Shown piece after piece: positions 1-43,179 of a stretch of 43,179 nt of DNA. The position numbers and the translations under genes are program-made. Under the pieces are notes generated by a model. It did not search any database and was not told the origin of the DNA. It was given only the letters and a program-made list of their open reading frames with translations. The DNA lies in the NCBI GenBank assembly GCA_963648915.1, contig CAVJGY010000001.1, forward strand, positions 1 through 43,179. Direction: 5' to 3'. This stretch comes from Acutalibacteraceae bacterium (GTDB lineage Bacteria > Bacillota > Clostridia > Oscillospirales > Ruminococcaceae). Positions within the stretch are counted from its first letter, which is position 1; every line of letters begins with the position of its first letter.

Positions 1-28
1 CCCGAGGCACAGGGCGAATATTAAGTTT

Positions 29-76
29 TAACACAAAAGGAGCAGGTGTCCTAGGACACCTGCTCCTTTTGTGTTA
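29..76. terminator. Perfect 48-bp palindrome, probable bidirectional intrinsic terminator
   Basis: TAACACAAAAGGAGCAGGTGTCCT|AGGACACCTGCTCCTTTTGTGTTA, with A/T tracts on both arms. It lies just past the stop of the minus-strand gene at 81 and after a plus-strand TAA at 22-24. Confidence 0.75.
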
Positions 77-80
77 TTTA

Positions 81-1205
81 TCAGACCTTTTTCAGGACAT
101 ACTTGCGTGTGCCCATACCGATCTTTTCGGCCTGCTCCAAGGTCGCCTTCCACTCGACATTCGGGTTCGAGTCCTTGAAGTGGTCGTGGTGGCAGTTCCA
201 GCCTTGCTTAGCGAGGTTCTGTCCCAGCTGGCTGTTTGCGATGGGCGTTGCAGCCTGACATGCGTCCACACAAGCCTGATCGAGGGCGACCGGGTCGAAG
301 GACGCGAACATGCCGATATCCGGCAGGATGGGTGCGTCGTTCTCGCCGTGGCAGTCGCAGTTGGGGCTGACGTCCTGCACGAGGCTGATATGGAAGCAGG
401 GACGGCCCGCGCAGACGGCTGCTGCATACTCGGCCATCTTCCGGTCAAGCATCTCATTCGCGCTGTCATAGAGAGAATAAATGGCGTCAAAGTTGCACGC
501 GCCGATGCAGCGACCGCAGCCCTTGCACTTGTCCTGATCGATGACGGCCTTGTTCTTTTCGTTGTAAGTAATGGCGTCCGAGCCGCACTCCTTGGCGCAG
601 CGGTGGCAGCCACGGCAGAGGTCCTCCTGCACGGCCGGATGACCGGAAGCGTGCTGCTCCATCTTGCCTGCACGAGAGCCGCAGCCCATGCCGATGTTCT
701 TGAGTGCACCGCCGAAGCCGGTGGACTCGTGACCCTTGAAGTGGCTCAGGCTGATAAAGATATCCGCATCCATGATGGCGCGGCCGATCTTCGCGGTCTT
801 GCAGTATTCGCCGTTCGGGACGGGGACTTCGATCTCATCCGTGCCGCGCAGACCGTCGCCGATGATGATCTGGCATCCGGTCGTCATCGGCCAGAAGCCG
901 TTGGTCTGGGCGCAGGTCAGATGCTCGAGGGCATTCTTGCGGCTGCCCGGATACAGGGTGTTGCAGTCGGTCAGGAAGGGCAGACCGCCCTGCTCCTTGC
1001 ACAGGTCGGCGACCACCTTCGCATAATTGGGGCGCAGATAAGCCAGATTGCCCAGCTCACCGAAGTGCATCTTGATAGCGACAAATTTGCCATCCATGTC
1101 GATGTTCTTGATGCCAGCCGCGATACAGACCCGGCGCAGCTTCTCGGTCAGGCTCGTGCCGACCGGACAACGGAAATCGGTGTAATAGACCGTCGATGCT
1201 TCCAT
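81..1205 (-). CDS. DUF362-family protein with a 2x[4Fe-4S] ferredoxin domain
   Basis: Motifs VAIKMHFGE and SLSHFKGH...GFGGALKNIGMG, plus CRGCHRCAKEC, CKGCGRCIGAC and NCDC. Start placed at ATG 1205 behind GGAGG. Confidence 0.85.
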   Translation of the reverse strand: MEASTVYYTDFRCPVGTSLTEKLRRVCIAAGIKNIDMDGKFVAIKMHFGELGNLAYLRPNYAKVVADLCKEQGGLPFLTDCNTLYPGSRKNALEHLTCAQTNGFWPMTTGCQIIIGDGLRGTDEIEVPVPNGEYCKTAKIGRAIMDADIFISLSHFKGHESTGFGGALKNIGMGCGSRAGKMEQHASGHPAVQEDLCRGCHRCAKECGSDAITYNEKNKAVIDQDKCKGCGRCIGACNFDAIYSLYDSANEMLDRKMAEYAAAVCAGRPCFHISLVQDVSPNCDCHGENDAPILPDIGMFASFDPVALDQACVDACQAATPIANSQLGQNLAKQGWNCHHDHFKDSNPNVEWKATLEQAEKIGMGTRKYVLKKV

Positions 1206-1297
1206 TGGTTCTACCTCCATCATTTGTCTTTCTTCCCACAGCGCGCTTCGCCGTGGCTCTCTTTTTTCCTGAGAAAAGTATAGCACACTTTCCCGGC

Positions 1298-1332
1298 AAA
1301 GAAAAGACGAGCCTCCGAATGGAGGCTCGTCT
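1298..1332 (-). terminator. Intrinsic terminator of uppP
   Basis: AGACGAGCCTCC-gaat-GGAGGCTCGTCT stem followed by a T-rich tail on the minus strand. Confidence 0.7.
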
Positions 1333-1344
1333 CAGGGAACATTT

Positions 1345-2175
1345 TTAAGCGATCGCAGTGACCGCAGCCACGGCGAGAACGATGACGCCGAGGACGATAC
1401 GATAGAGGCCAAAGACCTTGAAGTTATGACGCTTGACGTAATCCATCAGGAAACGGATGGCCGCAAGGCTAACGACGAAGGCGACGACACAGCCCACGAT
1501 GAGGACAGCCAGCTCGGTGGTCGTCATGGCGACGCCGGAGAGGGCGAACTTGACGACCTTGAGCAGGGATGCGCCCGCCATGACGGGGATCGCCAGATAG
1601 AAGGTGAACTCAGCGACACAGGCACGGGACAGACCCAGCAGCAGGCCGCCGACGATGGTCGCACCGGAGCGGGACGTGCCCGGGATGATGGCGAGCATCT
1701 GCCAGACACCGACGATGAAAGCTTCCTTATAGGTGATCTGGTCAAGGTGGGTGACATGCGGTGCAGTGTGACGGTTCTCCACAACGATGAAGAGGATGCC
1801 GTAGAGAATCAGCATGGCGGCAACGGTGATGTAGTTGTAGAAGTGATCCTCCATCCAGTTGTCCAGCGGGCTGATGATGAGCACCGGAATGGTCGCGACC
1901 ACGACCTTGAACCAGAGCTGCCAGACCGAGGGCTTCGAGACGACCCGGCCGTGCTGAACGCCGAAGGGCCAGAGCTTCGACCAGAACAGAACGACGACCG
2001 CCAGAATTGCGCCCAGCTGGATGACGACGCGGAACATCGACATGAACTCTTCGCTTGCGTTGAACTGGACGATCTGCTCAAGCAGGATCATATGACCTGT
2101 GGACGAGATGGGGAGCCACTCGGTGATGCCCTCCACGATGCCCATCAGGATGGCTTTGATGATTTCTAAAAACAT
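1345..2175 (-). CDS. uppP: Undecaprenyl-diphosphate phosphatase (BacA/UppP)
   Basis: Motifs GIVEGITEWLPISSTGH and IPGTSRSGATI, multiple transmembrane segments, AGGAGG RBS. Confidence 0.95.
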   Translation of the reverse strand: MFLEIIKAILMGIVEGITEWLPISSTGHMILLEQIVQFNASEEFMSMFRVVIQLGAILAVVVLFWSKLWPFGVQHGRVVSKPSVWQLWFKVVVATIPVLIISPLDNWMEDHFYNYITVAAMLILYGILFIVVENRHTAPHVTHLDQITYKEAFIVGVWQMLAIIPGTSRSGATIVGGLLLGLSRACVAEFTFYLAIPVMAGASLLKVVKFALSGVAMTTTELAVLIVGCVVAFVVSLAAIRFLMDYVKRHNFKVFGLYRIVLGVIVLAVAAVTAIA

Positions 2176-2384
2176 GTATTTTCCTCCTGAATTTATGTAA
2201 CACGGTTTTGCGTCTCTCAGTATACCATATTATGTCGTCAAGTGCACCCAAAACACGAAAATTTTACGCTCCGCTCTGGTATTTATCTGGGTGAACAAAT
2301 GTGGTATACTGGTTTTATCCTATCGCCGGAACGAAAACCATCTTTATCCGATTTTTAAACAAAATAACAACGAGGTGACTCTCT

Positions 2385-2798
2385 ATGAATATTCTGGTCA
2401 TCGGCTGCGATCAGGTCGGCGCATCTCTGGTGCGCGATCTGGAACGCATCGGCCACGACATCTCCCTCATCGAAAAGGATTCCGAACAGCTCAAGCGGCT
2501 GGACAGCTTTGACGATTACCGCTTCGGCGGTACGGCTCTGGTGGGCGACCCCACCGACCCCGACATCCTGAAGCAGGGCGGCATCGAGAACTGCGATGCC
2601 GTTGCAGCCGTCAGTGAGGACGACTCCATCAACCTGATGGCGGCACAAATTGCAAAGAACATCTTCCAGCGGGAAAAGGTCATCTGCCGCGTCTCTGACC
2701 CCCACCTGCAGCTGCTCTACCACAAGTACTATGGTCTGGAGACCATCTGCCCGACCGTTTTGACCGAGCAGGCCGTGTTCCGCACGCTGTCGAAATGA
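2385..2798 (+). CDS. TrkA/KtrA-family NAD-binding protein (RCK_N domain only)
   Basis: N-terminal MNILVIGCDQVG and GDPTDPDIL..GGIENCDAVAAVSEDDSINL. At 137 aa it lacks RCK_C. Confidence 0.85.
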   Translation: MNILVIGCDQVGASLVRDLERIGHDISLIEKDSEQLKRLDSFDDYRFGGTALVGDPTDPDILKQGGIENCDAVAAVSEDDSINLMAAQIAKNIFQREKVICRVSDPHLQLLYHKYYGLETICPTVLTEQAVFRTLSK

Positions 2799-2838
2799 CC
2801 CGCCCTTTATGATACTATGAGTATAGTGAGGTTATAAT

Positions 2839-3504
2839 ATGAAAGTTTGTATTGCCGGTGGCGGCCGAGTCGGGCGATATTTAGCGCAAAGCCTGCTCGC
2901 CAACCACCATTCCATTATCATGATCGAGCCCGTGGAGGCACAGTGCCGGATGCTGGCCGACACGCTGGACACCCCGGTCATCTGCGGCAGTTCGGTCAGC
3001 GTGGACACCCTGCGCACCGCCGATGTTGCCAGCTGTGACGCATTCGTGGCCGTGACGGGTTCGGACGAGGACAACCTCATCGCCTGCCAAATCGCAAAAC
3101 AGGAATTCGGTGTTGACCGCACGGTGGCGCGGGCTTCCAACCCGAAGAACCGGACGCTTCTCCACACCCTCGGCGTGGACACTGTGGTCTGCGGCACGGA
3201 CAACCTGAGTCACATCCTCGAGCGGGAAATTGAAACAGACACCATTCGTCAGCTCCTCTCGCTGGGCGGCGGCACGGCCAGCCTGAACGAGATCCTTCTG
3301 CCCGAGAACTTCAAGTTTGCGGGCAAAGCCATCATGGATATTCCCATCCCGGGCGATGCGATCCTTGTCAGCATCACCCGCGACACTGAGTTCATCATCC
3401 CGCACGGCAACACGGTGCTCCTGCCTTGGGACCACATCCTCTGCCTGACGCAGGACGACACCCTTCACCTCCTGACCGAGGCCTGGGGCCTCTCAGACAA
3501 GTGA
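2839..3504 (+). CDS. trkA: TrkA-family potassium uptake regulatory protein (RCK_N + RCK_C)
   Basis: IAGGGRVG Rossmann motif, AVTGSDEDNL, and a C-terminal IIPHGNTVL RCK_C motif. Confidence 0.85.
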   Translation: MKVCIAGGGRVGRYLAQSLLANHHSIIMIEPVEAQCRMLADTLDTPVICGSSVSVDTLRTADVASCDAFVAVTGSDEDNLIACQIAKQEFGVDRTVARASNPKNRTLLHTLGVDTVVCGTDNLSHILEREIETDTIRQLLSLGGGTASLNEILLPENFKFAGKAIMDIPIPGDAILVSITRDTEFIIPHGNTVLLPWDHILCLTQDDTLHLLTEAWGLSDK

Positions 3505-3932
3505 CCGAGAAAGACCTGCGGCGAACTGCCGTCATCGTTCCGCCGCGGGGACGCTCTGTCCTCTGTGTCTGGCTCGCGATTCCCGGACTGCTGGCCGCGC
3601 CCTTCGTGTTCTGGCAGAGCGTCTTTGCCGGAGTGGTATTTTGCATGCTCTGGTGTATCCTGCTCAGTCTGCTCTATGTCCGGCTGTGCAGCTTTGCCGC
3701 CGTACTGGGCGCGAACACCCTGACCGTTTACGCAGGTGTAGTGCTTCCTGTTCGGCGGGTCGTTCCGCGCCGGGCAGTCACAGGCGTATACCAGCTTCGG
3801 ACACCGCTTCTGCGGCTGGCCGGAACGAGCGTTCTCCTCATCTCGACTCCCGGCTCTCAGCTCCTCCTGCCCGCTGTTCCGGCAGCACAGGCCGGACTGC
3901 TGGCGCATGTCCTCGCGGAGGAACGCCCATGA
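3501..3932 (+). CDS. Small membrane protein with probable bacterial PH (bPH_2, YdbS-like) domain
   Basis: GTG start overlaps the trkA stop (GTGA). Two TM helices are followed by LTVYAGV..RRVVPRRAVTGVYQLRTPLLRLAG, the bPH_2 pattern. Confidence 0.65.
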   Translation: MTEKDLRRTAVIVPPRGRSVLCVWLAIPGLLAAPFVFWQSVFAGVVFCMLWCILLSLLYVRLCSFAAVLGANTLTVYAGVVLPVRRVVPRRAVTGVYQLRTPLLRLAGTSVLLISTPGSQLLLPAVPAAQAGLLAHVLAEERP

Positions 3933-5305
3933 CCGAGAAGCATTTTCACCCCTTCATGGCGTTGCGGTTTCTGCGGAAAACGCTGGCGGTCTATCTCCTG
4001 CCCCTCATCAATGTTCTGTTTGCGCGGAACTGGACGGCACTCTGGACAGCCCTCAAGCAGGACTTATTCATCTTCCTTGTGATGGCGGGCATCAGCTGGG
4101 TCATCCTCAACGCCAGCAGTTGGTCGCTGGACGAGCAGGACACCCTGCACATCCACTGGAAGCTCTTCTACCATCTCGACCGTGCCATTCCCGGCGAGGC
4201 ACTGGCCGCGCTCACCATCGAGCGGCCTGTTTTTTTCCGTCTTGGTGGGGCGAGCCGGGTCGTTCTGTATCCGGCCGGGCAGTCAAAGAAGCGGACGTTT
4301 TCGCTCTGTCTGGAAAAGGAGGACGCTCACCTTCTGGCCGACCGTCTGCTCCCCATCGAACACCCCAACCTCCACCGTCCCAGCGGCGGTGAACGGATGG
4401 CCTTGGTGCTGCTGGGTGCAAACAGCATCTCGACCCTCACCCTTTTGGCTCTGGCCGTCCGGCAGACCGAGCAGCTTCCCGAGGACGCCCAGACCATCGC
4501 CTTTTTCCAGTTCAACTTTCTGACGGCATTTGCGGCGCGGTGGCTTCCGGCGGGTGCGGCGTGGCTGCTGGTTCTGGCCGCGACTGTTTTCGGCACGAGC
4601 CTGCTGAGAAGCTTTGCGCAGACTGTGCGGTACGAGGTCTGGAAAACGGACGACCAAATCGGGAGCAAGGGCGGTTGGCTGCAAAAGTTCGAGTGCCGTG
4701 TCCGAAGCTCTCAGATCAGCTTTGCCGACGTCCGGTTCTCTCCGGCGGCACGGCTGCTCAAACGCTGGCCGGTCTTTGTGACGGCGGGCTGCTGCTCGCC
4801 GGAGCTTCCCCTGTTCGTTTACCGTTCCGGCGAAGAAGAGATGTTCCGGGAACTGCTCCCCGATTTCCGGATGCCGCCCGAAATTCTGGCAGACACCCGC
4901 CAGCGGAGCAAAATTTTCTTCGCCCCGGCGGGCGTCCCCTTCGCGCTCTGTCTGCTGCTGGTGTTCGTCTCCCGGTACACCCTGCCCGCACTGACGCCCA
5001 CCCTGATGATCCCCACCTTGATCTCCCTGCTGTTTCTGGCGGGCGCATGGATGGGCTATCGGCAGGAGGGCATCTGGCCGCAGGACGGGCGGCTGACTCT
5101 CCGGCGGCAGAGGGGGCTTTACCTGCACTGCATCTGTGCGTTCCACCCCGACCTCTGTCTGACGGCGGTACAATCGCCGTGGGCACTGGCGGTGAATCGT
5201 CTCACCCTGACTCTGATGTTTCCCGGAAAAATCAAGCTCAAGGTCCGCAGCATCCCCGAAGCGGATGCGGAACGCTGTTTTTCCAACGCGGAGCATTCCA
5301 ATTAA
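3929..5305 (+). CDS. Membrane protein with repeated bPH_2-like domains (YdbT-like)
   Basis: ATGA overlap with the upstream gene, alternating TM pairs and soluble segments (IERPVFFRLGG, QSPWALAVNRLTLTL). True start is MTEKHFHPF. Confidence 0.65.
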   Translation: MTEKHFHPFMALRFLRKTLAVYLLPLINVLFARNWTALWTALKQDLFIFLVMAGISWVILNASSWSLDEQDTLHIHWKLFYHLDRAIPGEALAALTIERPVFFRLGGASRVVLYPAGQSKKRTFSLCLEKEDAHLLADRLLPIEHPNLHRPSGGERMALVLLGANSISTLTLLALAVRQTEQLPEDAQTIAFFQFNFLTAFAARWLPAGAAWLLVLAATVFGTSLLRSFAQTVRYEVWKTDDQIGSKGGWLQKFECRVRSSQISFADVRFSPAARLLKRWPVFVTAGCCSPELPLFVYRSGEEEMFRELLPDFRMPPEILADTRQRSKIFFAPAGVPFALCLLLVFVSRYTLPALTPTLMIPTLISLLFLAGAWMGYRQEGIWPQDGRLTLRRQRGLYLHCICAFHPDLCLTAVQSPWALAVNRLTLTLMFPGKIKLKVRSIPEADAERCFSNAEHSN

Positions 5306-5320
5306 AAGAAGGCATTTCTC

Positions 5321-5983
5321 ATGATAAAAACCATCCTTTTCGACCTTGACGGCACCCTGCTGAACACCATCGACGACCTTGCCGATGCCGGAAACTGGGT
5401 CTGCACTCAACACGGCTGGCCGACCTTCACGGTCGAGCAATTCAAGCACATGGTCGGCAACGGCATCCCGAAGCTCATCGAGCGGTTCTCGCCCGAGACC
5501 GCCCGGACGCCCGAGCAGCTGGCCGCGACGCTGGCCGAATTCACCGCCCGGTACGACGCCCATAAAGAGGACAAGACCGCACCCTATCCGGGCATCCCGG
5601 AACTGCTGGCCGCACTGAAATCTGAGGGCATCCAGACCGCTGTCTTTTCCAACAAGGCCGACCCGCTTTGTGGAAAGATCATCGCCCATTACTTCGGTGA
5701 GGACAGCTTTTCCATCGTGCGCGGAAGCCGCCCGGACGTCCCCACCAAGCCCGACCCGACCGGGGTGTATTCTCTGATGCACGACCTCGGCGCAGAGGCT
5801 TCCTCGACCCTGTTCGTGGGCGACAGCGATGTGGACATCCTGACCGGACACAACGCCGGACTTCCTGCGATGGGTGCGCTCTGGGGCTTCCGGGGCGAAG
5901 CGGAACTGACCGCCGCCGGTGCGGATGCACTGGCCGCTGTCCCGGCGGACATCCTCGAGTATGTTCACAGGGCAAATCAGTAA
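5321..5983 (+). CDS. HAD-superfamily hydrolase (phosphoglycolate phosphatase-like)
   Basis: HAD motifs I-IV: FDLDGTL, SNK, KPDP, VGDSDVD. Confidence 0.9.
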   Translation: MIKTILFDLDGTLLNTIDDLADAGNWVCTQHGWPTFTVEQFKHMVGNGIPKLIERFSPETARTPEQLAATLAEFTARYDAHKEDKTAPYPGIPELLAALKSEGIQTAVFSNKADPLCGKIIAHYFGEDSFSIVRGSRPDVPTKPDPTGVYSLMHDLGAEASSTLFVGDSDVDILTGHNAGLPAMGALWGFRGEAELTAAGADALAAVPADILEYVHRANQ

Positions 5984-6006
5984 ACTAAGCGCATTTTTTG
6001 AGATGC

Positions 6007-6065
6007 AAAAACAGGCGTGCCGCCCTTCCCGGGTTTCTGAGCGGGAAAGGCGGCACGCCTGCTTT
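6007..6065. terminator. Bidirectional terminator between convergent genes
   Basis: CAGGCGTGCCGCC ... GGCGGCACGCCTG stem flanked by AAAAA and TTT. Confidence 0.7.
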
Positions 6066-6113
6066 GATTGGATTCTGTATCAGGAGAGAATTTCTGGTAT
6101 CGTAGGTTGTAGG

Positions 6114-6914
6114 TTACGGACGCTGACCCATGCCGCCCTCGAGCGTCAGGGTCTCACCCGACATATACTTGAAGTCAGGCATTGCCAGCTGGACACAGAC
6201 GCGGCCGATCTCCAGCTCTGCGTTTCCGTAGTGGCCCATCGGGGGCATCTTGACGTTGGCCTTGAATGCGTCGGGATATGCTTCCTTGAACTGCTCCAGC
6301 TTTGCAGTCCATGCCAGCGGGCAGACGACATTGACATTGATGCCATCCTTGCCCCACTCAGTCGCGGCGACGCGGGACATGCCGCGGATGCCTTCCTTTG
6401 CGGCAGCGTAGGCACTCTGACCGAAGTTGCCGAACAGACCTGCGCCGGATGCGAAGTTGATGACACTGCCGTGAGACTCGGCCAGGTAGGGGTAGCAGGC
6501 CTTCATATAGTAGAAGGCGGCGTACAGGCCGGAGTACAGAGCCAGATCAAACTGCTCGGTGGTGTGGTCGGCCAGAGGAACGCCGGAGGCCGAAGCCTGT
6601 GCGTTGTTGATGAGCACCTGAATGCCGCCGAAGGTATCGACCGCCTGCTTGACGACATTTGCCACGACTGCTTCGTTGTCGCCGCCTGCGCAGACATCTG
6701 CCTGCACGGTCAGGACCTTGACGCCGTACTTGCTTTCCAATTCCTGCTTGGCCTCGTCCAGCTTCTTGACATTGCGGCCGGTAATGACGAGGTTCGCGCC
6801 CTCTTTTGCATAGGCGGTGGCGATGCCATAGCCGATCGAACCACAGCTTCCGTCTTTCAGAACGGCGCGTCCTGCGCCCGTGATGATGACAGTCTTACCC
6901 GTTAAAAAGCCCAT
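6114..6914 (-). CDS. SDR oxidoreductase, probable bile-acid 12alpha-hydroxysteroid dehydrogenase
   Basis: Start MGFLTGKTVIITGAG, catalytic YAAAK, and signature stretches SIGYGIA..YAKEGANLV.TGRN, NNAQASASG, YSGLYA.FYYM and PDFKYMSGETLTLEGGMGQRP that I recall from clostridial 12alpha-HSDHs. GAGGAGG RBS. Confidence 0.8.
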   Translation of the reverse strand: MGFLTGKTVIITGAGRAVLKDGSCGSIGYGIATAYAKEGANLVITGRNVKKLDEAKQELESKYGVKVLTVQADVCAGGDNEAVVANVVKQAVDTFGGIQVLINNAQASASGVPLADHTTEQFDLALYSGLYAAFYYMKACYPYLAESHGSVINFASGAGLFGNFGQSAYAAAKEGIRGMSRVAATEWGKDGINVNVVCPLAWTAKLEQFKEAYPDAFKANVKMPPMGHYGNAELEIGRVCVQLAMPDFKYMSGETLTLEGGMGQRP

Positions 6915-7146
6915 AGTGACAGCCTCCTCGTTTTTTCTTTTGTTTCGGTTGCTTTTTGTGCTTTTATTGTAACCGCAAAGACGATTGTTGTAAAATAGTC
7001 TTTTTATGGCTTGTTTGATAGATTTTAGGAATCGATTTTGCCATGTATATATCAATTTTTCAAATCGTTCACAGAAACTTCCTTGAAGTGTAAACGACTG
7101 GAATTTATAATGGACAGCATCATTTTCGATTCAGGAGGGTTTTGTG

Positions 7147-7812
7147 ATGGGAACTGAGAAGAAGAATTCCCCCAACGTGGAAAGCCGTCTGCGCCACATC
7201 CTGAAGATGCCGCAGGAGGTCTATTCGGCCAGCGGCATCGTCATCAACGGCCGACGGCTCAAGAGCTTTGTTTTTACGACCGACCTTGCCATCATCCGGA
7301 ACTGTGATGCAGACGCGGTCTTTGCCGTTTATCCGTTCACGCCCCAGCAGGCCATCAGCCACGCCATCATTCAGGCATCTTACATCCCGGTGTTCTGCGG
7401 CGTCGGCGGCGGCACGACCAAGGGCGTCCGCACCCTGACGCTGGCGCAGGACGTCGAGGGACAGGGCGCAATGGGCATCGTCCTGAACTCACCCATCTCC
7501 GACCTCAACCTTCTGGCGGTCTCTCGCGTGGTGGACATCCCGGTCATCATCACGGTGACGAAGGAGGACACCGACATCGCCGCCCGTCTGGACGCAGGCG
7601 CATCCATCCTGAACGTCGCGTGCAGCACCGACACGCCCCGGGTCGTCCGGAAGATCCGGGAGCAGTTCCCGGACGTCCCCATCATTGCCAGCGGCGGAAA
7701 AACGGGCGAGACCATCTCCGAGACCATTGCCGCCGGAGCAAATGCCATCACTTACACGCCGCCGTCCCCGGCTGTGCTGTTCAAAGAGATGATGGAGAAA
7801 TATAGAGAGTAA
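7147..7812 (+). CDS. Conserved Firmicutes TIM-barrel-like protein (usually annotated 'hydrolase')
   Basis: AGGAGG RBS, motifs GVGGGTTKG and PIIASGG..TIAAGANAITYTPP (phosphate-binding TIM-barrel-like end). Function not assignable. Confidence 0.7.
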   Translation: MGTEKKNSPNVESRLRHILKMPQEVYSASGIVINGRRLKSFVFTTDLAIIRNCDADAVFAVYPFTPQQAISHAIIQASYIPVFCGVGGGTTKGVRTLTLAQDVEGQGAMGIVLNSPISDLNLLAVSRVVDIPVIITVTKEDTDIAARLDAGASILNVACSTDTPRVVRKIREQFPDVPIIASGGKTGETISETIAAGANAITYTPPSPAVLFKEMMEKYRE

Positions 7813-7813
7813 G

Positions 7814-7863
7814 AACGAGGGTTGAGAGTCCGCAAAGCGGACTCTCAACCCTCGTTTGGTTTT
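7814..7863 (+). terminator. Intrinsic terminator
   Basis: 20-bp perfect stem AACGAGGGTTGAGAGTCCGC-aaa-GCGGACTCTCAACCCTCGTT followed by TGGTTTTT. Confidence 0.8.
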
Positions 7864-7914
7864 CAGGCGGGAATACACGGCAGTCTCGCCCCGTAGACAT
7901 TCCTCAAGGTCTTG

Positions 7915-7995
7915 GACCCGCGGGCTAAACAAATCCCCACTGGGGATTTGTTTGCGGCTTGCGAGCCGCCGCCCTGTTCGATTCCCGTCGGGTCA
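7915..7995 (+). repeat. Multi-hairpin element ending in an inverted copy of the tRNA-Glu 3' end
   Basis: GTTCGATTCCCGT-CGGGTCA at 7976-7995 matches the tRNA 3' end GTTCGATTCCCGTACGGGTCA in the opposite orientation. Internal hairpins at 7927-7953 and 7954-7969. Confidence 0.6.
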
Positions 7996-7999
7996 AAAT

Positions 8000-8037
8000 T
8001 AAAAACGCCTCTGCGCGAATGCGCAAAGGCGTTTTTA
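8000..8037. terminator. Terminator of the tRNA operon
   Basis: TAAAAACGCCTCTGCGC-gaat-GCGCAAAGGCGTTTTTA immediately 3' of tRNA-Glu. Confidence 0.75.
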
Positions 8038-8109
8038 TGACCCGTACGGGAATCGAACCCATGTTACAGCCGTGAAAGGGCCGTGTCTTAACCGCTTGAC
8101 CAACGGGCC
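8038..8109 (-). tRNA. tRNA-Glu (TTC), CCA not encoded
   Basis: GGCCCGTTGGTCAAGCGGTTAAGACACGGCCCTTTCACGGCTGTAACATGGGTTCGATTCCCGTACGGGTCA folds as a cloverleaf. Confidence 0.96.
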
Positions 8110-8200
8110 TTATAAATACAGAGCTTCGCTAAAACCTCCGACTTCCATCATCCACTATTGCAGACGACCGTCCCCCATATCTTAGCGAAACTCTGTCACA

Positions 8201-8277
8201 TGGTAGCGGTAACTGGATTCGAACCGGTGACACTTCGGGTATGAACCGAATGCTCTAGCCAACTGAGCTATACCGCC
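8201..8277 (-). tRNA. tRNA-Met (CAT), elongator type, CCA encoded
   Basis: GGCGGTATAGCTCAGTTGGCTAGAGCATTCGGTTCATACCCGAAGTGTCACCGGTTCGAATCCAGTTACCGCTACCA. It lacks the initiator GGG/CCC anticodon stem. Confidence 0.93.
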
Positions 8278-8311
8278 ATATTTATTTATCGCACTTGAAC
8301 GGTGCTTTATT

Positions 8312-8340
8312 ATTATATCCAGCCACGGACGATTTGTCAA
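8312..8340 (-). promoter_or_regulatory. Consensus sigmaA promoter of the tRNA-Met/tRNA-Glu operon
   Basis: TTGACA-17 bp-TATAAT with an A/T-tract UP-like element at 8341-8370. Confidence 0.9.
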
Positions 8341-8391
8341 CAGCTTTTTTCAAAAAAATTAACTTTTTTCGCTTTGTCTCTTTTTCCCAGC

Positions 8392-8433
8392 AAAAAACCG
8401 CTGCCTGCACCGTTTGGCACAGACAGCGGTTTT
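8392..8433 (-). terminator. serS terminator
   Basis: AAAACCGCTG ... CAGCGGTTTT stem with a T-tract on the minus strand. Confidence 0.7.
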
Positions 8434-8462
8434 CAACATGTTTTGGGGATTTAGTTTAAAGC

Positions 8463-9797
8463 TCAGCCGTTCTTCTTGTGGGTCGGGACCATGACCTCAA
8501 GGCCGCCCATATAGGGCTGGAGCACCTTCGGGATGGTGACACTGCCATCGGCCTGCAGATGGTTCTCGAGGAACGCGATCAGCATACGCGGAGGAGCGAC
8601 GCAGGTGTTGTTCAGGGTGTGTGCGAGGTAGCTCTTGCCATCCTTGCCCTTGACGCGGATGTGCAGGCGGCGTGCCTGTGCATCGCCCAGATTGGAGCAG
8701 CTGCAGACCTCGAAGTACTTCTGCTGGCGGGGGCTCCAAGCCTCGATATCGCAGCTCTTGACCTTCAGGTCAGCGAGGTCACCGGAGCAGCAGTTCAGCT
8801 GACGGACGGGGATCTCCATGCTGCGGAACAGCTCGACGGAGTTCTGCCACAGCTTCTCGTACCAATCCGCGCTCTCCTCGGGGCGGCAGACGACGATCAT
8901 CTCCTGCTTCTCGAACTGGTGGATACGGTAGATGCCGCGCTCCTCGATGCCGTGTGCACCCTTCTCCTTGCGGAAGCAGGGGCTATAGGAAGTCAGGGTC
9001 AGGGGCAGAGTTGCCTCGTCGAGGGTCTGGTCGATGAAGCGGCCGATCATGGTGTGCTCGCTCGTACCGATGAGGTAGAGGTCCTCACCCTCGATCTTGT
9101 ACATCATGGCATCCATCTCAGGGAAGGACATGACGCCCTGCACGACATTGCCGTGCATCATGAAGGGAGGAATGACATAGGTGAAGCCCTTGTTGATCAT
9201 GAAGTCGCGGGCATAGGCCAGAACAGCCTCGTGCAGGCGTGCGATGTTGCCCAGCAGATAGTAGAAGCCGTTGCCAGCAACGCGGCCTGCAGCGTCCATA
9301 TCGATACCGTCAAAGCTCTCCATGATCTCGGTGTGATACGGGATGGGGAAATCGGGCACGACCGGCTCACCGAAACGCTGTGCCTCGACGTTATAGCTGT
9401 CATCCGGGCCGATGGGGACACTGGGGTCGATCATCTGGGGGATGGTGTACATGATCTCCTGAATGCGTGCAGAGAGGGTGGCCTCCTCTGCTTCCAGCTC
9501 TGCCATCTTGTCGGCGTCGGCCTTGACAGCGGCGTTGTTGGCGTCGATCTGCTTCTGGATCTCCGCCTTCTGTGCCTCATCGGTGCACTTCTTCAGCTGG
9601 CCGAACAGCGGGCCGTTCGCCTTGCTCAGCTTGTTGCGGGCAGCCTTGAGGGATTCGACCTCTTTCAGGCACTCGCGATACTTGGCGTCCTTCTCGATGA
9701 CTTCATCGACGAGGGGCAGCTTTGCATCCTGGAATTTCTTCTTGATGTTCTCTTTCACAGCGTCCGGGTTGTCACGGACAAATTTGATATCAAGCAT
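8463..9797 (-). CDS. serS: Serine--tRNA ligase
   Basis: MLDIKFVR start, LIGTSE, CFRKE.G..G....GIYRIHQFEKQE, EVCSCSN, HTLNNT. Confidence 0.96.
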   Translation of the reverse strand: MLDIKFVRDNPDAVKENIKKKFQDAKLPLVDEVIEKDAKYRECLKEVESLKAARNKLSKANGPLFGQLKKCTDEAQKAEIQKQIDANNAAVKADADKMAELEAEEATLSARIQEIMYTIPQMIDPSVPIGPDDSYNVEAQRFGEPVVPDFPIPYHTEIMESFDGIDMDAAGRVAGNGFYYLLGNIARLHEAVLAYARDFMINKGFTYVIPPFMMHGNVVQGVMSFPEMDAMMYKIEGEDLYLIGTSEHTMIGRFIDQTLDEATLPLTLTSYSPCFRKEKGAHGIEERGIYRIHQFEKQEMIVVCRPEESADWYEKLWQNSVELFRSMEIPVRQLNCCSGDLADLKVKSCDIEAWSPRQQKYFEVCSCSNLGDAQARRLHIRVKGKDGKSYLAHTLNNTCVAPPRMLIAFLENHLQADGSVTIPKVLQPYMGGLEVMVPTHKKNG

Positions 9798-9867
9798 GAT
9801 AACTCTCCTTACTCTATTGTTGCACGGGCGGTTTCCCGTCCATGCCGTTCAAAGGCGGAAGGCCGCC

Positions 9868-10737
9868 TCAGACATCGGTTTGATACTGACCTAGCAGATT
9901 CGCGAAGGCCTTGAGCTGGTCGTCCGAATAGAAATGAACGGTCAGCTTTCCCTTGCCGTCGTGGTAGGCCACGTTGACCTCGTTGCCGAGGACCTGTTTC
10001 AGGCTCTCCTCCACTTCCACCGGAAGGGTGCTGCGGGGCGTCGGCTCGGCCGGCTCTTTCTCCGGTTTCATCAGCTTCTTGCAGAGTGCTTCGGCCTGCC
10101 GGACATTCAGCTCGTTTTCTGCAATGAGCTGTGCGGCCTGCGTCTGCAGTTCTGCGGTCGGCAGGCTCAGGATGACCTTTGCATGGCCGACGTTCAGCGT
10201 TCCGGCCTTCAGCAGCTCCAACACTTCGTCCGGAAGATTGAGCAGGCGCAGGATATTCGCCAGCGCGCTCCGGCTCTTTCCCAGCTTCCGTGCCGCCTGC
10301 TCCTGTGTCAGGTCGCAGCGGTTCATCAGCTCCCGGATACCGTTCGCCTCTTCCACCGGGTCGAGGTCCTCGCGCTGAAGGTTCTCCACCAGTGCCAGCT
10401 CCATCGCCTGCTCGTCGGTGACGTCCTTGACGATGACGGGCACTTCGGTCAGTCCGGCCATCCGGCTGGCACGCCAGCGGCGTTCACCGGCCACGATGAG
10501 GTAACCGCCTGCGGCCTTGTGCCGTACCGCGATGGGCTGTAACAGGCCGTGCTCGGCGATGCTGGACGCCAGCTCTCCCAGCGTCTCGTTATCGAAGGTC
10601 TTGCGCGGCTGTCCCGGATCGGGTTCGATCTCCCGCAGAGGGAGCGTCTCGATCCGGGTATCGGATTCAAAGCTGAGCGACGAATCCTCGAACAGACTTT
10701 CGAGGCCGCGTCCCAGTCCGCCTTTTCCTTTTCCCAT
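9868..10737 (-). CDS. parB: Chromosome partitioning protein ParB/Spo0J
   Basis: GLGRGL Soj-activating peptide, AGERRWRA CTPase box, ENLQREDL, HTH GKSRSALAN. Confidence 0.93.
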   Translation of the reverse strand: MGKGKGGLGRGLESLFEDSSLSFESDTRIETLPLREIEPDPGQPRKTFDNETLGELASSIAEHGLLQPIAVRHKAAGGYLIVAGERRWRASRMAGLTEVPVIVKDVTDEQAMELALVENLQREDLDPVEEANGIRELMNRCDLTQEQAARKLGKSRSALANILRLLNLPDEVLELLKAGTLNVGHAKVILSLPTAELQTQAAQLIAENELNVRQAEALCKKLMKPEKEPAEPTPRSTLPVEVEESLKQVLGNEVNVAYHDGKGKLTVHFYSDDQLKAFANLLGQYQTDV

Positions 10738-10755
10738 GAGCGAAAATCCCCCTGT

Positions 10756-11598
10756 TTATACTTCTTCGAGTGCGTTTTTGGGCTGCTCCGGCTCGACCGC
10801 CGCTTTTCCACGGCGGCGTTTCGGCATCGCGTCACGGGGGCGGTTGTTCTTGACGAATTCGATTGCCAAGTCCATGTACGCCTCGCTTCCCTTGCCGTGC
10901 GGCTCGTAGAAATTGATGGGCTGGCCGTAGCTCGGTGCTTCCGAGATGCGGATGGTGCGCGGGATGGTCGTCTTGTAGACCTTCGAGCCGAAGTACTTCT
11001 TGACCTGCTCGACGACCTGCATCGTCAGGTTCAGCCGTCCGGAGAACATCGTAAAGACCACGCCCTCGATGTCGAGGTAGGGGTTGTACTTTTTACGGAT
11101 GGTCTTCAGGGTGCTGATCAGCTCCGACAGACCCTCGAGGGCGTAATACTCGTACTGGATCGGGATGAGCACGCTGTCGCAGGCACACAGGCCGTTCAGC
11201 GTGAGCAGATCGAGGCTGGGCGGGCAGTCGACGAAGATGAAATCATAGTCCTGCTGGATGCTCGCCAACGCCTTACGCAGGCGGCTTTCGCGTCCGGCAA
11301 GGTCGATCATCTCGAGGGACGCACCCGCCAGACGGGTGTTTGAGCCGATGACGTCGGTACGGAATTCGGTCTTCCGGATGGCGTCCTTGGTGTCCGCCTC
11401 GCCGATGAGCAGCTCATAAGTACCGATGTCGATGCTTCGTTTTTGGATGCCATAGCCCGTCGTCGTGTTTCCCTGCGGGTCAAGGTCGACGATCAGCACC
11501 TTTTTGCCCAGTGCTGCGACGCAGGATGAAAGATTTACGGCGGTCGTCGTCTTGCCTACGCCGCCCTTCTGGTTTGCGATTGCAACAATTTTTGCCAC
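10756..11598 (-). CDS. soj: ParA/Soj ATPase
   Basis: ANQKGGVGKTTT deviant Walker A, DLDPQGN, DCPPSL, EAPSYG. GTG start behind GGAGG. Confidence 0.93.
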   Translation of the reverse strand: MAKIVAIANQKGGVGKTTTAVNLSSCVAALGKKVLIVDLDPQGNTTTGYGIQKRSIDIGTYELLIGEADTKDAIRKTEFRTDVIGSNTRLAGASLEMIDLAGRESRLRKALASIQQDYDFIFVDCPPSLDLLTLNGLCACDSVLIPIQYEYYALEGLSELISTLKTIRKKYNPYLDIEGVVFTMFSGRLNLTMQVVEQVKKYFGSKVYKTTIPRTIRISEAPSYGQPINFYEPHGKGSEAYMDLAIEFVKNNRPRDAMPKRRRGKAAVEPEQPKNALEEV

Positions 11599-11627
11599 GC
11601 GCTTTGCTTCCTCCCCGGGAAAATTTT

Positions 11628-11643
11628 TGTTCCACATGGAACA
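11628..11643. promoter_or_regulatory. parS site
   Basis: TGTTCCACATGGAACA, close to the Firmicute consensus TGTTNCACGTGAAACA, in the soj leader. Confidence 0.85.
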
Positions 11644-11837
11644 TTTTGAGGTCAAAGCCTTGCGTTTTCCCGTCCGCAAGACCCCTGTATGCTTTAGTAT
11701 AGCACATCAGCGCGGGTTTTTGAACCGCTTCTTTATGGATTTTACTCCGCTTTCCTTACTTTTTGTGGGTTTTCCTGCCGATTCCATCAAAAAAATGCTC
11801 CGAAAAGCGTTTTCAGCCTTTCGGAGCACGAATTTTT

Positions 11838-11853
11838 TGTTCCACATGGAACA
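11838..11853. promoter_or_regulatory. parS site
   Basis: Identical TGTTCCACATGGAACA abutting the noc stop codon. Confidence 0.85.
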
Positions 11854-12648
11854 CTACCGCTGTGCGGCGGCGGTGGGGATGCGGACGGTGTACTCGATAT
11901 AGCCATCCCGCTCCTCCCGGTGGGAGGTGGCCGGAACGCCATTGTCGGTCATGAGCCGTATCGCATGGTCGATGGTGTTGACGAAGATTCGCACGTCCTT
12001 CACCATCGAGATACGCCGTCTCCCCTGCGCTGTCTCGCTGAGCAGCTTTTCGATGTACAGGTCAGTCGCCCGGGCATTCATCCGCCGCTTGGCGATGGTA
12101 ATCAGAGCTTCGCTCCGGCGGTTCTCGGGCAGGCGGAGCACCGCGCGGGCGTGGCGTTCGGTCAGACCATTGTCAAGGATGAACTGCTGCTGGTCGGCGG
12201 TCAGCTGAAGCAGGCGGAGCTTGTTTGCGAAGGTCGGCTGTGCCATCCCGAGACGCTTAGCGGCCTCCGCCTGTGTGCAGTCCCAGAGGACCATCACGTC
12301 CCGCAAGCCCTGCGCCTGCTCGAAGGGGTTCAAATCTTCCCGCTGAATGTTCTCGAGCAGGCCGAGTGCCGCCGTCCGTTCGTCGGAGTAGTCGCAGATG
12401 ACGGCGGGAATCTGCCCCAGCTTTGCCAGCTTGCAGGCGCGAAGCCGCCGTTCGCCCGCGACCAGCTCATAGCCCTCCCCTGTTTTCCGCACCGAGATGG
12501 GCTGAAGCAGGCCGTTTTCCCGGATGCTCTGTGCAAGCCCGGCCAGCTCTTGCTCGTCAAAATTCGTCCTTGCCTGAAACGGCGAGGGCCGAATCTCATC
12601 CACCGGAAGCAGATAAATTTTTCCGACTGTTTTCTTTCGTTCAAACAT
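11854..12648 (-). CDS. noc: Nucleoid occlusion protein Noc (ParB family)
   Basis: AGERRLRA and ENIQREDL, Noc-type HTH GMAQPTFANKLRLL and TERHARA, C-terminal KDVRIFVNTI, conserved position between rsmG and soj. Confidence 0.85.
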   Translation of the reverse strand: MFERKKTVGKIYLLPVDEIRPSPFQARTNFDEQELAGLAQSIRENGLLQPISVRKTGEGYELVAGERRLRACKLAKLGQIPAVICDYSDERTAALGLLENIQREDLNPFEQAQGLRDVMVLWDCTQAEAAKRLGMAQPTFANKLRLLQLTADQQQFILDNGLTERHARAVLRLPENRRSEALITIAKRRMNARATDLYIEKLLSETAQGRRRISMVKDVRIFVNTIDHAIRLMTDNGVPATSHREERDGYIEYTVRIPTAAAQR

Positions 12649-12702
12649 GATTACCGCCCCTTTGTCTGGTTTTTCACTGGTTTTCGGCTTTGTTTTCCAC
12701 CC

Positions 12703-12714
12703 TTTCCCGGGAAA
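12703..12714. promoter_or_regulatory. Noc-binding-site (NBS) core upstream of noc
   Basis: TTTCCCGGGAAA is the 12-bp core of the B. subtilis NBS ATTTCCCGGGAAAT, centred in a 30-bp near-palindrome at 12694-12723. Confidence 0.6.
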
Positions 12715-12752
12715 AGGTGGAAAGCTTTTCGTTCACGCCCTCAGTGTACCAG

Positions 12753-12795
12753 AAAAAACAAGACCCCGCCAGAACTTTCGTTCGGCAGGGTCTTG
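12753..12795 (-). terminator. Terminator after rsmG
   Basis: Minus strand CAAGACCCTGCC-GAAC-gaaa-GTTC-TGGCGGGGTCTTG-TTTTTT. Confidence 0.75.
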
Positions 12796-12816
12796 CATTA
12801 TTTGCTCGGTATTTCG

Positions 12817-13524
12817 TTATTTCAGCGGGCTTTTCGCAATTTTTCCGCCGTTTCTGGGATAGGCTGTCGGAGTTTGCGAAATCTTTTTGCAGAGGATGAG
12901 GGTGCGGGTGTCGCCGCCCGGCAGATGGAAGGTGCGGGTCTCCTCATACTTGCCGCCCAGCTTTTTGATCGCGCCCTGTGCGGCGGTCAGCTCTTCCTCG
13001 CCCGAAGAACCCTTCATCGCGAGGAAATTTCCGCCGACCTTCACCAGCGGCAGGCAGTATTCGGCCAGCATCGGCAGAGCGGCCACGGCACGGGCAGAGG
13101 CCAAGTCGAACTGCTCCCGCCAGACCTTGCGGGCGGCTTCCTCGGCGCGTTCCTTGGCAAACTCCACGCCCGTCAGACCCAGCTGTCCGCAGGCGTATTT
13201 CAGGAAATCCACCCGCTTTCCGGTAGGCTCCATGAGGGTCAGTTCCAGCTCCGGCTTAAAAATTTTCGTCACGATCCCCGGGAAGCCTGCGCCCGCGCCG
13301 ACGTCCACCATCTTCCCTGCCACTTCCGGCTGGGAAGCAAAGAGCAGACTGTCGAGGAAGTGCTTGTCCTCGATGCCCTCCGGGTCGGTGATGGCGGTCA
13401 GGTTGACCTTCTCATTGTACGCGACCAGAATCTCCGCAAATGCGTCCAGCTGGTCGAGCTGCGTTCCGGTCAGTGCGATGTTCCATGTGGAACATTTCTG
13501 TTCCAGTCTGTTCTTGTCGATCAT
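12817..13524 (-). CDS. rsmG: 16S rRNA m7G527 methyltransferase
   Basis: NLTAIT, KHFLDSL, DVGAGAGFPG, ARAVA, YPR. Confidence 0.95.
   Translation of the reverse strand: MIDKNRLEQKCSTWNIALTGTQLDQLDAFAEILVAYNEKVNLTAITDPEGIEDKHFLDSLLFASQPEVAGKMVDVGAGAGFPGIVTKIFKPELELTLMEPTGKRVDFLKYACGQLGLTGVEFAKERAEEAARKVWREQFDLASARAVAALPMLAEYCLPLVKVGGNFLAMKGSSGEEELTAAQGAIKKLGGKYEETRTFHLPGGDTRTLILCKKISQTPTAYPRNGGKIAKSPLK
13479..13494. promoter_or_regulatory. parS site inside rsmG
   Basis: TGTTCCATGTGGAACA, the exact reverse complement of the two sites near soj. Confidence 0.8.
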
Positions 13525-13539
13525 CCAAGTTCCTTTCTC

Positions 13540-14094
13540 TTATTCCCCTGTCAGGTGGACGTAAATCGGTTCATGATGGACGGCGGGCAGAAACATCTCG
13601 AGCACCTCCTGCGTCCGAAGTTTGAGCGAGGAGGTGTTGATGCAGGGATGACACCCTAGAAACTCCCCCTTCACGACGTCCTCATCCATGAGCAGCTGAA
13701 CGTGATTTTCCGGGTCATTCATCAAACCCATGATGGACGACGAGCCGGGCGTGCAGTCGAGGTATCGCTCCATGTCCTCCGGCGAGGCAAAGCTCAGACG
13801 CGAAATTCCAAGCTGTCCGGACAATTCCTTGGTCTTGAACGGCTTGTCACCCGGCATCATCAGCAGGTAATAGTTTGTCTTTTGCCGATTGCAGAGGAAC
13901 AAATTCTTGCAGACCGTCGCGCCCAGACAATCGTCGATGATACGACAATCCTCCATTGTATCCGCCTTCATCCATGCGTGGTCGGTGCGCCAATACTGCA
14001 TCCCGAGTTTGTCCAGAAAATCGTAGGTGCGGATCTCTTTTTCCAAGCGTCCGGTGCAGTCCTCCGGACGGCCTTTATACAGTGTCAGTTCCAT
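13540..14094 (-). CDS. YbaK/ProX-family aminoacyl-tRNA editing protein (PrdX-like)
   Basis: CKNLFLCN, RLSFAS, TPGSSSIMGLMND, GCHPCINTSS. Confidence 0.85.
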   Translation of the reverse strand: MELTLYKGRPEDCTGRLEKEIRTYDFLDKLGMQYWRTDHAWMKADTMEDCRIIDDCLGATVCKNLFLCNRQKTNYYLLMMPGDKPFKTKELSGQLGISRLSFASPEDMERYLDCTPGSSSIMGLMNDPENHVQLLMDEDVVKGEFLGCHPCINTSSLKLRTQEVLEMFLPAVHHEPIYVHLTGE

Positions 14095-14103
14095 AGTTTC
14101 CTC

Positions 14104-15972
14104 TTATTTTGCATTGACAAGTGCGACGCTGAGCTGTGCCACATCCGAGGGCGAAACGCCCGGGATGCGTCCGGCCTGTCCGAGGTTCTTCGGACGGATG
14201 CGTGCCAGCTTTTCGCGGGCCTCCAGTGTCAGTCCCGTCAGATTTTCATAGGAAAAATCATCGGGTATCCGTGTTTTTTCGTGACGGGCGACCTCTCGTA
14301 TCATCCGATCCTGTCGGGCAATGTAGCCCGCATATTTGATCTCCGTTTCCAGCCGCTCGGCCAGCATCGGGGTAATTTCCTCACCCCATCCGATGACGCC
14401 CGCCAACAGCGGATAGGAAATTTCCGGACGGCGGAGCAGCTCTTCTGCAATGCCGCCCTCCGCAGCCGGGGCAAGACCTGCATTCGTCATGGCCGTCTGT
14501 AATTCAGCGGTGCGGAGGTGTGTTTCGTGGAGGCGTTTGCGCTCTTTTTCAAGAATTTCCTGCGTGTGTTCGTACTTTTCCCATCTGTCATCCTGTACCA
14601 GACCATATTCCCGGCCGATCGGGGTCAACCGCTGGTCGGCGTTGTCCTGACGCAGGGTCAGGCGGTACTCGCTCCGGCTCGTCATCATCCGATAGGGGTC
14701 CATGACGCCCTTCGTCACGAGGTCATCCACCAGCGTTCCGAGGTAGCTCGACTGACGGGGCAGGATGAGCTGCTCCTCCCCTTTTGCGTTCCGGGCGGCG
14801 TTCAGTCCGGCCAGAAGTCCCTGTGCGGCGGCCTCCTCATAGCCGGATGTTCCGTTGAACTGTCCTGCGCCGTACAAGCCCCGCACGACCTTGCTTTCGA
14901 GTGTTGCCTCCAAGCTGGTCGGGTCAACGCAGTCATACTCGATGGCGTAGGCCGGGCGCATGATTTCGATATTCTCGAAGCCCTTGATGCTCCGGTAGAA
15001 GGCGTTCTGCACATCCTCCGGCAGACTGCTGGACGCACCCTGCAGATACATTTCCTCGGTGTTCTCCCCGCATGGCTCGACGAAGATGGGGTGTCTCTCC
15101 TTCCCCGCGAACCGTACCACCTTATCCTCGATGGACGGGCAGTACCGCGGGCCGACACCCTCGATCATGCCGCCGTAAAGCGGACTGCGCTGGATGTTGT
15201 CGAGGATAATTTTATGCGTCTCGGGATTGGTGTAGGCGATCCAGCACTCGACCTTGTTGTGCATCGGTGCGTCGGTCATGAAACTGAATGGCTGAAGCTC
15301 GTTGTCCGGGTCGCCGGGCTGACACTCGAGCTTCGAGAAGTCGATGCTCCGGCGATGGACACGGGCGGGCGTTCCGGTCTTGAACCGACGAAGCGGAAGC
15401 CCTGCCGCCTTGAGACTTTCGGTCAGTGCGTTCGCGGCGTGCATTCCATCCGGGCCGGACGCGTACCATGCGTCACCCACAAAAATTTTGCCGCCGAGGT
15501 TCGTGCCCGTCGCAATGACGACGCACTTCGCGCCGTACTCGCCGTTCAGTTGGGTCACGACGCCCTTCACATGGCCGTTCTCCACCTCGATGGAAACGAC
15601 CTCCGCCTGATGGATGGCAAGGCCGGGCGTCAGCTCCAGCGCGTGCTTCATATATTCGTGATAGCGTTTGCGGTCGGTCTGGACGCGCAGGGCGTGGACT
15701 GCCGGGCCTTTGCCCTTGTTGAGCATCCGGCTCTGCAAATAGGTCGCGTCGGCGGCAAGACCCATCACGCCGCCCAGTGCATCCAGTTCCCGCACCAGCG
15801 TGCCCTTGGCCGTTCCGCCGATGCTCGGGTTGCAGGGCATATTTCCGATGGCGTCCAGACTCATGGTGAACACCGCCGTCTTTGCGCCCAGCGTTGCGGC
15901 GGCGTGTGCCGCTTCGATTCCGGCGTGTCCTGCGCCAATTACAATAACATCATAGTCACCTAAGTGATTCAT
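14104..15972 (-). CDS. mnmG: tRNA uridine-5-carboxymethylaminomethyl modification enzyme MnmG/GidA
   Basis: VIGAGHAGIEAA, MPCNPSIGG, FKTGTPAR, GPRYCPSIEDK, GTSGYEEAAAQG. Start MNHLG. Confidence 0.96.
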   Translation of the reverse strand: MNHLGDYDVIVIGAGHAGIEAAHAAATLGAKTAVFTMSLDAIGNMPCNPSIGGTAKGTLVRELDALGGVMGLAADATYLQSRMLNKGKGPAVHALRVQTDRKRYHEYMKHALELTPGLAIHQAEVVSIEVENGHVKGVVTQLNGEYGAKCVVIATGTNLGGKIFVGDAWYASGPDGMHAANALTESLKAAGLPLRRFKTGTPARVHRRSIDFSKLECQPGDPDNELQPFSFMTDAPMHNKVECWIAYTNPETHKIILDNIQRSPLYGGMIEGVGPRYCPSIEDKVVRFAGKERHPIFVEPCGENTEEMYLQGASSSLPEDVQNAFYRSIKGFENIEIMRPAYAIEYDCVDPTSLEATLESKVVRGLYGAGQFNGTSGYEEAAAQGLLAGLNAARNAKGEEQLILPRQSSYLGTLVDDLVTKGVMDPYRMMTSRSEYRLTLRQDNADQRLTPIGREYGLVQDDRWEKYEHTQEILEKERKRLHETHLRTAELQTAMTNAGLAPAAEGGIAEELLRRPEISYPLLAGVIGWGEEITPMLAERLETEIKYAGYIARQDRMIREVARHEKTRIPDDFSYENLTGLTLEAREKLARIRPKNLGQAGRIPGVSPSDVAQLSVALVNAK

Positions 15973-16004
15973 AAATTCTTCTACTCTCCCACAAGTAAAC
16001 ACTG

Positions 16005-16055
16005 CCTTGCCCTCTCAGGCTCACATTGTTCGCCAGCTCTCCCAGAGGGAGAGCC
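16005..16055. repeat. Short REP-like intergenic palindrome
   Basis: CCCTCTCAGGC...GCCAGCTCTCCC-aga-GGGAGAGCC with a perfect 8-bp stem at 16036-16054 and no U-tail. It resembles dispersed palindromes I recall from Faecalibacterium-like genomes. Single copy in this window. Confidence 0.4.
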
Positions 16056-16067
16056 AATCCACTCCTT

Positions 16068-17438
16068 TTATTTGCCCACACAAAACCGTTCAAACACTTC
16101 GTTGATGACGGCCTCGGACGCATTTTCTCCGGTCAGTTCACAGAGTGCGTCCAGTGCGTCGTCCACACAGACCGAAACTGCATCCAGACCAAAACCGCCC
16201 GCGATAGCATCCAGTGCACCCGACACAGCATCCCGTGCGCGGGTCGCGGCGGACAGCTGCCGCTGCCCCGAAAGGCTGGCGGCATGGGGGTCGATTTGGT
16301 TCGTTCCCAGCAGCCGGGCGACGACCGCCGCAATGACCTTGCGTGCGCCCTCTTCCTGACAGCAGACCGGAATGAGCATCGCGAAATAGGGCGCGATGAC
16401 CTCCGCATCGAACTGGGTCGGCTTGTCCTCCTTGTTGACGAGGGCAATCGCCGGACGGCCAGCACACCGCTGTGCCAGTTGGAAGTCCTCCTTCGTCAGC
16501 GGTTCAGAGCCATCAAAGACGGCCAAAATCAGCCCGGCCTCGTCCAGCTTCTTCCAACTGCGGCGGATGCCTTCGGCTTCAATTTCATCTTCCGTCTCCC
16601 GCAGTCCGGCGGTGTCGAAGAGGTTCAGCCGGACATCGCCCAGCCGCACGGCCTGCTCCACCACGTCCCGGGTCGTTCCGGCAACCGGGGTCACGATGGC
16701 GCGGTCGAATCCGGCCAGCAGATTGAGCAGGGTCGATTTGCCCGCATTGGGTCGGCCAACGATGGCACAGTCCACGCCTTCTCGCAGGACAGCACCCGCA
16801 TCATAATTCCGGATAAGCTCATCCAGCTCTACTCGGACAGAGCCAAGCACTGTTTTCAGGTGGTCGTCGTCCAGCTCGGGGACGTCCTCTTCCGGGAAAT
16901 CCACCCATGCGGCCAGATGTGCCTGCAATCCGGTCAGTGCGTCTTTTTCGGCGGCGATTTTTTTCGCCAGTGCACCCGACAGGGACGCATTTGCCAGAGC
17001 CGCCCCCTGCCGGCCATCGGCGGAGATCAGATCCATGACCGCCTCGGCTTGGGTCAGACCCAGCTTGCCGTTCAGGTAGGCACGGCGGGTGTACTCGCCG
17101 GGTGCGGCCGGAGATGCACCTGCTTCGATGCAGGCTTCCAACAGCCGCCGCGCCACGGCACTTCCGCCGTGACAGGACAGCTCCACGACATCCTCGCCTG
17201 TATAGCTGTGGGGTGCACGGAAAAAGAGGGCGACTCCCTCATCGAAAGTCTCCTCTCCTTCCACAAACTGACCGAAGAGTGCCGTATAGCCCTTCGCGTC
17301 CAGTACCTTCTTGTTTGGATTTGCCGGGCGGAACACCCGCGCCGCCACCGGATAGCTTTCCGGGCCGGACAACCGAACGACCGCGATGCCGCCCGCACCG
17401 GGCGCAGTTGCAATGGCCGCAATGGTCGAACTCTGCAT
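16068..17438 (-). CDS. mnmE: tRNA modification GTPase MnmE/TrmE
   Basis: TIAAIAT, SYTGED, GRPNAGKS, GTTRD, DTAG, NKED, terminal FCVGK. Confidence 0.96.
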   Translation of the reverse strand: MQSSTIAAIATAPGAGGIAVVRLSGPESYPVAARVFRPANPNKKVLDAKGYTALFGQFVEGEETFDEGVALFFRAPHSYTGEDVVELSCHGGSAVARRLLEACIEAGASPAAPGEYTRRAYLNGKLGLTQAEAVMDLISADGRQGAALANASLSGALAKKIAAEKDALTGLQAHLAAWVDFPEEDVPELDDDHLKTVLGSVRVELDELIRNYDAGAVLREGVDCAIVGRPNAGKSTLLNLLAGFDRAIVTPVAGTTRDVVEQAVRLGDVRLNLFDTAGLRETEDEIEAEGIRRSWKKLDEAGLILAVFDGSEPLTKEDFQLAQRCAGRPAIALVNKEDKPTQFDAEVIAPYFAMLIPVCCQEEGARKVIAAVVARLLGTNQIDPHAASLSGQRQLSAATRARDAVSGALDAIAGGFGLDAVSVCVDDALDALCELTGENASEAVINEVFERFCVGK

Positions 17439-17453
17439 GACTTTTCTCCTGAC

Positions 17454-18509
17454 TTAATTCTTCTGGCGATGATGCTCGCCCTTATCCACATACATCCGCT
17501 GTTCGGCGACCTTCACCAGTGCGTCGATGTCGATGCCGCCTGCACTGTGGGTCGTAACGCCCACCGCCACCGAATAACCTTGCGTCTCGACGGCATCCGT
17601 GAAATGCTTCACCATGGCGCGGACCTCGCTTGCAGGTTCGTCGATGGCAAAGGCAATGAATTCATCGCCGCCGATTCGATAGGTATTTTCTCCGCCAAAG
17701 ATGGCCTGCATACTCCGGCCGACAACTTTGAGCATCCGGTCGCCTGCGGCGTGACCCTGCGTGTTGTTCAGCTCATGCAGGTTGTTCACATCGGCATAAA
17801 TGCAGCTCAGGGTGCTGGAGCAGAGGGTCGGATAACTTCGCACCTTCTCCTCGTAGGCGTTTCGGTTGAGCAGTCCGGTGCTCAGGTCGTGCTCCGCAAT
17901 GCGTCTCAGCTTGCTTCGGATGACGAAGTTGTCGTACATCGTTATCATCACGAAGGTGGACAGGATGCAGGACAGGATGCCGAACACCACACCATTCACG
18001 ATATCCATCGAGACGATGCGAGGCTCTTCAAAAATTCGTGCGCAGACCATGAAGGCGATGTCGAACACGATGATATTCAAGATCCTCTGGACGGGCCGCA
18101 TGATGAACACCAGCGGCACCGCCAGCAGGAAGGCCAGAAAGCTGGTCGCGGGCTGATTCCGTGTGGAGACGACGCCGATATAAATTCCCAGAATGTAAAT
18201 AGCTGCCTCGAATGCATACATCTCCCATGTCAGCAGGAGGCCGTTTGCATCCGGGAAAATTTTTGCAAGGGTCAGCAGACCAAAACAGATCGCCAGACCG
18301 ATGCCATAGGCCAGATGATTCCGGGACAGCACGCCCTGTCCGATGGGCATCAAAGACAGCAGGAGCAATGCCAGCAGAAACACGCAGCTGATGCTGAGGT
18401 AGGTGATAAGCTTTCTCTTATTCGATTTCTGGATCTCCGGCTTGCAGAGGTTGAAGTCCTCCGAATCCGCATTCGCATAGAACAGCAGGCTGTACAGCTT
18501 CTCGACCAC
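17454..18509 (-). CDS. Membrane-anchored diguanylate cyclase (GGDEF)
   Basis: About 6 N-terminal TM helices, then DLSTGLLNR, D.NNL.ELNNTQGHAAGD and YRIGGDEF. GTG start behind AAGGAGG. Confidence 0.88.
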   Translation of the reverse strand: MVEKLYSLLFYANADSEDFNLCKPEIQKSNKRKLITYLSISCVFLLALLLLSLMPIGQGVLSRNHLAYGIGLAICFGLLTLAKIFPDANGLLLTWEMYAFEAAIYILGIYIGVVSTRNQPATSFLAFLLAVPLVFIMRPVQRILNIIVFDIAFMVCARIFEEPRIVSMDIVNGVVFGILSCILSTFVMITMYDNFVIRSKLRRIAEHDLSTGLLNRNAYEEKVRSYPTLCSSTLSCIYADVNNLHELNNTQGHAAGDRMLKVVGRSMQAIFGGENTYRIGGDEFIAFAIDEPASEVRAMVKHFTDAVETQGYSVAVGVTTHSAGGIDIDALVKVAEQRMYVDKGEHHRQKN

Positions 18510-18642
18510 AGCTCTTCCTCCTTGACGAAACACAGTCTCTCTTCCCTGTGTTCCCCGCGTTTTCCCATAAAGGGATATTCAAAGATATTGTACCACGAAC
18601 CGCGCCAAAAGGAAACACCCTCGCTGTCCGGTTTTGCCGCCT

Positions 18643-18691
18643 ACGGGCAGTTTTCCACAGACAATGCCCTTGTCTGTGGAAAACTGCCCGT
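18643..18691. repeat. Perfect 22-bp inverted repeat containing two DnaA-box-like 9-mers
   Basis: ACGGGCAGTTTTCCACAGACAA-tgccc-TTGTCTGTGGAAAACTGCCCGT. Confidence 0.8.
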
Positions 18692-18709
18692 TCTCAAATT
18701 TTATCCATC

Positions 18710-18743
18710 AAAAAGCCCCGCCGCAAAAATTGCGGCGGGGCTT
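18710..18743 (-). terminator. Terminator of the cpdB-like gene
   Basis: AAGCCCCGCCGCAA-aaa-TTGCGGCGGGGCTT, with TTTTT on the minus strand. Confidence 0.75.
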
Positions 18744-18774
18744 CGCGCGAAGCGCGAGAATCCAATTTTAAAAT

Positions 18775-20589
18775 TTAGAATGCAGCGATATCTGCCTCGG
18801 TGATAGCCTTGCCAGCCAAAGTACGGCTGTCGGCATTCTCGGACAGAGCCAGCTTGCCTTCCTTCAGCAGCTCTACGGCCTTCTGGTGCTTTGCAGCATC
18901 CCAGTCATTGCCGATGATCTTCCAGTTGTTATCCACATCCGGCTCGATGACACCGCCCTTGACGGTGCGGATATACTCGCCCAGCAGCTCACGGACGCCG
19001 CCCACATCACCGCGGACGTCGATCTCGAGCAGCTGCGGCAGCTCCTCACCTGCGGTGAAGATATCCGCATAAGCAAGCAGCTGAGTCGTGGCGCGATAGT
19101 TGTTGACGGCCACGACAAAGCTCTCCTCGTCGTCCACCGGAGTACCATCGGGCCAAGTCAAATTCTGAATACGGTCACCCGGCTCTTTGGAGATGTCGAT
19201 GTCATAATCAACACCTGCAAAGGCATCATACAGGTAGTAGCGGGTGGACGGGTCGAATGCGATGGTGAGGTCGCCCGGCTCATAGGTCTTGAAGAAGGCC
19301 GCCGACCACTCCATGAAGCGGCGGAGCTGCCAGCCCTTCATCTGCAGCTTGTACAGGGTGTTCTGGTAAGTATAGATATTTGCCATATCGCACTTGCGGA
19401 GAACGCCTTCCTTTACCATCGAGGTCATCGAAGTCATGGAACATGCCGAGACCTTTGCGTCGGTGTAGTACATCTGGACCTCGTTGACGAAATCCAGCAT
19501 CGCAGTGTCCTCGATCATCGGCTGAGGAATTTCCGCAATTTCATTCTCCGGTGCAAGGTCGCCGCCGCGCAGTTCACCGATGGGCGTCACAGCGTCCTCC
19601 TTGGCGCGGGTGTCGTAGGAAGCCAACAGCTCGGTCAGAGCGGGGTCGGGCTCGTAGTCCTTGATGGTGAGGTTCTCGGAGGTGCGGTTGACGACCTTCC
19701 ACTTGCCGTTCATCTGACGCTCGAGGTAGAGATGAATTTCCGACAGCGTTGCGCCTGCGTTCTTGTTCTCGACGACGAGAACGCCGTTGATCATCTGGTT
19801 GGGGATACTCTTATGGCCGTGTGCGGCGACGATGACATCGAACTCGGGGCAGGCATTTGCCAAGTCGGTGACGCCAGAGCCAGCCACACCGTACTCGTTG
19901 TCGATGTCCATGTGCATAACGCCGACCAGAACGTCGACCTTGTTCTTGATCTGGTCGATGATCTTGCGGGACTCGTCCACCGGGTTGGTGACCGTCCAAC
20001 CCGTCAGGTTCTTGGCATCCCAACGGCTGATGTTGGGCGTGACCATACCGATGAGGCCGATCTTGACGCCCTTCTTGTTGATGATGGTGTAGCCGTCTGC
20101 CAGAGGCTTTCCCTCCGGGCTGTAGACATTGCCCGTCAGAACTTTGGCTTTCTGCTCTGCCATGACCTTTTCCAGAACATCCATGCCATAGTTGTACTCG
20201 TGGTTGCCCGTCGTCCAGACGTCATAGCCGATGGCATTCATCGCCGCGATCATCGGATGCACATCGTCGTTCAGGAACAGCTCGGCAGAGTTTGCCTGAA
20301 TGGTATCGCCCGCGTCGACCACCAGCGTGGTGTCGGTGCGGTTCTCCTTGATGGCGGTCGCCTGCTGTGCCACACTGCCCGAGGCGTCCGCCTTGTTTGC
20401 CGCATAATCCCACGGGTCGAACTTGCCGTGGGTGTCACTGGTCGCTAAAATCTGTAAGTCCATCTTCCATAAGTTCTTCAGGTCACAGGCCGATGCTGCC
20501 GGAGTCAGGCATCCTGCTGCCGCTGCAACGGTAGCGGATGCGGTCGCTGCCTTCAGAAAATTACGCCGGGAAATCATCTTGTTTTTCAT
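18775..20589 (-). CDS. Exported bifunctional metallophosphoesterase / 5'-nucleotidase (CpdB-like 2',3'-cyclic nucleotide phosphodiesterase)
   Basis: Twin-arginine-like SRRNFLK signal, calcineurin-like motifs TSDTHG, DAGD, GNHEYNYG and AHGH, and a C-terminal AVNNYRA 5'-nucleotidase domain. Confidence 0.85.
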   Translation of the reverse strand: MKNKMISRRNFLKAATASATVAAAAGCLTPAASACDLKNLWKMDLQILATSDTHGKFDPWDYAANKADASGSVAQQATAIKENRTDTTLVVDAGDTIQANSAELFLNDDVHPMIAAMNAIGYDVWTTGNHEYNYGMDVLEKVMAEQKAKVLTGNVYSPEGKPLADGYTIINKKGVKIGLIGMVTPNISRWDAKNLTGWTVTNPVDESRKIIDQIKNKVDVLVGVMHMDIDNEYGVAGSGVTDLANACPEFDVIVAAHGHKSIPNQMINGVLVVENKNAGATLSEIHLYLERQMNGKWKVVNRTSENLTIKDYEPDPALTELLASYDTRAKEDAVTPIGELRGGDLAPENEIAEIPQPMIEDTAMLDFVNEVQMYYTDAKVSACSMTSMTSMVKEGVLRKCDMANIYTYQNTLYKLQMKGWQLRRFMEWSAAFFKTYEPGDLTIAFDPSTRYYLYDAFAGVDYDIDISKEPGDRIQNLTWPDGTPVDDEESFVVAVNNYRATTQLLAYADIFTAGEELPQLLEIDVRGDVGGVRELLGEYIRTVKGGVIEPDVDNNWKIIGNDWDAAKHQKAVELLKEGKLALSENADSRTLAGKAITEADIAAF

Positions 20590-20802
20590 AAGAGCCTCCA
20601 CTTTCCATAGGTACTTTGTATTTTTAAGTATACGTCCACGTTCTGCTCTTTGGCAATGGCCGTTATAGAGAAAAATCTCTCTGAATTTTAGACAATTTCT
20701 CTATATCTCAAAAAAGTAAGACTTTTCTCTTCGGTCAGTTTAACACAGTTCATTCTTTGCATGAAACCAGCTTTATGAAAAACCGCTGTAAAATTTGCAG
20801 AC

Positions 20803-20843
20803 AAAAAGCCCCATGTCCGACGGATCCGTTCCGGCATGGGGCT
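20803..20843 (-). terminator. jag terminator
   Basis: AGCCCCATG ... CATGGGGCT stem with TTTTT on the minus strand. Confidence 0.7.
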
Positions 20844-20866
20844 CACTGTCCTGTTATGCTTTTAAA

Positions 20867-22033
20867 TCAGATCTCGATCTTGCCGAAGCTGAAATCTGCA
20901 AAGTCGTCCACACGCTCGGTGCGCTTGGGTGCGACGGGTGCGGCGTTCTCTGCATCACGGGGTGCATAAGTGCGCTCGGGCACACCGTTAGGACGCGGAC
21001 CACGGGAAGAACGGTTGCCGCGATAGCCACCATTGCGACCGCCGCGCTCGTTCCGGTCACCGCCGCGATAACCGCCGCGGTTGCCATTGGGACGGCGGCC
21101 ATTTCCGCCGCGGCCACCGCGCGGGCGACGCTCGCCGTAGGTGTTCTCGGTCTGTGCGTTGGGATCAGTGGAGTAGATGACGACGCGACGGTCACGGCCC
21201 TCGCCCTTGCTCTCACTCCGGACGCCCTCCATCTTGCCGATAGCAGAATGGATGATGCGGCGTTCGTAGGGGTTCATCGGCTCCATCGCAAAGCTGCGGC
21301 CAGTCTTGCGGACCTTTGCACCAATGCGCTGTGCCAGTGCGGTCAGGTCGCTCTCGCGCTTGCCGCGATAGCCTGCAACGTCCAGACCCAGCTTGATGTA
21401 GTCGCCCTCGAGACGGTTTGCAACGAGGCTTGCCAGATAGGACAGGCTCTCCATCGTCTCACCACGGCGGCCGATGAGTGCACCCAGCTTCTCACCATCC
21501 AGACGGATGATGGTAGCCTCGCCCTTCTGCACGGCACTGAAAGTGACGTCCTGCACGCCCATCAGGGTGATGACCTCGCGCAGGTACTCGACAGCAGCCT
21601 TGACCTTGGCGTTCTCCTCGATGTTGATGGGGACTTCCGGCTCTTCGCCCTCCTCGGTCGGCTCGGCCGCAGTCTCGACCGGAGCGGCCTCCACTGCGGG
21701 TACAGGCTCAGCGGCAGGCTCTTCCACCGGAGCAGCAGCCTCCACGACAGGAGCAGGCTCTTCGGCCTTCTCCTCCACGGGAGCGGCCGTTTCCTCGACG
21801 ACGGGAACGACAGGCTCCTCCACCACCGGGACAGCAGCCGGAGCATCCGGCTCTTCGACCTTTACCAGAACTTTGGCCGGGGTCAGCTTCAGACCCAGAA
21901 AACCAGTTTTCTGAGGCATTTCCAGAACCTCATAGCTCACGTTGAGGTCATCTGCCTGCACACCCAGCAGGGCGCAGGCCTTTGCGCGGGCTTCGTCAAC
22001 CGTCTTGCCGGTTGCTTCCTGAGTACGGATCAT
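20867..22033 (-). CDS. jag: RNA-binding protein Jag/EloR/KhpB
   Basis: Jag_N TGKTVDEA, a P/E/A-rich linker, KH domain LIGRRGET, R3H PMNPYERRIIH, and an RGG-rich tail. Confidence 0.92.
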   Translation of the reverse strand: MIRTQEATGKTVDEARAKACALLGVQADDLNVSYEVLEMPQKTGFLGLKLTPAKVLVKVEEPDAPAAVPVVEEPVVPVVEETAAPVEEKAEEPAPVVEAAAPVEEPAAEPVPAVEAAPVETAAEPTEEGEEPEVPINIEENAKVKAAVEYLREVITLMGVQDVTFSAVQKGEATIIRLDGEKLGALIGRRGETMESLSYLASLVANRLEGDYIKLGLDVAGYRGKRESDLTALAQRIGAKVRKTGRSFAMEPMNPYERRIIHSAIGKMEGVRSESKGEGRDRRVVIYSTDPNAQTENTYGERRPRGGRGGNGRRPNGNRGGYRGGDRNERGGRNGGYRGNRSSRGPRPNGVPERTYAPRDAENAAPVAPKRTERVDDFADFSFGKIEI

Positions 22034-22038
22034 AACCG

Positions 22039-23121
22039 TTAATCCTCCTTTTTGTGTTCCAGCTCGCTCAGCGGTACGGTGCGCTCGTCCTTATAGCGTT
22101 CGGCGTCCAGCTGACGGGCATACTCCAAACGACGCTTGTTCATCTCGCTTGCGGATACGTTCTTCTCGACGGTCTTTCCGGTCTTTTCATCGGTGACCTT
22201 GATGGTGGTGCTCTTCACGCCACGCTTCTCTTCCTTCTTGCGGGCGGCCATCTGCTCGAGGACCTCCTGCTTCATTTTTTCGGGGTCATAGATCTTCTTC
22301 ATGACGATGCTCTGGACGGTCATGAGGATGTTGGAAACGACATAGTACAGAGAGAATGCGCAGGGAACGGTGAAGCAAAAGAACAGATACATCAGCGGCA
22401 TCATATACATGGTCAGCTTCATGCTGCCCTGCATCTCCTGACCGGAGGCCTTCATGCTGATGTGGGTGGACAGGAACATCGTTACGATTGCCAGAATGGG
22501 GAAAATCAGCAGCGGCAGGTTCTCTGCTGCCAGGCTGTACTGAGGCACGCGGGTCAGGTCGATGCCGAAGAAGTCCATGTGCTGGCCGAACTCGGTGATG
22601 GTGCTGACCTGCTCCGGGGTGAAGCAGCTCGTCACGGTGGACTCGCCTGCCAGAACTTGTGCGATGATATTGGTATCGCGGGTAACGGTGGTGAAGCTGA
22701 TGCCCAGTGCGGTCAGAGCCTCACCTGCGGCGGTGATGGTGTCCGTACCGATGTGGAAAATGCGCTGCAGGGGGCGGTACACGACCTCGATGACGCCGAA
22801 CATGACAAGGAAGTTGACGAGCATCGGCAGACAGCCAGCGGAGGGCTTATAGCCGTACTGCTGGAGCTTGAGCATCTCTTCCTGCTGCTTTTCGGGCTTG
22901 TCCTTGTACTTTTTCTGGATGTCCATCAGCATGGGCTGGAATGCGGACATCCGCGCCATGCTCTTCTGCTGATTGAGCTGGAGCGGGATCTTCACCAGCG
23001 TGATGAGCATGGTGAACAGGATGATGTCCCAGCCATAGTTGGGGATCAGCTTGTAGATCCACTCCATTACATAGCCGAGAGGCCAGCCGAGGATGTATAA
23101 AGGATTCATATCTTCGTCCAT
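22039..23121 (-). CDS. yidC: Membrane protein insertase YidC/Oxa1
   Basis: NYGWDIILFT, GCLPML, FFGIDL, SLYYVVSN. The start could alternatively be 23109. Confidence 0.9.
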   Translation of the reverse strand: MDEDMNPLYILGWPLGYVMEWIYKLIPNYGWDIILFTMLITLVKIPLQLNQQKSMARMSAFQPMLMDIQKKYKDKPEKQQEEMLKLQQYGYKPSAGCLPMLVNFLVMFGVIEVVYRPLQRIFHIGTDTITAAGEALTALGISFTTVTRDTNIIAQVLAGESTVTSCFTPEQVSTITEFGQHMDFFGIDLTRVPQYSLAAENLPLLIFPILAIVTMFLSTHISMKASGQEMQGSMKLTMYMMPLMYLFFCFTVPCAFSLYYVVSNILMTVQSIVMKKIYDPEKMKQEVLEQMAARKKEEKRGVKSTTIKVTDEKTGKTVEKNVSASEMNKRRLEYARQLDAERYKDERTVPLSELEHKKED

Positions 23122-23206
23122 TCTGCCCCGTCTGTGGCACGGGACGTCTTATTTTTATCGAAGGACACCCCGCCCACAGTACGGCGCGTCACAAGAAGCA
23201 TAGTTT

Positions 23207-23518
23207 TCAACGCTTTCCATCGTGTCTGGTGGAAAACAGTCTTGCCGGGGAGAGCTTTCGCTCCGGATTCGTCCAGCGGCCTTTTTCGGGCACAGGGTCG
23301 AACCCCCATCTCCCCAGCGGATTGCACCGGGAGATCCGGGCGACCGTCAGCAGCAATCCCTTGACACAGCCATGCGTTTCGATGGCCTGCAATGCGTAGT
23401 TGCTGCAGGACGGGCTGAACCGGCAGTTTCGTCCCAGAGCCGGGCTGATAAACCGCTGATAGAACCGGATCGGCGTACAGAGGGCGCGGCGGCAGCTCTG
23501 CCGGAATCTGCTGCTCAC
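23207..23518 (-). CDS. yidD: Membrane protein insertion efficiency factor YidD
   Basis: [27 protein letters not shown]...RI.RCNP...GFDPVP. Confidence 0.93.
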
Positions 23519-23916
23519 TGGGCAGCGTCCGGCTTCCGCACGGGCGGAAGAGTCGCCGGGGGCGGTGCATCCGGCCGCTTGGCCTTATCGGGCAGCCCTG
23601 CCTGTGCGAACAGCTTTGCAACGACGCTGCTCACCTGCCAGCTCTTCAGGCGGGGGGTCATCCCGCGGGCAACGAATACGAGATCATAGCCGCCGATGTT
23701 ATAGTCCAGATGCTCGTCGATGGCGGCTTTCATGACCCGGCGCGCACGATTGCGCTGGACAGCATGGCCGATCTTCTTGGTGGCCGTCAGACCCACCCGG
23801 GTCTTTTTGCTGCGGGTCTTGAGGACGTAGAGCACCAGTGCCGGGTTGACATAGGACTTTCCGCGTGCATACACCCGGCCGAACTCGCTGTTGCGTTTGA
23901 GCGGTCGATAACGCAT
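23515..23916 (-). CDS. rnpA: Ribonuclease P protein component
   Basis: [26 protein letters not shown] (RNR motif), AAGGAGGTG RBS. Confidence 0.93.
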
Positions 23917-23987
23917 TTCCGGCACCTCCTTTTCGGAAAATTCGATTTGGGGAGCATCGTTCCGGTAAAAGACAATGCTCATGTTTC

Positions 23988-24016
23988 AGTATAGCAAAAA
24001 AACGCCGACTTTGAAA
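23988..24016 (-). promoter_or_regulatory. Putative sigmaA promoter of rnpA-yidD-yidC-jag
   Basis: TTTCAA-17 bp-TATACT with extended TG. Confidence 0.55.
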
Positions 24017-24094
24017 GTGTGTCCGGGCGTTTTTCAGTACAATTCTTGGCGAAAATTTTAGTTAAAACGTCAATGCCCCGCTCGAGGGGAAAAT

Positions 24095-24129
24095 AAAAAA
24101 GGCCGCCAATTCGATATCAGCGGCCTTTT
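24095..24129. terminator. Terminator after rpmH
   Basis: AAAAAAGGCCGC ... GCGGCCTTTT. Confidence 0.65.
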
Positions 24130-24175
24130 GTGCGCATGTTCAATTCTGCGCCCGACCCATCGCAATGCAGCGGGA

Positions 24176-24310
24176 TCAGACAGTCAGGCTCTTGCGGCCC
24201 TTAGCACGGCGAGCATTGATGACCTTACGGCCGTTCTTGGTGCTCATGCGGGTCAGAAAGCCATGAACTTCCTTGCGCTGACGCTTCTTGGGCTGAAAAG
24301 TTCTCTTCAT
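24176..24310 (-). CDS. rpmH: 50S ribosomal protein L34
   Basis: [52 protein letters not shown]. Confidence 0.97.
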
Positions 24311-24391
24311 GGTTGTATCCTCCGTAAAAACTTGTCCCCTATGAATGGGGTCTTTCGTGAGTCCCAGATGGGGACAGGCTTGCAATTCAAC

Positions 24392-24421
24392 AGTATATCG
24401 CACACTATCCCCTTCTGTCAA
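24392..24421 (-). promoter_or_regulatory. sigmaA promoter of rpmH
   Basis: TTGACA-18 bp-TATACT. Confidence 0.75.
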
Positions 24422-24612
24422 GCACTTTTTTCGCTTTCCTTCAAACTTTTTGTGAATTTTCTTGTGAAAAGATTTTCAACTTTTTCACCGTTTTCCGGTG
24501 GAAAACCTTTTATCCACCATATCTTGTGGCCGTTTCTTCTGTTGGACACAAGACTTTTGGCCGGACGAAGATACGTCTTTTCTTATGTATTATAAATTAC
24601 CTTATAGTAATA

Positions 24613-24641
24613 TAGACGCAGGGAGATTTTTGTGGTATACT
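24613..24641 (+). promoter_or_regulatory. sigmaA promoter of dnaA
   Basis: TAGACG-17 bp-TATACT with extended TG. Confidence 0.7.
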
Positions 24642-24690
24642 AATCTAGTATCAGCAGCATTGTTGAAAACTTCAATGGAGTGGATGTTTT

Positions 24691-26013
24691 ATGGATTCTT
24701 TCAAGGACGTTTTAGAGGCCGCTCAGAGCTACTGCAAAACGCAGATGGCTGAGCCGACCTATAATCTTTATATCGACGGCCTCGAGCCCATCAGCTTTGA
24801 GGACTCGAGCCACATCACCCTCTCGGTCCGGAACGATTTTATCTGCAAGATTGTCACCGACCGCTATCTCGGCCTGCTTAAGGAGGCGTTCAAGACCGTG
24901 CTGGGCTTCGACGTGGACATCACCCTCGTCGTCCCAAGCACCCCGCCCCACGAGGTCGTTCTCGCACAGCAGTATGAGGCAAACCCCGCCTCTCCGCAGG
25001 GAAATTATGAGTTCACCTTCGAGAACTTCATCAAAGGCCCGTCCAACCAGTTCGCATTCGCGGCTGCACAGGCGGTCGCGGCCAATCCCTCGGGCGCATA
25101 CAATCCGCTGTTCATCTATGGCGGCTCAGGTCTGGGCAAGACTCACCTGCTGACCGCCATCCAGACCGAGATCAAGCGCACCCACCCCGATTTCGTCATC
25201 ATGTATGTCACCTGCGAGCAGTTCACCAACGAGCTGATCGCCGCCATCCGTGCCGGAAGTACGGAAGATTTCCGGATGAAATACCGCGTCGCCGACCTGC
25301 TGCTGGTCGACGATATCCAGTTCATCGCCGGAAAAGAATCGACGCAGGAAGAATTTTTCCACACCTTCAACTCTCTGCACGACGCACACAAGCAGATCGT
25401 CATCGCCTCCGATCGCCCCGCAAAGGAGATCAAGAGCCTCGAAGAGCGTCTGCGCACCCGCTTCGAGTGGGGTCTGACTGCCGATGTCCAGCCGCCAGAT
25501 TTTGAGACCCGTGTTGCCATCGTCAAGCGCAAGGCAGAGCTTCTCCACCTCGACCTGCCCGAGGACGTTGCGGAATTTATCGCGAACCATCTGAAAAATA
25601 ACATCCGTCAGCTCGAGGGAGCGGTCAAAAAACTGAACGCCTACTACATGCTCGAGGGCATCCAGCCGGTCATCAGCGTCGCACAGAATGCCATCAAGGA
25701 TATCCTGAACGAGACGCAGCCCGTGCCGGTCACCATCGAGAAGATCGTGGGTGAGGTTTCGCGTACCTTCAATGTTTCTCCCGCCGACATCCGTGGTACG
25801 AAGCGGAACGCAAACGTCGCCTCTGCCCGTCGTGTCGCCATCTACATCCTGCGGGAGGTCACCGGAATGAGCATGGAGGAGATCGGCCGTGAATTCTCCG
25901 GCCGCGACCATTCCACTATCGTCTACTCCCTCAAAACGATGGAGCGTGACATGAAAAACGACCAGCATTTGCGGGAAACAGTCAGCGACATCATCAAAAA
26001 CGTCAAAGCATAA
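24691..26013 (+). CDS. dnaA: Chromosomal replication initiator DnaA
   Basis: YNPLFIYGGSGLGKTHL, DDIQF, QEEFFHTFN, NIRQLEGA, GRDHST. Confidence 0.97.
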   Translation: MDSFKDVLEAAQSYCKTQMAEPTYNLYIDGLEPISFEDSSHITLSVRNDFICKIVTDRYLGLLKEAFKTVLGFDVDITLVVPSTPPHEVVLAQQYEANPASPQGNYEFTFENFIKGPSNQFAFAAAQAVAANPSGAYNPLFIYGGSGLGKTHLLTAIQTEIKRTHPDFVIMYVTCEQFTNELIAAIRAGSTEDFRMKYRVADLLLVDDIQFIAGKESTQEEFFHTFNSLHDAHKQIVIASDRPAKEIKSLEERLRTRFEWGLTADVQPPDFETRVAIVKRKAELLHLDLPEDVAEFIANHLKNNIRQLEGAVKKLNAYYMLEGIQPVISVAQNAIKDILNETQPVPVTIEKIVGEVSRTFNVSPADIRGTKRNANVASARRVAIYILREVTGMSMEEIGREFSGRDHSTIVYSLKTMERDMKNDQHLRETVSDIIKNVKA

Positions 26014-26415
26014 AACGGGAGAAGTCTGACTCTTGCAGGAGCAGTCGAACCCCAAATATAGGGAAAAACCGGAAGAAAACGTACAAAACGGAACAAGATA
26101 TTGTGGTCGAAGCCCAAACCTTTCCACTCTTTCCACCAAGTTTTCAACATTCAACCTCCGATATCAACATCGCCTGTGGAAAGATCCCGGACAGCACACC
26201 ATTCAACGATCCTTTCACATCACATTCACAATCCCGTGGAAAACAAAACCTCCGCATGATTCCAGCACTTTTCCGAGTTTTCAACATCTTCCCCACTCCC
26301 TACTACGATTACTACAACAAGTTCAATATAGAAAACAGGATTTCTCAGACAAAACAATGGGAAACAACTGCATTTCTCTGTGAAAAACAATTTTCTTGAG
26401 AAGGAGAGACCAAAT
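26014..26415. other. oriC (dnaA-dnaN intergenic unwinding region)
   Basis: Degenerate DnaA-box-like 9-mers (TTTTCAACA at 26141 and 26278, TTTCCAC/GTGGAAA variants) and a DnaA-trio-like run CTA CTA CGA TTA CTA CAA CAA at 26300-26320. Gene orientation flips at rpmH/dnaA. Confidence 0.8.
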
Positions 26416-27522
26416 TTGAACATTATCTGCGATAAAACCCTCTTAAGCTCTGCAATTGACGGCGTATCCAAAGCTGTCACAGCACGGTCGACCATCCCGG
26501 TACTGGAGGGCATCCTCCTGAAAGCCGAAGGTTTTCAACTGACTCTGACCGGATACGACCTCGAAATGGGTATCGTCACCACCATCGAGGCCAATGTCAA
26601 AGAGCCGGGCGAGATCGTGCTGAATGCAAAACTGCTTAGCAGCATGATCAGCCGGATGCCTGCAGGTCAGATCACCATCCAGTCGGCCGAAAACGGCAAA
26701 ACGACCATCCAGAGCGGCGTCGCTCAGTTTGAGATCCAGTCCATGGCCGCTACCGATTTCCCCGAGCTTCCCAACACGGGCGCAGAAGAGACCCTCACCA
26801 TCAAGACAGGCGTTCTGCGGGATATGATCGAGCGCACCCTGTACGCCGTCAGTCAGGACGAGAAAAAACCTGCGCATACTGGTGAATTATTCGAGATCGA
26901 GCCGAATAAGCTGATCGTCGTTGCACTAGACGGCTACCGTCTGGCGATCGTCGAACGCCCAGTGACCGCGATGAAAGACATCCGCATCATCGTCCCCAGC
27001 AAGACCATGAACGAAGTCAGCCACCTGCTGGCAAATGACGATGAAGAGCTTGTCCACATCTGTGCCAACCGCCGTTACGCCGTCTTTATGACCGCTGGCT
27101 ACACCATCATGAGCCGCCTGATTGAGGGCGAATTCCTCAACTATCACAACGTCATTCCGACCGATAGCCGCACCCGGGTCACACTGGATACCAAGGAGTT
27201 CATCGAGACCATTGAGCGTGCTTCTCTGATTATTACAGAGCGTTTAAAGAACCCCCTCCGCATTTCCTTTACTGCGGGTAAAGTCGTTGTCCGCTGCCAG
27301 ACCAATCTGGGCCGTGTCGTCGACGAGTTTAATGCACAGTGTGAGGGTGACGAAGTTGAAATCGGTTTCAATAACCGCTACCTGTTAGATGCTCTCCGGA
27401 ACGCCCGCACCGAGCAGGTCCGGCTCGAGATCAGCGGCCCGCTGAGCCCGGTCAAAGTCCTGCCCGCAGAAGGCAGCGACTTCCTGTATCTGGTCCTTCC
27501 CGTCCGCTTTAAGAACGACTAA
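26416..27522 (+). CDS. dnaN: DNA polymerase III beta sliding clamp
   Basis: TTG start behind [40 protein letters not shown]. Confidence 0.95.
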
Positions 27523-27533
27523 GAGGCGTAATT

Positions 27534-27749
27534 ATGCAGAAAATTCTCATTCATACCGAATTCATCAAGCTGGATGCTCTGCTGAAATATGCAGGCCTGT
27601 GCGAAACGGGCGGCGAGGCCAAGGAGCTGGTGCAGGGCGGCGCAGTCAAGGTCAACGGCGAGGTCTGCACCATGCGCGGCAAGAAATGCCGTGCGGGTGA
27701 TACCATCGAACTGGACGGCCAGACTGTCACCATCGGACAGGGCAACTAA
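27534..27749 (+). CDS. yaaA: S4-domain RNA-binding protein YaaA
   Basis: [10 protein letters not shown]...ETGGEAK...[14 protein letters not shown], conserved position between dnaN and recF. Confidence 0.9.
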
Positions 27750-28871
27750 ATGCGTCTGCTCTCGTTAGAAGTCCAAAATTATCGAAACATCGTCACCGCA
27801 AGTCTGACTCCCGGAAGAGAGCTGACGGTCATCTGCGGCAATAACGGACAGGGCAAGACCAACCTGCTGGAAGCCATCTGGCTGTTGACCGGAGGAAAAA
27901 GCTTCCGGGGTGGCAAGGATGCTGAACTGATCCGGTGTGGTGAACCCTTTGCGGTCCTGCAGGCGTCCACCATCCGTGCACAACGGGAGGAGGCCGACCC
28001 GAATGACTCGACCAATGTTCGAATCACCATCGGCGCACCCGGTTCATCCCGACCGGGTCGGATGGCGTCGGTCAACGGAGCTGCTCCCAAACGGGCGGCA
28101 TCCCTTGCGGGCAGCTTTCCGGCGGTCGTATTCGACCCGGGACACCTCAGCCTCGTCAAGGGCGCACCGGAAGGACGGCGGAAATTTCTGGATGCTGCCC
28201 TCTGTCAGCTCTACCCGGGCTATCTGACCCTCTACCGCCGCTATGTCCGGACGTTGCAACAGAAAAACGCACTGATCCGGCGTTCTTCTGTGACCCGGGA
28301 GCGTCCCTATGCGGAAAAAATCGCGATACTGGATGTGCTGAACACTGAGCTTGCTCAGCTGGGCGAGGCCATCCAGCATCGCCGCCGTGCTTATCTGGAA
28401 CTGCTTGCCCCCATCGCATGCTCCAACTACGAGGAGCTTTCCCATGGAGCAGAGCGTCTGACCCTGCGCTATGCGGCGCAGTTTGAGCCGGGCGGTCTGG
28501 CGGTACTGCTGAAGTCTCGGCAGAACGATGAGCTTCGCGCCGGACAGAGCCTTTGCGGACCGCACCGGGAGGATTTAGAGCTTCTGCTGGACGGCCAGCC
28601 CGCAAGGGTGTTCGCCAGCCAAGGACAGCAGCGAAGCGTCGTCCTCAGCCTGAAAATGGCAGAGGCGGCAGCAGCAGCGGCCATTACGGGCGAACATCCG
28701 GTGCTTCTGCTGGACGATGTGCTCAGCGAGCTGGATGACAGCCGCAAGCAATATCTGCTGACCCGGATGCGGGAAAAGCAGACCTTCGTCACCAGCTGTG
28801 ATGATACGGCCTTCCTGAAAACCGATGGCGAAGTCTATCGGATGGAGGGCGGCGTCCTCAGCAAAGTTTAA
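27750..28871 (+). CDS. recF: DNA replication/repair protein RecF
   Basis: GNNGQGKTNLLEAI, GPHREDL, SQGQQRS, LLLDDVLSELD. Confidence 0.95.
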   Translation: MRLLSLEVQNYRNIVTASLTPGRELTVICGNNGQGKTNLLEAIWLLTGGKSFRGGKDAELIRCGEPFAVLQASTIRAQREEADPNDSTNVRITIGAPGSSRPGRMASVNGAAPKRAASLAGSFPAVVFDPGHLSLVKGAPEGRRKFLDAALCQLYPGYLTLYRRYVRTLQQKNALIRRSSVTRERPYAEKIAILDVLNTELAQLGEAIQHRRRAYLELLAPIACSNYEELSHGAERLTLRYAAQFEPGGLAVLLKSRQNDELRAGQSLCGPHREDLELLLDGQPARVFASQGQQRSVVLSLKMAEAAAAAAITGEHPVLLLDDVLSELDDSRKQYLLTRMREKQTFVTSCDDTAFLKTDGEVYRMEGGVLSKV

Positions 28872-28894
28872 AATTATACAAATAGGAGAATCTC

Positions 28895-29149
28895 ATGTAC
28901 TTGCATCTGGGGCGGGATTATGTGCTGAACGAGCGGGACATCATCGGCATCTTCAACTTGGAGACGACGACCATCTCCCCGCGCGGCCGGGAATTCCTGA
29001 ACTATGCCCAGAAAAACGGCGCAGTCGTCAGCCTGTCGGATGAACTGCCCCAGAGCTATGTTCTGGCGGACGCCCCGGTGGATACCGTGTATCTGTCTGA
29101 GCTGTCGCCTGCCGCGCTCAAACGCCGTGCAGAGCAGAGATTCGAGTAA
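28895..29149 (+). CDS. remB: DUF370 family protein RemB/YaaB
   Basis: MYLHLG.D.V...DIIGIFN...VYLS.LS...LKRR, located between recF and gyrB. Confidence 0.85.
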   Translation: MYLHLGRDYVLNERDIIGIFNLETTTISPRGREFLNYAQKNGAVVSLSDELPQSYVLADAPVDTVYLSELSPAALKRRAEQRFE

Positions 29150-29207
29150 TGCCAAATGGCGATTTTTATCGCTTTTAAATAGATTTTTACAGAAACTTTT
29201 GATATAA

Positions 29208-31214
<2,007 letters not shown>

Positions 31215-31231
31215 TCTAATCGGAGGAACAA

Positions 31232-33823
31232 ATGGAAGAAGATTATGTGATGATACCGGGCAGCGGTACCAAGATGATCATCCGCGACGTCAAGAAGGAG
31301 ATCGAGACGGCGTTTCTGGATTACTCCATGTCGGTCATCGTGGCGCGTGCCCTTCCGGATGTGCGTGATGGTCTGAAACCCGTCCACCGCCGCATTCTTT
31401 ATACCATGCACGAGCGCGGCAACGACCCCAGCCATGCATACCGTAAATCCGCCGATACCGTCGGTGCGGTGCTGGGTTCGTATCACCCGCACGGCGACGC
31501 ATCGGTCTATGACGCAATGGTCCGTCTGGCACAGGATTTCTCCCTGCGCTATCCGCTGGTGGACGGCCAAGGTAACTTCGGTTCGGTCGACGGCGACCCT
31601 CCGGCAGCTTACCGTTACACCGAGGCCCGCATGAGCCGGATGGCGGTCGAGATGCTGACCGACATCGACAAGGACACCATCGACTGGGATCCCAACTTCG
31701 ACGAGACGAAGAAAGAGCCCAGTGTCCTGCCCAGCCGCTTCCCCAACCTGCTCGTCAACGGCAGTCAGGGCATCGCGGTCGGTATGGCGACCAACATCCC
31801 GCCCCACAACCTCGGCGAAGTCATTGACGGCTGTGTGGCCTATATCGAGAACCCCGACATCGACCTTGCCGGTCTGATGGAATATATCAAAGGCCCGGAT
31901 TTCCCGACGGCGGGTATCATCATGGGTCGGAGCGGCATCCGTGCAGCCTACGCAACAGGTCGTGGCAAAATTACCCTGCGCGGCCGTGCGACCATCGAAG
32001 AGACCAAGAATGGCCGCACCCAGATCATCATCACTGAGATCCCCTATATGGTGAACAAGGCTCGTCTCATCGAGAATATGGCCGAGCTCGTCAAGGATAA
32101 GCGTATCGAGGGCATCACGGGTCTGAACGATGAAACCAACCGCAAGGGTATGCGTATCGTCGTCGACATCCGCAAGGATGCCAATGCGCAGGTCATCCTG
32201 AACCAGCTGTATCAGTACACCCAGCTGCAGGATACCGTCGGCGTCATCATGCTGGCCATCGACCACAAAGTGCCGAAGGTCATGACCCTGAAGCAGATGA
32301 TCCAGAAGTACGTCGAGTTCCAGGATGAAGTTGTCCGCCGCCGTACTCAGTATGACCTGAAGAAGGCGAAGGAGCGCGCCCACATCCTCGAGGGTCTGAA
32401 GAAGGCCACCGACATCGTGGACGAACTCATTGCCACCATTCGTTCCTGCAAGGGCGGCATGGCCGAGGCAAAGGCTGCTATCATGGACCAGTTCGGCTTC
32501 GATGACCCGCAGGCTGATGCCATCGTGAAACTGCAGCTGGGCCGTCTGGCTGGTCTGGAAATCCTCAAGATCGAGGAAGAACTCAGCGGCCTGCAGGCAA
32601 AGATCGAGGATTGGGAAGACATCCTCGCAAACGACGCCCGCGTTCTCGAAATCGTCAAGAACGAGCTGCTGGATATGAAGAAACGATTCGGCGACGACCG
32701 CCGCACGGAAATTGAGTCCGTCAACGGTGAAGTCGACATCGAGGACCTCATTGCCGAGGAGCAGTGCGTCTATACTCTGACCGAGGCTGGCTACATCAAA
32801 CGTCAGCTCAAGGCCACCTATCAGGCACAGCGTCGCGGCGGACGCGGCATCTCCGGCATGACCCGCAAGGAAGAGGACATCGTGCAGGAAATGTTCGTCG
32901 GTTCGACCCACGATTATGTCCTGTTCGTCACCGACCGCGGCCGGATGTTCCGCATCAAGGGCTACACCATCGCCGAGGGCAGCCGCACCAGTAAGGGCAG
33001 CAACATCGTCAACCTGCTCCAGCTGGCTGAGGGCGAAAAGGTCACCAACATGCTCTGCTATCCCCGTGAGGACGATAACAACAAGGGCGGCTATGTGACG
33101 ATGGTGACGAAGCAGGGTCTTATCAAGCGTACCCCGCTGGAACAGTATGCGAACATCCGCAAGACGGGTCTCATCGGTATCGCGCTGAACGAGGGCGATG
33201 CTCTGGCATGGACGCGCCTGACGACCGGACACGATATGCTTATCGTTGCGACCCGCAACGGTCAGGCCATCCGCTTCAACGAAGAGGATGCCCGCCCGAT
33301 GGGACGCAGCGGCCACGGTGTCCGTGCCATCAAGCTGGCCGAGGGCGATGAAGTCGTCGGTGTCTGCATCTGCCGCGAGAATGCGACCATCCTGACCGTC
33401 ACCGAGAACGGCAAGGGACGCCGTTCGGATATCGACACCTACCGCATCACCGCGCGCGGTGGTAAGGGCATCCGCAACTACGACGTCACCAAGGACAAGG
33501 TCGCAGCGGTTAAAATTGTTGACGATGTGGACGACATCCTGCTGAGCAGTCAGGAAGGCATCATCATCCGTCTCCACGCAAATGAGATTCCGCTCCAGAG
33601 CCGCTATGGTTCTGGCGTCCGTGTCATGCGTCTGGGCGAGAACGATAAGGTCATGGTTCTGGCTCGTACCGACCACGACGACGAGGCACAGACCGAAAAG
33701 ATCGAGGCCGAGGAGGGCGACGAAGAGCCGACCGCAGAACAGCTGGCCGAGATGGAAGCTGCCGATGAAGCATCCGCAGAGGAAAAGCCCGAGGCAGAGG
33801 CCGCTGAGACCAGCGAAGAATAA
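31232..33823 (+). CDS. gyrA: DNA gyrase subunit A
   Basis: [25 protein letters not shown], GyrA box QRRGGRG, acidic tail. Confidence 0.97.
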
Positions 33824-33884
33824 GCAGATATCCCGTGGGATTTTACCAAAACAGGCGATTCGATAAAATTTTGAAAAGTTAGCC

Positions 33885-33913
33885 TAGACTTCAGCATAAA
33901 AGTGTGCTAAGAT
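33885..33913 (+). promoter_or_regulatory. Putative sigmaA promoter of the mntP leader
   Basis: TAGACT-17 bp-TAAGAT with extended TG, about 20 nt before the riboswitch. Confidence 0.6.
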
Positions 33914-33934
33914 AACGAAACAATCACAAATACC

Positions 33935-34028
33935 CATGGGGGAGTAGCAAGCACTTTGCAGAAGTGCAGCAAGTCAACATAATGACCGATTGCAGCGGTC
34001 TGGCTTGCTTTAATATGCGAGACTCATG
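33935..34028 (+). ncRNA. yybP-ykoY Mn2+ riboswitch aptamer
   Basis: CATGGGGGAGTAG ... AGCAAGTCAACATAATGACCG..CGGTCTGGCTTGCT ... GCGAGACTCATG, with the conserved GGGGAGUAG, GUCAACAUA and GCGAGAC blocks, upstream of mntP. Confidence 0.85.
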
Positions 34029-34186
34029 TGTTTTGGTGCGAGTACCAACGCCCATACACATCGAGTCATGCCGTAAAAATGACCCGGAATTGGACGTCAC
34101 GCGCCGATTCCGGGTTTTTGTTGCCCTTGCGGGAGCTTTTCTCCCCTCACCGCCCACCAATTCCGGTCAAATCAGGAGGCAGAATT

Positions 34187-34771
34187 ATGGAATGGAGTAT
34201 CTTATTTTTCGTCAACAGTGCATTGCTGGGCGTCGGTCTGGCAATGGACGCGTTTTCCGTCTCGATGGCAAACGGCCTGCATGAGCCGAACATGTCCAAG
34301 AGCAAGGGCGCAAAGATCGCCGGCACGTTCGGCGTGTTTCAGGCTGTCATGCCGATGACGGGCTGGATCTGCGTCCACACCATCGTCGAGCTGTTCTCGT
34401 CCTTTGAAAAGTTCATCCCGTGGATCGCACTCATCCTGCTGGCCTACATCGGCGGCAAGATGCTCATCGAGGGCATCAAGGGCGAGGAGGCTGAGGAGGC
34501 CGACGAGCTGAGCGCGGGCGCACTCTTCGTACAGGGCGTGGCGACCAGCATCGATGCACTGTCGGTCGGTTTCACCATCTCGGAGTATGGCTGGCTGATG
34601 GCTCTGGTCTGCTCCCTCATCATCGCGACCGTCACCTTCTTCATCTGTGAGGCAGGTCTGTCCATCGGCAAGAAGTTCGGCACGAAGCTCTCCGGCAAGG
34701 CATCCATCCTCGGCGGTGTCATCCTTATCGGCATCGGCCTCGAAATTTTCATCACCGGTATTATGGGCTGA
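34187..34771 (+). CDS. mntP: Manganese efflux pump MntP
   Basis: GLAMDAFSVS, FGVFQAVMP..GW, ATSIDALSVG, GGVILIGIG. AGGAGG RBS. Confidence 0.93.
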   Translation: MEWSILFFVNSALLGVGLAMDAFSVSMANGLHEPNMSKSKGAKIAGTFGVFQAVMPMTGWICVHTIVELFSSFEKFIPWIALILLAYIGGKMLIEGIKGEEAEEADELSAGALFVQGVATSIDALSVGFTISEYGWLMALVCSLIIATVTFFICEAGLSIGKKFGTKLSGKASILGGVILIGIGLEIFITGIMG

Positions 34772-34788
34772 TTTAAAATTCAAAAAAG

Positions 34789-34804
34789 TGTTCTCCGTGG
34801 AACA
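34789..34804. promoter_or_regulatory. Degenerate parS-like site
   Basis: TGTTCTCCGTGGAACA: one perfect half-site and two mismatches to TGTTCCACGTGGAACA. Intergenic. Confidence 0.55.
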
Positions 34805-34808
34805 TTTT

Positions 34809-34856
34809 CAGAGAGCAGAAGAGGGACGCCATTCGGCGTCCCTCTTCTGCTCTCTG
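34809..34856. terminator. Hairpin between convergent mntP and gntR
   Basis: 22-bp perfect stem CAGAGAGCAGAAGAGGGACGCC-attc-GGCGTCCCTCTTCTGCTCTCTG. Confidence 0.7.
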
Positions 34857-35531
34857 TTATTCTGTAAAATAATCGGCATATTCCTCGGTCAGCTTGGAGC
34901 CAAGCCGACGGATGCCGCCGTAAAGATGCCGCTCCACCAGCGGCTCAAAGGCGGCCAAGTCGCATCGCTCGATGGCGTCGATGAGGTTGTGATGGTCGGC
35001 GATGACCTCGGCCAGTCCCCCGCTCGTCATAGTGTCCAGCATCCGGAAGCGGCTGTAATCGGCGTGGGCGTTTTGGAGCGTCCGCCAGAGATACATCTTG
35101 TCCATCGCGGCGAACCACGTCTCGTGAAGCAGACGGTCGGCCTCGTATAAGCGGTTGAAGTCGGGTGTCTCGGCGTGTGCCAGCGCGTCATAGGCCTCGG
35201 CACGCTGACGAATCAGTGCCCGCTGCTCCGGCGTGCATTTGGGCGCGAAATCCCGCAGGACCTTCGCTTCGACCGCTGTGCGCTCGTAAATCAGCTCGTC
35301 CACGATGTCCCGGTTCAGGCGGGTGACGGTCGTTCCCTTGTAGGGGACGATCTTGACAAGGCCGTTCTCCTGCAATTTCTGAAGCGCGACCCGAACCATC
35401 GAGCGCGGCGCGTTGAACCGCGCACAGAGCGGGTTCTCGCTCAGGGATGCCCCGGGACGGAGAGTCAGGTCGATGATCTCCCGTTCCAGTACGGCGTAAA
35501 TTTCCGCATCGTTTTTGTATTGTTTCTCCAT
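34857..35531 (-). CDS. GntR-family (FadR/FCD) transcriptional regulator
   Basis: IYAVLEREII.L.LRPGA.LSE, VRVALQKL..NGLV.IVPYKGT.V, FCD-like C-terminus. Alternative start at 35567. Confidence 0.88.
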   Translation of the reverse strand: MEKQYKNDAEIYAVLEREIIDLTLRPGASLSENPLCARFNAPRSMVRVALQKLQENGLVKIVPYKGTTVTRLNRDIVDELIYERTAVEAKVLRDFAPKCTPEQRALIRQRAEAYDALAHAETPDFNRLYEADRLLHETWFAAMDKMYLWRTLQNAHADYSRFRMLDTMTSGGLAEVIADHHNLIDAIERCDLAAFEPLVERHLYGGIRRLGSKLTEEYADYFTE

Positions 35532-35544
35532 AGTCGATACCACG

Positions 35545-36237
35545 TTAAAAGATCCAAATTTCTCCATCCGGGATTTCCAAAGCGAACTCCATCTTCTTCC
35601 CGGTCACGGGATGCAGGAACGAAAGCCCGGCACTCTGAAGCGCGATGTTCCCCTTCACCCGGCTGCCGTATTTGCCGTCTCCCATCAGCGGATGACGGCG
35701 GGACGCGAACTGCACCCGAATTTGGTGGGTGCGTCCGGTGTGGAGGGTAATTTCCGCCAGACTCCGGGTCTGGTCGGCGGAAACGGCCGCAATGCGGTAT
35801 TCCAGCACGGCCTCCCGGACGCCTTTTCGAGGACGGCTGACCGGGAACACCCGTCCCTTCCGGCTGTCCTTGAAGAGGTAGTCCCGCAGGATGCCCTCGG
35901 GCGGGAGCTTCTCGTCCGGAATGCCGGAAATGACCGCCCGGTATTTCTTGACGAAAACGGGTGATGCGGGGCTGTTCTTGGAAGGCTCTGCCCGGCCGTC
36001 CAGCACGGCATAGGCTTCCTGACTCTGTGTCACCTGACGGCTCAGCTCGGCGGCGGCAGCGGGCGTTTTGGCGTAGACCATCAGACCGGACACTCCGGTG
36101 TCGAGTCGATGGATGACGCCGACGTAAGCCTCCGGCTTTCCCCAAAGCTCCCGCAGTCTGGCCGGGACGTCTCCCTCGCTGGACAGTCCGGCGGGCTTGT
36201 TCAGGACGACCAGCGCATCATCTTCGTAGAGTATCAC
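35545..36237 (-). CDS. RluA-family pseudouridine synthase
   Basis: ILYED...V.NKPAGL, HRLDTGVSG, TGRTHQIRVQ, GDGKYG. Confidence 0.92.
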   Translation of the reverse strand: MILYEDDALVVLNKPAGLSSEGDVPARLRELWGKPEAYVGVIHRLDTGVSGLMVYAKTPAAAAELSRQVTQSQEAYAVLDGRAEPSKNSPASPVFVKKYRAVISGIPDEKLPPEGILRDYLFKDSRKGRVFPVSRPRKGVREAVLEYRIAAVSADQTRSLAEITLHTGRTHQIRVQFASRRHPLMGDGKYGSRVKGNIALQSAGLSFLHPVTGKKMEFALEIPDGEIWIF

Positions 36238-36788
36238 AGCTTGCCCTCAGAAATCAGAGCCTTGAGCTTCAGGATACCCGCGATGGTCTTGCCGTCTTTG
36301 ATCTCACCGCTCATCACCATCTCATAGGCTTTGTCCAGCGGGACACGGTCAGGGGTCAGGAACTCGTCGGCGTCGAGGTGCATGTGGGTCTCGTGAAGTC
36401 CGGTGGCGACCCAAGTGTAGATGACCTCGGTGTCATAGCCGACGGTCGGGAAGAACTCGCCCAGAGAGGTGTAGTGGTCGGCGGTCAGGCCGCACTCCTC
36501 TTCCAGCTCCCGCTTGGCGGCTTCAAAGGGGTCCTCACCCTTTTCCAGCTTGCCCGCAGGCAGCTCCCATAATTCCTGCTGCATGGCATAGCGGAACTGG
36601 CGCACCATGCAGATCGTGCCGTCGGCAAAATAAGGCAGGATGCAGGCACCGCCGTGGTGGTGTACCACTTCGCGGGTAGCGGTCTTGCCGTTTTCCAGCA
36701 GGGCGGTGTCCTTTGTCAGGGTGATGACCCGACCCTCGAACAGTACCTCGCTGGTCAGTGTTTTCTCGTAATGTACAGCTGCATCCAT
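36234..36788 (-). CDS. NUDIX hydrolase (ADP-ribose pyrophosphatase NudF-like)
   Basis: REVVHH.GG, VRQFRY, Nudix box ELPAGKLEKGEDPFEAAKRELEEECG, I.DGKT. Confidence 0.9.
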   Translation of the reverse strand: MDAAVHYEKTLTSEVLFEGRVITLTKDTALLENGKTATREVVHHHGGACILPYFADGTICMVRQFRYAMQQELWELPAGKLEKGEDPFEAAKRELEEECGLTADHYTSLGEFFPTVGYDTEVIYTWVATGLHETHMHLDADEFLTPDRVPLDKAYEMVMSGEIKDGKTIAGILKLKALISEGKL

Positions 36789-37006
36789 TGTGATCTCGTC
36801 CTTTCCGTCTGGTTGATTGGGATAAGCTCAGTTTACGGCAATCCATGTACGATTGTCAATTCTAAATTAAGGATAAATTAAGAAAAAGCCCTTTAAATTG
36901 CCAGAAGCTTAAAAAACAGCAAGAAAGAATGCAACAAAAGACACAAGCGTAAAAAACCTACAAAAATTTTTTTGAATTTTTGTGGTGTTTTGCTAGGTGG
37001 TTTGCA

Positions 37007-37035
37007 TTTACAACCCGGGCGGAATTTGTTATCAT
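37007..37035 (+). promoter_or_regulatory. Putative sigmaA promoter of nifJ
   Basis: TTTACA-17 bp-TATCAT with extended TG. Confidence 0.55.
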
Positions 37036-37133
37036 ATTATATGAGCAATAGTGCCTTTTAGGGGATCTCCGGCCCCGCGGGAGCTATTGCCCCGCGCAAA
37101 AGGTACCAAATTCTGAACAATGGAGGAAGAAAA

Positions 37134-40100
37134 ATGCCTATCGTTAGAGCAAAGCAAACTATGGATGGCAATACCGCTGCCGCCCATGTAGCATATGCCT
37201 ACACGGACGTAGCTGCTATCTATCCTATTACCCCGTCTTCTCCGATGGCTGACTCTGTGGACCAGTGGTCCGCAGCCGGTCAGAAGAACATCTTCGGCAA
37301 CCAGGTCAAGGTCGTCGAGATGGAGTCTGAGGCTGGCGCAGCCGGCGCAGTTCACGGCTCTCTGGGTGCAGGTGCAGTTACCACCACCTTCACCGCTTCT
37401 CAGGGCCTTCTGCTGATGATCCCCAACATGTACAAGATCGCTGCTGAGCAGCTGCCCTGCGTCTTCGACGTTTCGGCTCGTACCGTTGCTACCCAGTCCT
37501 TGAACATCTTCGGTGACCACAGCGACGTCATGGCTTGCCGTCAGACCGGCTTCGCAATGCTGGCTGAGAGCAGTGTCCAGGAGGTCATGGACCTGTCTCC
37601 TGTCGCACACCTGTGCGCAATCGAGGGCAAGGTCCCGTTCCTGAACTTCTTCGATGGCTTCCGTACTTCTCACGAGTACCAGAAGATCGAGAAGTGGGAC
37701 TACGCAGATCTGAAGGAAATGTGCAACATGGAGGCTATTGAGGAGTTCCGTAAGAAGGCCCTCAACCCCGAGCACCCGAAGATGCGTGGTTCTCACGAGA
37801 ACGGCGACGTGTTCTTCCAGCACCGCGAGGCTTGCAACAGCGTCTATGATGCTCTGCCCGCAGTTGTCGAGAAGTACATGGCAAAGATCAACGAGAAGCT
37901 TGGCACCAACTACGACCTGTTCAACTACTACGGCGCACCCGATGCTGACCGCGTCATCGTTGCTATGGGCTCCATCTGCGACGTTGCTGACGAGGTCATC
38001 GACTACCTGAACGCTAAGGGCGAGAAGGTCGGTATCATCAAGGTCCGTCTGTATCGTCCTTGGGTCTCCGCTTCCCTGCTGAAGGTCCTGCCTAAGACCG
38101 CTAAGAAGGTCGCAGTTCTGGACCGCACCAAGGAGCCGGGCTCTCTGGGCGAGCCTCTGTACCTGGATGTTGCTACCACCCTGCGTGAAGCTGGCCTGAA
38201 CGACATCGTTCTGACCGGCGGCCGCTATGGTCTGGGCAGCAAGGACACTCCCCCGTCCTCCATCTTCGCTCTGTACAAAGAGCTGGAGAAGGATCAGCCG
38301 AAGGAGCGTTTCACTCTGGGCATCACCGATGACGTCACCTTCCTGTCTCTGCCGGAAGTCAAGCCCGCTCCCATCACCGCTGCAGCTGGCACCAAGGAGT
38401 GCAAGTTCTGGGGTCTGGGCGGCGACGGTACTGTCGGCGCAAACAAGAACTCCGTCAAGATCATCGGCGACCATACTGACAAGTACGTTCAGGCTTACTT
38501 CCAGTATGACTCCAAGAAGACCGGCGGCGTGACCATCAGCCACCTGCGTTTCGGCGACAAGCCCATCCGCAGCCCCTACTACATCAACCAGGCTGACTTC
38601 GTGGCCTGCCACAACCCCGCTTACATCCACATGGGCATGAAGATGGTCCAGGATGTCAAGCCGGGCGGCGTTTTCATGATCAACTGCCAGTGGACCGATG
38701 AGGAGCTGGACGAGCATCTGAACGCTGCTGATAAGAAGTACATTGCTGACAACAACATTCAGCTGTACACCATCAACGCCATTGATAAGGCTATCGAGAT
38801 CGGTATGGGCAAGCGCACCAATACCATCCTGCAGTCTGCTTTCTTCAAGCTGGCTGACGTCATGCCCATCGAGGACGCTGTCAACTTCATGAAGCAGGCA
38901 GCTCAGAAGAGCTACGGCAAGAAGGGCCAGGACGTCGTCGAGATGAACTGGAAGGCTATCGATGCTGGTGTTGACGCGATCCACAAGGTCGACGTTCCCG
39001 CATCCTGGTCCAACCCCGAGGCTGATCCGGCTCCGAAGGAGCTGAGCGGCCGTCCGGAGCTGGTCAAGCAGATCCGCGACGTCATGGAGCCCATCGCTCG
39101 TATGGACGGCGACAGCCTGCCTGTCTCTTCCTTCACCGCTAACGCTAACGGTGAGTGGGAGCAGGGTGCTTCTGCATATGAGAAGCGCGGCACTGCTGTC
39201 AATGTTCCCGAGTGGGATGCTTCCAAGTGTGTTGGCTGCAACCAGTGCGCATTCGTGTGCTCTCACGCAACCATCCGTCCGTTCCAGCTGACCGCTGACG
39301 AGCTGGCTGCTGCTCCCGCACAGACCAAGAGCCGCGACAACCGCCCGGCAAACGAGTACAAGTTTGTCATGGCAGTGTCTCCTCTGGACTGCATGGGCTG
39401 CGGCGAGTGCGTCACCGTCTGCCCGACCAAGGCTATCGCTATGGTCCCGCAGGACAGCCAGGCAGATCAGCAGGAAGTCTTCGACTACTGTGTTGCCAAC
39501 ATCTCCAAGAAGCCCAGCAAGTTTGCTGATGATACCGTCATCGGTTCTCAGTTCAACCAGCCGTTGCTCGAGTTCTCCGGCTCCTGCGCAGGCTGTGCTG
39601 AGACCTCCTATGCACGTCTCATCACCCAGCTGTTCGGCGAGAAGATGTACATCTCCAACGCTACCGGCTGCTCCTCTATCTGGGGCGGTACTGCTTCCAT
39701 CTCTCCGTACACCGTCAACAAGGATAGCGGCCATGGTCCTGCATGGTGCAACTCCCTGTTCGAGGATAACGCTGAGCATGGTCTGGGCCTGTACCTCGGC
39801 CAGAAGACCGTCCGCGAGAACCTGATCAAGGAGATCGCTGAGGTCGCTGAGTCCGATAAGGCTTCCGCAGAGCTGAAGGCAGCTTTCGAGAAGTTCATGG
39901 AGACCAAGAACAACACCAAGGCAAACGACGAGCCTGCAAAGGCCCTGATCGCAGAGCTGGAGAAGGCTGCTGCTGCCGGCTGCGAGAAGTCTGCTGAGAT
40001 CCTGAAGAGCAAAGAGTTCATCGCTAAGAAGTCCGTCTGGATCTTCGGCGGCGACGGCTGGGCATACGACATCGGCTTCGGTGGTCTGGACCACGTCCTG

Positions 40101-40685
40101 GCTTCCGGCGAGGATGTCAACGTCATGGTCTTCGATACTGAGATGTACTCCAACACCGGTGGACAGGCATCCAAGGCTTCCAACATTGGTGAAGTCTGCC
40201 AGTTCGCTGCTGCTGGTAAGGAGATCAGCAAGAAGAGCCTGTCCGAGATCGCAATGACCTACGGCTACATCTATGTTGCTCAGATCGCTCTGGGCGCAAA
40301 CATGAACCAGGCTGTCAAGGCAATTGCTGAGGCTGAGGCTTATCCCGGCCCGTCTCTGATCATTGGTTACGCACCCTGCGAGCTGCACGGCGTCAAGGGC
40401 GGCATGACCAACTGCCAGAACGAGATGAAGAAGGCTGTCGAGGCTGGTTACTGGAACCTGTTCACCTTCAACCCGGCAAACAAGGCTCAGGGCAAGAACC
40501 CGTTCACCCTGACCTCCAAGGCTGTGGACAACGAGAAGTATCAGGCATTGCTGGCAAACGAGACCCGTTACAGCCGTCTGACTCGTGCATTCCCCGAGCG
40601 TGCAAAGACCCTGTTCGAGCGCAACCAGAAGGTTGCAAACGACCGTTACGAGCACCTGTCTCGTCTGGTCGAGCTGTACAAGTAA
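37134..40685 (+). CDS. nifJ: Pyruvate:ferredoxin (flavodoxin) oxidoreductase
   Basis: YPITPSS, FTASQGLLLM, two CxxCxxCxxxC motifs, EFSGSCAGC, GGDGWAYDIG, YSNTGGQ. Codon bias typical of a highly expressed gene. Confidence 0.97.
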   Translation: MPIVRAKQTMDGNTAAAHVAYAYTDVAAIYPITPSSPMADSVDQWSAAGQKNIFGNQVKVVEMESEAGAAGAVHGSLGAGAVTTTFTASQGLLLMIPNMYKIAAEQLPCVFDVSARTVATQSLNIFGDHSDVMACRQTGFAMLAESSVQEVMDLSPVAHLCAIEGKVPFLNFFDGFRTSHEYQKIEKWDYADLKEMCNMEAIEEFRKKALNPEHPKMRGSHENGDVFFQHREACNSVYDALPAVVEKYMAKINEKLGTNYDLFNYYGAPDADRVIVAMGSICDVADEVIDYLNAKGEKVGIIKVRLYRPWVSASLLKVLPKTAKKVAVLDRTKEPGSLGEPLYLDVATTLREAGLNDIVLTGGRYGLGSKDTPPSSIFALYKELEKDQPKERFTLGITDDVTFLSLPEVKPAPITAAAGTKECKFWGLGGDGTVGANKNSVKIIGDHTDKYVQAYFQYDSKKTGGVTISHLRFGDKPIRSPYYINQADFVACHNPAYIHMGMKMVQDVKPGGVFMINCQWTDEELDEHLNAADKKYIADNNIQLYTINAIDKAIEIGMGKRTNTILQSAFFKLADVMPIEDAVNFMKQAAQKSYGKKGQDVVEMNWKAIDAGVDAIHKVDVPASWSNPEADPAPKELSGRPELVKQIRDVMEPIARMDGDSLPVSSFTANANGEWEQGASAYEKRGTAVNVPEWDASKCVGCNQCAFVCSHATIRPFQLTADELAAAPAQTKSRDNRPANEYKFVMAVSPLDCMGCGECVTVCPTKAIAMVPQDSQADQQEVFDYCVANISKKPSKFADDTVIGSQFNQPLLEFSGSCAGCAETSYARLITQLFGEKMYISNATGCSSIWGGTASISPYTVNKDSGHGPAWCNSLFEDNAEHGLGLYLGQKTVRENLIKEIAEVAESDKASAELKAAFEKFMETKNNTKANDEPAKALIAELEKAAAAGCEKSAEILKSKEFIAKKSVWIFGGDGWAYDIGFGGLDHVLASGEDVNVMVFDTEMYSNTGGQASKASNIGEVCQFAAAGKEISKKSLSEIAMTYGYIYVAQIALGANMNQAVKAIAEAEAYPGPSLIIGYAPCELHGVKGGMTNCQNEMKKAVEAGYWNLFTFNPANKAQGKNPFTLTSKAVDNEKYQALLANETRYSRLTRAFPERAKTLFERNQKVANDRYEHLSRLVELYK

Positions 40686-40704
40686 TCTTTCCCTCTGAAT
40701 CAAC

Positions 40705-41106
40705 GCGGACATTTTCCGCAGCGGCACCGAGTCCGAAAGGCAGCTGCTCCGTACTGGCGATTACTGCGTAACGCAGCAGTGCGAAACTGTGGAGCGTCCA
40801 AGGCGAAACAGAACAAGATTCCCGTACAAACCGAACGGTTCTGCGCAAACGCGCAACAAGTGATTTCATTTCCCTGCTCTGTCCCTGTTCGCGACAGCGC
40901 AGAGCGGGGTTCATTGAAATACCAAAGCACCCGTGAGGGTCCTTGAGAGCACATCTCGCGTGTGTCAGAAGCATAAGGTCTGCTTGCAGATACCTTGCTC
41001 CGCCTGAGGCATAAGACCTGCTTTGCAGGGATCTTGTCCCAGTGAAAAACAGAATCCTGTTTTTGCCGCCCCATCCACTGGCAACAGTGCTTGGGGCGGT
41101 TTTTTT
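40705..41106 (+). ncRNA. Unidentified highly structured ~400-nt element (nifJ 3' trailer, ncRNA or composite repeat)
   Basis: More than 8 hairpins, GNRA loops, G-U pairs favouring the plus strand, long-range pairing 40813-40823/41028-41037, and a terminator at the end. Confidence 0.45.
41066..41106 (+). terminator. Intrinsic terminator closing the nifJ transcript
   Basis: CCGCCCCA-tc-CACTG-gcaa-CAGTG-ct-TGGGGCGG-TTTTTTT. Confidence 0.8.
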
Positions 41107-41152
41107 GCATGAAAAGGCCGAAATATAAAATTTCACTTTTTCCAAAAGTCCT

Positions 41153-41206
41153 TTTACAGTTTCTTCATAGCTTCTTCATGAAATCAAATGTGAAAGCTGT
41201 TATACT
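41153..41206 (+). promoter_or_regulatory. Activator-type promoter: three 11-bp-period direct repeats plus extended -10
   Basis: TTTACAgtttc/TTCATAgcttc/TTCATGaaatc at 41153, 41164 and 41175, then TGtTATACT at 41198-41206. No canonical -35. Confidence 0.55.
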
Positions 41207-41212
41207 TCTGTC

Positions 41213-41332
41213 ATAAGGAATCGGGGCCGCAACCGATCCCTTGTACATGATTCCTCCTCACACCAAGGCAATATCCAAACAGAACGCCCTTTCCGGTAAG
41301 CCGCAAGACCGGAGAGGGCGTTCTGCGTTTTT
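41213..41332 (+). ncRNA. Putative ~120-nt trans-acting sRNA with anti-AUG/anti-SD seed
   Basis: 5' hairpin (AAGG-A-ATCGG...CCGAT-C-CCTT), single-stranded ACATGATTCCTCCTCA, and an 18-bp terminator stem at 41280-41325 followed by CGTTTTT. Has its own promoter. Confidence 0.6.
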
Positions 41333-41354
41333 CTGGGAAAAACACTCTTTGGGC

Positions 41355-41383
41355 TTGACCCCTGTTTTTCACGGCGATATAAT
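41355..41383 (+). promoter_or_regulatory. sigmaA promoter of mgtE
   Basis: TTGACC-17 bp-TATAAT. Confidence 0.8.
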
Positions 41384-41389
41384 AAAACA

Positions 41390-41621
41390 GAACTAAGATT
41401 TTTAGGAGGTGAACGCAGGACAATGGACCCGGATCATAGTCGAAGACGATGGAATGATGCGGCAGACCGGACGACAAAAACGGCTGCGTTCGCCTTTTTT
41501 GCGCGCTGAAAAGCAGACAACGTAAAAAGGGCGTGTCTTTGCGCGTAAAGATTCGCGCTGCGGTACAGGATTTTTGAATTGCGGCTTGCTGTATCCTCCC
41601 ATGGAAAAGGAGGAGCAACAA
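41390..41621 (+). promoter_or_regulatory. Structured ~230-nt mgtE leader with alternative helices and a candidate uORF (41423-41509)
   Basis: Mutually exclusive helices 41407-41418/41484-41495 and 41491-41503/41521-41533, and an anti-SD TCCTCC at 41594-41599 next to the mgtE RBS. Confidence 0.55.
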
Positions 41622-43179
41622 ATGAACGAAGAAAAGAAGCTGGCAGCAATGCCGGAAAACGAAGCGGCACTCCCGGTGCAGGAATTGCCGGACGATATCC
41701 CCGACGAGGTGCGCCAGAAATTGGCCGAGGACCTGAACGAGGAGGCGACCGAGGACCTGAAGCAGGACATCCGGGAGGCCGAAGCCGAGGAAGCCAACGA
41801 TGAAGAGGTCAAGGCCGACCCGGAGATGCTGACAAAGAGCCGCCTGCTCAAGCTGCTGGTGAAAAAGCAGTACGTCAAGCTGCGCGAGGTCACCGAGGAA
41901 GAGCAGCCCGCCGACCTTGCCGAGCTGCTGGAAGAACTGGACGAGAACAATCGTCTGGTCGTGTTTCGTCTACTGAAAAAGGACGTTGCAACAGAAGCTT
42001 TCGCCTATATGTCGGACGAGGCCCGCGACGATTTGGTGAACGCCTTCTCGGATGTCGAGCTTGTCAGTGCCATCGAGGAGATGAGTCTTGACGATGCTGC
42101 CGACCTGCTGGAAGATATGCCTGCGGGCGTTGTGAAGCGCGTTTTGGAGAAGTCCTCCCGCCAGACCCGTGAGAGTCTGAACAAGCTGCTGAACTACCCC
42201 GAAAGCTCGGCCGGCAGCCTGATGACCCCCGAATACGTCCGCCTGCGCAAGGACATGAAGGTCAGCGATGCGTTCGCGGCCATCCGGACGCAGGGCGAGA
42301 ACGCCGAGACGGTCTACACCTGCTATGTGGTCGAGCGAAACCGTCTGCTGGGTGTTGTGTCGGCAAGAAATCTGCTGCTGGCAGAGCCGAACGCACCCAT
42401 CACCGATATCATGGACGACAATGTTGTCACCGTGAAGGTCACGGACGATCAGGAATATGTCGCCCGTGAGATGCAGCGTTACGACTTCACCGCGATGCCG
42501 GTCGTCGACAACGAGGGCATGTTCGTCGGTATCATCACCATCGACGATGCAATCGACGTCCTGACCGACGAGTCCACCGAGGATATGCAGAAGATGGCGG
42601 CTATCTTGCCTGCTGACGAAGCGACCACCTATTTCGGCACGAGCGTCTGGACACACGCCAAGCAGCGTATCCCTTGGCTTCTGATTTTGATGCTGTCGGC
42701 GACCTTCACCGGCATGGTGACGACCCACTATGAAGAGGCCTTCGTCAGCCTGCCCCTGCTGGTTTCCTTCATGCCCATGCTGATGGATACCGCGGGCAAC
42801 TGCGGCAACCAGATCAGTACCCTGATGGTTCGCGGTCTTGCTCTGGGCGAGGTCGAGCCTTCCGACTTCCTGCGCGTCCTCGGCAAGGAACTGCGCGTTT
42901 CCTGCATCGTCGGCGCGGTGCTGGGCATCGTCAACGGCCTGCGCATCTACCTGATGTACACCTTCATCTATGCAGGTCAGTATGAGAATGTCCTCGGCTA
43001 TGCCCTCGTCGTCAGCGTGTCGCTCTTCCTCAGCGTTATTCTGGCAAAGCTGGTCGGCGGTATGCTCCCCTTGGCCGCGAAGAAGCTGGGCGCAGACCCC
43101 GCGATCATGGCGACGCCCTTCATCACTACCATCGTCGATGCGTGCAGCTTGATTTTGTATTTCCAGATCGCGATGATGG
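41622..43179 (+). CDS. mgtE: Magnesium transporter MgtE (runs off the window end)
   Basis: Read by hand, since it is absent from the ORF track (no stop codon). AAGGAGG RBS, MNEEKK.., QPADLAELLEEL, LLNYPESSAGSLMTPEY, a CBS pair, RIPWLLILM, DTAGNCGNQ, DPAIMATPFITTIVD. Confidence 0.93.
   Translation, partial: MNEEKKLAAMPENEAALPVQELPDDIPDEVRQKLAEDLNEEATEDLKQDIREAEAEEANDEEVKADPEMLTKSRLLKLLVKKQYVKLREVTEEEQPADLAELLEELDENNRLVVFRLLKKDVATEAFAYMSDEARDDLVNAFSDVELVSAIEEMSLDDAADLLEDMPAGVVKRVLEKSSRQTRESLNKLLNYPESSAGSLMTPEYVRLRKDMKVSDAFAAIRTQGENAETVYTCYVVERNRLLGVVSARNLLLAEPNAPITDIMDDNVVTVKVTDDQEYVAREMQRYDFTAMPVVDNEGMFVGIITIDDAIDVLTDESTEDMQKMAAILPADEATTYFGTSVWTHAKQRIPWLLILMLSATFTGMVTTHYEEAFVSLPLLVSFMPMLMDTAGNCGNQISTLMVRGLALGEVEPSDFLRVLGKELRVSCIVGAVLGIVNGLRIYLMYTFIYAGQYENVLGYALVVSVSLFLSVILAKLVGGMLPLAAKKLGADPAIMATPFITTIVDACSLILYFQIAMM

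Follow-up and report, generated by a model that had tools for sequence, protein, structure and literature searches.

In Gram-positive bacteria the control of Mg2+ supply is generally attributed to the M-box riboswitch, and the coupling between transcription and translation is considered loose; ribosome-sensed leader peptides have been described for enterobacteria. How, then, might a clostridial mgtE gene be controlled when no M-box precedes it? The question is raised by the last gene of the window, by which we mean the whole 43,179-nt stretch of DNA analyzed here. An earlier note on this DNA had proposed that a leader peptide resembling enterobacterial MgtL, together with a set of switchable helices, stands before mgtE instead of an M-box.

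The mgtE locus and its leader

The gene (41622-43179, + strand; truncated by the window end) has every feature expected of an MgtE channel: Pfam recognizes the MgtE_N domain, two CBS domains and the MgtE membrane domain, and the pore aspartate, which we take to be the Mg2+-binding D432, is present. The product matches the solved channel (PDB 2yvx) at E = 5e-81 with this aspartate kept, and an orthologue within the same genus, 92% identical, is a named Faecalibacterium protein. Upstream of mgtE lie a pyruvate:ferredoxin oxidoreductase gene, assigned by Pfam, and a separate small non-coding unit.

The Rfam comparison that the earlier note had called for places no known metal riboswitch in the leader. 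No family reached its gathering score there, and a scan at E ≤10 returned nine weak matches, none to a metal riboswitch; in the window as a whole the only Rfam matches are two tRNAs. The M-box model (RF00380, at least 44 bits) found nothing in the leader, in agreement with the earlier note, and nothing in the source genome, which is 62% complete; one of five genus genomes has a match, which lies before an MgtA-like ATPase (genome G088). The model of the mgtA leader that carries MgtL (RF01056, at least 40 bits) had no match in the leader or in any of five genomes, with 150 candidates scored per genome and a positive E. coli control.

The leader is preceded by a predicted sigma-70-type promoter (TTGACC-17-TATAAT; 41355-41383, + strand; -35 at 41355-41360, -10 at 41378-41383), whose 11 of 12 consensus bases bear out its earlier description as near-consensus. 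RNA data from four runs yielded only short contigs of relatives; these reach over promoter DNA as well and were set aside. An ORF of 28 codons lies at 41423-41509 (+), exactly where it had been placed before. Ahead of it, region 1 (41404-41418) combines the Shine-Dalgarno (SD) sequence of the ORF (41404-41412) with the 5' arm of a helix, A. Codons 1-7 (41423-41443), which specify Met-Asp-Pro-Asp-His-Ser-Arg and include the rare codons AGU and CGA, are the proposed sensor, a role suggested by residue conservation. The Arg codons that had been called uncommon are so, CGA and AGA accounting for 4.9% and 2.7%, respectively, of the Arg codons in this genome's long ORFs. Two reservations made at the time also hold, in that the ORF has a single Pro codon and the gap from GGAGG to the start codon is 13 nt, against 7-9 elsewhere; the long gap counts against the model we favor below.

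Helix A (41407-41418/41484-41495; 15 bp and 41404-41498 when G-U pairs are included) covers the SD of the ORF, as proposed. Its 3' arm shares region 2 (41484-41503, ORF codons 21-27) with the 5' arm of helix B, whose 3' arm lies in region 3 (41521-41537), and this common region makes the 13-bp helix B exclusive with helix A, again as proposed. The anti-SD UCCUCC (41594-41599) had been expected to pair with the mgtE ribosome binding site (RBS); its partner in the predicted OFF hairpin (41594-41614) is the mgtE SD at 41609-41614. Three elements were absent from the earlier note. Helix E, the proposed ON helix, joins ORF codons 12-15 (41456-41465) to 41586-41595, overlapping the first two anti-SD bases. 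Helix C (41497-41506/41541-41550) is a prediction, and would accompany helix A in the OFF fold of the window's clade. The third is a terminator present in relatives, the 3' arm and U-run of which correspond to 41563-41575; here this site has decayed and its pairing with region 3 is lost. A terminator scan of 40650-41700 found none. The leader as a whole folds with a z score of -3.27, equaled by 1 of 200 shuffles, and two or more helices of at least 12 bp occurred in 1.7% of 300 shuffles (one such helix in 13.7%).

Several other features of the window were recorded. Past the oxidoreductase gene, 420 nt (40690-41110) contain several inverted repeats and no long + strand ORF. The small non-coding unit at 41164-41335 (+), ~120 nt long and free of ORFs, is served by a promoter of its own (-10 at 41201-41206). 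Two CTTCAT direct repeats lie upstream, and the unit also has a 5' hairpin, an exposed stretch (UCCUCC) resembling an anti-SD, and an 18-bp terminator that covaries across 16 genus loci. Its promoter part has more copies in the genus, an Rfam scan of the unit gave no match, and it looks like a two-component-regulated small RNA. Farther away, positions 34202-34771 (+) hold a manganese efflux gene of the MntP family; the yybP-ykoY riboswitch had no Rfam match above its gathering score anywhere in the window.

Conservation of the ORF and its helices within the genus

An alignment of mgtE leaders, which the earlier note had recommended, reveals a conserved start block of the ORF and covariation in helices A and B. 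We collected 54 distinct leaders from the genus, from sources that include the 30 best of the listed places and 20 hand-picked divergent loci; the genomes are related, so that the counts are not independent. Three of the 20 divergent regions (L077, L079, L080) were missing the conserved block. All 54 leaders have a promoter-like pattern upstream and an identical distance from SD to start codon, and the MDPDHS block is conserved throughout (Asp2 in 54, Pro3 in 53, Asp4 in 53, His5 in 52 and Ser6 in 53, with some synonymous changes). The earlier note had worried that the likeness to MgtL might be coincidental; chance is an unlikely explanation. The likeness itself stands in part: the acidic N-terminus, with Asp2 and Asp4 flanking Pro3, is borne out, and the Arg cluster is not, the RRR triplet being specific to one clade (12 of 54 leaders). 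An Arg-sensing attenuator, with the cluster as its sensor, was rejected for this reason. CGA occurs within codons 3-12 in 43 of the 54 ORFs, and CGA, AGA or AGG in 51.

Conservation extends beyond the encoded residues. Synonymous differences number 11 of 159 in ORF codons 2-6 against 585 of 1417 in mgtE, a sixfold excess of conservation which implies that codon identity or the RNA sequence is under selection too and counts against a purely peptide-based reading, and the stretch 41404-41443 is nearly invariant within the genus, third codon positions included. Toward the 3' end, in contrast, the frame is dispensable: the helix-A arm is out of frame in 5 of 53 leaders and the in-frame leaders fall into two length classes only, which makes frame conservation up to the end of the ORF weak evidence of coding. 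In 9 of 9 regions a leader ORF starting MEPAGS precedes the genus's second mgtE paralogue; a third, distant MgtE-like paralogue has a clear ORF of this kind in one of five regions, and in the source genome its short leader has none. One leader, L012 (G024:C171), is deleted from codon 7 of the ORF to the mgtE SD, at a short repeat; either the switch has been lost naturally or the assembly is wrong here.

For the helices we aligned 33 of the 54 leaders and compared pairing with shuffles and with helices slid out of register, controls that are uncorrected for relatedness; the structures had been drawn from the same sequences. Helix A is 97.5% paired, with two-sided changes at 4 of 12 pairs. The earlier note had drawn attention to a U-run after it (41495-41500), and in other leaders of the genus this stretch does not remain a run of U, so that helix A is no conserved terminator; a terminator made of helix A and this U-run was accordingly rejected. 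Stem T, formed in relatives by region 3 and a GC arm ahead of a U-tract, shows 77% pairing, and two-sided changes affect 5 of its 8 pairs. For helix B taken together with its extension the pairing is 86% and 6 of 12 pairs carry such changes; its cell count and score, but not its number of changed pairs, exceed the shuffles. The anti-SD hairpin is 85% paired, some rows being one column off. Helix E, which surfaced when the mgtE RBS was forced open in the window's predicted fold, has the strongest covariation of the leader's helices: it is 82% paired, with 45 cells carrying two-sided changes against 16.9 in shuffles, and its covariation score is 0.454 where slid controls reach 0.13 at most. As with helix B, the number of pairs changed, here 6 of 10, does not exceed that in shuffles. 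Tested against shuffled partners, it was better at p ≤0.05 in 42 of 50 leaders (L069 and L073 left out). Helices A and B share region 2, and B and T share region 3, which together describe an attenuator of the 1:2/2:3/3:4 type.

The lineages differ in how much of this device they keep. A terminator-like stem and U-tract are found in 43 of 52 leaders and are absent from L001 and L032-L036. In the window's clade (L001, L032-L034) the T arm has been lost, and with the terminator decayed mgtE would there probably be controlled at translation only. In L035 and L036 regions 3 and 4 are deleted, leaving a minimal leader of 161 nt composed of A, a stronger E and the anti-SD, which points to A versus E as the switch in its smallest form. 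As predicted RNA elements, then, the comparison shows a conserved short ORF, a helix A between its SD and its 3' end, alternative helices B and E, an anti-SD hairpin and, in most relatives, an intrinsic-terminator-like stem; the ORF is probably translated.

The leader ORF beyond the genus and its link to Mg2+ genes

Outside the genus the exact MDPDH pattern disappears (0 of 298 family genomes from other genera). In other genera, 27 mgtE leaders had ORFs with an SD, a start codon and Asp, of which 22 agreed with a rule (SD, NTG start, Asp at codon 2) that was fixed before being applied to held-out loci. The rule was passed by 41 of 60 held-out mgtE loci of the family (60 of about 120 further listed places), against 4.9 +/- 2.2 in shuffles, an eightfold enrichment; CTG starts gave 0 of 60, the reverse strand none, and the genome's genes in general 97 of 1164 (8.3%). 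Across the class, 36 of 69 mgtE loci passed, from 26 families as counted by hand (29 loci taken automatically and 40 hand-picked for family spread out of 150 listed places), with two passes each for CTG and the reverse strand. The family ORFs start with ATG, GTG or TTG in 24, 15 and 2 cases, and codon 2 is GAC or GAT in 32 and 9 family loci and in 22 and 15 class loci. Among the 52 held-out loci without Asp2, 11 have Glu2; ten of these resemble true homologues and one (L198) does not.

The 99 ORFs found outside the genus have further properties in common. A length of 20-36 codons is seen in 88 (other frames: 26 and 13), and 70 have an in-frame CGA, its position varying between 5 and 18 (other frames: 16 and 23). 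The first such CGA clusters either at codons 5-8 (37 ORFs) or at codons 11-14 (27); a single paused ribosome, or others queuing behind it, may account for the two groups. In the wider family residues 3-6 are small, their mean volume being 103 where controls give 135-150. Of the 99 ORFs, 25 have a second acidic residue in codons 3-6 and 39 have Pro in codons 3-8 (60 are without), which counts against the model we favor, and only Asp or Glu at position 2 is general. E-like pairing was enriched here too, reaching p ≤0.05 in 38 of 86 leaders; pairing of the SD arm was weak, ranking in the top tenth in 23 of 85, which is a further point against that model. By eye, seven mgtE leaders (L104, L113, L158, L174, L201, L230, L240) have related short ORFs whose first acidic residue stands at position 3 or later or is absent and which the Asp2 rule therefore passes over, and two Selenomonadaceae loci (L298, L330) carry the motif outside Clostridia. 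Some clostridial variants come close to MgtL itself, among them MDPEPLSG (L242) and MEPGPLP (L227).

To ask what the motif precedes, we scanned a GTDB genome set for its commonest variant without regard to neighboring genes. Among 80 loci, out of at least 120, the motif lies before mgtE in 49 and before mgtA in 14 (63 of 80). Among the remaining 17 loci, three belong to CNNM proteins whose own sequence starts with the motif and 14 resemble chance matches, bringing Mg2+ importers and CNNM proteins together to 66 of 80. When mgtA leaders were taken as the starting point, 6 of 17 passed the rule.

The relation to the M-box is not one of simple replacement. In 156 mgtE leaders outside the genus, scored with our own HMM built on seven Rfam matches, 88 have the ORF only, 11 have both, 11 have the M-box only and 46 have neither, so that the ORF is present in 99 and the M-box in 22. 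Rfam confirmed all 11 tandem cases, and the statement that the ORF stands "instead of" an M-box consequently fails as a general rule. In C. difficile, an mgtA gene is preceded by an M-box and then a 34-codon ORF of the same kind (L288:905-1320).

CNNM proteins have Asp2 in 17 of 36 cases, against 26 of 825 genes of the source genome and 16 of 156 MgtE proteins; this sample comprised the 30 best of 120 class matches and 6 from five genomes, with start codons assigned automatically, two of which look wrong. CNNM/CorB-type proteins (L411, L381-L416, L274, L295, L310) have Asp2 followed by small residues, often after a TTG or GTG start, and the source genome's own CNNM (L411, G000:C111, about 4260) begins MDDGS.

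A proposed ribosome-operated switch and its alternatives

We propose, with a probability of roughly 60%, that the leader is a ribosome-operated Mg2+ attenuator in which early abort of translation at low Mg2+ turns mgtE on. At low Mg2+ the ribosome would stall or fall apart at codons 2-4, destabilized by the acidic, small-residue N-terminus. Repeated loading would cover the SD arm and codons 12-28 would remain bare; B could then take the terminator arm and E pull the anti-SD away, so that with both formed mgtE would be ON. At high Mg2+ ribosomes would read through, melt E and B and leave, upon which A, the terminator and the anti-SD hairpin would form and mgtE would be OFF. The rare AGU and CGA codons would probably slow early elongation and so tune drop-off, which is the least certain step. 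This MgtL-like model accommodates the DPD start seen in the window, the wider family's small residues at positions 3-6 and the requirement that the SD arm be covered. The earlier note had offered either a ribosome-sensed attenuator or a new metal-sensing RNA; the analysis bears out the conserved MgtL-like ORF, the switchable helices and the true mgtE, and the metal-sensing RNA is the weaker choice.

The direction of the switch was modeled by blocking 31-33 bases for a ribosome in equilibrium predictions, with L010 (cut) and L012 (deleted) excluded. In the 43 of 52 leaders that have T, covering the start lowered median T pairing from 0.85 to 0.52, whereas with codon 7, codon 14 or the stop codon covered it stayed at 0.83-0.85. 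Placing a ribosome at the start made the mgtE RBS cheaper to open by at least 1 kcal/mol in 36 of 52 leaders, and placing it at codon 3 did so in 33; for codon 7 the number was 10 and for the stop codon 18. Occupancy of the start or codon 3 is thus predicted to weaken T and ease opening of the RBS, which makes an early stall or abort the ON state. For the window itself the modeled direction is ambiguous: opening costs 11.0 kcal/mol in the free leader, 6.0 with the start covered, 8.9 with codon 7 covered and 5.2 with the stop covered, so that occupancy of the stop opens the RBS as easily as that of the start. The SD accessibility predicted for the window was 0.0 in all six states, which counts against the proposal.

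The main rival keeps the attenuator and moves its sensor. The pause would come from slow decoding of wobble-read codons (CGA by tRNA-Arg ICG, AGU by tRNA-Ser GCU), its length would track Mg2+-dependent decoding or tRNA supply, and Asp2 would be secondary. The excess of in-frame CGA outside the genus speaks for this, as do the over-conserved third positions, codon usage (CGA is 59% of Arg codons in the leader ORFs versus 4% in mgtE, and AGT 62% of Ser codons versus 9%) and the tRNA genes of five complete genus genomes, none of which has the tRNA-Arg(UCG) pattern and all of which have ACG. An early CGA is missing, however, from 29 of 99 ORFs outside the genus and 11 of 54 within it, placing the modeled ribosome at codon 7 disrupts neither helix A nor the terminator and rarely eases RBS opening, and Asp/Glu2 and the CNNM N-termini are left unexplained. 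We regard this reading as unlikely, if worth keeping in view.

It is rather improbable that the leader is a real leader-peptide attenuator read by some other cue that stabilizes ribosomes (K+, polyamines, pH, bL31 or ABC-F proteins), with Mg2+ as one input. Such a second input could explain why the ORF follows an M-box in the tandem leaders, and EttA and bL31 modulate MgtL and MgtQ according to PMC11282234 and PMC8092293, but the motif leads almost solely to Mg2+ importers and CNNM proteins. A metal-binding riboswitch whose 5' block merely resembles an SD and an ORF would account for the near-invariance of 41404-41443, and folding alone is reported to modulate mgtA termination (PMC11552253). 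What Clostridia keep, however, is the SD, the start-codon class, Asp or Glu, the in-frame CGA and the ORF length and not the nucleotide block, the exact MDPDH pattern being absent from 298 genomes of other genera, and Rfam gave no match; we consider a riboswitch very unlikely. A chance ORF with chance helices in an unregulated leader is largely refuted and deserves hardly any credence, since the frequency of single 12-bp helices in shuffles, the background rate of the rule among the genome's genes and the loss of most of the leader in L012 are outweighed by covariation in A, B, T and E, the eightfold enrichment and the specificity of the motif-first scan.

The proposed attenuator has its closest parallel in the MgtL/mgtA leader of E. 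coli and Salmonella. There, according to PMC11282234, low Mg2+ makes translation abort on EPDP, the stalled ribosome has Pro3 in its P site, and changing Glu2 and Asp4 abolishes control; PMC11552253 describes a stem A that hides the SD of the ORF in the OFF fold. Common to both are a short SD-bearing ORF before a Mg2+ importer gene, acidic residues 2 and 4 around Pro3 (EPDP there, DPD here) and mutually exclusive helices over the ORF, one of which hides its SD. The leader studied here differs in having 28 codons, no match to RF01056 and one Pro in place of several conserved Pro codons, and in its predicted output, an intrinsic-terminator-like stem plus an anti-SD where MgtL uses Rho. The likeness spans 4-7 residues, with no match of RNA models. 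In most clostridial members a single acidic residue precedes Ala, Gly or Ser, and a CGA is conserved; MgtL and MgtQ, in contrast, need two acidic residues.

MgtQ, in the mgtC-mgtB spacer of Salmonella, relies on Asp2 and Glu5 for making the mgtB RBS accessible (PMC8092293). That paper describes Asp2-dependent destabilization which drives a switch, 1:2/3:4 versus 2:3, and so releases the transporter RBS, as proposed here. MgtQ, in contrast, has 8 codons, is intercistronic and contains region 1 within its ORF, whereas here region 1 is the ORF's own SD and a long-range helix E joins the middle of the ORF to the flank of the anti-SD. The enterobacterial corL/corA leader, which we compared by description only, resembles ours in that the SD of its ORF lies in a stem A and poor elongation or a non-start codon raises the transporter (PMC11552253), and differs in being Rho-dependent and lying before corA. 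The M-box has the same target genes and stands in tandem upstream of the ORF in other Clostridia; in M. tuberculosis, PMC12810186 describes a leader ORF behind an M-box, with the riboswitch controlling the ORF.

For the CNNM proteins the nearest parallel is E. coli ybeX (corC), a putative Mg2+ efflux protein that likewise starts with Asp and small residues. The preprint 10.1101/2021.02.02.429294 proposes that this N-terminus permits synthesis only at high Mg2+ and reports that small residues favor ribosome destabilization in E. coli; ybeX differs in that the protein's own N-terminus is involved, with no RNA switch. The Thioalkalivibrio mgtE motif known as SRC-65-1, another orphan structured RNA before mgtE, is reported in that genus only (PMC11109978; compared by description). 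A search of the full-text literature, mostly outside subscription papers, found no such leader described for Clostridia; the available portions of the C. difficile transcriptome (10.1101/2020.08.10.244764; supplements of PMC8237595) have no entry for it and those of PMC2965389 and PMC4072509 do not mention it.

The same device, apparently undescribed, is common across Clostridia. It outnumbers the M-box before the sampled clostridial mgtE genes, has no Rfam entry, and is present in both Faecalibacterium and C. difficile. Nature has, moreover, provided a series of leaders with one or two acidic residues and with or without Pro, terminator and M-box, which makes the dispute over sensing by MgtL (prolines, acidic residues or RNA folding) directly testable. 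Tentatively, and as a possibility we hold with much less confidence than the attenuator itself, Asp after the start codon, small residues and wobble-read AGU and CGA may form a clostridial Mg2+ gauge that works both ways: in a leader ORF it would turn on the importers mgtE and mgtA when translation aborts, and at a protein's own N-terminus it would let CNNM exporters be made only on read-through. If this is true, a single acidic residue would suffice, and such sensing would work in Gram-positive bacteria and would outrank the M-box as the principal Mg2+ sensor of the class.
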